Source: Eledone cirrhosa (lineage: Eukaryota). Taken from it: 64,000 nt of DNA. The number at the start of each line of letters is the position of its first letter. Positions within the stretch are counted from its first letter, which is position 1. The notes beneath the pieces are model-generated. The model did not search any database. It saw only the letters and a program-made list of their open reading frames with translations, and was not told where the DNA came from. Below, one piece after another: positions 1-64,000 of this stretch. The translations under genes and the position numbers were made by a program. The stretch spans positions 22,754,001 through 22,818,000 of the forward strand of contig OZ024748.1 in the NCBI GenBank assembly GCA_964016885.1. Direction: 5' to 3'.

Positions 1-1955
1 CCAATTCCTCTTCCATTGATATGTCAGGTAAACACACTCACAGGTAAGTCATTTAGGCCATTGGCCTAAAAAAAAAAAAAATGCCTTTGATATTTTTGCT
101 CTTCCCAAAGCACTAGACAGTGTACTAATGATTTGGGTAGTATATTTTCTCTTTTATATGTTTGTTTCGACACTATCAACAAAGAGGAGCAGCAACTGCA
201 GAAGTGACTGTCTTAACCATTAAATTTATAAGATACTTCCTATGCTTTCAAATTAATTTTGAAATTCAAAAAAGTCAATGTAAGTTGGCGTTTGGAACAT
301 AGCTTAAAATATTTTGATATAAAAATGACGGACAGTTTTAGTTTAAATATGAACATTTTAAAATTGATAGATTTACATCAGAACATGTGGTGATTCTGGA
401 TGGGTTGGTATTAAATGGGTTAATGTTAAAGTTGACAACAATTATAAACAACACTGGATATATTAAGCATAGAAAAATGATTAGACCATTAATTTTAAGA
501 TAATGAAGAAATGACTGAAAAACAGTTATTGATTGTTTAGCAAAGAGAGTAGAGGGTTTAACTTGGTAGTGGTTCAAACTAGCTTTGTTGCATTCAGGAA
601 ACGTTACTCCTTAAATGTAAATGTGAAAAATTTGAAAGCAAGGTTGAGCAAATCCATGCTTGTAGAGTTTTTCCAGTCGGTGATGGCGACGTCGATGCAG
701 ACAAGACACTTCTGTAACCTTACAAAAGTTGTGTTCCTCGAAACAAGGTTTGTATTTCTAAATTTCATTGCATGCTTTTAATTTTCCTGTTTTCTTTATT
801 ACGTGCACACAAACAAACAAACAAACAAACAAACACACACACACACAAAGGTAGGTTTTGCTTTGCATCCAATAGTCTAGTGGCTTGGAACAATTAGGTA
901 AGACACGAGCACCTATCTTTAGACCGGAAATTGAGGACATTTTTGCTTTGCTTGCACTTAAAAAAATTCAGCATGGAGGGTTTGGGTTATACTAGCTGTC
1001 GCTTTTCAATGGGTTCTACAATTATTGACAATTTACTATTGCATGTAAGTTTTACAGGGTAGATGTAATGGCCACTGCTTTTAAGATACTGTTATTTTTC
1101 GTTCAACTGTTAGGATTGTCAAGGCTCCAATTAGAATTTGCTGTTGGTGCATGCACTTCATTGCTTGTTTCTCATTCAAATGCATTCATTGCGGAGCGGA
1201 TTTACTGATGCAGGTTAGTTGTCTGCATATGTATAGATATTAATATTGCAAAACAAAAAACAAACCTCAGAACAATCAAGTTACCAATATCTCTGCTTTT
1301 ACAAAGCGAAAAAACGTCTCTAAACAATGCTTTGGTATTGGTAAGTTCGTACAAGGTGAGTATTAATGCAGGGGAATAAGTGAATCTGAAAACTTAGGGC
1401 AGGGCAGTAAAGGTGTAATAATTTCAAATGAAAATAGATAAAATTTTTGGCGTAAAGAATTTGAGAATGAGTATGAAAAAAAAAAAAAAAAAATAGACCA
1501 TTTTAATAAACTAATAATTCTTAAAGATAGTACACAAGTGTAATGAGTAGACATGGTGAGTTGACGTTTGACTTATAAAATAACGGGGGGGTAATTTTCC
1601 AAAATAAAATTACCTCATTTAAAAAAAGAAAAAAAATCTTTAAAACTTGTGTTTTTGTTACTTCTTCGTGAATGTGTGGACGTGAATGGCTTGAGTTGGT
1701 TCGCGTCTCCGCAAAGCCAGTCGTACAATATAGTGGACTAGAAACGATCAGATCAAAGGAAGATAACTTGATTGATTACACCATGGTTTATCCCCCCTTG
1801 CTTTTAAGTAGCTGGTTCGTCCTTAAACAATTACGAAGCCGTTCACTTCCCTTTCATGACCAGATGTCTAAGCGAAAAGTATTTGGAGGGACTAAATTAA
1901 ACCAACTTTCTCATTTTTTAAGGTTCATACGTAGTTATGTAATAAACAAGATAAT

Positions 1956-2001
1956 TCATTTACCAGTGGTTTCTTAAAGACGTCTTCAGTCGTCAGAATA
2001 A
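1956..2001 (-). ncRNA. Hammerhead ribozyme-like motif (type I, minimal)
   Basis: Minus strand reads TTATT CTGACGA C-TGAAGACGTCTTTA-A GAAA CCACTGG TA AATGA. Stem I is TTATT/AATGA (5 bp, one G-U), stem II is near-palindromic, stem III is ACC/GGT, and the cleavage triplet is GUA. Confidence 0.5.
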
Positions 2002-2539
2002 CATGGTACATGCCTATTTAAAAAAACACAAACACCCTACCAGAGAACAAGGGGCAGTTTTGTGGTAAACTTTAGACGATATAAAAATACGTATGGCATT
2101 CCAAACGCGTTAGGTTTTGCATTTAAGAAATTGAATGGTATATTCTATAAGGAATAGTCAAGGCTGTCGACCACTAAGATTTGACGCATTCACAAAACAT
2201 CCGTTTTCTCAGTTTCTCCTTATCAATTTCACACGGTAATAGCCCCTCTCAGAAAATAACAGCCCCTTTGCTGTGCTGTAGAAATAAGCCCCAAACCACT
2301 GGTACAAAGCGGACTCTCCTATCTTTATATGGGAAAAATGAAAGTTGTACATTGCTTGAATCGGTCGGAAATATGGAAGGAAAATAGAAACATCCATGCA
2401 ATCACAATTCCTCAGGGCGTGCAATTGTTTTTCCTGGATTCTACTATTTAGTCACTTGCTTTTTTTAATCTAGCACTTATTTTTACCAATCTCTTCATTC
2501 AACTTGCAACAAGATTTCTCACGCCAGTAAATTTATAGA

Positions 2540-2897
2540 GCACCCTTCTAGATTTCAGTGTAAAATCTTTTTCGTGTGCTATTAACTAATCTAACCTTCA
2601 AAGGTGCTCTTGATCGGACCCCCCCCCCCCCCCCGCCAAATACAGCCGCCAAAAACCAATCGAAAACGAACTTTATAAATATTTAAACGAGGGGGAGAAA
2701 GACCATAGGAGATATATCCCCCATCGTGTTTGGTGGAAAATAATTATTTTTCATGTGCTATCAACTAATCTGACCTTCAAGATTGGAAAACGGAAACCCT
2801 TCGGGGAAAAGAAGTCGATTGCGAGCATTTTGGAGGTCATTAGTTTATAGAACACGAAGAAAAAAAAAAATTCCCCACTGAAATCGAAAGGGGTGTT
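2540..2897. mobile_element. Degenerate fold-back/MITE-like element
   Basis: Imperfect inverted repeats of about 70 bp (2540-2610 vs about 2822-2897; GATTTCAGTG...TTCGTGTGCTATTAACTAAT), with an internal partial repeat near 2750-2780. Confidence 0.5.
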
Positions 2898-5475
2898 TAA
2901 TAATACTCAAGTCTACCAAACTACACTGACAAAACGAACTGGTTTTTTCGTGGGGGCGGGGGAGGAGGATCAGGGGAGGCTACTCTAGCAGCGAATTTGT
3001 TAATGGGTATTGTTTTTAGTCGTGATCATAATACAATGCACTTGAAAATTTACAAATTTTCATCAGGCAATGACGGGGTTTACATTGGGAAAAGATGTCG
3101 CATAGGAATCTGATCACTACAACTTTTTATCTGCCAGGAGCTGTAAGCGGTAAATAGTGTCAGCAATCTGACGATCAGCCCCATTACTTTCTAATCAATC
3201 TGCAACATACTGATATAAAACAATGTAAAGTGTTCTCTTGGATTGCTTTAATTTATATATTTATTTTAAGGATCACGTCCCTTCTCTCCGGACGAAAAAC
3301 AATGTTATGTCTTCAGGCAAGGAAATTAACAAATCTAGTCTCTACATATTGCAATAGCAGTTATCTTCCGTTTCTCCTCAACTCAAAGAAACAGCTTCAG
3401 GATTCTAGTCATTTACCTATGAGTTATGTACAACATACGCATTTTTCTATGAAGGCGACAATAGTTTGTAACTTAGTTTATCAACAAAATAACCGAAACG
3501 AGGGTGCCTTTATGCGGTAACTTGATTTACTGGAAAGCAAAATTTCTCCTTAACTCACATTCTACTGGTAGGACACATTGGATAATATAACCCTAGATAT
3601 ACTATGGCTCAATAGAAGAGAAAAGCATAATATCCGGAACGTCTTGATTAGTTAACTTGGGTTTCAGCAACCAAACAATAATCTTGCTTTTAAGGTGCTA
3701 GGCAACAGGGGTGGGGGTAGGGTCTTATGACTGTGAAGCAAACTTAAGCGAGCGATTCGATTATGCCTACATCTATACTTATACAAACTTGTGTATGTAT
3801 ATATCTATATATGTGTGTGTTTGTGTATTTTGCATGTAAGGCAGTGTAATTGTATTTCTCACTTATTAAATCTTGAACTATATATATACAGGTGTTATGG
3901 AATGGATCCCATTTCATAACACGTATATATATATATAATGATGAGGGGGGGGGGGGGGGGCGGTTGTCGCTTGAAGATTAGGACGAAAGAAAAAGTTCTG
4001 CGGATAGTGTAAATAATACGCCAGAGATCGAATGTAGATCCTGAAGTCACTGTAGCGCTAGATGTAGATTGAGTTATATATTCTAGTGGGAGACTTCAAT
4101 ACAAATGTTGGCACTGATCCCCTGGCATAGAAAGAAGTGATTGGAAGGAACGGTGATCTAAATGTGAAGATGACTTATTAGACTACTGCTCTAGCAATGG
4201 GCTCTAATATGAACCCCCCTTTTCAGCACAAATATATCCATAAATATTCATGTTATGAGGGAAATAGGGGACAGATCAGTAATTGATTTTTTTTTAATTG
4301 TCTCTGATCTATTCAATTCTGGGCTGAGCTGACAACTGATCATCCAATTATCTGTTACTCGAGACTACCTCACAAAACTGCCAGGTACAGCTCAACCTAC
4401 AGGACAAAACGAGAATCGTTGGCTGATGAGAAAATCTGGTCCAGGTATGCGAGTACTATTGCATACAAATTCTGAGAATTCTCTGAATAAGGACGTTGAA
4501 ACGGAGTGGAGACTTCAGCTTGGCAGTTTCTCCTGGGCCGTAACTCTATGCGTCAAAGCATGGCGTCCGATACTGCCAATCCACCAGAGTAATTAATGCG
4601 CTCAAATGTGGCAAGACCTCTGAGTAGCCTTATATAATTGTTTCTACTTTTGGCACAAGATTAGAGAGCTGAGAGCCGAATCGAATACCACAAAGCACTC
4701 TATTCGACGTTCTAACGACTCACCACCTTAATATATGTGTATATATATATATATATATGATGATTGTTGCAATTCGATTTTGTGTAATGCCATCGCTTGA
4801 TACTTAAATCTTAGCAACACGGACATTGCTTTCATTCTTACGGGGTGGGGTAAAAAATGTCACATATCAAGCGATGCCTGTGCTTGAAGCTTTTTTAAGT
4901 GAGGAAAGGGGCCAATTCCACCCCCCTGAACACACACACATATCCATGTATACACACAGATATATATAAACACGCACACAGAAATAGCAGCCAAAACCAT
5001 CTTAAATCACACACAACGTGATGTTTTGAAATGTTGAAAATAGCAACCAAATCAATCTCAAATCACACAGGAGAGACATTGAAACTATTTACATACTGTT
5101 TTTTTTTTTTAGAATATCTTAAACAATTATGTTAAAAATTCTCTCTCTCTCTATCTACTTACGTACCTACCCATTTCTCTCTCTCTCTATCTATCTATCT
5201 ATCCATCTGTATACCCATCTATTTACCCCCTTCCTGTCTATTTAAATATATACATACCTTCCTATCTATCTATCTACCTGCCTGACTAATATTCTATAGT
5301 TATCTACTTATTCATATTTACCACTATATCTATCTTCGGATAAGAATGATAATAACGACAACGAAGTCCAATCTCAATAGCAGCCCGAAGATAGATAAAT
5401 AGGTAGAAAAAAGTCATCGTAATTTAGTGTATATATGTGTTTTTATGATTATTGTGCTAGATAGGAAATTGTAAT

Positions 5476-5795
5476 AACTGTTTCTACTTTTGGCACAAGG
5501 CCAGCAATTATCCCAGTACATTACTGGTAACCTCGCCTTTTTATCCTTACGGGGTCGAGAAAATAAAGCACCAGTAATGCAGCGGTGAATTGGCAGTATC
5601 GGTAGAGCGTCGGACACAATGCTTCGCGACATAGAGTTACGGCCCTTTACGTTCTGAGTTAAAATACCGCCGAGGTTAGCTTTGCCTTTTATCCTTACGC
5701 GGGGTCGATAAAATAAAGCACCAGTAATGCACTGGGGGGTCCATTTAGTCGATTTTCCTCTTCCCTTCATATTATGTGCTAAATGTAGAAACAAT
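5476..5795 (+). mobile_element. tRNA-derived SINE family S1 (Meta-domain-like core), rearranged copy
   Basis: A-box-like TGGCAGTATCGG, core GCCTTTATCCTTACG..GGGTCGATAAAATAAAGCACCAG and AGTAGAAACAAT-type tail. It is preceded by an inverted tail piece and a partial copy. Confidence 0.8.
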
Positions 5796-6097
5796 AATTA
5801 TTGTAATAGATTTAAATAACTGCAAATTGAAAAAAAAATGATAAACACCACTTTTGTTTATCATTTGTGGCTATTTGGATGATATACATGTCTTCTGGTG
5901 AAAGCCCAGCTAGGCTTGATAACAGGTTAAACGTGTTAATGATTTTTTTCAAATTACAAGGAAACATGTATTTTTGGTATGTTTACATATCTTTATACTA
6001 ACATATGTACATTTCTATACGCATTTACGCAGTTTCGTTTACTTCTATTTTGTATTTATACAGATATAACTTTATCATATATTTCGGCACACAACTT

Positions 6098-6142
<45 letters not shown>

Positions 6143-6549
6143 GTACACACACATATATTATATACATACACATACACACGTTGTGATACGTAAACCAGTT
6201 TAAGCAAGTTTATTGCTTCAAGTCACCAGAGGAGAGGAGGAGGAGGAGGAGGAAAGAAATGAAATTCTGTAATGGAAAACACAAGGAGGGAGCCAGGAAT
6301 AGGCAGGATGTTGACAAATGACCGAACACGCATTACCAGAAGTTATTCGCAAGAGGGCGCTGCGCAATGACCTCCCGTATATCGTGACTTGAAGTCTGCT
6401 CACGCCAAGCATTGAAACGGCCAAAAATAGACAAGAAGGAGTAGATATCTTTTGTTACATCCACTATAAACTCAAACAATTTCTTCATCAGTCACGATGG
6501 CAACACAACTACAATATTAAGCAGGAAAATTGAATGTGGTAGAAAAAAA

Positions 6550-6870
6550 TATGGACTTCCCTCGGTTTCGACGATGAGGATCTCAGTTGTTTGATCAACG
6601 GTACAGCCTGTTTATGAAATTAACATGTAAGTGGCAGAGCATTCCCCTTACACGTATACCCACAACGTAGTTCTTAGAGAGATTCAATGTGACACAGTAA
6701 GTGACAAGGCTGGCCTTTGGAATCACAGGTAGAGTCCATTTAATGGGTTTCTTCCACCCGATTTCACGCACAAGGCTTGAATTGACTCAAGGCTATGGTA
6801 AACGACACTTTCCAAGGATTGAACCTGGAACCTAATGATTTCGAAGCGAAATTATTAAATATTCAGCCAT
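6550..6870 (-). mobile_element. SINE family S2 copy (degenerate)
   Basis: Reverse complement resembles 54160-54470 and 11995-12141 (tRNA-like head GGTTCCAGGTTCAATCC; shared CAGCCACTTACATGTTAATTTCA-like tail). Confidence 0.65.
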
Positions 6871-8881
6871 TCTACGACTAGGAAACAATGAGAAGTGTTT
6901 AAGATAAACACTAGACTACCCGTGACCAATTGCGTCACGTTCACTTCAAAATAATTTTTAGATAATTAAAATATACACAGACGTGTATATAATGTGAAAT
7001 GAAACTGGAAGGCCCTTATATATATATATACGTGTGTCTATGTATATATATAAATGTGTGTGTTTGTATACATATATATATGTATGTGTGGGTGTCTGTG
7101 ATCTATATACACTGGTCATAGATACATACACATATATATGTAGACACAACAACACCACCAGCTCTCTCTCTCTCTCCCTTCCATTCTCTCACAACCACTA
7201 TCTCTCTCTTTGTTTATGAAGGTGCCCGGAAAAGCCCCATATCTCGGGAAGCCGTGATCCGATTTACGCGAATCTTGTTTTATTCCATTTGTATCCCCAT
7301 TTCAGGGTCAATTTCCTTTCAAAGTATTTTCCTATTATGCGCCCTTTTGGCTGTATCACATTATATACAAGCAAGTAAGCAAGCAAGTAGTCGCAGAGTT
7401 TTAGTTAGTAATATATATATATATATAAAATTTTTCCTGAGTTCGGTTTTCTTCGTTGCTATGGTCACCGCGGCTCGTCTGTCGGTCGCTGTATTTGATT
7501 TGCAAAGCTGTCTAAACGTATTGTGATAATTCTAGGGATTATTCCCTATTGAGTGCTTAGTTGCACACCGAAACTGCATTCGTTAGCTTGGCTACATCCA
7601 AAAGCTTCGTTGATGCTGTGCTAAAATTTGTATATATATATATATAGATATATATATAGATATATAGATAGATAAATTAACTTTCGTATTTTAAAGCTGG
7701 TGTTTGGACATAACAAGGTTATTAAATAAAGATAAAGACTTTAAAACAAACTGCTGTGCATCACAGAACTAGAGGTGGTTTCGGGTGGCATGATATGTTA
7801 AGGGAGAGGTATAGTCGGTTTAATAGTCATCAGTGAGAAGATTGAAAGACAAAGGTAACTCTGGTGTGATTTGAACTCGTAATATATTTATTTCATCGAT
7901 TTACTAATGATTTTTTTCATGATTTGACACAAAACTTCATATTTCTAAAGAAGGATTTAATCGATCGAATTGCTCACTATATAATCTTACACATGCACCG
8001 ATTCCCCCCCCCCCCTCCCCCACAGACTCAGACACAAACACGCACCCACACACAGAGAGACTCAGGTACACACACATATACATATATATAAATAGCAGCA
8101 ACAATCACAACAACAATAATACCAACAACAGTAACAAAAACATCAAAAGCAACAACAACAACAACAACAATAGTTACAACAACACTAGTTACAACAACAA
8201 CAACCACAACAACAACAACAACCACAACATCAACAACGACAACCACAACAACATCAACAACAACTGTTATTCTGACCAAAGTCCACCTGTCATTGTTACT
8301 GTCATCGTCGTTGTTGTTGTTGTTGTTGTTACTGTCATCGTCGTTGTTGTTCTTTTTCATCGTCTTTATTTGTCTCCTCTACCTCCTCCTCCACACCCGT
8401 TGTATCGTGTTGTCACACCCCTACCTAAAGTGCTGCCAGCAACTCCTTAAGTGCTGTCCCCTCCCCACAGTCCTGCCACTACATCTCCGTATTTACCACC
8501 CCCACTCCCCCCATAGTGTTGCCACCAACCCTCCTACAGTGCTGCCACCTACTTGCTTCTTGCTGACAGCTTACCGCCTTTTTTGAAACACTTCAATATG
8601 GCGTCTGCTATAAAATTGTCGTTCGATTAACAATCCTTTCTTCACAGATTTCTTCGGTCTTTACAGCCGCTCTTTTTCTATTTCTCTCCCTATCATACCC
8701 CCCCCCCCCCGCCCTCTCTTCCCTCTCTCTTCAATCCCTCCTTCTGTCACATTAACTCCCCCTCTCTCTCGCTCTCTCTCGCTCTCTCTTCTAATCCTTC
8801 TCCGTTGAATCCCTCCTTTTGTTATCCCCCTCTCTCTCTTTTTTACCATCCTTATCCCCTACATCCCTCTTTTGTCACATT

Positions 8882-8981
8882 CTCTTCTTCTTCTTCTTCT
8901 TCTTCTTCTTCTTCTTCTTCTTCTTCTTCTTCTTCTTCTTCTTCTTCTTCTTCTTCTTCTTCTTCTTCTTCTTCTTCTTCT
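8882..8981. repeat. (CTT)n microsatellite
   Basis: Pure trinucleotide run. Confidence 0.98.
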
Positions 8982-9512
8982 CTCACCACCACTACGACGG
9001 CAATCACCGCAAGGTAATACTCCTCCCTCTTACAGCATCACCGCCCTTCCTAGTCGATTATATCATCCTATATTCTCTCCCCCTCCACCGTCCCATCTTT
9101 CCCTATTCCTTCGTCGCATCAACAAAAACTGGGTTGAGATGACGAAAGTATCGTTATGGCAACGGCTGGCTCGCTTTATGTGACATGCAACACGTTGTAC
9201 ACAGCATGCTACATGCAGCATGCAGCATACAGCATGTAGCATGCTGTGTACACACGCCTGTTGAATAAGCAACAACATCCCAGACAATGGCGGCGAAATG
9301 TAGAGGTGGTGGTGGTGGTGGAGACGACAGTGGTGGTAGTAGTGGCAGTGGCGGTGAAGGGTGGTGGTGGCTTGGAGGTTATGGTAACTGTGAAGAGTGG
9401 TGAAAGTTCGCGAACGACGGCTCAAGCGGAACCAGGCTGGTTTTAGTGCCACGGCACATCATTTTTTCGACTAATGTCTCTCTCTCTCCCCCCCTTTCAC
9501 CCACACACACAC

Positions 9513-9553
<41 letters not shown>

Positions 9554-9651
9554 CACACACATACACAGATCCTGGTAATCCGATAGGTATATAGATGGAT
9601 GGATAGCTAGACGGACAGACAGACAAACATATAGATAGATAGATGGATATA

Positions 9652-9694
<43 letters not shown>

Positions 9695-10031
9695 TATATA
9701 TATATATATATATATAGAGAGAGATTACCATTTACCTTCATCATGGATCAACTCTCTAAGCGCTCCTGCCATAATAACACTTTTTGAACTGCTTATCCCC
9801 AAGAACTATGCCTGTAAATAATATTATTCTTTCTTTCCCATTACCTTATCATGTTCCACATCACCCCTCCTTTTTTTTCACTTCAAAAATCTTGTTTGTA
9901 AATAATATTATTCTTTCTTTCCCATTTCCTTAACCACCTTATCTTCTCTCCTACATTTTATACCAATACGAATCCCCCCCCCCCTCCCCCTTGATAATGC
10001 ATAAAATGCTGAAACCGGTAATTGACAATTA

Positions 10032-10063
<32 letters not shown>

Positions 10064-10244
10064 ATCAATGCTATTGTTAATTAATAAATAAATTAACTAA
10101 TACCTTAACACTTCACGCAAAGTAAAATATTTTGTTTTAAACATTTTCTAACCCACAAAAAAGAGAAAAAAATAAAGGAAAAAAAAAATTTTTTCTTCCT
10201 AATAATCGTTTTTTTCTCCCTATTTACATATATATATATATATT

Positions 10245-10287
<43 letters not shown>

Positions 10288-10372
10288 TATCTGTCATCGA
10301 AACGGTTTATGCTTGACTGTCGGGCATCGTATCCTATAATAAAGCTTGTCTTTACATCTCTGAAATAATAAT

Positions 10373-10561
10373 TGTTTCTACTTTTGGCACAAGGCCAGCA
10401 ATTACCCAGTGTATTACTGGTACTTTATTTTATCGACCTCGTAAGGATGAAAGGCAAAGTTAACCTCAGCGGGATTTGAACTCAGATCGTAAAGGAACGT
10501 AACTATGCTGGAAAGCATGTCTGACCCTCTACTGATACTGCTAATTCACCGCCCAATTCAC
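10373..10561 (-). mobile_element. SINE S1, full-length, with 18-bp TSD
   Basis: Flanked by CATCTCTGAAATAATAAT at 10355-10372 and 10562-10579. The B-box GAGTTCAAATCC is on the minus strand. Confidence 0.92.
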
Positions 10562-10579
10562 CATCTCTGAAATAATAAT

Positions 10580-10770
10580 GATTTCTAGTATAGGCACAAG
10601 GCCAGTAATTTGGGGGACGGGAAAAGTCGATTAAATTGATCCCAGTACGTTACTGGTGCTTTATTTTATCGACCACGTAAACAATTGAACTCAGAACGTA
10701 AAGGGCCATAGCCCTATGCTGAAAAGCATGTTGTCTGACGCTCTACCGATTACTGCCAAACCTCCGCCCT
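10580..10770 (-). mobile_element. SINE S1 variant (longer tail subfamily)
   Basis: Same head and core as S1 with a GGGAAAAGTCGATTAAATTGATCCCAG tail segment. The neighbouring copy inserted at its tail. Confidence 0.85.
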
Positions 10771-10784
10771 AATTATTATTATTT

Positions 10785-11215
10785 CTTTTTATTTGCCACA
10801 AGGGCCAACAATAAGGGGACAATACAATAGACAAGGATGGTGGGTGGGGAGGGGGTTACACTGAAATCCAGAAGAAAGAAATTAACAAACAAATAACAAT
10901 GAACAAAAGAATTACAACGATGATTATTCCCCAATGGGGAGGGGGGGGGGCACTACCCAGAGTGAACTAGGAACCCCACAAAACCTAAACAACCTGACAC
11001 TTGAAAAGCACCATAGGAGGGCGCTCCTATCCTCTCTAAATCAACCAGTCTTCAGGCGCATGTTCAGAGTAGGTCCATTCTTGCAACATTCACCCACCTT
11101 TTAGCAAATGTACTGGTGGTGGTGGTGGTGGGGTCTTGGCAGCACTTCTCTCTTCATCCTCACCTTCCTTTCCAGGTGAAACTTGAAAAAGTTGATGAGG
11201 GATTGGTCGGAAGTA
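10785..11215 (-). mobile_element. L1/Tx1-like LINE 3' end (degenerate)
   Basis: Reverse complement resembles 18130-18545 (TATTGTCCCC..GGCCCTTGTG..AATAAA 3' end; TCAAGTTTCAC.TGGAAAGGAAGGTG). Confidence 0.75.
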
Positions 11216-11994
11216 ATTATATTGACGACCCTAAATACCTTTGTAATTGGCTCAGGTTAATCAAATTTTATCATAAATAAACTTTATAGGTGTAACGTTT
11301 TTGAAAATAAAAATGAAATGGCTAATAAACATAACATTCACTCAATATATGTTTCCTTCTAGCAAAGAAAGAACAATGAGCACACTACTAATTAAATTAC
11401 CCTTGAAGACAGCAATGAGCACACTACTAATTAAATTACCCTGGAAGACGGCAAGGCATGACTGGAAATGTTGCAAAAATGAAGCCTGAAAAACGATTTG
11501 TTTTACATTTAAAGACGATTAGATCTACACAAAAGTTAAAACAGAAACATTAGAATGAAAGAATGGTTCAATAATTCAATTGAAAGAATTCTTCAAATAG
11601 AATGAAAGTCAAGGTTTAATCTGTAGAAATTGTAGAGAAGCAAACGTTTCAAATGTGTTTATTACTGACTAAGACATAGTGAGGAGTTGAAATCGTATTA
11701 CCTGAAAAGGTATTTATTACAGAACCAATACATTTCTGCAGCTGGGATTCCTTGTAACGGGATTATTCAACCATTAACAGAAATGGAGTAAAAACTCTCA
11801 TAGACAACGTGTTACTTCCAATAGAAATGAACTCTTCAACGAACTCTGGGTAATATATACATGAACATATGGCTGAATATGAATTCTTGCCAACCGGTGA
11901 GGGTAATAAAAACAATACAGTTGAATACGTAGAATTAAGGAATAGAATCATTCAAAGGGAAATATATTAGAAAATTTGATAATAGGCACCGACT

Positions 11995-12139
11995 GGGCTG
12001 TGTGGTTAAATAGTTCGCTTCACAACCACGTGGGTTCGGGTTCAGTCCCACAGCGTAGCATTTGGGGGCAAGTGTCTTCTACTATAGCCTCTGGACGACC
12101 GATGCTGTGCGAATGGAATTTGGTAGATGGAAACGGGAG

Positions 12140-12141
<2 letters not shown>
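11995..12141 (+). mobile_element. tRNA-derived SINE family S2
   Basis: GGCTGTGTGGTTAA A-box-like and GGGTTCAGTCCC B-box-like motifs, body GGCAAGTGTCTTCTACTATAGCC, ending in (GT)n. Confidence 0.8.
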
Positions 12142-12190
<49 letters not shown>

Positions 12191-12275
12191 ACTCAGAGAG
12201 AGAGTGAGAGAGAGAGAGAAATGTCTGTATGTGTATATATACACACATATACACATACATGTATATATGTGTGTC

Positions 12276-12362
<87 letters not shown>

Positions 12363-12619
12363 TTGTTTAATTAAAACAACAGGAGGCCGGGTTGGAGATA
12401 TCCCTTTAAAGTTTTATTGTTGCAAAAAAACACAACAACAAAAAAAAACAGTATATATATTTCAATGGCCTGGTTACATCATCAGGTGCGGATTGCATAA
12501 TTAGTTAATCAATAAAAGGAATTACGGGAAACACAAACAGAGAATAGAGAATATATTTGAATCGGAGATGGCCCGCAGGTGGGGGTGGGGTGACTTGACG
12601 TCAGCAGGGGGAGAAGGAG

Positions 12620-12865
12620 GAGGGACGTCTACTGGGCTAAGTCCCAGCCGGTCCCACGTCTCTCAGGCGGCCTAACGTTCCCTGATCACAGAGGGTTCCA
12701 TTGGCATAAGGTTACCGACGAAAGAAACGCCGGCAAAGCCAGTGAGATCGGGGACCGGAGGTCAAGGCCACCATACCTGACAGGTAAAGTGGCCTGTTGC
12801 CATCCAATGTCGTCAAACCTGACGTGGCATATCTCCTCGGCTGCTGCTCGGCCCTTCATCAGGAG
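12620..12865 (-). pseudogene. CRE-clade non-LTR retrotransposon RT/thumb fragment
   Basis: Minus-strand translation RAAAEEICHVRFDDIGWQQATLPVRYGGLDLRSPISLALPAFLSSV matches the WxQAxLPVRxGGLGxR...LPAFLxS motif typical of CRE-like elements. It is not in the ORF track. Confidence 0.75.
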
Positions 12866-13571
12866 AAAAGTGGGCAGGAAAAGAGTTCCGAGGGTGTGAG
12901 GGGGAGTGGTGGAAAGACATTAAAAGGGGGCGGGGAAAGGGAGGAAAAACATTTTTTTTAGAGGGTAAAAAAAATTAAAATGAAACAAGTGGTGAAAGGG
13001 TGTGAGGCGTGTAGGGGTGGTGGTGGGTGGATGAGGGGAGGGGAGCGGGGGACAGGGATCTGAGCGAGGAGGGTGCAAGGTGGTGTGTGTGTATGTGTTT
13101 AGGTGTACGTGTGTGTGGATGTGAATGTGAGAGTTTGAGGAAGAACAAGGTTCCATGTTCGGGTAATAGGGAAACCAGTGTGTACATGGGGTGGGGTATA
13201 AGTCAGTGTGTGTGCGCGTGTGGATGGAAAGGGGTCAGGGGGTGGGGTGGGGGAGAGGGGGCGTGTGGAGTCCCGAGGCTGAGTGTGTGTATGTGAGGAT
13301 ACGCACGTGTGTGTGAGTGTTTTTGCACGGTGTGGATGTATGGTTGCGTGGTGCGAAAATAGTGTAAGTGTTTATGTGTGTGTGTGTTCCTGGATGTTTT
13401 TCCGCAGAGTGTAGGAATGGATGTTGAAAATTCCAAGTATAGCAGGGTGGATATATACATACACATATATATATATGTGTTGAGTTTTTTTCTAGTCATA
13501 TGCTTGGTGGTCACCGATCTGTCCGGCTCGTTGCCTACCAGCGTATCATGGAAAATCAAACATCAGATATG

Positions 13572-13648
13572 TATTTTGTCTGACGAGGACATGTTCTGTT
13601 TTATGTTATACATAAACCTTGCATCTTCGAAACAAATATAATGAAATA
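13572..13648 (+). ncRNA. Decayed hammerhead ribozyme motif
   Basis: TATTTTGT CTGACGA [long stem II with TTTATGT/ACATAAA] GAAA CAAATA TA ATGAAATA. Stem I is 8 bp with wobbles; stem III is mismatched. Confidence 0.45.
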
Positions 13649-13828
13649 AATAGAGATAATATTAAGTATATATCTTTCGTCTATTACTATTATATATCCA
13701 TATATATAAAGTTGTATTCCTGTCTGTTTGTTTGTTCACGAATTACTCGTATGGTTTTGGAGATAGACCCCCATAACCATATATATTCTGAAACTACACT
13801 GCCCAGGGTTCTTGGATTATATATATAT

Positions 13829-13869
<41 letters not shown>

Positions 13870-13874
<5 letters not shown>

Positions 13875-14160
13875 ATACTTGGGGAGGGTCATATTTGTGT
13901 AATATTGCCAGAATTAATAACAGAACACACTCACTGTTTGGTTGGTTTTCGCTTCTCGCTGTCTTTTATATCTGCGATCTAACTTACTCGGTCCTCAATG
14001 TTGCCATTGACTGACCGACGGTCAAAAATAATACAGATACATTATAGACACAAACACATATATATAGTTTACATAATTTACATAAATCTTTCGTTGCACA
14101 TCTGCAACATCGTCAGTGGTGTTATATTTTTTCCTCCTGTTGTGTTGTATGTCTACGCCA
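13870..14160 (-). mobile_element. TA-flanked dispersed element family C (pLTR-like)
   Basis: GGGAGGGTCAT...TGCCA...AACACAC is shared with 21123-21420. Carries the hammerhead at 14080-14122. Related sequence at 37310-37440. Confidence 0.6.
14080..14122 (-). ncRNA. Hammerhead ribozyme motif (stem I partly decayed)
   Basis: CCA CTGACGA T GTTGCA GATG TGCAAC GAAA GATT TA TG, with a perfect 6-bp stem II. Confidence 0.55.
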
Positions 14161-14360
14161 TTTTTTATTCAGTCTGTCTATATATTTATTTATTTATTTG
14201 CTTGTTTGTTTATTTTATTTTGTCTTCTTTGCGCATGCGTTTGCGTGTGTGTATAGTGTACACTATACACACACGCAAACGCATGCGCAAAGAAGACAAA
14301 ATAAAATAAACAAACAAGCAAATAAATAAATAAATATATAGACAGACTGAATAAAAAATG
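14159..14360. repeat. 202-bp perfect palindrome, no spacer
   Basis: Centred on GTGT|ACAC at 14259/14260. The arms match base for base. Confidence 0.95.
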
Positions 14361-14423
14361 AATAAAATATATATATAAATCAATGATATTAATAAATGTA
14401 AACTATATTTATAAAACCATATT

Positions 14424-14484
14424 TATTCTATTATATATATTTCAAGGGTACCAAAACTTTCGCATGCTCTCATCAGATAAAATA
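14424..14484 (-). ncRNA. Hammerhead ribozyme (type I)
   Basis: TATTTTAT CTGATGA GAG...CCTT GAAA TATATA TA ATAGAATA. Stem I is 8 bp, stem III is palindromic (ATATATAT), and the site is AUA. Confidence 0.65.
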
Positions 14485-14648
14485 CAAAGTTTGTTTTATA
14501 AATATTGACATATCCAGGGAGGAGATCTTAACGGTTCAAGTTTTTACTGGATAGTAAAAGGAAAGAGGGGAAAGTTATAAACATAAGTTATAAACAGTTA
14601 TAAACATATATATTTGTTGAATTACCAACAAATTAAATATCCATTTTG

Positions 14649-14684
<36 letters not shown>

Positions 14685-14699
14685 TATATATATAAAAAA

Positions 14700-14892
14700 C
14701 ATGAGAAGAAAGAAGAATACTGCGTGGTTTGCACATGGGTTACATATGATAAAAATAGTCCTTCGGCAGTGATTTTCCAACCATCATTGGTATTTCATCG
14801 CATTAAAATCAGATACCTCAGGTTGGTGCGAGCAATAACTAAAAAAGTTATTGGGACCAGAATTCGCGTAAGGCGAGGGGGACAAGTAAACA

Positions 14893-14895
<3 letters not shown>
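14700..14895. mobile_element. Microsatellite-flanked dispersed repeat family D
   Basis: About 190 bp clearly homologous to 21805-21995 (GAAGAATACTGC...CATTGGTATTTCAT...GACAAGTAAACAACAC). Confidence 0.75.
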
Positions 14896-14979
<84 letters not shown>

Positions 14980-15244
14980 TTCGTCAATTGGTCCACTCTC
15001 AGTAGGTTGAATTTCTATCTATAGATAGCCACCACAATCTCAATTATAGCATTCTTATACATTCATTGTATTTTTCAGCCTATCCAATTCTTTGCATTAT
15101 CGTAATTCTTGACTATCTTCTTCCTTTCTTCCCATTCTATTCGTCTTATCTTAACTAATTAAATGTCCAAAATATTTTAGGTATCTTTCTTTGAAGGTAT
15201 CTAATAAAATATATTTAGTATTTGTTATGGTTAGTGTTTCGTCC

Positions 15245-15357
15245 TATCAAATGGTTCACAAACCTTTGAGATGTGGACATAGAGAAATATTTCGAGATTA
15301 TCATGGATAGAATACAAAACTATGTCCACATCTCAAAGATTTGTGAACTATTTGATA
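15245..15357. repeat. Inverted repeat, 38-bp arms
   Basis: 15245-15282 vs 15320-15357, 2 mismatches, 37-bp spacer. Confidence 0.9.
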
Positions 15358-15601
15358 ATATTTTAATATTTCTGTTAATGTCTAAAATCCGACTCCTTGT
15401 AATAGAGAGGATCTGTTAATGTCTAGGGACGGATTCTATATAATAGAAAGGGTAATTTTAAAGATTTTGAAACCAAAATTTCCTGGTTTTGAAGGTAATA
15501 TTTCCTGATATTTGTATACTAACATTTTTTCAAACCACTATTTAGTTATCTCAATTCTTCTTTAGATTTCTGTTTCCCATACCAAACTCCATATATTCCA
15601 G

Positions 15602-15649
<48 letters not shown>

Positions 15650-16011
15650 ATATATATATATATATTCCAGATATAACATCTTTGGCGTCTGTTCAATTGG
15701 CTTTCTCTCAATTATTATATTGTTGAGTGATTGTTGTTTGTTGTGGATTACCATTGATTTCTTTTGTGTTCTTTATATCCATTTCCATATCACAGGATAT
15801 TTCTTTGTTGATTACTGTACTTACAAGGCCCTGTTGGTCATCTCTATTGAAAGTTAACACAACAAATATCGTCCGCGTATCTTGATGTCCAAACAACTTA
15901 TTGGCTCTCCTCTTAGCAGGCGGTTATGTAAGCGACAAACGTAGAGAGAAATTAGCAAAGAGAATACGATAAAGCGATATGCAGCTGAGCAATTTAAGAA
16001 AAAAAAGAGCC

Positions 16012-16100
<89 letters not shown>

Positions 16101-16102
<2 letters not shown>

Positions 16103-16340
16103 CACGAAGGAAATGTGGTAAGGAACCAGGTGGACCATAACGCACCAAAGTACTCAATACTTAGGGTAGTAGAGTGGGTAATAGGAACCAGTAAGACCCC
16201 GACGGCTGAGCTCAAGCCGTTTCGACGGCTAATTCTGGACTAAATATATATATACATATATACATATATATATACACTATTTTTAGTCCAGAATTAGCCG
16301 TCGAAACGGCTTGAGCTCAGCCGTCGGGGTCTTACTGGTT

Positions 16341-16344
<4 letters not shown>
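16101..16344. mobile_element. TA-embedded element family A with inverted partial copy
   Basis: 16101-16244 plus an inverted copy of its end at 16282-16344. Near-identical to 48406-48600, 58300-58465 and 58735-58851. Contains a hammerhead 3' half (GAAA CGGC...GCCG TC). Confidence 0.85.
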
Positions 16345-16406
<62 letters not shown>

Positions 16407-16460
16407 TATATATATATATGTATATATATATGTACACACATATATATATGTATATGTATG

Positions 16461-16499
<39 letters not shown>

Positions 16500-16514
16500 G
16501 TATATATATATATG

Positions 16515-16604
<90 letters not shown>

Positions 16605-17045
16605 CATATGTATATATATATACATATGTTTATAGTTTTCTTGAAAATCCAAACGCATAAAGATGAACATAAAACAACATTAGATAACTTCACTGCGCCA
16701 CTCTTAGTGTTGAAGAAGATAATATATAACCATATGTACACACAGATACACACATACACACATACACACATACACACATACACACATATACACACATACA
16801 CACATATACACACATACACACAGATACACACATACACACATACACACATACACACATACACACATACACACATATACACACATACACACATATACACACA
16901 TATTTCCCAAGAGTTGAAACATTACACAGCCGCCATTAACGTTCTCAAAAAAGAAAGAAAAAAATACGAAGACAAAGAAAAATGAAGCTCACCGACTATT
17001 ATTATGTAGGGATGCTTAGTGTTTCCTCAGACAAATTCAAACATT

Positions 17046-17530
17046 GGGTGGAAAGGTGGTGGAAAGGCGGTGGAAAGGCGGTGGAAAGGTGGTGGAAAGC
17101 GTGAGAAAGGCGGTAGAATGGTGGTGGAAAGGTGGTGAAAAGCGTGAGAAAGGCGGTAGAATGGTGGTGGAAAGGTGGTGAAAAGCGTGAGAAAGGCGGT
17201 AGAAAGGTGGTGGAAAGGTGGTGGAAAGCGTGAGAAAGGCGGTAGAAAGGCGGTGGAAAGGTGGTGGAAAACGTGAGAAAGGCGGTAGAAAGGTGGTGGA
17301 AAGGTGGTGGAAAGCGTGAGAAAGGCGGTAGAAAGGTGGTGGAAAGGTGGTGGAAAGCGTGAGAAAGGCGGTAGAAAGGTGGCGGAAAGGTGGTGGAAAG
17401 CGTGAGAAAGGCGGTAGAAAGGTGGCGGAAAGGTGGTGGAAAGCGTGAGAAAGGCGGTAGAAAGGTGGCGGAAAGGTGGTGGAAAGCGTGAGAAAGGCGG
17501 TAGAAAGGTGGTGGAAAGCGTGAGAAAGGC
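17046..17530. repeat. 43-bp G-rich minisatellite (about 11 units)
   Basis: Unit GCGTGAGAAAGGCGGTAGAAAGGTGGTGGAAAGGTGGTGGAAA, built from roughly 11-bp subunits. Confidence 0.95.
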
Positions 17531-18545
17531 GTGGTCGCCGTTTGTGAGACATGCTTTTCCACAGCTCATCTCTTTCACTGTCTTGGTTTAAGAAGAGACC
17601 GAAACTGGGCGCCTGGCATCTGGAATGTTGCCAGGCACTTACTGCCCTCTGCCAGGAGGGAAATGCGGTCAGTGGAATTTCCACTCTCGAATTCTAAAGA
17701 GGATTAGTGATGGGCAATGCGACGATGCACTCGGAGAGGCTCTGAGCGTCGACGAAGTCAAACTGACCAGTCTGTTGCAGAGGGCCTTCGAGCCGGGGGC
17801 TATGGACAATTTCCAGAAATCCCTTGCTTGGCAGTGCATCATAAGCTCTTCAGTGCGAGATAAGTTCTACAGGCACAGAAATGCTGTCAGATGGACCTGC
17901 CCGAGATGGACCTGCGCGTGTGCATTACTAACTTAGAGTTAGTAGAGTTACGTCGAACAGCTGTTGTCGCGTGTAGAACGAATCCGGCTATCGACCGAGT
18001 CCATAATGAAGATCGTCTCGCCGCCTTCTTTTGGCCGAGAAAGGCAGGCAATTTTCCTCTGTGTGGTGGCGGTAGGAAAGAGGTTGTGTGGTGGACTAGG
18101 TTGAAAGGACTGAAGGCAGACACTTTTCTCTTCAGCGAATCCCTTATCGACTTTGTCAAGTTTCACTTGGAAAGGAAGGTGGGGATGGAGAGAGAAGTGC
18201 AGTTCATCCACTAAAAGGTGGGTGAATGTGACAAGAATGGCCCATGTGAATGGGCTTACTCTGAGCATGCGGCTGTAGGCTGGTTAATTTGAGGGGGAGA
18301 AGGGTGTCCTTCTCTGGTGTCCTCGAAGCGTCGAGTGTTACAGGATTAGTGGGGTACTCTGGGTGGTTCACCTTCCTATTAGGGAATTTATTTTGTTATA
18401 TTTTTATATATTTGTTTTTATATTTTTTCATTGTTAATTGTTTTTGTTACTGTGTATTTTTACTCAATTTTATTGTAAACCCCCACTGTCCCTGTCTTTG
18501 TATTGTCCCCTATATGTCGGCCCTTGTGACCAATAAATGAAATCA
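17520..18545 (+). mobile_element. 5'-truncated L1/Tx1-like LINE (ORF2 C-terminus and 3' UTR, decayed)
   Basis: EKAWSPFVRHAFPQLIS aligns with QPVWALFVRRAFP*LIS at 63840-63890. Also NFQKSLAWQC, a TCPR zinc-knuckle remnant, VWWTRLKGL and an AATAAA 3' end. Confidence 0.85.
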
Positions 18546-18556
18546 TTATCATTATT

Positions 18557-18745
18557 AGGGTGGTGGATTGGCAGTATCGGTAGAGCGTCGGACGCCATGC
18601 TTTCCAGCATAGTTACGTCCCTTTACCATCTGAGTTCAAATCCCGCCGAGGTTGACTTTGCCTTTCATCCTTACGGGGTCGATAAAATAAAGTACCAGTA
18701 ATGCACTGGTAATTGCTGGCCTTGTGCCTAAAGTAGAAACAATTA
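18557..18745 (+). mobile_element. SINE S1, full-length
   Basis: GGTGGATTGGCAGTATCGGTAGAG head, GAGTTCAAATCC B-box, GCCTTTCATCCTTACGGGGTCGATAAAATAAAGTACCAG core. Confidence 0.92.
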
Positions 18746-19640
18746 TTATTTTATTTATTGTCTAAGCATTTCACGAGAAGGGAGATTCTATATGCATTCA
18801 ATTGAAAATTATGAATTGGATACTGTGCATGTCGGCCATGACAATTGCGATGTAGTGTCTGAGATGGAAACAACGAGAAAGCGCCATGTTGTTCGGTACC
18901 AGCGTCCTTGTGTCTTTAGAAGCATTCTGCTTGGTTTGACAGCTTTTAACAATCAACTTTATTACAATTCTATTTTATTTCAGCTTATCTTTTGTCTTTC
19001 TATTTATCTATCCGCCTGCCAGTCTATTCATCAGTTATTTCGCTTTGATTTAACCGTTGTCGTCTGCATTTTCCCCCTTTTTTCTTTTCTCTCTCTCCCC
19101 TTCAATATGTCGATTCAAATTATTCTTTACTCACCCGTTGTCTTCCTAAGCAGTCCAACAACTTCACAAAATGGCTTCCTTTTTGTCTTGTTTCGCATCA
19201 CATCATTTCACCACACTTTATTTTAATTTCTTGTCTTTTGATATCGGCTTTCACATGAATTCCCCGCCGCACAACGACTCCAGAAATATTGCCTCCAGAC
19301 AAAAAACTGACTAGAAACCGCAAACACTTCAATAAACTTGACCTTGTTACTATTGATTTTTCAGCAAAGCAGACGATAACTACATTTGTTCTATGATAAT
19401 GTTGATTCTAGTTTCACTGTATTGGCAATAACCAGGGATCGGTTATTCCGTCCACATGTTTGTTTGCTTTGCATTATTTCTATGTAAATATTTCTCTAAA
19501 TGTTGTCTGGGGAAAACTTGACGAGACTCCATCAATATCCACAACAAAGGTAAATATAAAAAAAAGCAAAAGAAAATGATAACAACACAGATAATAGAAT
19601 TTAGCAAGAAAAAATATATTTGAAATATATTTGAAACACT

Positions 19641-19745
<105 letters not shown>

Positions 19746-20972
19746 CTCTCTCTCTCTCTCTCTTTCTATCATATATATATTTTTGCACACATACACAGCG
19801 AAATAGTTGAGCGTTTGCAAGTATCATTTTGTATACAGAATGATACTTGCAATCGTAAAGAAGTAGAAAAGAAAGAAGTAGTAGAAGTAGACAAGAAAGA
19901 AGTAGAAGAAGTAGAAAAGAAAGAAGTAGAAGAAGTAGAAAAGAAAGAAGTAGAAAGAAGTAGAAAAGAACTCGACACTTGGAGTCGAGTAAATATTTAA
20001 AATGTTAGTTATATTTCTAAATAACATCATCCCGTTGCTCAGATTCTTATGTCCATATCCACGGTCAATCTGGTTGGTAGAGCAAATACCTCTCCAGGCG
20101 TTTGTGGTTCGGTGTTTGTTGACATCCGGCTTTCTTACGGATGGGACGGTGTTCTTCCAGGATTTTGGTAGTTCACTCGTTTTTATGTAATCTGGTTCAA
20201 AACTGTTAAAATTAACAAGGCGGTAATTGTTTTTGTATCAACATTTAGAGCGTTGTTTTGGTTCTCATTGCAGGGGCAGCAATATTTTGCGCGAGGGGTG
20301 ACATGTTTCTGAAGTTTAGTAAAACCGCCATCTTTTAAATCTCATATATGGCTTTACAATCCAGTGATGTCTGTAATATTTCTTTTGTGTACGTTTCTAG
20401 AGGAAGACCTGTCAACTATCACCGTCCGACGGAGAGATCTCGTACCCACTTTCAGGCGGGTGAGAGATATCTTTCCTTGTGAAAATGGGTATAGCTTTCA
20501 TGATGCAAAATCTCCCTATTTTGCCTCATTTGTGACACTTTTCCTCATGGTACTCCCCGTTTGGGCTTTTAGAGGTTGGCAGGTCCGCTAAAAGTGGATT
20601 CATCGTTTAAGTTCTTGAAATTCTCCAAGTATATTCTGATATATGTTGTAACGACTTTTGTGTCTCCAATAAAATAAGGTCTGACAATTATAGATATTTC
20701 CTTATTATCCAGATTAAAGAAATACTACTGATAAATGACTATAGAATTGTTTTTCCAGATTGGGATTATAAGGTGGCTTGGGACTCTCACAATGCTCCCC
20801 ATATACAACTATAACTTACTTTTGAATTTTGATGGTTAAACAATTTGTAATATTTGTGTATTGCGAGAAAATGTTTCTGAAACAGGGTCAGAAAATTCTT
20901 GACAACATTGGATTTCACATTGAGGCATTATATGAGTTATACACACACACATACACACGCACACACACATAC

Positions 20973-21018
<46 letters not shown>

Positions 21019-21122
21019 CTCTAGGGTTCGTATATGTTTGATATATATTTATCCTTATGGAGCCCTCTTTGGATTTTAGTCTTCACATTTATGATTATTA
21101 CTATATATATATATATATATAT

Positions 21123-21420
21123 AGTTATGCTTTGGGAGGGTCATGTTGCCAATAAGAAACACACGCACCAGTTGTTTCACTCCAATTTATTATAAATTAA
21201 ATTTATAAATTTAAGAATTTATAAATTTCCGGCTGGTTGGTTGGTTCCATAAACGGACGGTTGTTCATATATTGTCAAAGTTCTTTCGTCACACATTCTG
21301 TGACCTCTTCAGTGACTGGGGATTCTTTTCTTAGTTTTTGTTTTTGTGCCTCTCCCTTGTTCACACAGAACACGTTTTCAGATAAAGAATCTTGCTAAAC
21401 AAATTCAGAAACGAAATATA
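21123..21420 (-). mobile_element. TA-flanked element family C
   Basis: Homologous to 13870-14160 and bounded by (TA)n on both sides. Confidence 0.6.
21274..21316 (-). ncRNA. Hammerhead ribozyme (type I, minimal)
   Basis: GTCA CTGAAGA G GTCACA GAATG TGTGAC GAAA GAAC TT TGAC. Stem I is GTCA/TGAC, stem II is 6 bp, stem III is 2 bp, and the site is CUU. Confidence 0.7.
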
Positions 21421-21529
21421 TATATATATATATATCCTTGAACGATTGACTTTCGTCAAATCGGACCGAGGGAACAATGTTTCCGTTGGTCTTTCCAATT
21501 GCTAATACTATCTATCGGTCGTAACTCCA

Positions 21530-21653
21530 GGTAGAAGGAGCAACGTGAAATAAAGTGTCTTGCTCAAGGACATAACGCATCGCCTGGTCCAGGAATCGAA
21601 CTCACAACCTTACGATTGCGAATCCAATTCTCTAACCACTCAGCCACACGCCT
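21530..21653 (-). mobile_element. tRNA-derived SINE family S3
   Basis: Minus strand GGCGTGTGGCTGAGTGGTTAGAG (A-box) ... GAGTTCGATTCC (B-box) ... CCTTGAGCAAGACACTTTATTTCAC. Confidence 0.8.
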
Positions 21654-21669
21654 TCATTCACACGCACAC

Positions 21670-21793
<124 letters not shown>

Positions 21794-21804
21794 GAAAAAT
21801 ATGG

Positions 21805-21995
21805 GGAGAAGAATACTGCATGGTTGCACATGGATAACATGTTATAAAATGAGTCCCTCATCAGTGATTTGCCAACGGTCATTGGTATTTCATTGCATTA
21901 AAAATCATATACCTCACGTTGGTGCAATAATAACTAAAATAAGTTATTAGGACAATTAAAACGCGTAAAGCGAGTGAGACAAGTAAACAACACAG
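21805..21995. mobile_element. Dispersed repeat family D
   Basis: Second copy of 14700-14895. Confidence 0.75.
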
Positions 21996-22281
21996 GGGAA
22001 AGCTAACCGAAGATAGGAAGAAACACAAGCTACATAGTTATTCTATCAGTATAAGCTGGGTGAATATATGAGCGAGTAAGAAATAGACCTTTCGCGATGA
22101 ATCCGATGTAAGAAAGAAGGAAAATCGTTTTCGTAGCGAACGGGGGGAAGTGAGAAGGGGAGAAACAGTGAGTGAGTGAGTGGAAGTGTGAGGAAGAGGT
22201 CAGTAGAGAGAAAGTGTTAACTGACATGACAGAGGGGGCGAAAGAAAGTAAGAGAAACAGAGAGAACGAGGGAGCAGTAAG

Positions 22282-22327
<46 letters not shown>

Positions 22328-22755
22328 CACAAACATTTTGTTTTCAACAGTAACTATACACAAACACATACACACGTATATAGGCGTACACAGACACACA
22401 TACATATATATCCATATATACTGGGGAACATATGTTGGTAAACATAGAACGAGAAAAACAAATACAGTATAAAATGGCTGAGAAAATGAATCCGAGGTAA
22501 GATATTATAAAAGAACAACAAAACAATGTATTATTCCAACTGTTTAAAAAAAGAAGATAAAGCGAAAGAGGCTTAAATTGGTGGGGAAGGGGAGATAAGT
22601 CACTGATATTATCTAATACTGAGAAATGTTCCAATACGTGCATACATATATATATGTACGATGGGCGGGTGAAGGGGGCGTGGACGAGGGAGGAGGTGTA
22701 ATCTCTCTGGGTGAAATGGCTGACCATTTGTGTGTATATATATATTTATATATAT

Positions 22756-22786
<31 letters not shown>

Positions 22787-23009
22787 CATGTGTGTGTGTG
22801 CGTGTGCGTGGTTACACGTGCACACACACACACGCACACACACATACACACACACAGACGTGTGCGCGCGCATGTGAGTATGTATGTGTATCTGAATGAA
22901 TATGCATTAGTAATAATGTATAAAATGTATGTATCTGGGTTAAATAGACGAATGAAGTTAGACTTCTGTACAGCTGCGTTGCAGTTCAACAGCGGTCTCA
23001 CTGTGATAG

Positions 23010-23043
23010 CTGTGTGTGTGTGTCAGAGAGAGAGAGAGAGAGG

Positions 23044-23081
<38 letters not shown>

Positions 23082-23107
23082 GGGGGGGGAGAGAGAGAGA
23101 GAGAGGG

Positions 23108-23141
<34 letters not shown>

Positions 23142-23247
23142 TAGAGCGGGAGAGAGAAAGAGAGATAGAGCGGGAGAGAGAGAGAGAGAGAGTGTGTGTG
23201 TGTGTGAGAGAGAAAGAGAGGGAGGAAGAGATAGAGAGAGATAGAGC

Positions 23248-23281
<34 letters not shown>

Positions 23282-23384
23282 TAGAGCGGGAGAGAGAGAG
23301 AGTGTGTGTGTGTGTGAGAGAGAGGGAGGGAGAGATAGAGAGAGATAGAGAGGGAGAGAGAGAGAGAGAGAGGGGAGAGAGAGA

Positions 23385-23462
<78 letters not shown>

Positions 23463-23592
23463 AGATAGAGCAGGAGAGAGAGAGAGAGAGAGTGTGTGTG
23501 TGTGTGAGAGAGAGAGAGAGGGAGGAAGAGATAGAGAGAGATAGAGAGGGAGAGAGAGAGAGAGAGTGTGTGTGAGAGAGAGAGAGAGAGAG
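23010..23592. repeat. (GA)n compound microsatellite with higher-order duplication
   Basis: Recurrent GATAGAGCGG and GT blocks within a GA tract. Confidence 0.95.
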
Positions 23593-23941
23593 CTAACAAA
23601 CAATAGAAATCAAGTGGTGCATGTATTGACAAATTCTAGACGATACTGACAGACTGGCAGACAGACATTGAGGTAAACTTAATTGATAATTAGATTAATG
23701 TGGAGGTAGATCGACAGCTCTACAGTTATATCAATAGATATATAGATACACACATACAGGTACACACACACATGTATATATGTGTGTGTGTCTGCATGCA
23801 TGTATATATATATATATATATATATATACATGCATGCAGACACACACATATATATATATATGTGTCTGCATGCATGTATATATATATATATACATACATG
23901 CATGCAGACACACACATATATATATATATGTGTCTGCATGC

Positions 23942-23982
<41 letters not shown>

Positions 23983-24197
23983 TACATATATGTATGTAAA
24001 AGGCACACACGCACACACACACATATATATATAATAGATATATGTTTATATATATATATACATGCACTCACACTCACACAGACATGCACGCATACAGACA
24101 CACGCACACACACGCATGCATACACATATATATGCATGCATATGTATACACACACAGATATATATACTTATATATACACACACAACTATATACCGTT

Positions 24198-24407
<210 letters not shown>

Positions 24408-24509
24408 TAAAATAACAGATTAAAGTTTAAGCAAAGAATCGCTGCTTTCACCCTTAACGGGATCTAAGGTTCTTATATTTTTGATATATATTTATCCTTA
24501 TCGAGCCTG

Positions 24510-24903
24510 ACGATGGTTGGTCAGAAATGAAACACTGCCCAAAGCCGAGGTTTCACCAAAAGATGGTTGTGGTGATTGTTTGGTGGTCCACAGCCGGATG
24601 AATCCACTTCAGCTCTCTGAATAATGGCGAAACAATCACAGCATAAAATTATTGTAACGAAATCGAGTAAATATATCAAAAATTGCAGCGTATGTGTCCA
24701 ACATTGGTAAATAGAAAATGTCCAATTCTCTTACATGACAGCACTTGACCACACGTCACAAACAACGTTCCAGAAGTTGAATGAATTAAGCTACGAAACT
24801 TTGTTATATCCAGCAAACTCACCAGATCTTTCACTAATTGACTGCCATTTCTTGAAGCATTTCAACAATTTCTTGCAAAGAAAAGTCTTCAACAACCAAA
24901 CAG
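24510..24903 (+). pseudogene. Mariner transposase relic (catalytic region)
   Basis: Frames give PKPRFHQKMVVVIVWWSTAG..H..LNNGETITA..Y, LVNRKCPILLHD and QKLNELSYETLLYPANSPDLSLIDCHFLKHFNNFLQRKVFNNQ (YSPDL-like motif). Stops and frameshifts are present. Confidence 0.92.
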
Positions 24904-25237
24904 CTGGCATACATGGGCGGCTGCTAGTCTTCTACAAACAACCTTGTCCGGTGGGGAACTTTCTAGATACAAATCCTATGGTCATTTGTGACCGAAAGGG
25001 TCTTTACTCTTTATATATACATACATAATACTAACTGCTCCATCATTGTTGAGCTGATTCAGATGGATTTGGCTGCTATTTCCAGCGCCAATATAAGCCC
25101 GTCGCATCGTCTTAATACATTAAGTGGGTTATATTTATATACTAATTCAGTGATACAACATGTTCACCATGGGGTCTGGCAACGATATAGTATGTATGAT
25201 ATGTATTCAACTCGTCTCCTTATTCCTAAGTAAGAAT

Positions 25238-25340
25238 TTCCCTCCTGATGAAGGAACTGAAATTCTCCTAATTTTGGTTATACCAATGTCTTGGAAAGAT
25301 TAATATTGGTTCTTGAGTTTCAGAAACCATGGTCGGAGAA
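25238..25340 (+). ncRNA. Hammerhead ribozyme motif with long stem II
   Basis: CTGATGA at 25245. Stem II is TGAAATTC/GAGTTTCA with inner ACCAATGT/ATATTGGT, followed by GAAA CCATGG TC (palindromic stem III, GUC). Stem I is weak. Confidence 0.6.
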
Positions 25341-25490
25341 CTGTATTAGTAAAGACCGATTTATTTTAGCCGCTCCAACTTATATCACCACAAATTGACA
25401 TTTTGACTGAAATTTAATATATTCTATTACTTCTCTCAGTAGATAGTTTACCAATATATCTTTCATTGAGACGTCTATGCTTTAGAGACA

Positions 25491-25571
<81 letters not shown>

Positions 25572-25784
25572 ATATAATGTATTTTGCAATACACTTTATG
25601 CTTAATTAAAAGCATTTTGAAGACCGTAAGCTATTGTTTTAAAGTACTGACAAATTCACTTACTTTGATCTCAGCAAACAGGGGAGATAAGCCGACAAGA
25701 CTTGTTTCGCTTTGGTTGAAGCTTATCAAGGCCAACTACCCCTCCTGTCTACCGAGATGGTCCTGATGGTCCTTCATGGCAACC

Positions 25785-25894
<110 letters not shown>

Positions 25895-25948
25895 TCACAC
25901 ACACACACACACACTAACATACAAATGTACACACTTCATGGTGGCCTT

Positions 25949-25981
<33 letters not shown>

Positions 25982-26234
25982 CACTTCACAACGACCTTAC
26001 ACATACAGAATTGCTACTGTTGCATTACACACATACAAATACATATAAACATACATGCACATACATACACTTACGTATACATGCACATACATACACTTAC
26101 GTATACATGCATACACACACACATATAAACAAAGACACAGACACACACACATATATACACACACTCCAGCACACATTCATGAATACACATACACACACAC
26201 AGATACGTACACACAAAACATAAATACCCAACAC

Positions 26235-26857
26235 AACCACGACCATCACCACCACCGCCACCACCACCACCACTGCCACCATCACCACGACCATCACCAT
26301 CACCATCACCACCACCGCCACCACCACTGCCACCATCACCACGACCATCACCATCATCATCACCACCACCGCCACCGCCACCACCACTGCCACCATCACC
26401 ACGACCATCACCATCATCATCACCACCACCGCCACCACCACCACCACTGCCACCATCACCATCACCACCACCGCCACCACGACCACCACCATCACCACCA
26501 CCACCGCCACCACCACCACTGCCACCATCACCACGACCACCACCATCACCACCACCGCCACCACCACCACCACTGCCACCATCACCATCACCACCACCGC
26601 CACCACGACCACCACCATCACCACCACCACCGCCACCACCACCACTGCCACCATCACCACGACCATCACCATCACCATCACCGCCACCGCCACCACCACC
26701 ACCACTGCCACCATCACCACGACCATCACCATCACCATCACCACCACCGCCACCACCACCACTACTGCCACCATCACCACGACCATCACCATCACGACGA
26801 CGACGACGACGACTACCACCACCACCACCATCACCACCACCACCAACAACAACAACG
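26235..26857. repeat. (CAC)n-based compound repeat
   Basis: CAC/CAT/CGC/TGC/GAC triplets in repeating blocks. Source of the poly-His/Gly/Val ORFs. Confidence 0.97.
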
Positions 26858-27096
26858 ATATTACTCTCTATTCTAGCACATTTAACATACAATCCCTCAG
26901 CTCCTCCGCCTCTTCACCCCCTCCTCCCCCCTCCCCCCACTCTAAGCTTTATCTCTCACTATATCACCATAATCACGTGTTCCCTATGTGTTGAATACAT
27001 TATCTTCTGAATCCAACGAAGCCATCGAAGTCGATGCCGAGCCCTACAACCGCAAATACACACATACATATTCATACATACAGACCTATACGCAAA

Positions 27097-27128
<32 letters not shown>

Positions 27129-27182
27129 GCATGTATATATATATATACCTATAAATACATACATATAAATATGTACACCAAC

Positions 27183-27254
<72 letters not shown>

Positions 27255-27259
27255 ATATA

Positions 27260-27462
<203 letters not shown>

Positions 27463-27563
27463 GTGCATACAAACAAACTTCTACACATATACATTGAAAC
27501 GCAAATATATGCATGCACATATATACATATGAACAAGTATGTGTGTGTGTGTATATATATATA

Positions 27564-27600
<37 letters not shown>

Positions 27601-27728
27601 CTCACATGTGCATATATATATTTGCTCACATTATTATCTGATATATATATACATAAATACATAAAAATACATATACCTATATAATGATATGCATATATAC
27701 ATATATAAATATATACACGTATATATGC

Positions 27729-27790
<62 letters not shown>

Positions 27791-29564
27791 ATGTATGGTC
27801 CAATAAAGCGAAGTATTCATACATATGATGTAATGGATTTATATACACACATATATATATAGAAAGGTGTTGAGCATATATATATACATTCATATATGTA
27901 TAGCAAAGTGTTGAACATATATATATACACACTCATATACATATATAGGAGGGTGTTGAACATATATATATATATATATATATAGGAAGGTGTATATATA
28001 CATACATAATCATATGCAAAAATATGCGAATATCATACATTTGTACATTCGTACATTCTTCTATATACCCGTATATGAGGACAAGTATATGCGTATTCGT
28101 ACATGCGCACACATATACACCCTCCAGCCACACTTCCACCCCACCCCACCTCACCCTCACACAGCCACACCCACCCACCCCGCACATCTAACCCACCCCT
28201 CCACTTATCCTTGTATAAACACCAATAGGAACATATGTACACATATGCATGCGCCTTTGGATACATCCATGGATGTTCTCTGTCTTACACTCATACATAT
28301 ACACATATATTTCCATACACATGTTTATATTCATGCGTACAAACATTTATTTACACCCCCCCCCCACATATATATATATATATACACACACAAGCATACG
28401 GTATATTTATAATTGCATCCAAAGGCATACCAACACACAGACAGAGATATATGAGAGGCCAAACTGCAGGATACACTGCCAATAACACAGAACCACCCCA
28501 CCGTCCCACCGTTCCATCCACAGACTGGAATACAACGAACCTTTTGATCCTTGCCGACGGCAGCCATTACATCCCATTTCAAAAGCCGCTCCCTATTCTT
28601 CATTTAAATTTTCATGGAGATTTTTTCGATCGAAGAATGACAAACTATCGATCCACCACTTTTAATATTTTCTGCAATAAATGGAAATAAAATCAAATCC
28701 TAAAATGTTACCAGATTGATAATATGATAATAAAACAACAACAACAATAACAACAAAACTACAATAACAACAACAGTTGATGTGACAAACACAGCAAAAG
28801 TGACAGCAGCAATAAAATCGATAACTTTGATAGCAATAACAACAGCAACAGCAACAACACTTCCAATACCAGCAACTGCAGCAGCAATAACTACAACAAA
28901 ACTGACAAAACAACAACAACGGGAACAGTGATACCGACAACAATATTAAAGGCTTTAAAACATGAACACAACATGCTAGCTCATGCAATTCCCCCAAATA
29001 CAAAAGCTACCTCAATGTTCAAAGACCAACCAATCGAAGATCAGATTCACTATGAATCCACACAACGTCTGCTTTATTTGCATGGAACGTAATTTTTTTT
29101 TATTTTTATATTTATTTTATGTTTCCTTTGCAAACCTATATTTATGATGGAATATTCTATGTACTGCTCTAGTAGAATGAAATCCACGAATAAGACTAAA
29201 ACGCTGACGTTTTATGTTTCATCTCTCTCTGTGAAATGAATCGTTCGTTATAGCCTCATCTATCTATTTGTAATGTCGCCTAAACCTTTGCTTCGTTGAG
29301 GCTTTGCTTTTGTGTAATGCATCAAGGTCATCGTTCTACAGGTTGAACATAAAAATCCTCCCTCTACAGGTTGAATGTCAAGGTCATTTCACTACAACCG
29401 AGTTAGCAGAACTCAGTTATTTTCTTTCAGTTATTATATAATATTTTGTTGGCGTCGTGGTTATGTCAGCATCCCTAAATACGTGAAAGCTGCCAGAATA
29501 GCAAAAAAAGAAGAAATAAAGAAAAAAAAAGAAAAAAGAGAAAACTTTGATGAAAGTAATAAGG

Positions 29565-29728
29565 GTTTCTGATTCAGGCACAAGGATAGCAGTTTTAGGG
29601 GAGGGAAAGTCGATTAAATCGACCCAGTATATTACTGGTGCTTTATTTTATCGACCCTCTAAGGATGAAAGGCAAAGCTAACCTCCGCGGGATTTGAACT
29701 CATAACGTAAAGGGCCGTAACTCTATGT
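29565..29728 (-). mobile_element. SINE S1, 5'-truncated
   Basis: Core and B-box on the minus strand. Confidence 0.85.
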
Positions 29729-30619
29729 CACTAAGTAATAATAGTAATAATAACATTGTGGATGAGATTTTTAGCTATTTTAATTTTTCAATTATTTCGC
29801 ATAAAAACTGTTATTTAATTTTTTAATTTATTTCGCATAACAACTGTTATTTTATTTTTTCATCTATTTCGCATAAAAACTGTTATTTTAACTTTTTCCT
29901 TTATTTCACATAAAAACATTTTACTTTTTCATTTATTTTCCATAAAAACTTATTTTACTAGAAGGAATTTTCAGTTTACTTGAAACATTGTAAATGGTAT
30001 AAAGAATTCGAAGTTGGAAAGCCACGAGATACAGTTTTGGACGGAAAATAATTAAATCGTAAGAAACAGGTTTTTTTTTTTACCTTAATTTATTCATATG
30101 CCCTGATAGTTCGAGATTAATATCTCTTCTTCCGAAGAAAATAAATGGACTATTCCAGTGTCCGATGTGGCTTGCTATACCATATTGGCCGGAAGTGGTT
30201 TTATTATTTTTTTGTTTCTAACCTCTTTTGTTTTAAAATTAAGGTCTGGACAAGCCAAAGGGGCACAGAGTTGTTTCCCTTTAAATCCGCTTAGACGCAT
30301 ATATACTAATACGCGCTGACATACACGTACATGCATACATGTGTGTGTAAGCACGCACGCAAATACACAAACACGCATGGGTAGAATCGTGTAAACACAT
30401 GAATGCATATACACGATTTCTCCCGGATGAATAATGTGCTCGTAAGAGGGCCTATGTGTGTCTTTATGTGTAGAGTCCAATGGTCTTCTAAGTTTAGTGT
30501 TGTTTGCTTAGGCCTATGTTAGGTATTATTTCGTTAATTCTAGTCTATTATTGATTTGCGGGTGTGTTCTGGCTATGATTAAAGCTTCCTTAATTCCGAA
30601 ATTTCTTTCTCTTTTTTCA

Positions 30620-31626
30620 ACCTTAACTGTTATTTTTGTGGTGTTTTGGGGTATTTTACTTTTTCATTTATTTCACATAAAAACTGTTATTTTAACTTTT
30701 CATGTTTCAAATAAAAACTGTTATTTTCACTTTTCATTTATTTTACATAAAAACTGTTATTTTACGTTTTCATTTATTTCAAATAAAAACTGTTATTTTC
30801 ACTTTTAATTTATTTTACATAAAAACTGTTATTTTACGTTTTCATTTATTTCAAATAAAAACTGCTATTTTTACTTTTTATTTTACATAAAAACTGTTAT
30901 TTTACGTTTTCATTTATTTCAAATAAAAACTGTTATTTTCACTTTTAATTTATTTTACATAAAAACTGTTATTTTACGTTTTCATTTATTTCAAATAAAA
31001 ACTGTTATTTTTACTTTTTATTTTACATAAAAACTGTTATTTTACGTTTTCATTTATTTCAAATAAAAACTGTTATTTTTACTTTTAATTTATTTTACAT
31101 AAAAACTGTTATTTTACGTTTTCATTTATTTCAAATAAAAACTGTTATTTTTACTTTTAATTTATTTTACATAAAAACTGTTATTTTACGTTTTCATTTA
31201 TTTCAAATAAAAACTGTTATTTTCACTTTTAATTTATTTTACATAAAAACTGTTATTTTACGTTTTCATTTATTTCAAATAAAAACTGTTATTTTTACTT
31301 TTAATTTATTTTACATAAAAACTGTTATTTTACGTTTTCATTTATTTCAAATAAAAACTGTTATTTTTACTTTTAATTTATTTTACATAAAAACTGTTAT
31401 TTTACGTTTTCATTTATTTCAAATAAAAACTGTTATTTTTACTTTTAATTTATTTTACATAAAAACTGTTATTTTACGTTTTCATTTATTTCAAATAAAA
31501 ACTGTTATTTTCACTTTTAATTTATTTTACATAAAAACTGTTATTTTACGTTTTCATTTATTTCAAATAAAAACTGTTATTTTTACTTTTAATTTATTTT
31601 ACATAAAAACTGTTATTTTTACTTTT
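30620..31626. repeat. AT-rich 72-bp tandem repeat (dimer of 36-bp subunits)
   Basis: CATTTATTTCAAATAAAAACTGTTATTTT recurs every 72 bp (occasionally 68). Degenerate units also occur at 29775-29960. Confidence 0.97.
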
Positions 31627-31939
31627 GGAGTACACGAGTTTGAGACTCCCTGATTTACACTCAATCAAGTCAACATCTAGTACACTCTGTCTTTTTAGTT
31701 GACTGTTACATATTATGTCTATCCAAGTTAGTATTTACCCTGTGTCTACACAGTAAACATCAACCTGCTAGAAATAGCAGCCAAATATCCATCAGACAAC
31801 ATTAATTTCTCAAATATGGAAGGACAACATTGGATAATATTGTCTTGAATTTCATATGTTCCAAGAAAATAAACGGAATAGTCAGCCGGGAAGGTCCTTT
31901 TGTGCGGAATGGGTTCAATCAGGGCTGACGTTGGTGTTA

Positions 31940-32391
31940 ATACCACCACGATGACCACCACCACCACCACCACCACGACCACCACGACGACCACGACGAC
32001 GACGACGACCACCACCACCACCACCACGACCACAACCACCACGACGACCACCACAACCACGACGACGACGACGACGACGACCACCACCACCACGCCCCCC
32101 CACACGACCACCACCACGACGACGACCACGACGACGACGACCACGACGACGACGACCACCACCACCATCACCACGACCACCACCACGATCACCATGACCA
32201 CGACCACGACGACCACCCCGATGACCCCCCCCCCCCCCCCCCCACGACCACCACGACGACGACGACCACCACGACGACCACCACGACGACCACCACGACG
32301 ACCACCACCACCACGACCACCACCATCATTATCACCGCGACGACGACGACCACCACCACCACCACCAAAACAGCAACAACAACAACAACAA

Positions 32392-32423
<32 letters not shown>

Positions 32424-32470
32424 ACAACAACAACCACCACAGCAACAACAACACCAACAACAACAACAAT
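31940..32470. repeat. (ACC/ACG)n then (CAA/CAG)n compound microsatellite
   Basis: Low-complexity triplets. Confidence 0.97.
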
Positions 32471-32629
32471 CCAGTTTCCATGTAAGAAGCAGTCAATGTC
32501 TACAGCCTATGTCAATCAATCACCTTATATCCTCCCACATCGTGTTTATTCACTCACAATTTCCGAGATCTGATTAAATAGTCAATATTAACCGGCTATA
32601 TAAACACCCAGCTATTATTTACATGTAAT

Positions 32630-32861
32630 TGGTTATAGACGGGGGATTGGTTATAGACGGGGGATTGGTTATAGGCGGGGGATTGGCAGTATCGGTAGAA
32701 GGTCGGACGCCATGCTTTACAGCATAGAGTTACGCCCCTTTACGGTCTGAGTTCAAATTCCGCCGAGGTTAACTTTGCCTTTCATCCTTAAGGGGTCGAT
32801 GAAATAAAGTACCAGTAATGTACTGGGATAATCACTGGCCTTGTGCCAATAAGTAGAAACA
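32630..32861 (+). mobile_element. SINE S1 with 16-bp TSD and triplicated 5' 18-mer
   Basis: TSD ATTATTTACATGTAAT at 32614-32629 and 32862-32877. TGGTTATAGRCGGGGGAT occurs three times at the head. Confidence 0.93.
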
Positions 32862-33194
32862 ATTATTTACATGTAATATTTATCAAGTCAACATCTATCC
32901 GGCTTTATATATCTACTCGATGACGTCGTGCTCTTTATTAAAAACTTACACACTGTCCAGCTATGTACACAATATCTATAGATTTTAGAATGTGTTTATC
33001 AAATTACAAAATAGCATTTGTTTATTTATTTATAAAACCGGGACATTGCAATAAACCAAACTGAAAATCCGCCGGAAACGAAAATCTGCTTTTGTTCAAA
33101 TATTTGAATTTCTTGTCACACTGAACACAAACTGTAATAATACATGTGAATTTTTGTGCGTATATCTGCAGGGCTTTCTCACATTGGCAGATAA

Positions 33195-34721
33195 TAAAGA
33201 GAGATGGAGAGGGAGAGAGAGACGGAGGCGATGACAATGGGAGCTTGGTTCCTCTGTGTCCGGACTTGGTGTATATGAGAGATGGGGAGGGAGAGAGAGA
33301 GAGACGGAGGCGATGACAGTGGGAGTTTGGTTCCTCTGTGTCCGGACATGGTGTACATGAGAGATGGGGAGGGAGAGAGAGAGATGGAGGCGATGACAGT
33401 GGGAGTTTGGTTCCTCTGTGTCCGGACTTGGTGTACATGAGAGATGGGGAGGGAGAGAGAGAGATGGAGGCGATGACAGTGGGAGTTTGGTTCCTTTGTG
33501 TCCGGACTTGGTGTACATGAGAGATGGGGAGGGAGAGAGAGACGGAGGCGATGACAGTGTGAGTTTGGTTCTTCTGTGTCCGGACATGGTGTACATGAGA
33601 GATGGGGAGGGAGAGAGAGACGGAGGCGATGACAGTGGGAGTTTGGTTCCTCTGTGTCCGGACTTGGTGTACATGAGAGATGGGGAGGGAGAGAGAGACG
33701 GAGGCGATGACAGTGGGAGTTTGGTTCCTCTGTGTCCGGACATGGTGTACATGAGAGATGGGGAGGGAGAGAGAGACGGAGGCGATGACAGTGGGAGTTT
33801 GGTTCCTCTGTGTCCGGACTTGGTGTACATGAGAGATGGGGAGGGAGAGAGAGACGGAGGCGATGACAGTGGGAGTTTGGTTCCTCTGTGTCCGGACTTG
33901 GTGTACATGAGAGATGGGGAGGGAGAGAGAGAGAGAGAGACGGAGGCGATGGCAGTGGGAGTTTGGTTCCTCTGTGTCCGGACTTGGTGTACATGAGAGA
34001 TGGGGAGGGAGAGAGAGAGACGGAGGCGATGACAATGGGAGCTTGGTTCCTCTGTGTCCGGACTTGGTGTACATGAGAGATGGGGAGGGAGAGAGAGACG
34101 GAGGCGATGACAGTGGGAGTTTGGTTCCTCTGTGTCCGGACTTGGTGTACATGAGAGATGGGGAGGGAGAGAGAGAGAGAGAGACGGAGGCGATGACAGT
34201 GGGAGTTTGGTTCCTCTGTGTCCGGACCTGGTGTACATGAGAGATGGGAAGGGAGAGAGAGATGATAGGGAGGCGATGACAGTGGGAGCTTGGTTCCTCT
34301 GTGTCCGGACTTGGTGTACATGAGAGATGGGGAGGGAGAGAGAGACGGAGGCGATGACAGTGGGAGTTTGGTTCCTCTGTGTCCGGACATGGTGTACATG
34401 AGAGATGGAGAGGGAGAGAGAGAGACGGAGGCGATGACAGTGGGAGTTTGGTTCCTCTGTGTCCGGACTTGGTGTACATGAGAGATGAGGAGGGAGAGAG
34501 AGAGAGAGAGACGGAGGCGATGACAGTGGGAGTTTGGTTCCTCTGTGTTCGGACATGGTGTATATGAGAGATGTAGGTGGCGGGAGAGACAGAGGCGATG
34601 ACAGTGGGAGTTTGGTTCCTCTGTGTCCGCACCTGGTGTACATGAGAGATGGAGAGGGAGAGAGAGACGGAGGTGATGACAGTGGGAGTTTGGTTCCTCT
34701 GTGTCCGGACCTGGCGTACAT
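33195..34721. repeat. 78-86 bp minisatellite, 19 units
   Basis: Unit GAGATGGGGAGG(GA)nCGGAGGCGATGACAGTGGGAGTTTGGTTCCTCTGTGTCCGGACTTGGTGTACATGA. Length varies with the internal (GA)n. Confidence 0.98.
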
Positions 34722-34941
34722 GTGTGTATGTTTACTTCTATTTACCCCTCAAATGAGACAGCAATAGTATTGTATATATACCAGGATTACAGGGTATATG
34801 AACATACAAACTGGGAAATTTGCATCTTGATAAATTAATAGTTTGCATAAGAGAAACCCCATAGTTTATGTTGATTATTGACAGGTGGAAGTGATTAAAA
34901 ATAAGAATATTTTAATAGTTATTGTATTTAATTACATATTG

Positions 34942-35062
34942 GTTTCTGATTTAGGCACAAGACCAGCACTTTTGGGAGAGGGGAAAGTCGATTAAATTGA
35001 CCCCAGTGCATGTCTGGTATTTTATTTCATCGACACCGTAAAGTTAATCTCGGCAGGATTTG
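34942..35062 (-). mobile_element. SINE S1 fragment
   Basis: Tail and partial core. Confidence 0.7.
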
Positions 35063-35239
35063 ACCTGCCAAAGTACTGCCCGTTATTGCACCTAAGTATA
35101 TATTAAAATAAAATATGTCGTTGGAAGTTCGTATCGTTTTCCCGCCACGAAAGAAATTTTGTCTTTTAATTATAAACGATTTTCTGCACGGCGAACTCCT
35201 AGAACAAAGGTTATGCAGTTTCTGAGAGTTGATGATAAT

Positions 35240-35420
35240 TGTTTCTACTTTTGGCACAAGGTCAGCAATTATCCCAGTACATTACTGGTACTTTATTTTA
35301 TCGACCCCGTAAGGATGAAAGGCAAAGTTAACCTCGGTGGGATTTGAACTCAGACCGTAAAAGGGCGTAACTATATGTTGCAAAGCATGGCGTCCGACCC
35401 TCTACCGATACTGCCAATCC
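35240..35420 (-). mobile_element. SINE S1 with 16-bp TSD
   Basis: GAGAGTTGATRATAAT at 35224-35239 and 35421-35436. Confidence 0.92.
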
Positions 35421-36129
35421 GAGAGTTGATAATAATACAAAATTCGGGTTCGAATCTCTTCAAAGGCACTGTGCAGGACTGCTTCTATCACGTCTCTGCT
35501 TATTACTGGTTCATATTCTATCTTTGCTTAATTAAGTTGTGATCGCCATTTTGTAGAGAATTAATAGCATTGTATTAAATTAGATAAACCGCTAGACAAA
35601 ATATGTCGGTGCCATTTTGTATCATTTGCATGCCAAAAATGTGATTTTCCCTTTTCGTATATTTGTACATATTGATAGATACATTGAGACCCCCCCCCCC
35701 CTCCACACACACACACTAGCAGAAGAACCGCCCGGAGTGTCGTCGTATTTCTGCCTCTATACCATAGTTGCAACTAGGATATGTTTAGATATTCTGCTGT
35801 AGCAAACAGGTTTTAAAAACTGAAGTTGTATCTTTTGACATCTATAGTTAGAATTGTCGCAAGAAAATTGTGAAAGATCCAATATAAAATTCCTCTTAAC
35901 CTTTATTTCGTATATATCGATCATGAAATCAAAGCAAAAACGGAATTTTATCGATAACTGTGTCCAGAATATCTCCAGGACAGCGAATCTACAGGAAAAA
36001 GATCATAGACATATGTGCTTTGGTCATTTGAAAGAATGAAAGGTTGTCGGAAAAACTTCCTTTTTGGCTCAGATGAATCACAAGGAAACCTTAAAATGTT
36101 TCCAATAACCCCCCTCCCCTCTCCGCCCC

Positions 36130-36204
<75 letters not shown>

Positions 36205-36344
36205 TATCATCATCCCTCTTAGAACGAAACACTGTGTTGGTGTTGTTGTAGATTACTGATAATTATAGACAAGCTAAGAGATCCGTTGACGACCTGACAT
36301 AAATTATAGAGGTCTCTACGTAATGTGTCGAAGTTTCATGAAGT

Positions 36345-36450
36345 CACGTGGATTAGTTGGTAGGGTGTTTGACTCACAGTCGTAAGGTTGTGAGTTCGAT
36401 TCCAGGCGGCGTGTTGTGTTCTTCAGTAAAACGTTATATTTTACGTTGCT
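36345..36450 (+). mobile_element. SINE S3 head (degenerate)
   Basis: CGTAAGGTTGTGAGTTCGATTCC is shared with 21530-21653. Confidence 0.7.
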
Positions 36451-36624
36451 GTTAAGGGGGTCTATTAATGAATAGATGTGTAATAGTGGCACTCTCCCAG
36501 ACGGGGGAACCATTTCTTTAATCTGGGTCTCTCACTTGTACTTTGTTAAAGAGCTGAAAGGGGGAAACACTTGCTTTTTCAGTGTAGTTTATTTCAGTAT
36601 GAAATATTATTATAGCAACTCTAT

Positions 36625-37247
36625 GTTGTAGGAGGGTGGTGTTGTGTTGTTAGAAGGGTGATGTGTTGTAAGGAGGGTGTTGTGTTGTCAGGAGGTGTGG
36701 TGTTGTTAGAAGAGTGTAGAGTAGTTAGGAGGTTGATGTGTTGTAAGGAGTGTGTTGTGTTGTTAGAAGAGTGTTGTGTTGTAAGGAGGTTGATGTGTTG
36801 TAAGGAGGGTGTTGTGTTGTAAGGAGTGTGTTGTGTTGTAAGGAGTGTGTTGTGTTGTAAGGAGGGTGTTGTGTTGTCAGGAGGTGTGGTGTTGTTAGAA
36901 GAGTGTAGAGTAGTTAGGAGGTTGATGTGTTGTAAGGAGGGTGTTGTGTTGTTAGAAGAGTGTTGTGTTGTAAGGAGGTTGATGTGTTGTAAGGAGGGTG
37001 TTGTGTTGTAAGGAGTGTGTTGTGTTGTAAGGAGGGTGTTGTGTTGTCAGGAGGTGTGGTGTTGTTAGAAGAGTGTAGAGTAGTTAGGAGGTTGATGTGT
37101 TGTAAGGAGATGTTGTGTTGTAAAGGAGGTGTGGTGTTGTTAGAAGAGTGTAGAGTAGTTAGGAGGGTGTTGTGTTGTAAGGAGGGTGTTGTGTTGTAAG
37201 GAGGGTGTTGTGTTGTAAGGAGGTGTGGTGTTGTAAGGAGATGTTGT
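36625..37247. repeat. About 18-bp GT-rich minisatellite with higher-order blocks
   Basis: GTGTTGTGTTGTAAGGAG variants, with a larger repeat containing GAAGAGTGTAGAGTAGTTAGG. Confidence 0.95.
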
Positions 37248-37764
37248 TACATACAATGTTTATGATTGATTGACCAACATTTAAAAATATAGATATAAAT
37301 ATAGTTTCCCAGATTTCTTTCGTGACATCAGCAGTGATGTTGTTATGTTTTCTCCCATTGTATTGCTGTAATGTTTTCTTATTCTATTTTATTTATTTAT
37401 TTATTGTTGTCTCTGTTTGCGCATGCGTTTGTGTGCGTGTCTCCTGTTTAATGTGTGTTCGTGTGTTCATGTCTGAGTCTGTGTGTTTGTATTCTATCTT
37501 TGATCACTAGTGTGTTTAAGTGTGGGTGTTGTTATTGTGTATGTCTATATTTATTTATATTTATCTTAGATCATTATTGTGTGTTTGTGTATGATTGTTG
37601 TTATTCCAGTCATGTTTTCTGTTCAGCCTCTGTTTTCTTAATTCTATTTCTGTAGCTTCCCTAATTTGCCTACTTGTTGACTCATTCCTTTCTTTAGATA
37701 TTATTATAATTTCTATTTTCTCTATATTACCATCCTCTCTTAGTAGTGAATTGTCTTTTTGTCC

Positions 37765-37794
<30 letters not shown>

Positions 37795-37804
<10 letters not shown>

Positions 37805-38198
37805 TAAACGGAATAGAAAATGCTGACAAATTGTTCACAGTTGAAAAATGGTTTAATTAGGAATAAAAGAGTATTAGTGATTGTATGGGTTAGTATTCAG
37901 TTGTGGTTTTAAGTTTTTAAGTTTTTACCGGTTGCGCATTTCTAAATGCTTTTCAAAAATAATTTTGAGATAGAGTGTCCGTGCTGTTTGCTCAGATCAG
38001 AGCAAACAGCACGGACACTCTATATCAAAATTATTTTTGAAAAGCATTTAGAAATGCGCAACCGGTAAAAACTTAAAAACTTAAAACCACAACTGAATAC
38101 TAACCCATACAATCACTAATACTCTTTTATTCCTAATTAAACCATTTTTCAACTGTGAACAATTTGTCAGCATTTTCTATTCCGTTTACCAATATATA
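37795..38198. repeat. About 404-bp near-perfect palindrome next to (TA)n tracts
   Basis: Centre CTC-AGATCA-GAG at 37991-38002. I saw one internal mismatch. Confidence 0.95.
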
Positions 38199-38227
38199 AT
38201 AACTTGTGTGTTACACCTCTATTCTTT

Positions 38228-38343
<116 letters not shown>

Positions 38344-38388
38344 ATAGAATACTATTAGCTTCTCGCTAAAACAATCTCTATACCTTTC

Positions 38389-38585
<197 letters not shown>

Positions 38586-38971
38586 AGAGTATTGAAGTTT
38601 GCTTGAAGCATTGTGGAATAATAAGTTAAATTTCTTTAAGTCGTTTGGAAGCCTCGACAATGCAGATCGGTAAATCTCCGGGTAACAAGATCCGGTGGTG
38701 GAGAGAGAGATGTAAGTGGGTGTACGTTGAGATGCGTGGCGTGTATAAGACTGTAGCGTGTAGAGGAATGAAGGAAAGAGCGTAAAGGATAAAAATAAAA
38801 ATAACAACACGAGAAAGAGTTACCTTGGGAGAGATTTAATTGTCCCTATATATTTCGGATTCACATCCAACAACTGGGGGTTTTTTCCGGGGTGGGGGTG
38901 GGTGGGTGGGTGGGTGGGGGGAAGGTTGTCTGTCGGAAAGGTGCGAAACGTGTCCTCCGCTGTTCGTTGTT

Positions 38972-39037
<66 letters not shown>

Positions 39038-39214
39038 CAGTATCACATGTTTTGAACATAGTTTTGATTATTCTGTAATTTATATATATATATATATAAA
39101 TTTTTTAGACATATTACAATCGTTTCTCTGGCGACCAGCTCGAGGCACGATCGATGCAATGATCGACCCTGACTCTGAAATCGCAAGAAACTCAGATACG
39201 TCTTGATTCTTCAT

Positions 39215-39293
<79 letters not shown>

Positions 39294-39334
39294 CGAAAGA
39301 TAAGTCAATTGCATGAACTCATAATCCTTTATTT

Positions 39335-39390
39335 ACTGCTATATATATTTCCATGATAGCCATTGAATGGCTATGACCTCATCAGGCAGT
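39335..39390 (-). ncRNA. Hammerhead ribozyme (type I)
   Basis: ACTGC CTGATGA GGTC ATAGCCATT C AATGGCTAT CATG GAAA TATATA TA GCAGT. Stem I is a perfect 5 bp, stem II is strong, and stem III is palindromic. Confidence 0.8.
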
Positions 39391-40084
39391 TAGTCAGTTG
39401 TTAGATGATATGCCAGCTCTGTGTTTATAGTGTTTATGGTATCAGAGCCTTGGGACATATGAGCTTGTTAGAAATAATTTAATGTTGTCAGCAGGAATAG
39501 TCTTAATTCTCATTGGTCAGTTTGTAGATGTTAGTAGGGTTGGTATTTGACCTCAAAGAGGCAGGTGGTGTTGTAAAGTTCAAACCGTCAGGCAAGATGA
39601 CAATAGTTCCATATATATATATATATATATACACATACAACGGGAGCACTTATCTTCGAAACCGACGGAGGTCCATGGCTGTCAAGTGTAATGGAGGAGC
39701 AAACGTGCGTCACAAGGGCTGCGGCGGCGTGTTATGTGTGTGTATGATGGCGGTTAGAGGCTTGAGTTATTGGTGAGAAAAAAAACCAAACCATATTTCG
39801 CTATGTTGACGTTCAAATTGTGTTAAACCAGATTGAATGTGCAGAGAGTGTTAGTAATATGTAAAAGTAATAACTCCCCCAGCCTCCCCCACACTACATT
39901 ACTAGATTGAAAAGTTGAAATTTGATTAATTGTTTAATTGTAATTAAATAAATCAAATAAAAAAACAAAACAAAAAAACAAACAAACAATAAAAACAAAC
40001 AAATAAAAACAAACAAATAAAAACAAAGCAAAACTAAAAATAAATTGAAAATTATGTTAACTAGTAATTTCTTTCTTTTCTGTT

Positions 40085-40496
40085 CTTGTTGTTGTTATAA
40101 CGTTGTTAGTAATGCTGCTGCTGTTGTTGTTGTTATAACTGCTACTACTGTTGTTGCTGTTGTTGTTGTTCTGGTTGTTATTAGTGCTTCTACTGTTGTT
40201 ATTGTTGTTATTAGTGCTGTTGTTGCTGTTATAACTGCTACTACTATTGTTGCTGTTGTTGTTGTTGTTGTTGTTCTGGTTGCTATTAGTGCTTCTACTG
40301 TCGTTGTAGTAGTAGTAGTAGTAGTAGTTGTTGTTGTTGTTGTTATTAGTGCTGTTGTTGTTCGGGTTGTTATTAGTGCTACTACTGTTCTTCTTGTTGT
40401 AGTTGTTGTTGTAGTTGTTGTTGTTGTTATTAGTGCTGTTGTTGTTGTTGTTGTTCTGGTTGTTATTAGTCTGCTACTATTGCTGCTGCTGCTGCT

Positions 40497-40527
<31 letters not shown>

Positions 40528-40540
40528 TTGTTGTTGTTAT
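40085..40540. repeat. (GTT/GCT)n compound microsatellite
   Basis: Low-complexity triplets. Confidence 0.95.
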
Positions 40541-40684
40541 ACCGTGCTAATTGAAAATTAAAAATATAATAACTTCGTTAATTAAATAATTAATTAGTTA
40601 ATTCTAAGTTGAAATGAAAGTTGCAACGTTTCCATCCCGTGATGACAGGATTTTCCTGCTGAACAGATAGATTTGTTGGAATAG

Positions 40685-40719
<35 letters not shown>

Positions 40720-41038
40720 CTGTGTGACTGTGTGACTGTGTGTGTGACTGTGTGGGTGAGTGTGTGTGTGTTTTCGTGTATGTGTGTGCGTGTGTGTTTT
40801 TGTGTTTGTGAATGTCTGTGTGTGTGTGTACGTGTGTGAGTGTGTATGTGCGTGTTTGAGTGTGTGTGTGTGTGTGTGCGCTTGTGTGTTTGTGAGTCTA
40901 TATGTATGTGTGTTTGTGTGTGTGCGTGCGTGTGTATGTGTGTGCGTTTGTATGTATGTGTGTGCGTTTGTATGTATGTGTGTGTTGGCGGGAAGGGAGA
41001 GACTTCTTACGTGGTCGATGGGAAACAGAGGTGAGTGT

Positions 41039-41083
<45 letters not shown>

Positions 41084-41116
41084 AACAATAACAACAATAA
41101 CAACAACAACAACAGC

Positions 41117-41168
<52 letters not shown>

Positions 41169-41287
41169 GCAGCAACAACAGCAGCAACAACAACAACAAC
41201 AATAGCAACAACAACAACAACAACAACAATAACAACAACAATAACAACAACAACAACAACACCAATAACATCAACAACAATGACAAC
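41039..41287. repeat. (AAC)n microsatellite
   Basis: Direct observation. Confidence 0.98.
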
Positions 41288-42162
41288 TGAAATTGATTAC
41301 ACAATATTACGTGTCATTGGACCACCGAGGGAGATCCTACATGATCCCATAATCTGCTAGAAATAACAAGCACACCTCCCTTATAAAATATTGTATCCTC
41401 ATAAAATAATGGAGGGTACATTGGATGATATATTCCTGGATATTTAAAATGTCCAAATATTTGTGACAGGAACCCTTTTGTTCAAAGATTTTGCTCAGTC
41501 AGGTTTGACTTACCTCGAGCTAGAGTTTTTGATGAAGTTTTTAAAGAAAAATATTTGGAAAACCTTTGATGAAATTCTTTCTGAAACTTTTGAGAAAATT
41601 TTTGGTGAAACTTTTTATGGAATTTTCGATGAACTTTTTAATGAAATTAAAAAAATAATTTTTTACAAGATTTTTAATAAATTTTTTTAAATGGAAATTT
41701 TAAGAAAATATTTAGAAAAATCTTTGATGAAATTTTTAAAGAAATGTTTAAGAAAAGTTTTCATGAAATTTTTTTGGAGAATTTTTGATGAGATTTTTAA
41801 ATGCTATTTTTGAAAAACATTTTGGGTTTTGAAAAACATTTTTTGCAAAATCTTTGGTGAAATTTCTTATGAAATAGCGCAATGACATTTTCATAGACCA
41901 GCTTATGATAACATCCCCAGTGTTAATATCACTGAGTCTACGTCAGTGATATCTCCAAAATAGAAGCTAATATCTCTGTTGTTGATCCAATATAGATTAT
42001 TTTAGTTATCTAAGTTACAAACACTTCCAAGATTTCTGACAACATAGTCTTGACTGACCTTCTACTGAGATGTATATACAGCTTTTTACCTGATCACATA
42101 TATGAATGTATATATGTATGTATGTATGTATGTATGTAGGTATGTATGTATGTATGTATGTA

Positions 42163-42730
42163 TCCCAGTACAAACTGTCTCATGGTCGGGTCGTTGGCGA
42201 CTAAACTGGCAACCCCACTAAGGTTTCTTGGTGAGGAGGGTGACTTTGGACATCCTGCAGGACTAAAAACAAAACCTGTCAAAGGAGCTCTTAAGAGTCA
42301 ATGGCTATCCAAAATCACCGGGAGAGATGACCCCTTAGCCTTTGTCAAGGCAGAATTCTAGGAGAAGGAAAACTCTGATATAACACCTGCAACCCTGATG
42401 GTATCCAATGATATTGACTTGTTCTTCTTTTTGGTAAATATCATCTTGGTTAAGAGAGTGGGACTGGCTTTGTGCAGTGCCTTTGCTCACTATAAAAGCT
42501 TCACGACACAGGCATTGCTTTATATCTGGAGATCTCTCTGCACTTGTCGTCACATGGTACCATGGGCCCAGCACTATGTGTCAATAATTGTCACAAGTGT
42601 AGTGTTTGTACCAGAGTTTTCAAGTCGCTGGCTGGACTAAAAAGTCACACTCGTTCAGCGCATCGGTAGGAGTTCTCCTACATGGATATAAAGTAGTGGC
42701 CGTACTCGAAAACGAGTTGGCAGCCACCAT
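42163..42730 (+). mobile_element. Non-autonomous RTE-related element with (ATGT)n tail
   Basis: CTAGGAGAAGGAAAACTCTGA motif resembling RTE-type 5' regions. Related copies at 43000-43350 and 43951-44078; all end in ...CCAYCATGTATG-like tails. Confidence 0.55.
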
Positions 42731-42743
42731 GTATGTATGTATG

Positions 42744-42777
<34 letters not shown>

Positions 42778-42876
42778 TGTATGTATGTATGTATGTATGT
42801 ATGTATGTATGTATGTATGTATATGTATGCATGTGTACATATATATATATATATACATACATACATATATACATAC

Positions 42877-42966
<90 letters not shown>

Positions 42967-43490
42967 GTATATATGTATATGCATGTGTATGTATATGCGC
43001 GGCGACATAGAAATAATCTGGCTGGATACCCAATCGCGTGGTTAAACCACTGGGAGTGAAGGACCCCTAGCCTTTGTCAGGGCATTCTTCTAGGAGAAGG
43101 CAACTCAGAAAACTGGGATAACTCCGATATAAAACCTGCGGCTCAGTAGTTACCGATGATGTTGATCTTTTCTTCTTTTCAGGTTATAGCTACTGTCGCT
43201 CAGAGAGTGGGATTGGCTCAGTGCACAGTCTTTCCTCACTTAAAAAAAAATCTTCGCGCACAGGCATTGCACGATAGCATTAATTGATAATTATTAATAA
43301 TGTTATATCGTGCAATGGGCATACTCGATAACGAGGGGGCACCCATCATGTATGTATGTATGTATGTATGTATGTATGTATGTATGTATGTATGTATGTA
43401 TGTATGTATGCATGCACGTACGTACGCATGTATGTATATATGTGTGTGCATGTACGTATGTATGTATTATATATATATATATACACACAC

Positions 43491-43628
<138 letters not shown>

Positions 43629-43761
43629 ATATGCATATGTATATATATGAATGTATCTATACATGCATATATGTATGTATGCATATATACATATGTATGT
43701 ATACATGTGTGTATGTCTGTATCTGTACATGTATATATACAATGCATGTAGCTATACATGG

Positions 43762-43794
<33 letters not shown>

Positions 43795-44654
43795 TGTATG
43801 TATGTATGTATGTATGTATGTATGTATGTTTGTGTGTATGTATGTATGTATGTATGTATGTATGTATGTATGTATGTATGCTTGTATGTATGTATGTATG
43901 TATGTATGTATGTATGTATGTATGCTTGTATGTATGTATGTATGTATGTATGTTGATCTTTTCTTCTTTTCGGGTTATTGCTATCTTCACGCACAGGCAT
44001 TGCACGATAGAATTAATTAATAATGGTATATCGTGCAATGGCCATACGCGATAACGAGGGGGTAGCCATCATCATCATGTATGTATGTATGTATGTTAGT
44101 ATGTGTGATTATGTACCTATCTATGCATACATGTTGACAGAGAAAAAAAAATGCGTTATCTGTTTTATCTGTATACAGGCGAGTGTCGTGTAACAGAATA
44201 ACGTTAGTCAGACATTCAAAATGGCGACACATATATAATCCCTCTATTATTACATTTCTTCTCCGATAGACTTAATAAGCGTTATGTGTTAACAGCAAAC
44301 ACAGAAATAATGACATTGTTGAATGTCATTGAGTAATACCACGTCCAATGGGAATTAATTGATACAATATATCCAGTAGCTAGCCAATATATATCGGTTA
44401 TCGATTACTTATATGTTCTGTAAGAACAGTGTCAATTGTTACATTGTTATGGAAGAAAATAGCAAAGAAGACTAATAATATTCACAGAAAGAAGTGGGGT
44501 GGGGTTGGGTTATTTGTCTTGGTCTTCTACCATCATTCCATTTGTATGTAGGATGCTTATGTATGCAGGATGCTTATGTATGTATGTATGTATGTATGTA
44601 TGTATGTATGTATGTATGTATGTATGTATGTATGTATGTATGTATGTATGTATG

Positions 44655-46288
44655 TTTTTCTTTCTCTTAATTTCGAGTACATTTTTGACCGGCCACCTTC
44701 CTTTTGGCAAGGTTGTGAAAGAAAAGAAATTGTCACTCCTTGAACCACAAGAATGTTTTGCAAATTTTGAAGGGTCCAGCTATCGCAGCAATTTGTAGTC
44801 TATGGATTAGGGAGTTGCACTCTTTGTCCACAGTTTTTATTTTCAGGTTCCACCAGTATTCCTTAGTACCATCTATCTCAACATATTCATCCTCATTTGT
44901 TTTAAATTTTGTTTTCCTACGTGCGTTCCAGATGGTTCTAGCTATCTCATCGTGTCTCATAGGGAGGTAGTAGCGAGACGACATTCTTTCACAGTTGGCA
45001 ACAATGTGGCTAACATCTTCGATCTTTGTTTTACAAAGCCTACATTTATTGTCGACTGATGGCCCTCCTCTTTTGCGTAGCAGATATTTGGTATGTATTT
45101 CTTGTTCCTGTATTGCATAGTGATATCCTTCAAGGTGGGATGTCAAAAAACTTCTCGGAACTCCATGCCAGGCTTTTTGAATGCTTTTTAAAATCTTGTT
45201 CGAGCATTGAATAGGAACTTCCACTGTTCCTGGGATACAGTTTTATATCAGGCCTTATTCCATATCCTTCCTCCAGATCAGTGGCTATTCTAATGATATT
45301 ATTTCCTTCAATCCCGCCGAGGTTGACTTTGCCTTTCATCCTTACGGGGTAGATAAAATAAAGTACCAGTAATGCACTGGGTAATTGCTGGCCTTGTGCC
45401 TAAAGTAGAAACAATTATTTCCTTCATGCTCATAAACATGGGCAAGATGGTTGCTGATCTTTTCTTCTGTTGAAAATGTTGCTTCAGTGTTACTATCCGG
45501 GTCTCGTATGATGTTAATATCGATTTTAGACCCCGGCGACCTTCTTTGCATTAGAAATATAGCCTATCCGCATCACCATTGATGTTAAAGTTTCCAGTAA
45601 CACCGAGAAGCTTGCGAGCTCTTACATCCATCTCACTTAGTTCTTGCAAGACCAGTTCAGCAGGCCAAATGTTGGCGTTAGGATTGGCACAGCATAAATA
45701 TTGTGGGCAATGTATTTGTGGTACACTGATAGTTCTGACGACCGTATTTTCTTTACTCTCCTGAGGTATTCAGTTCTGATTCTCTCCTTATTTATGGGTC
45801 CATCATACCTGACATTCTCATCCTGTCCAAGATATCTGTAGTTATCACTTGATTGTAGAGGTTGTATTGTCAAGCCGTTCATCTCTAGATTTCCAGAGAA
45901 GGGCACAACCCTTCCACGTTTTACTGTCAAATATGAACATTTCGACTCACCAAATTTCATTCTGATGTCTGCAGAAAATTGTGTAATGAGGTCCAATTGT
46001 TTTTTGATATAGTTGATATTTGGCCCATACAACTTCAGGTCATCAACAAAGAAAAGATGGGAGATACTTCTGGACCCACTTCCATGACCACTTTGTTTTG
46101 TGAGCAAGTATGACAGTGGGTTTAGTGAGAGAACGAAGGGCAGCACTGATAAGCTATCACCCTGAAATATGCTTTACTGGTAGTTTATGGTATTAGCCTC
46201 AATTTGCACCTTCTCACCCCTAAGGATCAAATTAGTGTACCAGTTCTTTGTCGGGCGTTCAACAGCAACTACTAGCTTGATCAGGTGT
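44655..46288 (-). mobile_element. R4/Dong-clade non-LTR retrotransposon (RT plus CCHC/RHD region), truncated and decayed
   Basis: IFQGDSLS, HLFFVDDLKLYG, MKFGESKC, YRYLGQDE (45637-46170) and CRLC...HIVANC...RHD (44733-45224). Frameshifts are present, and (TATG)n lies on both sides. Confidence 0.88.
45311..45413 (+). mobile_element. 5'-truncated SINE S1 inserted in the R4-like LINE, 13-bp TSD
   Basis: ATTATTTCCTTCA at 45298-45310 and 45414-45426. Confidence 0.93.
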
Positions 46289-46586
46289 TATGTATGTATG
46301 TAAGTATGTATGTAAGTATATACAGTATGTATGTATGTACGTATGTGTGTGTGAGAGAGAGAGGGAGAGGGAGAGAGAGGGAGAGAGAGAGAGAGAGATT
46401 TATATATATATATATAATATAATATAATATAATATATATATAATATAATATATATGTAAATATATATGTATATATATATATAAATAAATACGTGCATGTA
46501 TGTGCACACACACAGAGACTCACACACACACACACATATATGTGTGTGTGTGTGTGTGTATATATATAAATAAATGTGTATATATG

Positions 46587-46672
<86 letters not shown>

Positions 46673-46841
46673 AATACACGTGTGACGCCAGTGTACTCTA
46701 TTCCTTCCTCTATGTCTAATTATTTCACTAAAGTATATTTATTGATTAAATGTCATAATGAAGACTACACTCCAATACATATCTTAATATCTCATCGGAT
46801 TAAATTTATTTCTCTCTCTATACTTCATATTGGATTATACC

Positions 46842-47355
46842 ATGTTGATGTTGGTGTTACTGTTGTTGTTGTTGTTGTTGTTGTTACTGCTCTGGTTGTT
46901 GTTGTTGCTGCTATTGTTGAGCTTACTGTTGTTGTTGTTGTTACTGCTCTTGTTGTTGTTACTGCTATGGTTGTTGTTGTTGCTGCTATTGTTGCGCTTA
47001 CTGTTGTTGTTTTTATTGTTGTTGTTGCACTTATTGTTGTTTTTATTGTTGTTGTTGTTTTTATTGTTGATGTTGGTGTTACTGTTGTTGTTGTTGTTGT
47101 TGTTACTGCTCTGGTTGTTGTTGTTGTTACTGCTCTTGTTGTTGTTGTTACTGCTATGGTTGTTGTTGTTGCACTTATTGTTGTTTTTATTGTTGTTGTT
47201 GTTTTTATTGTTGATGTTGGTGTTACTGTTGTTGTTGTTGTTGTTACTGCTATGGTTGTTGTTGTTGTTGTTGTTACTGCTCTTGTTGTTGTTGTTGTTG
47301 CTGCTATTGTTGCGCTTAGTGTTGTTGTTGTTTTTATTGTTGATGTTGGTGTTAC

Positions 47356-47389
<34 letters not shown>

Positions 47390-47942
47390 ACTGCTCTTGT
47401 TGTTGTTGTTGTTACTGCTCTTGTTGTTGTTGATGTTACTGCTATGGTTGTTGTTGTTGTTGTTGTTGTTGTTGTTACTGCTCTTGTTGTTGTTGTTGTT
47501 GCTGCTATTGTTGCGCTTAGTGTTGTTGTTGTTGCTGCTGCTGCTCTTCTTATTGCTAATATTTTTGTTGTCTTTATTGTTGTTGTTGCTCTTGTTGCTC
47601 TTGTTGCTTTTATTGTTGTTATTGCTGTTGTTACTGTTGTTGTTGTTGTTGTCGTCGTCGTTGTTGTTGTTGTTGTTGTTGTTGTTGTTGCTGTTGTTAC
47701 TGTTGTTGTTGTTGTTGTTGATATTGTTGTTATTGCTGTTGCTACTACTACTGTTGTTGTTGTTATTGCTGTTGTTGCTGTTGTTGTTGATATTGTTGTT
47801 ATTGCTGCTGCTGCTGTTGTTGTTGTTGTTGTTGTTGTTGCTGTTGTTGTTGTTGTTGTTGCTGTTGTTACTGTTGTTGTTGTTGTTATTGTTGTTGATA
47901 TTGTTGTTATTGCTGTTGCTACTACTGTTGTTGTTGTTACAG

Positions 47943-47983
<41 letters not shown>

Positions 47984-48028
47984 GATATTGTTGTAGCTGT
48001 CGTCGTCCTTTCCATCGTTGTTGTTATT
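46842..48028. repeat. 1.2-kb (GTT)n-based compound repeat
   Basis: GTT/GCT/ACT/ATT triplets with repeated blocks. Confidence 0.97.
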
Positions 48029-48405
48029 TAGACCCAGGTCAGTCCTCATCAAGTAGATCTCTGATCTAATACCTTCCAAACGAGGTATTTTACTGCCATC
48101 TACAACTATATCCTTCCATTTTAAAGACAATGACAAATAATTTCAACATGGCGTCGTCGTTAGGAGAATCGGATTAAATGACTCAGAATTTATTTCGGTT
48201 TACTGCGTTTTAGTTCAAATCCGACCGAGGTTAACTTTGCCTTTTAACCCCCCCGGGACCGATAAAATAAAATACCAGTTCATGAATGGTGCATTGGTGG
48301 AATTGTTAAAGAGCGAGAGGGATTCTTTGCGGCATCTGATCGAAAGTATATATATATGTATATATGTATATATATATGTATATATATATATATGTATATA
48401 TATAT

Positions 48406-48600
48406 ATAGGAACAAGTATGACCCCGACGGCAGAGCTCAAGCCGTTTCGACGGCTAATTCAGTCTAGAATTAGCCGTCGAAACGGCTTGAGCTCTGCCGT
48501 CGGGGTCATACTTGTTCCTATTACCCACTCTACTACCCTAAGTATTGAGTACTTTGGTGTGTTATGGTCCATCTGGTTCCTTACCACATTTTCTTCGTTA
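48406..48600 (+). mobile_element. Family A element with 55-bp fold-back
   Basis: Perfect arms 48406-48460 and 48467-48521 with a 6-nt spacer, then the family A tail running into (TA)n. Confidence 0.9.
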
Positions 48601-48602
48601 TA

Positions 48603-48803
<201 letters not shown>

Positions 48804-48933
48804 TCGGTAGACAAGGATGCAATTCACTTCAAGCACTCAACGTTATATTACTTCCTAAAAAGAGGGATGACAGCAAAAATTGATTAAAAGGTAACATTTC
48901 TGCCTTAGAAATGTTACCTTTTAATCAATTTTT

Positions 48934-48984
48934 GCTGTCTGAAGAAAGCACGATATCTATCGTCATGGAAATACGTATAACGTC
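48934..48984 (+). ncRNA. Hammerhead ribozyme motif (stem I weak)
   Basis: GT CTGAAGA AAGC ACGATA TC TATCGT CATG GAAA TACGTA TA AC. Same CATG-GAAA junction as 39335-39390. Confidence 0.55.
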
Positions 48985-49104
48985 TCAATTAATAAAGGAC
49001 TCTAACATCTTCAACTTCGCATTTTCATCTTTATTATATATATATATATATGAAAATGCGAAGTTGAAGATGTTAGAGTCCTTTATTAATTGAGACGTTA
49101 TACG

Positions 49105-49305
49105 GGGGATTGGTTATGGGCGGTGGATTGGCAGTATCGGTAGAGGGTCGGACGCCATGATTTGATGCATATAGTTACGTCCCTTTACGATCTGAGTTCA
49201 AATCCCGCCGAGGTTGACTTTGCCTTTCATCCTTACGGGGTCGATAAAATAAAGTACCAGTAATGCACTGGGTAATTGCTGGCCTTGTGCCTAAAGTAGA
49301 AACAA
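49105..49305 (+). mobile_element. SINE S1, full-length
   Basis: Head (with a duplicated GGATTGG start), B-box, core and tail. Confidence 0.92.
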
Positions 49306-49306
49306 T

Positions 49307-49376
<70 letters not shown>

Positions 49377-49452
49377 AAAAGAGTCAGCACCCCGATGGAT
49401 GAGCTCCGGCCGTTTCGACAGCTAGATCCGAACTAACCCACCAAATTTAAAC

Positions 49453-49515
<63 letters not shown>

Positions 49516-49548
49516 TATATATTATATATTATATATATATAATATATG

Positions 49549-49604
<56 letters not shown>

Positions 49605-49973
49605 CATATATTATATATACATATATCATATATACATATATATATAATACGAATATATTAACATATCACACACACACAACCCCCCACCCCCCCACACACA
49701 CAGACGTTCAATAGTACCAGTACCACCACCAACGCCACCACACGTATATTATGACAGGGAACTAATGCATAGAAGGGAGAGAAAAATAAAAGATATGTTC
49801 CATTGTTAATTAGTTGCCTGCCAAAAAATCTCGTTTGTAAGGTCTTGGTAAATCTTAATGTCGCCAATCTCCAACCTAATCATAACAATAAATTACCTGA
49901 CTTGAATGAGACAGTAAACTAGGTTGTCACATATATTCTAAAATATAATAGAAATCGTTAACAGACGTATGGA

Positions 49974-50015
<42 letters not shown>

Positions 50016-50050
50016 CACAGGAATCAAAGTTATGTTCAAACCATTTATTA

Positions 50051-50095
50051 GCTTACAATTGTTTCATACAAACAGAGGCTTGGAATCTTCGGAGC
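50051..50095 (-). ncRNA. Hammerhead-like motif with U4C core change
   Basis: GCT CCGAAGA TTC CAAGC CTCT GTTTG TAT GAAA CAATTG TA AGC, with palindromic stem III. Confidence 0.5.
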
Positions 50096-50155
50096 ATTAT
50101 TTAATGTTTGTATACATTCATGACATATATACATAACCATAAATAGTATCCTTAA

Positions 50156-50224
<69 letters not shown>

Positions 50225-50584
50225 AATATATACACATATATATATATGTGTGTGTGTGAGTGTATATATATATATGTGTGTGTGTGTGTGTCAGTGTATA
50301 TGTGTGTGTGTATATGTGTATACATACACACACACATATATATATGTATATATATATATGTTTTAATACAGGACTAGAACTGTTTAATTCGAAGGAAATC
50401 ATGTATGTATGTATTTATATATACACATATATGTGTGTGTGTAAATATATATGTGTGTGTGTGTGTGTGTCTATATGTGTGTGTGTATCTGTGTATACAT
50501 ATAATATATATATAAATATATATAAAAAAAATATATATATGAATGTACACGCACGCACACACACACACACACACATACACACAG

Positions 50585-50616
<32 letters not shown>

Positions 50617-50759
50617 GTAGGAGGTAAGTTTTATTGTAGTACAATAAAGCAATGCAGATATCGGATAAGAAGCACTCTACAGTTTGTAGGACTGGAGTAT
50701 ATGTTGATTTAAAACTGCACTATCCACAAGTGTTTTTTAGCCTTCATATCATGTTCTCC

Positions 50760-50830
50760 TGTTTTATCTGATGAAAACACAAATATTATTGCATGATGAT
50801 GTTTGTTTTTGAAATGCGCATAATAAAATA
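50760..50830 (+). ncRNA. Hammerhead ribozyme (type I)
   Basis: TGTTTTAT CTGATGA AAAC ACAAATAT...ATGTTTGT TTTT GAAA TGCGCA TA ATAAAATA. Stem I is 8 bp, stem II is long, and stem III is palindromic. Confidence 0.8.
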
Positions 50831-50860
50831 CATGGAACTCCTTTAACCATCTTTTGATCT

Positions 50861-50941
<81 letters not shown>

Positions 50942-51111
50942 GAATTATCAAAACGCTGGGTGATCTGAAATATGAAAAGGAGAGAATCCCAAACGCAAAA
51001 AATAACTTAGAAAATCAGATAAAATGCTCCTATAGACGGAGAGAAGGGTCTAGGGAGACATACAGAGAATCGAACTCCGTACCTCTCGAATACCATGTGT
51101 GTGCCTTTCCT

Positions 51112-51618
<507 letters not shown>

Positions 51619-51653
51619 GAGACACACACACACACACAGACACACACACACAG

Positions 51654-51694
<41 letters not shown>

Positions 51695-51706
51695 GAGACA
51701 CACACA

Positions 51707-51755
<49 letters not shown>

Positions 51756-52461
51756 GCAAACACACGTGGCGTATTATTATGGTTAATAGTAAATAACAGG
51801 GTGAGGAATACAGCTACAATGATAATAGAAAGAATAAAAACACAATTTCCCTTTTTTCCTTTCCTTTATTTTTCAAACATGGAAACTACTATAGGGAGCC
51901 ATTTCACAATTTGATAATTTATGTAAAGGCCGACTCCTCACCTTCAGCTACTATGTTTGTGCTGGGCTGCTAACCTCGTTCACGCTGTCAACGGTCCCAG
52001 TATTTTCATTTCCGGTATCTGACGAGATCTCGTTGAAAAGACGAAATGAAGCGATAGTAATATCACCATTAATGAATTGATACGTTTCATAACTCTTTTA
52101 TCGCATATAATTTTATGTCCACTGTTTTAATTTCCTGCCTCATTGTTGTTATGTGCGGCTATTTTTACCCAATCTTATCCTATTTTAATCTACAACGTCT
52201 GTTCGTTATCTTTATCTATCTTTCTCTTTACCGATTTACCTATTTGTCAGTTAAGTCGGTTAGTTTTCCTGTTGTTTGTCTATTTTTATCTGCTCTTTTC
52301 CCATTTTGAAATTTATACGATCACCTCTAGCGCCACAAATATCACAAATGCCTATGTGTCGAAACGTGGCATTTGATTGTTTTTTTTCTAATATTCAATG
52401 TTTGACCTAAATAGACATTTCTTTCTATAAGACACAAGGCCAACATTTTATATGAAAGGAT

Positions 52462-52662
52462 GTGTTGTCGAGTGGCAAGACTCCAGAATTTGAAAGGCAA
52501 AAACCAACTGACGGTAGACCGGGACGTAGACCATTTGCAAGATGGCTTCTTAACATCTATAACATCGGTTGGTCTCATTTGAGGTTCCAGTCGGATCATT
52601 TAGAGGCGGTTGCTTCTGATAGGACCCACTGGAAGGCGTGTCTGAGGATTTGGCTCCTATGA
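52462..52662 (+). pseudogene. RTE-clade LINE C-terminal fragment
   Basis: GRPGRRPFARWL...GWSHL...LEAVASDRTHWK resembles the RPRGRPRxRW...A.DRxxW terminus of RTE ORFs. Confidence 0.6.
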
Positions 52663-53916
52663 CTCTCTCAATTTTCCGTCTTTTCGATCTGAATATTGAT
52701 TTCTCGTATACGGTAACGGACGGACTGGTGATAGGAAGAAACAGTGGTGAAACTAGATTTAATGTTTAATGTTGTCCCTCTATATACTACTAGGCTTTAC
52801 TTCACTTTTCATAATTCTAGAGATTTAAAAAAAATCACCTTATCTGGAGGAAAGACAGAACCCATGAGTTCTTTGAGGACATCCTAAACTGGTATACTTA
52901 AATATACTTCAACCGGAGACCTTGTCCGAATGTTTGTAATAGAGTCTACTGGAAAGGAATCTATCAAGTATATTTGACATCTTCATGTCAAATATCAGCT
53001 GGGGTCGATTTTAATTGTCTTTTCCCCTCCCTCAAATTGCTGACCTGGTGCCTAAACCAGAAACCATTATTATTATCATTAATTCAAAAGAAGTGAGCTG
53101 AGTATTGGTCTTGTGTCTTATGAAGAAAACTTTATTAGTGTTAGAAAAAAAAATAGCGATTAATATATCGCCTTTTTCATTTAATTGACCAGCGATTGTA
53201 ATCAATTAGTTATCTAATCCTTGTAATTAATTACCGTTCATATCTTATATGTTCTTAATTATAAGAGAGCTACAATTATTTTAATCCGACTCATGCTAGA
53301 CAATTCGTTACGATCTCAGCATACTATCATTATATCTAAAGTAAAATAACATTAAAAAGATTCATCACACATGCTTGAAAAAATTATTCAATCTAAACTA
53401 TAATAAAGTAAGAAGCGCGGGATTGCGTACAGTTTATAATTTTTTTTATCCCATTAGTAAAATAAGTTGGATTACTTTGAATAAATAATTGTTTCTACTT
53501 TGAATAAATAATGAATGAATATTACATAATTTATCTACTAAATTTCGTGGTTGTTCATTAAATATATTTTATTATTTATTTAAAGATTTACTTCTTTAAA
53601 ATTTTCAAATGTCAACACTTCCGGTGGCGATCGCTTAAATAAACATTAGTTTTCTGTCACTAATTTTCTCCTAATACAGTTTATATATATTATCGTTTTT
53701 TTTAAATGTATCATGGATTACGTTACTGATTACATAAGACAGTGTAACGCAGTCTTCGTTCAATTTCTGTGGATATTGTCAATTACGATTTTCTTTGATG
53801 TATCATATCTACATGCATATATACTTGCGTATAATATCAATATACACACTACACATGCTAGCAGGAAACTACCCGAAGGGTGGTTTTCTGCTAGTGATGT
53901 ATAATGGATAATATAA

Positions 53917-54108
53917 TAATTGTTTCTACTTTTGGCACAAGGCCTGCAATCATCCAGGTGCATTACTGGTACTTTATTTCATCGACTCCCGTAAGGCTGA
54001 AAGTTAAAGTTAACCTCGGCGGGATTTGAACTCAGAACATAAAGAGCCATAACTCTGTGCTGCAAAGCATAGTGTCTGACACTCTACCAATACTGCCAAT
54101 CCACCGCA
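53917..54108 (-). mobile_element. SINE S1, full-length
   Basis: Tail, core, B-box and head on the minus strand. Confidence 0.9.
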
Positions 54109-54159
54109 CTATTGTATTATTAACAATATATTAATAGTGGCATGGATGAAGCGGGGAAG

Positions 54160-54470
54160 GGTGATTAAGAAGTTCGCTTCGCAATCATTAAGTTCCGGGT
54201 TCGATCCAACTTCGTGGTATATTCGACAAATGTCATTTACCATCACTACAGACAGACTCTAGTGATTAAAATTAGGTAGATGGAAACTGTTTGGAAGCCT
54301 GTCGGATGGATTTATACCTGAAATTCAAAGGGTCATCTGTGTCACACTGAATCTCCCTGAGAATTGTATAAAAAGTAGAATGTTCAGCCACTTACATGTT
54401 AATTTCATGAGCAGGTTGTTCCATTGATCGAACAACTGGAACACTCATCGTCGAAACCAACGGGGGTCCT
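54160..54470 (+). mobile_element. SINE S2 (degenerate)
   Basis: AAGTTCGCTTC..CCGGGTTCGATCC head, GGTAGATGGAAAC body, tail shared with 6550-6720. Confidence 0.7.
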
Positions 54471-54842
54471 CTCGTTATACGATGACGGCTAATGGTGGTT
54501 GTCTCCTAAACAGTTCAGTGGACAATTTGGAGAAATCTAAAATGGTTTATGACTGATATATATCAACAAACACCTTGTTGTTGTTGTTGTTGTTGTTGTT
54601 ACTGTTGTTGTTTCCCCGAACCAGACATAATCCTGCAATCTCAAGATCAAAGACGTTCTAACCGCGATCATCCTCGTCCCATACAGCTACGACTAGAATA
54701 TCCAATGTGCCCAGTGTGATTTTGAAAGAGCTTTGGTTGCTATTTCTTGCACAAGCTCCAACCCTAGTAAATTGCCTCTTCTCTCTCCCCACTCTCTTTT
54801 CCCCCTCCACTCTCTATCTTTCCTTTTCACTATTTCTCCAAG

Positions 54843-54889
54843 GGAATTTGGTCTGGGCTCCCACAGGTTTAAAGTGCCCAAGACACGCC
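54843..54889 (+). other. Candidate 47-nt exon of an unidentified host transcript
   Basis: Long polypyrimidine tract ending CCAAG|, donor GCC|GTATGT, then a 126-nt pyrimidine-rich gap to TAATAG| at 55015. Confidence 0.35.
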
Positions 54890-55719
54890 GTATGTTACTC
54901 TCGCTTTCTCACCCCTCTCTCCCCTTTCTCTATCTCTGTATTTATCCCCCCCACCCCTCCGCTCCCTCTTCCTTACTCCTTCTCTCTGCCCCCCCCTCTC
55001 TCTCTCTTGTAATAGGTATCCGTTAGCTGTTGAAAAGGAAACCATATTGTATCCGTATAAGGCTGTAATAATATATCACATACTTCACAGCACACACACA
55101 CACACATACAGATACACAGACACACATACACAGACACACACACACATACACACACACATATATTCACACACACACACACACACACATATACAGACACACA
55201 CACAGACACCTATATAGACAGAGATGCAGGCACACATACATGCACAGACGCACACAAAGACACCGTCACAGATACAGACACAGACACACGCATACATACA
55301 CTCACAGACAAACTCACATACACACACAAACACACACTCACAGATGTACACATACATGAACTGAAGCACACACACACACACACACACACACAGAGACACA
55401 CGCACGTTCAATCACACACACACAAAGATACATACACACGCATGCACAGATACACTGTTAGCTACATGCACACACATGCACAGGCATACACATAGATACA
55501 TGCACACACATGCAGAGATGTACACATAGACACATAGACACATAGACACATAGACACACACACATGCACACACACACACACACATGCACACATAGACACA
55601 CATATACACATACGCATACACACACATGCACAGATGTACACATAGATACATACACTCACATATACACACACACGCACACATGCACACACATACACACATA
55701 CACACATACACACATACAC

Positions 55720-55809
55720 ACACATGCTAACAAAGACACACATACACACATACACACACATACACACACACGCACACATAGAGACACATACACACACATG
55801 CTAACAAAG

Positions 55810-55840
<31 letters not shown>

Positions 55841-55872
55841 TAGACACACATACACACACATGCTAACAAAGA

Positions 55873-55912
<40 letters not shown>

Positions 55913-56147
55913 TAGACACACATACACACACATGCTAACAAAGACACACATACACACACATACACACACACGCACACATAGACACACATACACACACATG
56001 CTAACAAAGACACACATACACACACACACACATACACACACACGCACACATAGAGACACATACACACACATGCTAACAAAGACACACATACACACACACA
56101 CACACACACGCACACATAGACACACATACACACACATGCTAACAAAG

Positions 56148-56180
<33 letters not shown>

Positions 56181-56492
56181 CACACATACACACACATGCT
56201 AACAAAGACACACATACACACACATACACACACATACACACACACGCACACATAGACACACATACACACACATGCTAACAAAGACACACGTACACACATA
56301 CACACACATGCTAACAAAGACACACATACACACACATACACACACATACACACACACGCACACATAGACACACATACACACACATGCTAACAAAGACACA
56401 CATACACACACATACACACACATACACACATAGACACACATACACACACATGCTAACAAAGACACACATACACACATACACACATACACACA
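55720..56492. repeat. CA-based minisatellite anchored by ATGCTAACAAAG (12 units)
   Basis: The anchor recurs every 36-76 bp within (CA)n. Confidence 0.95.
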
Positions 56493-56662
56493 CTTGCCCT
56501 CATCATAGATCAGTCCTCGTTGACAATAGCTGTTGTAGTTGTCAATACCTTAACAATTGTGTCATAGATCCCCGCTATGCTAATGATATCCACTAATTCC
56601 TGCTATATCAGTAACAGACTCCAACAAGACACTTATCATAAGCAGCGCCATATCATATAAAC

Positions 56663-57195
56663 CAGAGGTTCTCAAACGTCTTGCCCCCCCACGTAATACC
56701 CTCAACGCCCCCACCCGTATTCCCAGAGAGACCTGCCTACATGCAAATTGTAAATAATATATAATAAATAAAACCGTTAATTTATATATAATAAATAATT
56801 GTTTCTACTTTAGGCACAAGGCCAGCAATTACCCAGTGCATTACTGGTACTTTATTTTATCGACCCCGTAAGGATGAAAGGCAAAGTCAACCTCGGCGGG
56901 ATTTGAACTCAGATCGTAAAGGGACGTAACTATGTTGGAAAGCATGGCGTCCGACCCTCTACCGATACTGCCAATCCACCACCGCCTATATAATAAATAA
57001 TATGATATATATACGATGTATAAATAAATATTATATATTTTTTATTTTACTATTTTTATATATAATATGTATCATTTGATTTTTAATATATTATTATATC
57101 ATCTCTACACCCACTCCACAGCCCCCCCTCCCTCTGGACATTCTCACCTCTCTTCGGGTGAGGTGGGGTGGTAGCGCCACTTTTGAGAACTTCTG
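56663..57195. mobile_element. hAT-type MITE
   Basis: TIRs CAGAGGTTCTCAAA and TTTGAGAACTTCTG, with 8-bp TSD ATATAAAC/ATATAAAT. Confidence 0.85.
56800..56986 (-). mobile_element. SINE S1 nested in the hAT MITE, 15-bp TSD
   Basis: TATATAATAAATAAT at 56785-56799 and 56987-57001. Confidence 0.93.
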
Positions 57196-57234
57196 ATATA
57201 AATAGAGACCATCTTGCTATATCAAAGTCTAAAT

Positions 57235-57524
57235 CAGGCACGGGCAACCTTTTTCAAGAAGCGGGCCGCATGAGTTATGGCTCATCATCAGACGGGCCGC
57301 AATCGCTAATTTACATTCGTGCCCACATTAAAAAAAGGGCGGTAACTCAGGTTGTTTTGATTTGTTTCTTCAGAATTCGTACACGTTGTTTTCCGCGATC
57401 GTAAAAATGATAGAAAGATAAATTACAACTGAAAAGTTGGGGTAAAAAAATCAGAAAGATTTCACTTAGGTGACTTAGGCGAGCCATTGAGAAAGCTTCG
57501 CGGGCCGCAGGTTGCCCACGGCTG
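57235..57524. mobile_element. hAT-type MITE (290 bp)
   Basis: TIRs CAGGCACGGGCAACCT and AGGTTGCCCACGGCTG, perfect 8-bp TSD GTCTAAAT, subterminal CGGGCCGC repeats. Confidence 0.9.
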
Positions 57525-57784
57525 GTCTAAATATTTTTCTGTCATTTCGGAACATCTCAAGTATATTGCCTGGTAAGATAGGATTGGAGGAAAAGCAACA
57601 TATCGACTTTCTGGCGACATTAGAAAGCTGAACTTGTTTGTTATGACAACTAGACAAGAAAGGTAATTAAGGTGAGAGAGATATTAAGTCAACCAAGGCT
57701 TAAGGTTTACCTTGGAACTTGAACATCTTTTGCAAATTTGATTTAAACATCATTTCACTTCTAGAAACATACACATATGCGTAC

Positions 57785-57817
<33 letters not shown>

Positions 57818-58246
57818 CATATATATATACATACATGTAAATATACACATACAAACATACAAACATACATCCATACACGCGGCGGGGGGTGGGAGTGGGG
57901 GTAAAAAGAGGATTAACACAGATAAGCGATACAGTAGGGTTCATTTCTAGCATTTACACATGTTTCATCACCAGGTGTTATTGATTTTGTCTTGAAATCA
58001 CTATTCTCAATGATCAATTTTGAAAACTCGATTTCAAATACACCCTCTTTTTACCTTTTGTAACTAGTCCAAGGATTACTGATCACGGAACTATCAAGGA
58101 CTACTCTTCGATTAACCTCCCTTCGATCAACCTACCGTAGTAGACATCTTGTTGTGTCAACATCCACTGTACGCTGAAACACTCCTCGTTATAGGATACT
58201 CTAACCCTGAACTAGGGAAACCCAAAACGATATCTCGTTTACCTTT

Positions 58247-58299
<53 letters not shown>

Positions 58300-58303
<4 letters not shown>

Positions 58304-58463
58304 AACGAGTAGGACCCCGACGGCTGAGCTCAAGCCGTTTCGACGGCTAATTCTGGACCAGCCGTCGGGGTCCTACTCGTTCCTATTACCCACTCTACTA
58401 CCCTAAGTATTGAGTACTTTGCTGCGTTATGGTCCACCTGGTTCCTTACCACATTTCTTCCGT

Positions 58464-58465
<2 letters not shown>
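58300..58465 (+). mobile_element. Family A element with fold-back
   Basis: TAGGAACGAGTAGGACCCCGACGGCTG ... CAGCCGTCGGGGTCCTACTCGTTCCTA, between (TA)n tracts. Confidence 0.88.
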
Positions 58466-58501
<36 letters not shown>

Positions 58502-58693
58502 GGTGGGTGTATTCATCTTGTTTTATCTAGTTTTATCTAGTTTTCCAAACGATTGATTAACATAAGATTTGTGAAATCAATTGGGATTTTAAGAATTAAA
58601 AAACTAAAAAAAAAAAAAATGTTTACATACAGTTTCAACGCAAACTTGAATTTTTCTATATTTCAATTTGTACAGAAAAAAAAATTATTTTCG

Positions 58694-58734
<41 letters not shown>

Positions 58735-58735
<1 letters not shown>

Positions 58736-58851
58736 CGAGGGAAAAGTGGTAAGGAACCAGGTGGACCATAACGCACCAAAGTACTCAATACTTAGGGTAG
58801 TAGAGTGGGTAATAGGAGTAAGTAAGACCCCGACGGCTGAGCTCAAGCCGT
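58735..58851 (-). mobile_element. Family A element copy
   Basis: Nearly identical to 16105-16222 and fused directly to the family B fold-back. Confidence 0.88.
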
Positions 58852-58911
58852 TTTTATAGAAGGAGCCTCAACAGGACTAGCACTGTTTCATTCAGACGAA
58901 ATCTTTAGGAA

Positions 58912-58964
58912 GAGCTTCCTGAAGATTTCGTCTGAATGAAACAGTGCTGGTCCTGTAGAAGCTC
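58912..58964 (+). ncRNA. Hammerhead ribozyme (type I) in family B fold-back
   Basis: GAGCTTC CTGAAGA T TTC GTCT GAA T GAAA CAG TGCTGGTC CTG TA GAAGCTC. Stem I is 7 bp, stem III is 4 bp, and the site is GUA. Confidence 0.8.
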
Positions 58965-59049
58965 CTTCTATAAAATGGAAAATTTTTACTCTGCGATGTA
59001 TTGAGTACCTTACTTACTGTGGTTATCCCCGACTCAACCCGGGACCTAC

Positions 59050-59090
<41 letters not shown>

Positions 59091-59605
59091 AAGTAGCGAG
59101 GTTATAGGAAATATATTCTGTGTATGTGTGTGTGTTGATGTATGTATGCGAATGTATGTGTGTGTCTGTGTATATGTGGATGTGTGTATGTGTATGTATG
59201 TGTGTGTATGTTATGTGTATGTATATTTGTGTCTGTGTGTATGTGTATGTATGTGTGTGTGTGTCTGTGTATATGTGTGATGTTCTTAGTTAAAAAGAAA
59301 GAAAACCAAGTTTATGTGAATACACCATGGAAATTAGTTAAAGTAAATTTATAGAGTATATAAATATATATATATAATGATATATATATATATATATCAT
59401 TATATATATGTATATATATATATATATATTACAACTGAAATCTCCATGGTGAAGTTTCCTGGTTCATTCTTATTTAGAGCTTACACACAGACATATACAG
59501 ACACACACACAGACACACACACATACACATACACACAGACACACAGACACACACACAGACACATACACACAGACACACACACAGACACACACACAGACAC
59601 AGACA

Positions 59606-60232
59606 CGCTTCCAACCGTATTCAATTTCTTTAGACTAAGCTTCCAACCGTATTTCGTATTATATTTCTTTAGACTAAGCTTCGCTAATGAGGTCCAATAA
59701 ACATGAAACATGTTCGACGTTATTATTTACTGTCCCACCAATAGAAGACTCGCTTCCAACCGTATTTGGTATTCGATTTCTTTAGACTAAGTTTCGCTAA
59801 TGAGGTCCAATAAACATGAAACATGTTCGACGTTATTATTTACGTCCCACCAATAGAAGACTCGCTTCCAACCGTATTTCCTATTCGATTTCTTTAGACT
59901 AAGCTTCGCTAATGAGGTCCAATAAACATGAAACAAGTTCGACGTTATTACTTACCGTTCCATCAATAGAAGACTCGCTTCCAACCGTATTTCGTATTCG
60001 ATTTCTTTAGACTAAGCTTCGCTAATGAGGTCCAATAAACATGAAACAAGTTCGACGTTATTACTTACCGTTCCATCAATAGAAGACTCGCTTCCAACCG
60101 TATTTCGTATTCGATTTCTTTAGACTAAGCTTCGCTAATGAGGTCCAATAAACATGAAACAAGTTCGACGTTATTACTTACCGTTCCATCAATAGAAGAC
60201 TCGCTTCCAACCGTATTTCGTATTTGATTTCT
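59606..60232 (+). repeat. 113-bp tandem array (about 5.5 units), each full unit with a hammerhead-like core
   Basis: CTAATGA at 59684, 59797, 59909, 60022 and 60135, each followed by GAAA CA(T/A)G TT CGA. Confidence 0.9.
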
Positions 60233-60562
60233 TTTCATTAATTAGAATTTCGCAGCAATTCCCCGCTGCCACTTCTTCATCAGAATTAGTCAATTAGATA
60301 ATGATTTACTTTCTTCAGTAAGTGAATGATTTTAATTAATTAAAATAGCGCCTGTTTACTATTAACGTTGATGGATAGACATGTAGATAGGTGGATAAAT
60401 AGATAAGCAAGCTGAGGTGTGGTTATATGTATGTGTACACTCACACACACACACACACACATACACACACATATATATATATAGTTTAATAAATGAACAG
60501 AGAACAAAAAATAGAGAGGCAGTACAAATGATATGGTTTTTAGTTTCACGCTTGAGAGTGGG

Positions 60563-60624
<62 letters not shown>

Positions 60625-60625
60625 T

Positions 60626-60683
<58 letters not shown>

Positions 60684-60738
60684 CATATATATATAAATAT
60701 ATATATTTATATATATATATATATTTATATATATATGC

Positions 60739-60832
<94 letters not shown>

Positions 60833-60958
60833 AAAAAATGAAACGAAAATTCATTTCTCACTCTTAGTACGGCGATATGCAAATTAGGCTACTCAGCCGT
60901 TAATATGCATAAGGAAAGTATATACTTTCAGACGTTCAATCATCTGGCAGGAAGGTAT

Positions 60959-61001
60959 ACGTTGCTGACGATAGCTAATAAGCTTGAAACTAGTACAGCG
61001 T
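60959..61001 (+). ncRNA. Minimal hammerhead ribozyme (type I)
   Basis: ACGTTG CTGACGA T AGCT AATA AGCT T GAAA CTAG TA CAGCGT. Stem I is 6 bp, stem II is 4 bp, stem III is palindromic (ACTAGT), and the site is GUA. Confidence 0.82.
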
Positions 61002-61206
61002 TCCTTTGTCAGTGTTGAACAAATGAGCAACGATGGTTGCTAGACACTGTACGGCTTAATTCGGGATGTTTGTTTACAAACACACCGAGCATTATAATAA
61101 ATGTTCGGTGAATCCATACGTACATATATATATATGTGTGCATGTATGTATATATATATACATATTACTGTACGTCTGTATACATATATGTATGTACGTA
61201 TACATA

Positions 61207-61301
<95 letters not shown>

Positions 61302-61400
61302 TGTTAGGTAATTCCGAGATAAACTTATATATATAACTTATATATAATTCCGGGATAAACTTATATATATATATGAATATATACATATGTATACATACAT

Positions 61401-61486
<86 letters not shown>

Positions 61487-61508
61487 TATTATATATATAT
61501 ATTTATAA

Positions 61509-61774
61509 CAAAGATATATATTGAGTTAGAAACTCAAAATAGTCTCTTACAATAAAATAGCTCTAGGAAAGAGATTTTTCCGAGCCGTATATTATAATTG
61601 AATATAAAAGAAAGATAAACACAGATATATAGATATATGTGTTCAAATCGTAAGGGACCAGATTCGTTAAGGTGAAAATAATACTAATTATGGACAATAG
61701 GGTTTGCCAGACTCAATTTAAGAATAAATCAAGAAAGAGACTATTTTGAGTTTCTAACTCAATATATACCTTTG
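61509..61774. repeat. Inverted repeat, 40-bp arms, enclosing an inverted pLTR-like piece
   Basis: 61509-61548 vs 61735-61774 (1 mismatch). 61635-61736 is the reverse complement of 62255-62330 apart from an indel. Confidence 0.85.
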
Positions 61775-61905
61775 ATATATTCGGCTCCGTTAATTTGTTG
61801 AGCTAATTCAAGTAATTCGAGTAAACCTGTCGAGTAAACCTGGCTGCTATTTTTAGTGGTGTGAGTTTGTGAGACACGCTAAGTTCCGATACCATGTGCG
61901 TTATT

Positions 61906-62070
61906 ATCGGTAGAGGGTCGGACGCCATGCTTTGCAGCCCAGTTACGCCCCTTTACGGACTGAGTTCAAATCCCGCCGAGGTTAACTTTGCTTTCATCCT
62001 TACGGGGTCGATAAAATAAAGTACCAGTAATACACTGGGATAATTGGTGGCCCTGTGCCAAAAGTAGAAA
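61906..62070 (+). mobile_element. SINE S1, slightly 5'-truncated
   Basis: B-box, core and tail. Confidence 0.9.
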
Positions 62071-62140
62071 GAGTTATTATATATACGCACACTATTCAGT
62101 TTTTTAATATACTTAGAAGTGACCAGGATACTAATATTCT

Positions 62141-62221
62141 TCACCCACTGATGAGCAAGAATTAGTATTCCTCTTGACAATTAATTTTGCGAAACAGCAT
62201 AGCCAAACGCTGTCTGGGTGA
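62141..62221 (+). ncRNA. Canonical type I hammerhead ribozyme
   Basis: TCACCCA CTGATGA GCAAGAATTAGT...AATTAATTTTGC GAAA CAGC ATAGCCAAAC GCTG TC TGGGTGA. Stem I is 7 bp, stem II is closed by G-C, stem III is 5 bp, and GUC cleavage is predicted after 62214. Confidence 0.9.
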
Positions 62222-62399
62222 TTGGTAGTTACCACAATTGCGGTTTGTATTTATTTTCTTGATTTATTCTTAAATTGAGTCTGTTTTCACCTTAGCGAAT
62301 CTGGTCCCTTACAATTTGAACACATATATGTATATGTGTGTGTGTGATGGTATGATAGTAATAAATGTGAAGATGATGTGATGTAGTGATGTTGCTGCT

Positions 62400-62743
62400 G
62401 GTATGATGGTGGTGGGAGGGATGGTGTGATGATGATAGTAGTGGTGGTGGTGGGATGGTGTGATAGTGGTGGTGGTGGTGGTGGGATGGTATGGTAGTGG
62501 TGGTGGTGGGATGGTATGATAGAGGTGGCGGTGGGATGGTATGATAGAGGTGGTGGTGGGGTGGTATGATAGTGGTGGTGGTGGGGTGGAATGATAGTGG
62601 TGGTGGTGGGATGGTATGGTAGTGCTGGTGGTGGGATGGTATGATAGTGGTGGTGGTGGTGGGATGGAGTGATGGTGGTGGTGGGGTGGTATGATAGTGG
62701 TGGTGGTGTGGTCGTATGGTAGTGCTGGTGGTGGGATGGTATG
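62400..62743. repeat. G-rich degenerate minisatellite (GTGGTGGTGGGATGGTATGATA)
   Basis: Units of about 21-24 bp abutting the LINE 5' end. Confidence 0.9.
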
Positions 62744-64000
62744 AGAATTCCCAGTTCTGTGACCCAGGGCGTAGTCACGTTAGTCAGGAAGGACGAGAAT
62801 AAGGGGGATGACATAGGCAACTTCCGGCCCATAACCCTGCTCAACACAGAGTTACAGATGTTGGCCAAGGTGTTGGCAAAGAGGCTGGCGCTTGTCGTCG
62901 AAAATCTGGTGGGAGTAGCGCAGACATGCGCAATCCCGACCAGGTCCATACACGACAACTTCCACCTCATGCGATACATCATAGAGAGGGTAGGGTGTAA
63001 ACCCGGCTTCGGTGGGGCCCTGATCAACTTGGATCAGTCTAAAGCTTTCGATATGGGTTGACCATCGTTACCTGGATGCGGTGCTCGAGGCGGCAGGCTT
63101 CGGACCCGTGTTCAGGGGCTAGATTGCTGCAATGCACAGCAGCAACATCTGCTCAAGGGTCAAGGTGAACGGCTACCTCTCGGAGCCGTTCCATATCACA
63201 CGATCCATCCGACAGGGATGCCCTCTCTCCTCCCTTCTGTACGTACTGACTCTCGAGCCACTATTGTGGAAGTTGGAGCTATTGCAGGGCATCCCTTTGG
63301 AACCGGGACTGCGAAAATCGGGGAGGTCGGCACCTTACTGGAGGAATACGAAAGGTTCACAGGAGCGAAGCTGAACCAGGACAAATCCGTCGGTTTGCAA
63401 CTCGGAACGTGGAGAGGCAAACCGATGCCTTCCGATGGCGTCGTCGGACGCTGGACGGAAGGACCGGTAAAGCTGCTCGGGGTCTGGTTTGGTCCGGACC
63501 TCCAGGTGGAGAAGAACTGGAACGAGGTGACGGCCAAGGTGTTTGCGCTCACCCAGAAGTGGGCCGAGTGCAAGCTATCCTTGAAAGGTCGAGCGGAGGT
63601 GGCGAACACTTTTATTGCGTCCGCCATCTACTACCGCTTGACCGTCGTGCCTTGTCCAGCCAAAACGCTCTCCAAAATGGAGCGCGCGCTCTTCCAATTC
63701 CTTTGGAAGAAACGGGCTCCTTTGGTGAGAAGATCCATCTGCTGCCAACACCCTTCAAACGGAGGGCTGGGGATGCCGTGGTTGACGATGCGTAAACATG
63801 CGCTCAGGCTGCGGCACCTCCACGTATACCTCACCAGACAACCGGTGTGGGCCCTGTTCGTGAGGCGAGCCTTCCCATGACTCATCTCGCTGAACGAGCT
63901 GCAGTCCTGGGTCAAGCAAAGACCGAGGAAAATGGGCGACTGGCACATCGAATGTGCTCAGGCGCTCACAGTCCTCTGGCAAACGGACCCGGCGATCAGT
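62741..64000 (+). pseudogene. L1/Tx1-clade LINE reverse transcriptase, disrupted; runs off the window
   Basis: NFRPITLLNTE, LDQSKAFD, RQGCPLS, GAKLNQDKS, KLLGVWF, GGLGMP. Frameshift near 63055, stops near 63120 and 63878, and the YADD segment is missing near 63320. Confidence 0.93.

What the first reader, a model, noticed from the sequence alone, without database searches (positions are those of the whole stretch)
62080..62330. Fully canonical hammerhead (GUC) with an upstream inverted copy of its 3' flank
All core nucleotides are intact, with 7-bp stem I, long stem II and 5-bp stem III, so it should fold as a monomer, unlike minimal Penelope-type motifs. Its downstream flank (62255-62330) recurs inverted at 61635-61736, itself bracketed by a 40-bp inverted repeat. 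This matches a Penelope-like inverted pLTR arrangement. If it lies in a transcribed intron it could cut the pre-mRNA (inference).
Basis: partly seen in the sequence, partly recalled or inferred. Interest (0 to 1): 0.75.

Follow-up and report, generated by a model that had tools for sequence, protein, structure and literature searches.

The report
Old two-armed hammerhead retrozyme copy
This is an aged copy of a small non-coding repeat, present in hundreds of places in this animal genome, that carries a predicted self-cutting hammerhead RNA motif and lands as two back-to-back arms ending at two fixed points, likely because a Penelope-type jumping-gene enzyme copied one RNA into both ends of a DNA break; nothing found here shows that it affects a host gene.

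Summary
The hammerhead is real: a type I motif at 62141-62221 with an intact core, GUC site at C62214, and compensatory changes in stems I and III across relatives. It is not a lone ribozyme or the pLTR of a coding element. It lies in a ~517-nt circularly permuted, ORF-less repeat (at least 86 exact hammerhead-pattern copies; 550 and 1,071 exact hits to two other words). The 'inverted flank' and '40-bp inverted repeat' are one structure: a minus arm (61504-61736) joined head-to-head to a plus arm (61735-62343) beside a TA microsatellite. In relatives, arms end at two fixed sites ~85 nt apart, one arm at each (36 of 37), and both arms look copied from one template. This is the Penelope footprint on a retrozyme-like element. 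This copy is old: arms ~5% diverged, a 165-nt insertion, a 29-nt deletion. Cleavage, expression, a circle and any host intron are untested; the upstream flank is predicted to compete with the fold. The scan has reported the same layout for other, younger families in this and other genomes. Known kind, new member.

The parts
62141..62221 (+). Type I hammerhead motif: stem I 62141-47/62215-21, core 62148-54, stem II 62155-62190, GAAA 62191-94, stem III 62195-98/62209-12; predicted cut between 62214 and 62215
   Evidence: Sequence, folds, covariation in 60 relatives
61735..62343 (+). Plus arm of the insertion: unit positions u1-447, holding the hammerhead; interrupted by a 165-nt insert, lacks 29 nt after 62283, stops about 30 nt short of the usual end A in TG/GGT repeats
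   Evidence: BLAST against a natural unit, arm alignment
61504..61736 (-).
61735..61736 (.). Head-to-head junction of the two arms, 2-nt overlap
61504..61548 (-). Left arm of the '40-bp inverted repeat' = last 45 nt of the minus arm (u518-562, the same segment as u1-45)
61735..61779 (+). Right arm of the '40-bp inverted repeat' = first 45 nt of the plus arm (u1-45)
61908..62072 (+). Later insertion of another dispersed repeat (SINE-like; the name is inferred from a B-box-like word, not from a database), flanked by an 8-nt duplication at 61900-61907 and 62073-62080
   Evidence: Absent from relatives at this position, present elsewhere at 82-91% identity; duplication seen
62119..62140 (+). Upstream segment complementary to the 5' strand and loop of stem II (about 62157-62178); predicted to compete with the hammerhead fold in this copy
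   Evidence: Folds; covariation test not convincing
61410..61503 (.). (TA)n microsatellite, the inferred insertion target next to end B
   Evidence: TA runs follow nearly all A and B ends in relatives

Best explanation
The motif is the hammerhead of an old genomic copy of a ~517-nt non-coding, circularly permuted repeat (retrozyme-like) whose copies sit at TA microsatellites as two head-to-head arms ending at two fixed sites, likely written by a Penelope-type (probably Neptune-clade) reverse transcriptase/endonuclease acting in trans on one RNA. Shown: the unit, its copy number, two fixed 3' ends (A, u464-480; B, u548-565, mostly 561-564), one arm at each end, variable 5' truncation, read-through into the preceding unit, closer identity of the two arms of one insertion, covariation of the hammerhead stems. 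Inferred: the endonuclease nicks both strands in (TA)n; each nick primes reverse transcription at one of two internal sites of the same uncleaved multimeric or circular RNA; the two prematurely ended cDNAs join. Inferred: the hammerhead was selected in source copies to cut multimeric transcripts to unit length. This window's copy is likely a decaying passenger whose core happens to remain intact; it would cut only a plus-strand transcript.
For: Copy number: 86 exact matches to a 32-base hammerhead pattern, 550 and 1,071 to two other words, reversed controls 0. Unit: 22 natural monomers of 502-533 nt, 34% GC, longest ATG frame 32-68 aa. Ends: in 84 loci picked by a word outside the hammerhead, 123 of 152 arms end at A (63) or B (60); 53 loci are head-to-head; of the 37 with both outer ends at fixed sites 36 are A+B, 1 A+A, 0 B+B (binomial p 5.5e-10). 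One template: arms within a locus 93.4% identical against 88.3% to other loci, 37 of 40 loci. Contigs of two public runs (one sample) show TA loose ends at the same two sites. Hammerhead selection: 95.4% of cells paired, 30 double changes against 6.8 in shuffles (0 of 500), three recurrent swaps. Candidate driver: RT + GIY-YIG ORFs of 938 and 636 aa in this genome; one two-armed copy of such an element ends its arms at two sites 60 nt apart in TA. Papers: PLE inverted 5'-truncated copies, tails and TA bias (PMC8557442, passages); both-strand cutting, two internal RT starts, uncleaved RNA as template (PMC11167929, parts 1-2 of 4); PLEs proposed as movers of retrozymes (PMC7229834, Discussion; bioRxiv 10.64898/2026.07.22.740005, parts 1-3 of 5). 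Age of this copy: 127 of 134 aligned positions agree between its arms, secondary insertion, deletion.
Against: No autonomous element sharing sequence with the unit was found (50 loci examined out of 10,594 GIY-YIG candidates), so the driver is inferred from footprint only. Long tandem arrays typical of retrozymes were not seen: median arm 249 nt, longest 835 nt; the one arm with two whole cores (L137) has a stem I mismatch in both. 16 of 53 two-armed loci have at least one end off the fixed sites. 5' ends do not pile up at the cleavage site (3 of 75 arms at risk end in u286-294; 68 of 109 read through), so the insertions give no direct sign of cleavage. Covariation counts sequences, not events; each swap may be one event in one subfamily, and the 60 rows were hand-picked from 96. 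Rfam has no match. The TA microhomology at A and B means the exact end points are uncertain by a few bases.
Confidence: 0.8

Rival explanations
1. The unit is the pLTR (3' end) of an autonomous Penelope-like element not yet found, and the window holds an ordinary 5'-truncated, inverted insertion of it.
For: The footprint is that of PLEs (PMC8557442, passages); dual hammerheads on opposite strands 100-700 bp apart are described for truncated PLEs (PMC4209133, part 1 of 4). Only 50 PLE loci were compared. Xenopus retrozymes are related to pLTRs (bioRxiv 2026 preprint).
Against: The 20 arms longer than one unit continue into the preceding unit rather than an ORF; the one Neptune-type family here in which a hammerhead core was found 3' of the ORF carries a minimal motif of unrelated sequence. 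Derivation from an old pLTR stays possible.
Confidence: 0.1
2. This copy is a functional host element: it lies in an intron or long transcript and cuts it, lowering or shaping expression.
For: Core and stems are intact, which holds for only 10 of 44 hammerhead segments in the loci picked by a word outside the motif (counted under a strict stem rule); its hammerhead state lies about 2 kcal/mol above the ensemble against a family median of 4.
Against: One copy among hundreds with neutral-looking decay around it; no host exon recognised in the window or the next 10 kb (91 frames scanned, only LINE/PLE domains hit); competing hairpin with the natural flank. An intact core is expected in some copies at about 3% divergence per arm, and the finding was picked for being intact.
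Confidence: 0.06
3. The inverted layout arose after insertion, by DNA-level fold-back or repair at TA repeats, or from a DNA transposon with terminal inverted repeats.
For: TA runs and palindromes are unstable (general knowledge); outer ends resemble inverted repeats.
Against: The two outer ends are different points of the unit (A and B), not mirror images, in 36 of 37 cases; junction points vary freely and differ between arms; the 45-nt repeat in this window is a by-product of where the plus arm was truncated.
Confidence: 0.04

Closest known systems
Metazoan non-LTR retrozymes (Cervera and de la Pena 2020, PMC7229834: passages, section 14 and Discussion read; Li, Clavereau and Pollet 2026, bioRxiv 10.64898/2026.07.22.740005: parts 1-3 of 5 read, supplements closed)
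   Same: Non-coding low-GC unit with a canonical type I hammerhead, partial tandem organisation, many dispersed monomers, co-occurrence with PLEs.
   Different: Unit of ~517 nt (170-400 nt in the 2020 paper, 51-972 in the 2026 survey); mostly sub-monomeric arms, no long arrays seen; stable 4-bp stem III; head-to-head arms with fixed ends (the word 'inverted' does not occur in the main text of PMC7229834); RNA and circles untested.
Endonuclease-bearing Penelope-like elements, Neptune type (PMC8557442 passages; PMC11167929 parts 1-2 of 4; PMC4209133 part 1 of 4)
   Same: Inverted 5'-truncated copy at the 5' end, partial tandems, optional tail defined by two end points, TA/AT-rich targets, hammerhead in the repeat, templates read through the hammerhead site.
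   Different: No ORF; tail about 85 nt instead of 30-40; canonical rather than minimal hammerhead; no sequence link to the PLE families sampled here.

Membership tests
Type I hammerhead ribozyme | Core CUGANGA, GAAA, NUH | tested here: met
   62148-54, 62191-94, 62212-14
Type I hammerhead ribozyme | Three helices around the core, stem I open | tested here: met
   Folds; compensatory changes in stems I and III
Type I hammerhead ribozyme | Match to a curated Rfam hammerhead model | tested here: not met
   No hit at gathering score; no hammerhead family at E<=10
Type I hammerhead ribozyme | Loop 1-loop 2 tertiary contact | not tested
   Upstream bases can pair with loop II, but no 3D or probing test was possible
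Type I hammerhead ribozyme | Mg2+-dependent self-cleavage 3' of C17 | not testable with these tools
   Needs in vitro assay
Non-LTR retrozyme | Non-coding unit with a type I hammerhead | tested here: met
   22 monomers, longest ATG frame 68 aa
Non-LTR retrozyme | Tandem organisation with at least two consecutive complete hammerheads | tested here: inconclusive
   20 of 152 arms exceed one unit; L137 has two cores 518 nt apart but a stem I mismatch in both; L062's second motif stops at the cut site. The window copy has one motif: not met for this copy.
Non-LTR retrozyme | Expressed as linear and circular unit-length RNA | not testable with these tools
   No RNA run listed
Autonomous Penelope-like element | RT + GIY-YIG ORF between pLTRs | tested here: not met
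   No ORF in unit; long arms continue into the unit; no link in 50 PLE loci
Autonomous Penelope-like element | Inverted 5'-truncated copy and partial tandems | tested here: met
   53 of 84 loci head-to-head
Autonomous Penelope-like element | Two 3' end points (tail) and microsatellite targets | tested here: met
   123 of 152 arms end at A or B, nearly all followed by TA; spacing about 85 nt, longer than the published 30-40

The most novel reading that the evidence does not exclude
Two reverse transcriptase subunits of a Penelope dimer copy one circular retrozyme RNA from two fixed start sites into the two ends of a TA break, so each insertion records both priming events; this family would be an older, low-processivity example with an 85-nt offset, and its hammerhead would be held off by flanking sequence until the RNA is made circular or bound by protein.
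Probability: 0.3. Interest if true: 0.65.

Novelty: new member of a known kind. Interest (0 to 1): 0.38.

Why it matters
The single copy matters little. The family gives genomic support for two published proposals: that Penelope machinery moves retrozymes (so far argued from co-occurrence and phylogeny in the papers read), and that a Penelope enzyme primes on both strands at two internal sites (shown in vitro for one lizard element). The one-arm-per-site rule (36 of 37) and the shared template of both arms make that mechanism testable with a short, ORF-free RNA. Younger families with the same layout would be better material than this one.

Tried and rejected
Rfam: no hit. RNA evidence: no RNA holder listed; only contigs of one sample could be laid; the higher depth over the 3' half there is confounded by sister families sharing that segment and was not used. 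Conserved anti-hammerhead hairpin as a family-wide switch: 82% of cells paired but covariation score reached by 29 of 500 shuffles and nearly matched by a slid control; probability below 0.5 in all 7 intact monomers folded as circles, where the upstream segment mostly pairs elsewhere (15 of 22 monomers dropped for broken core or stem). Rejected as a family switch, kept as a caution for this copy, whose 29-nt deletion removes a second complementary stretch. Pile-up of 5' ends at the cleavage site: not seen; a mild excess at u300-329 (25 ends of 100 at risk) may be alignment drop-off or stalling. Autonomous partner by homology: none in 50 PLE loci; 38 non-standard continuations past end B were listed but not fetched. 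Genome-wide search for tandem dimers: not obtained, so long arrays elsewhere are not excluded. Host gene: 91 frames from the window, the next 10 kb and two PLE loci gave only RT, zf-RVT and GIY-YIG domains; short exons would be missed. Pol III read-through from the SINE-like insert: a T6 run at 62100-62105 lies before the motif, so unlikely (inference). Literature: five searches; none listed a cephalopod retrozyme paper; an octopus repeat annotation (PMC13282606, passages) has no occurrence of ribozyme, hammerhead or retrozyme in its main text; supplements were not read.

Full report
1. Observation. The sequence holds a type I hammerhead on the plus strand at 62141-62221, with every core base in place and the GUC triplet ending at C62214. 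Stem I has 7 Watson-Crick pairs, stem III 4 pairs plus A15.1-U16.1, stem II about 11 predicted pairs with a bulge and G-U pairs. The bare motif folds with all three helices (-20.7 kcal/mol; z -2.25; 4 of 200 shuffles as stable; the reverse strand scores similarly, so the z-score alone says little). Rfam does not recognise it. The inverted copy and the inverted repeat are present, the latter 45 nt at 95.6%.

2. Copy number and unit. The window lies in a 3.0-Gb genome (animal by inference; earlier notes call it octopus-like, which I did not determine). A DNA search gave 2,068 first-look candidates, 40 scored. Exact patterns gave 86 hits for a 32-base hammerhead pattern, 550 for a 22-mer downstream of the motif and 1,071 for a 23-mer at one end (this also counts internal tandem junctions); reversed controls 0. 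Mapping 60 loci to a natural copy (L022:2239-2800) showed a circularly permuted unit of 517 nt in which u1-46 recurs at u518-563. Twenty-two natural monomers measure 502-533 nt, 34% GC, longest ATG frame 32-68 aa.

3. The window copy. Minus arm u330-562 at 61504-61736; plus arm u1-158 at 61735-61907, then a 165-nt insert flanked by an 8-nt duplication, then u151-447 at 62073-62343 with a 29-nt deletion after 62283. The arms agree at 127 of 134 aligned positions; with the insert and the deletion this marks an old copy. The minus arm ends at site B in a TA run; the plus arm stops about 30 nt short of site A in TG/GGT repeats that precede a broken LINE.

4. Insertion footprint of the family. From the first 100 listed places of the 22-mer (contigs C1 and C2 only) I obtained 90 loci and dropped 6 as same-place or segmental duplicates. 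Of 84 loci, 53 are head-to-head, 29 single-orientation, 2 mixed. Of 152 arms, 63 end at site A (u464-480) and 60 at site B (u548-565, mostly 561-564), nearly all followed by TA. Of 53 two-armed loci, 36 are A+B, 1 A+A, 0 B+B, and 16 have at least one end elsewhere; 36 of 37 gives p 5.5e-10 against equal chance. Arms of one locus are more alike (median 93.4%) than arms of different loci (88.3%) in 37 of 40 loci with enough overlap, which fits one template, though local gene conversion is not excluded. 5' ends are scattered; 20 arms exceed one unit (longest 835 nt); 68 of 109 arms read through the cleavage site and only 3 of 75 at risk stop there, so the template was uncleaved or religated. Contigs of two runs from one sample show TA loose ends at the same two sites; that sample may be the source of the assembly. 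I had seen the two end clusters, the TA targets and the head-to-head layout before opening earlier notes; the term 'two-armed' and the idea of counting which arm uses which end came after reading them.

5. Is the ribozyme under selection? In 60 segments chosen by hand from 96 distinct ones to cover the subfamilies, 95.4% of cells pair, with 30 double changes against 6.8 in shuffles (0 of 500) and far lower values for slid partners: A-U to G-C next to the cut site (12 rows), U-A to A-U at the end of stem I (10), C-G to U-A in stem III (7). These are probably three events, but each keeps the helix, which points to selection in source copies. Inserted copies decay: 10 of 44 segments from the loci picked outside the motif pass a strict core-and-stem rule (counted).

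6. Will this copy fold? The three-stem state lies 1.8 kcal/mol above the ensemble for the bare motif and 2.1-2.5 with longer natural flanks (no tertiary energy in the model). The upstream segment 62119-62140 is complementary to the 5' strand and loop of stem II; its pairing probability is 0.49 in 62120-62250 and 0.29-0.52 in longer contexts, 0 when the construct starts at 62130 or later; the centroid of 62110-62250 loses stems I and II. As a family-wide switch this hairpin is not supported. Cleavage by a short construct is likely (inference from the motif); in context it is open. In the 2026 preprint only 1 of 9 predicted Xenopus retrozyme dimers cleaved.

7. The driver. GIY-YIG search: 10,594 candidates, 150 scored. 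Long frames carry RVT_1 and GIY-YIG (L185, 938 aa; L188, 636 aa) and a Cx2-5CxxC linker before the nuclease, the mark described for Neptune and Nematis clades. In 50 such loci the unit matched only as separate TA-bounded insertions of family or sister copies. One family (L188, L192, L200) ends 534-537 or 594 nt past its stop, carries a minimal hammerhead core, and in L200 the two arms use one end each: the same rule in an autonomous element, n = 1. The enzyme is thus inferred from footprint, not from homology.

8. Host context. No host exon was recognised: 91 frames scanned gave only retroelement domains; short exons would be missed and introns here may be long. No RNA run was listed. The intron idea is untested.

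9. Comparison. It works like a non-autonomous Penelope-mobilised element and is best filed with metazoan non-LTR retrozymes, with tandem-dimer membership inconclusive and expression untested; it is not an autonomous PLE. Read: PMC4209133 part 1 of 4; PMC11167929 parts 1-2 of 4; PMC8557442 passages; PMC7229834 passages, section 14 and Discussion; bioRxiv 10.64898/2026.07.22.740005 parts 1-3 of 5 (supplements closed, and they may list related invertebrate families); PMC13282606 passages. Earlier notes of this scan describe the same layout for 310-, 422-, 460- and 467-nt units in this genome and others elsewhere; the sequence look-up returned only an unrelated note. They are leads, not support.

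10. Verdict. Observation confirmed; interpretation partly supported. New member of a known kind; an old copy of an older family. Interest 0.38, carried by the family-level footprint rather than by this copy.

Noticed in passing
window 58295-58990: A second TA-flanked inverted element (128-nt arms 58359-58486 / 58712-58839) next to a palindromic stretch at about 58856-58975 with hammerhead-core-like words on both strands; its end word recurs beside several family loci.
   Followed up: no
window 59625-60230: Tandem array of about five 113-nt units, each with a hammerhead-core-like word altered at G5; possibly a dead minimal-hammerhead repeat.
   Followed up: no
window 62723-64000 and L061:1-650: Broken LINE reverse transcriptase fragment (RVT_1, zf-RVT) preceded by a 25-nt GGT-rich tandem repeat that abuts the plus arm.
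   Followed up: partly
window 44733-46173 (-): Another broken non-LTR retrotransposon (RVT_1, zf-RVT).
   Followed up: partly
L062:3220-3250: An arm in which the hammerhead stops at the GUC site and joins unit position ~395 with 2-3 nt of microhomology: either a chance deletion or a template jump onto a cleaved RNA end; n = 1.
   Followed up: partly
L157:170-560, L203:2481-3090, L188:2029-2160: Diverged relatives (69-77% identity) that share the 3' segment with both end sites; L157 carries a different, decayed hammerhead-like motif upstream. The shared segment may hold the enzyme recognition site.
   Followed up: partly
L200, L188, L192: Neptune-type Penelope family with a minimal hammerhead about 385 nt past the stop and two 3' ends 60 nt apart; L200's two arms use one each.
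   Followed up: partly
window 50764 and 52015 (+): Two further hammerhead-core-like words found by a loose pattern scan; the first resembles words seen in L190 and L201.
   Followed up: no
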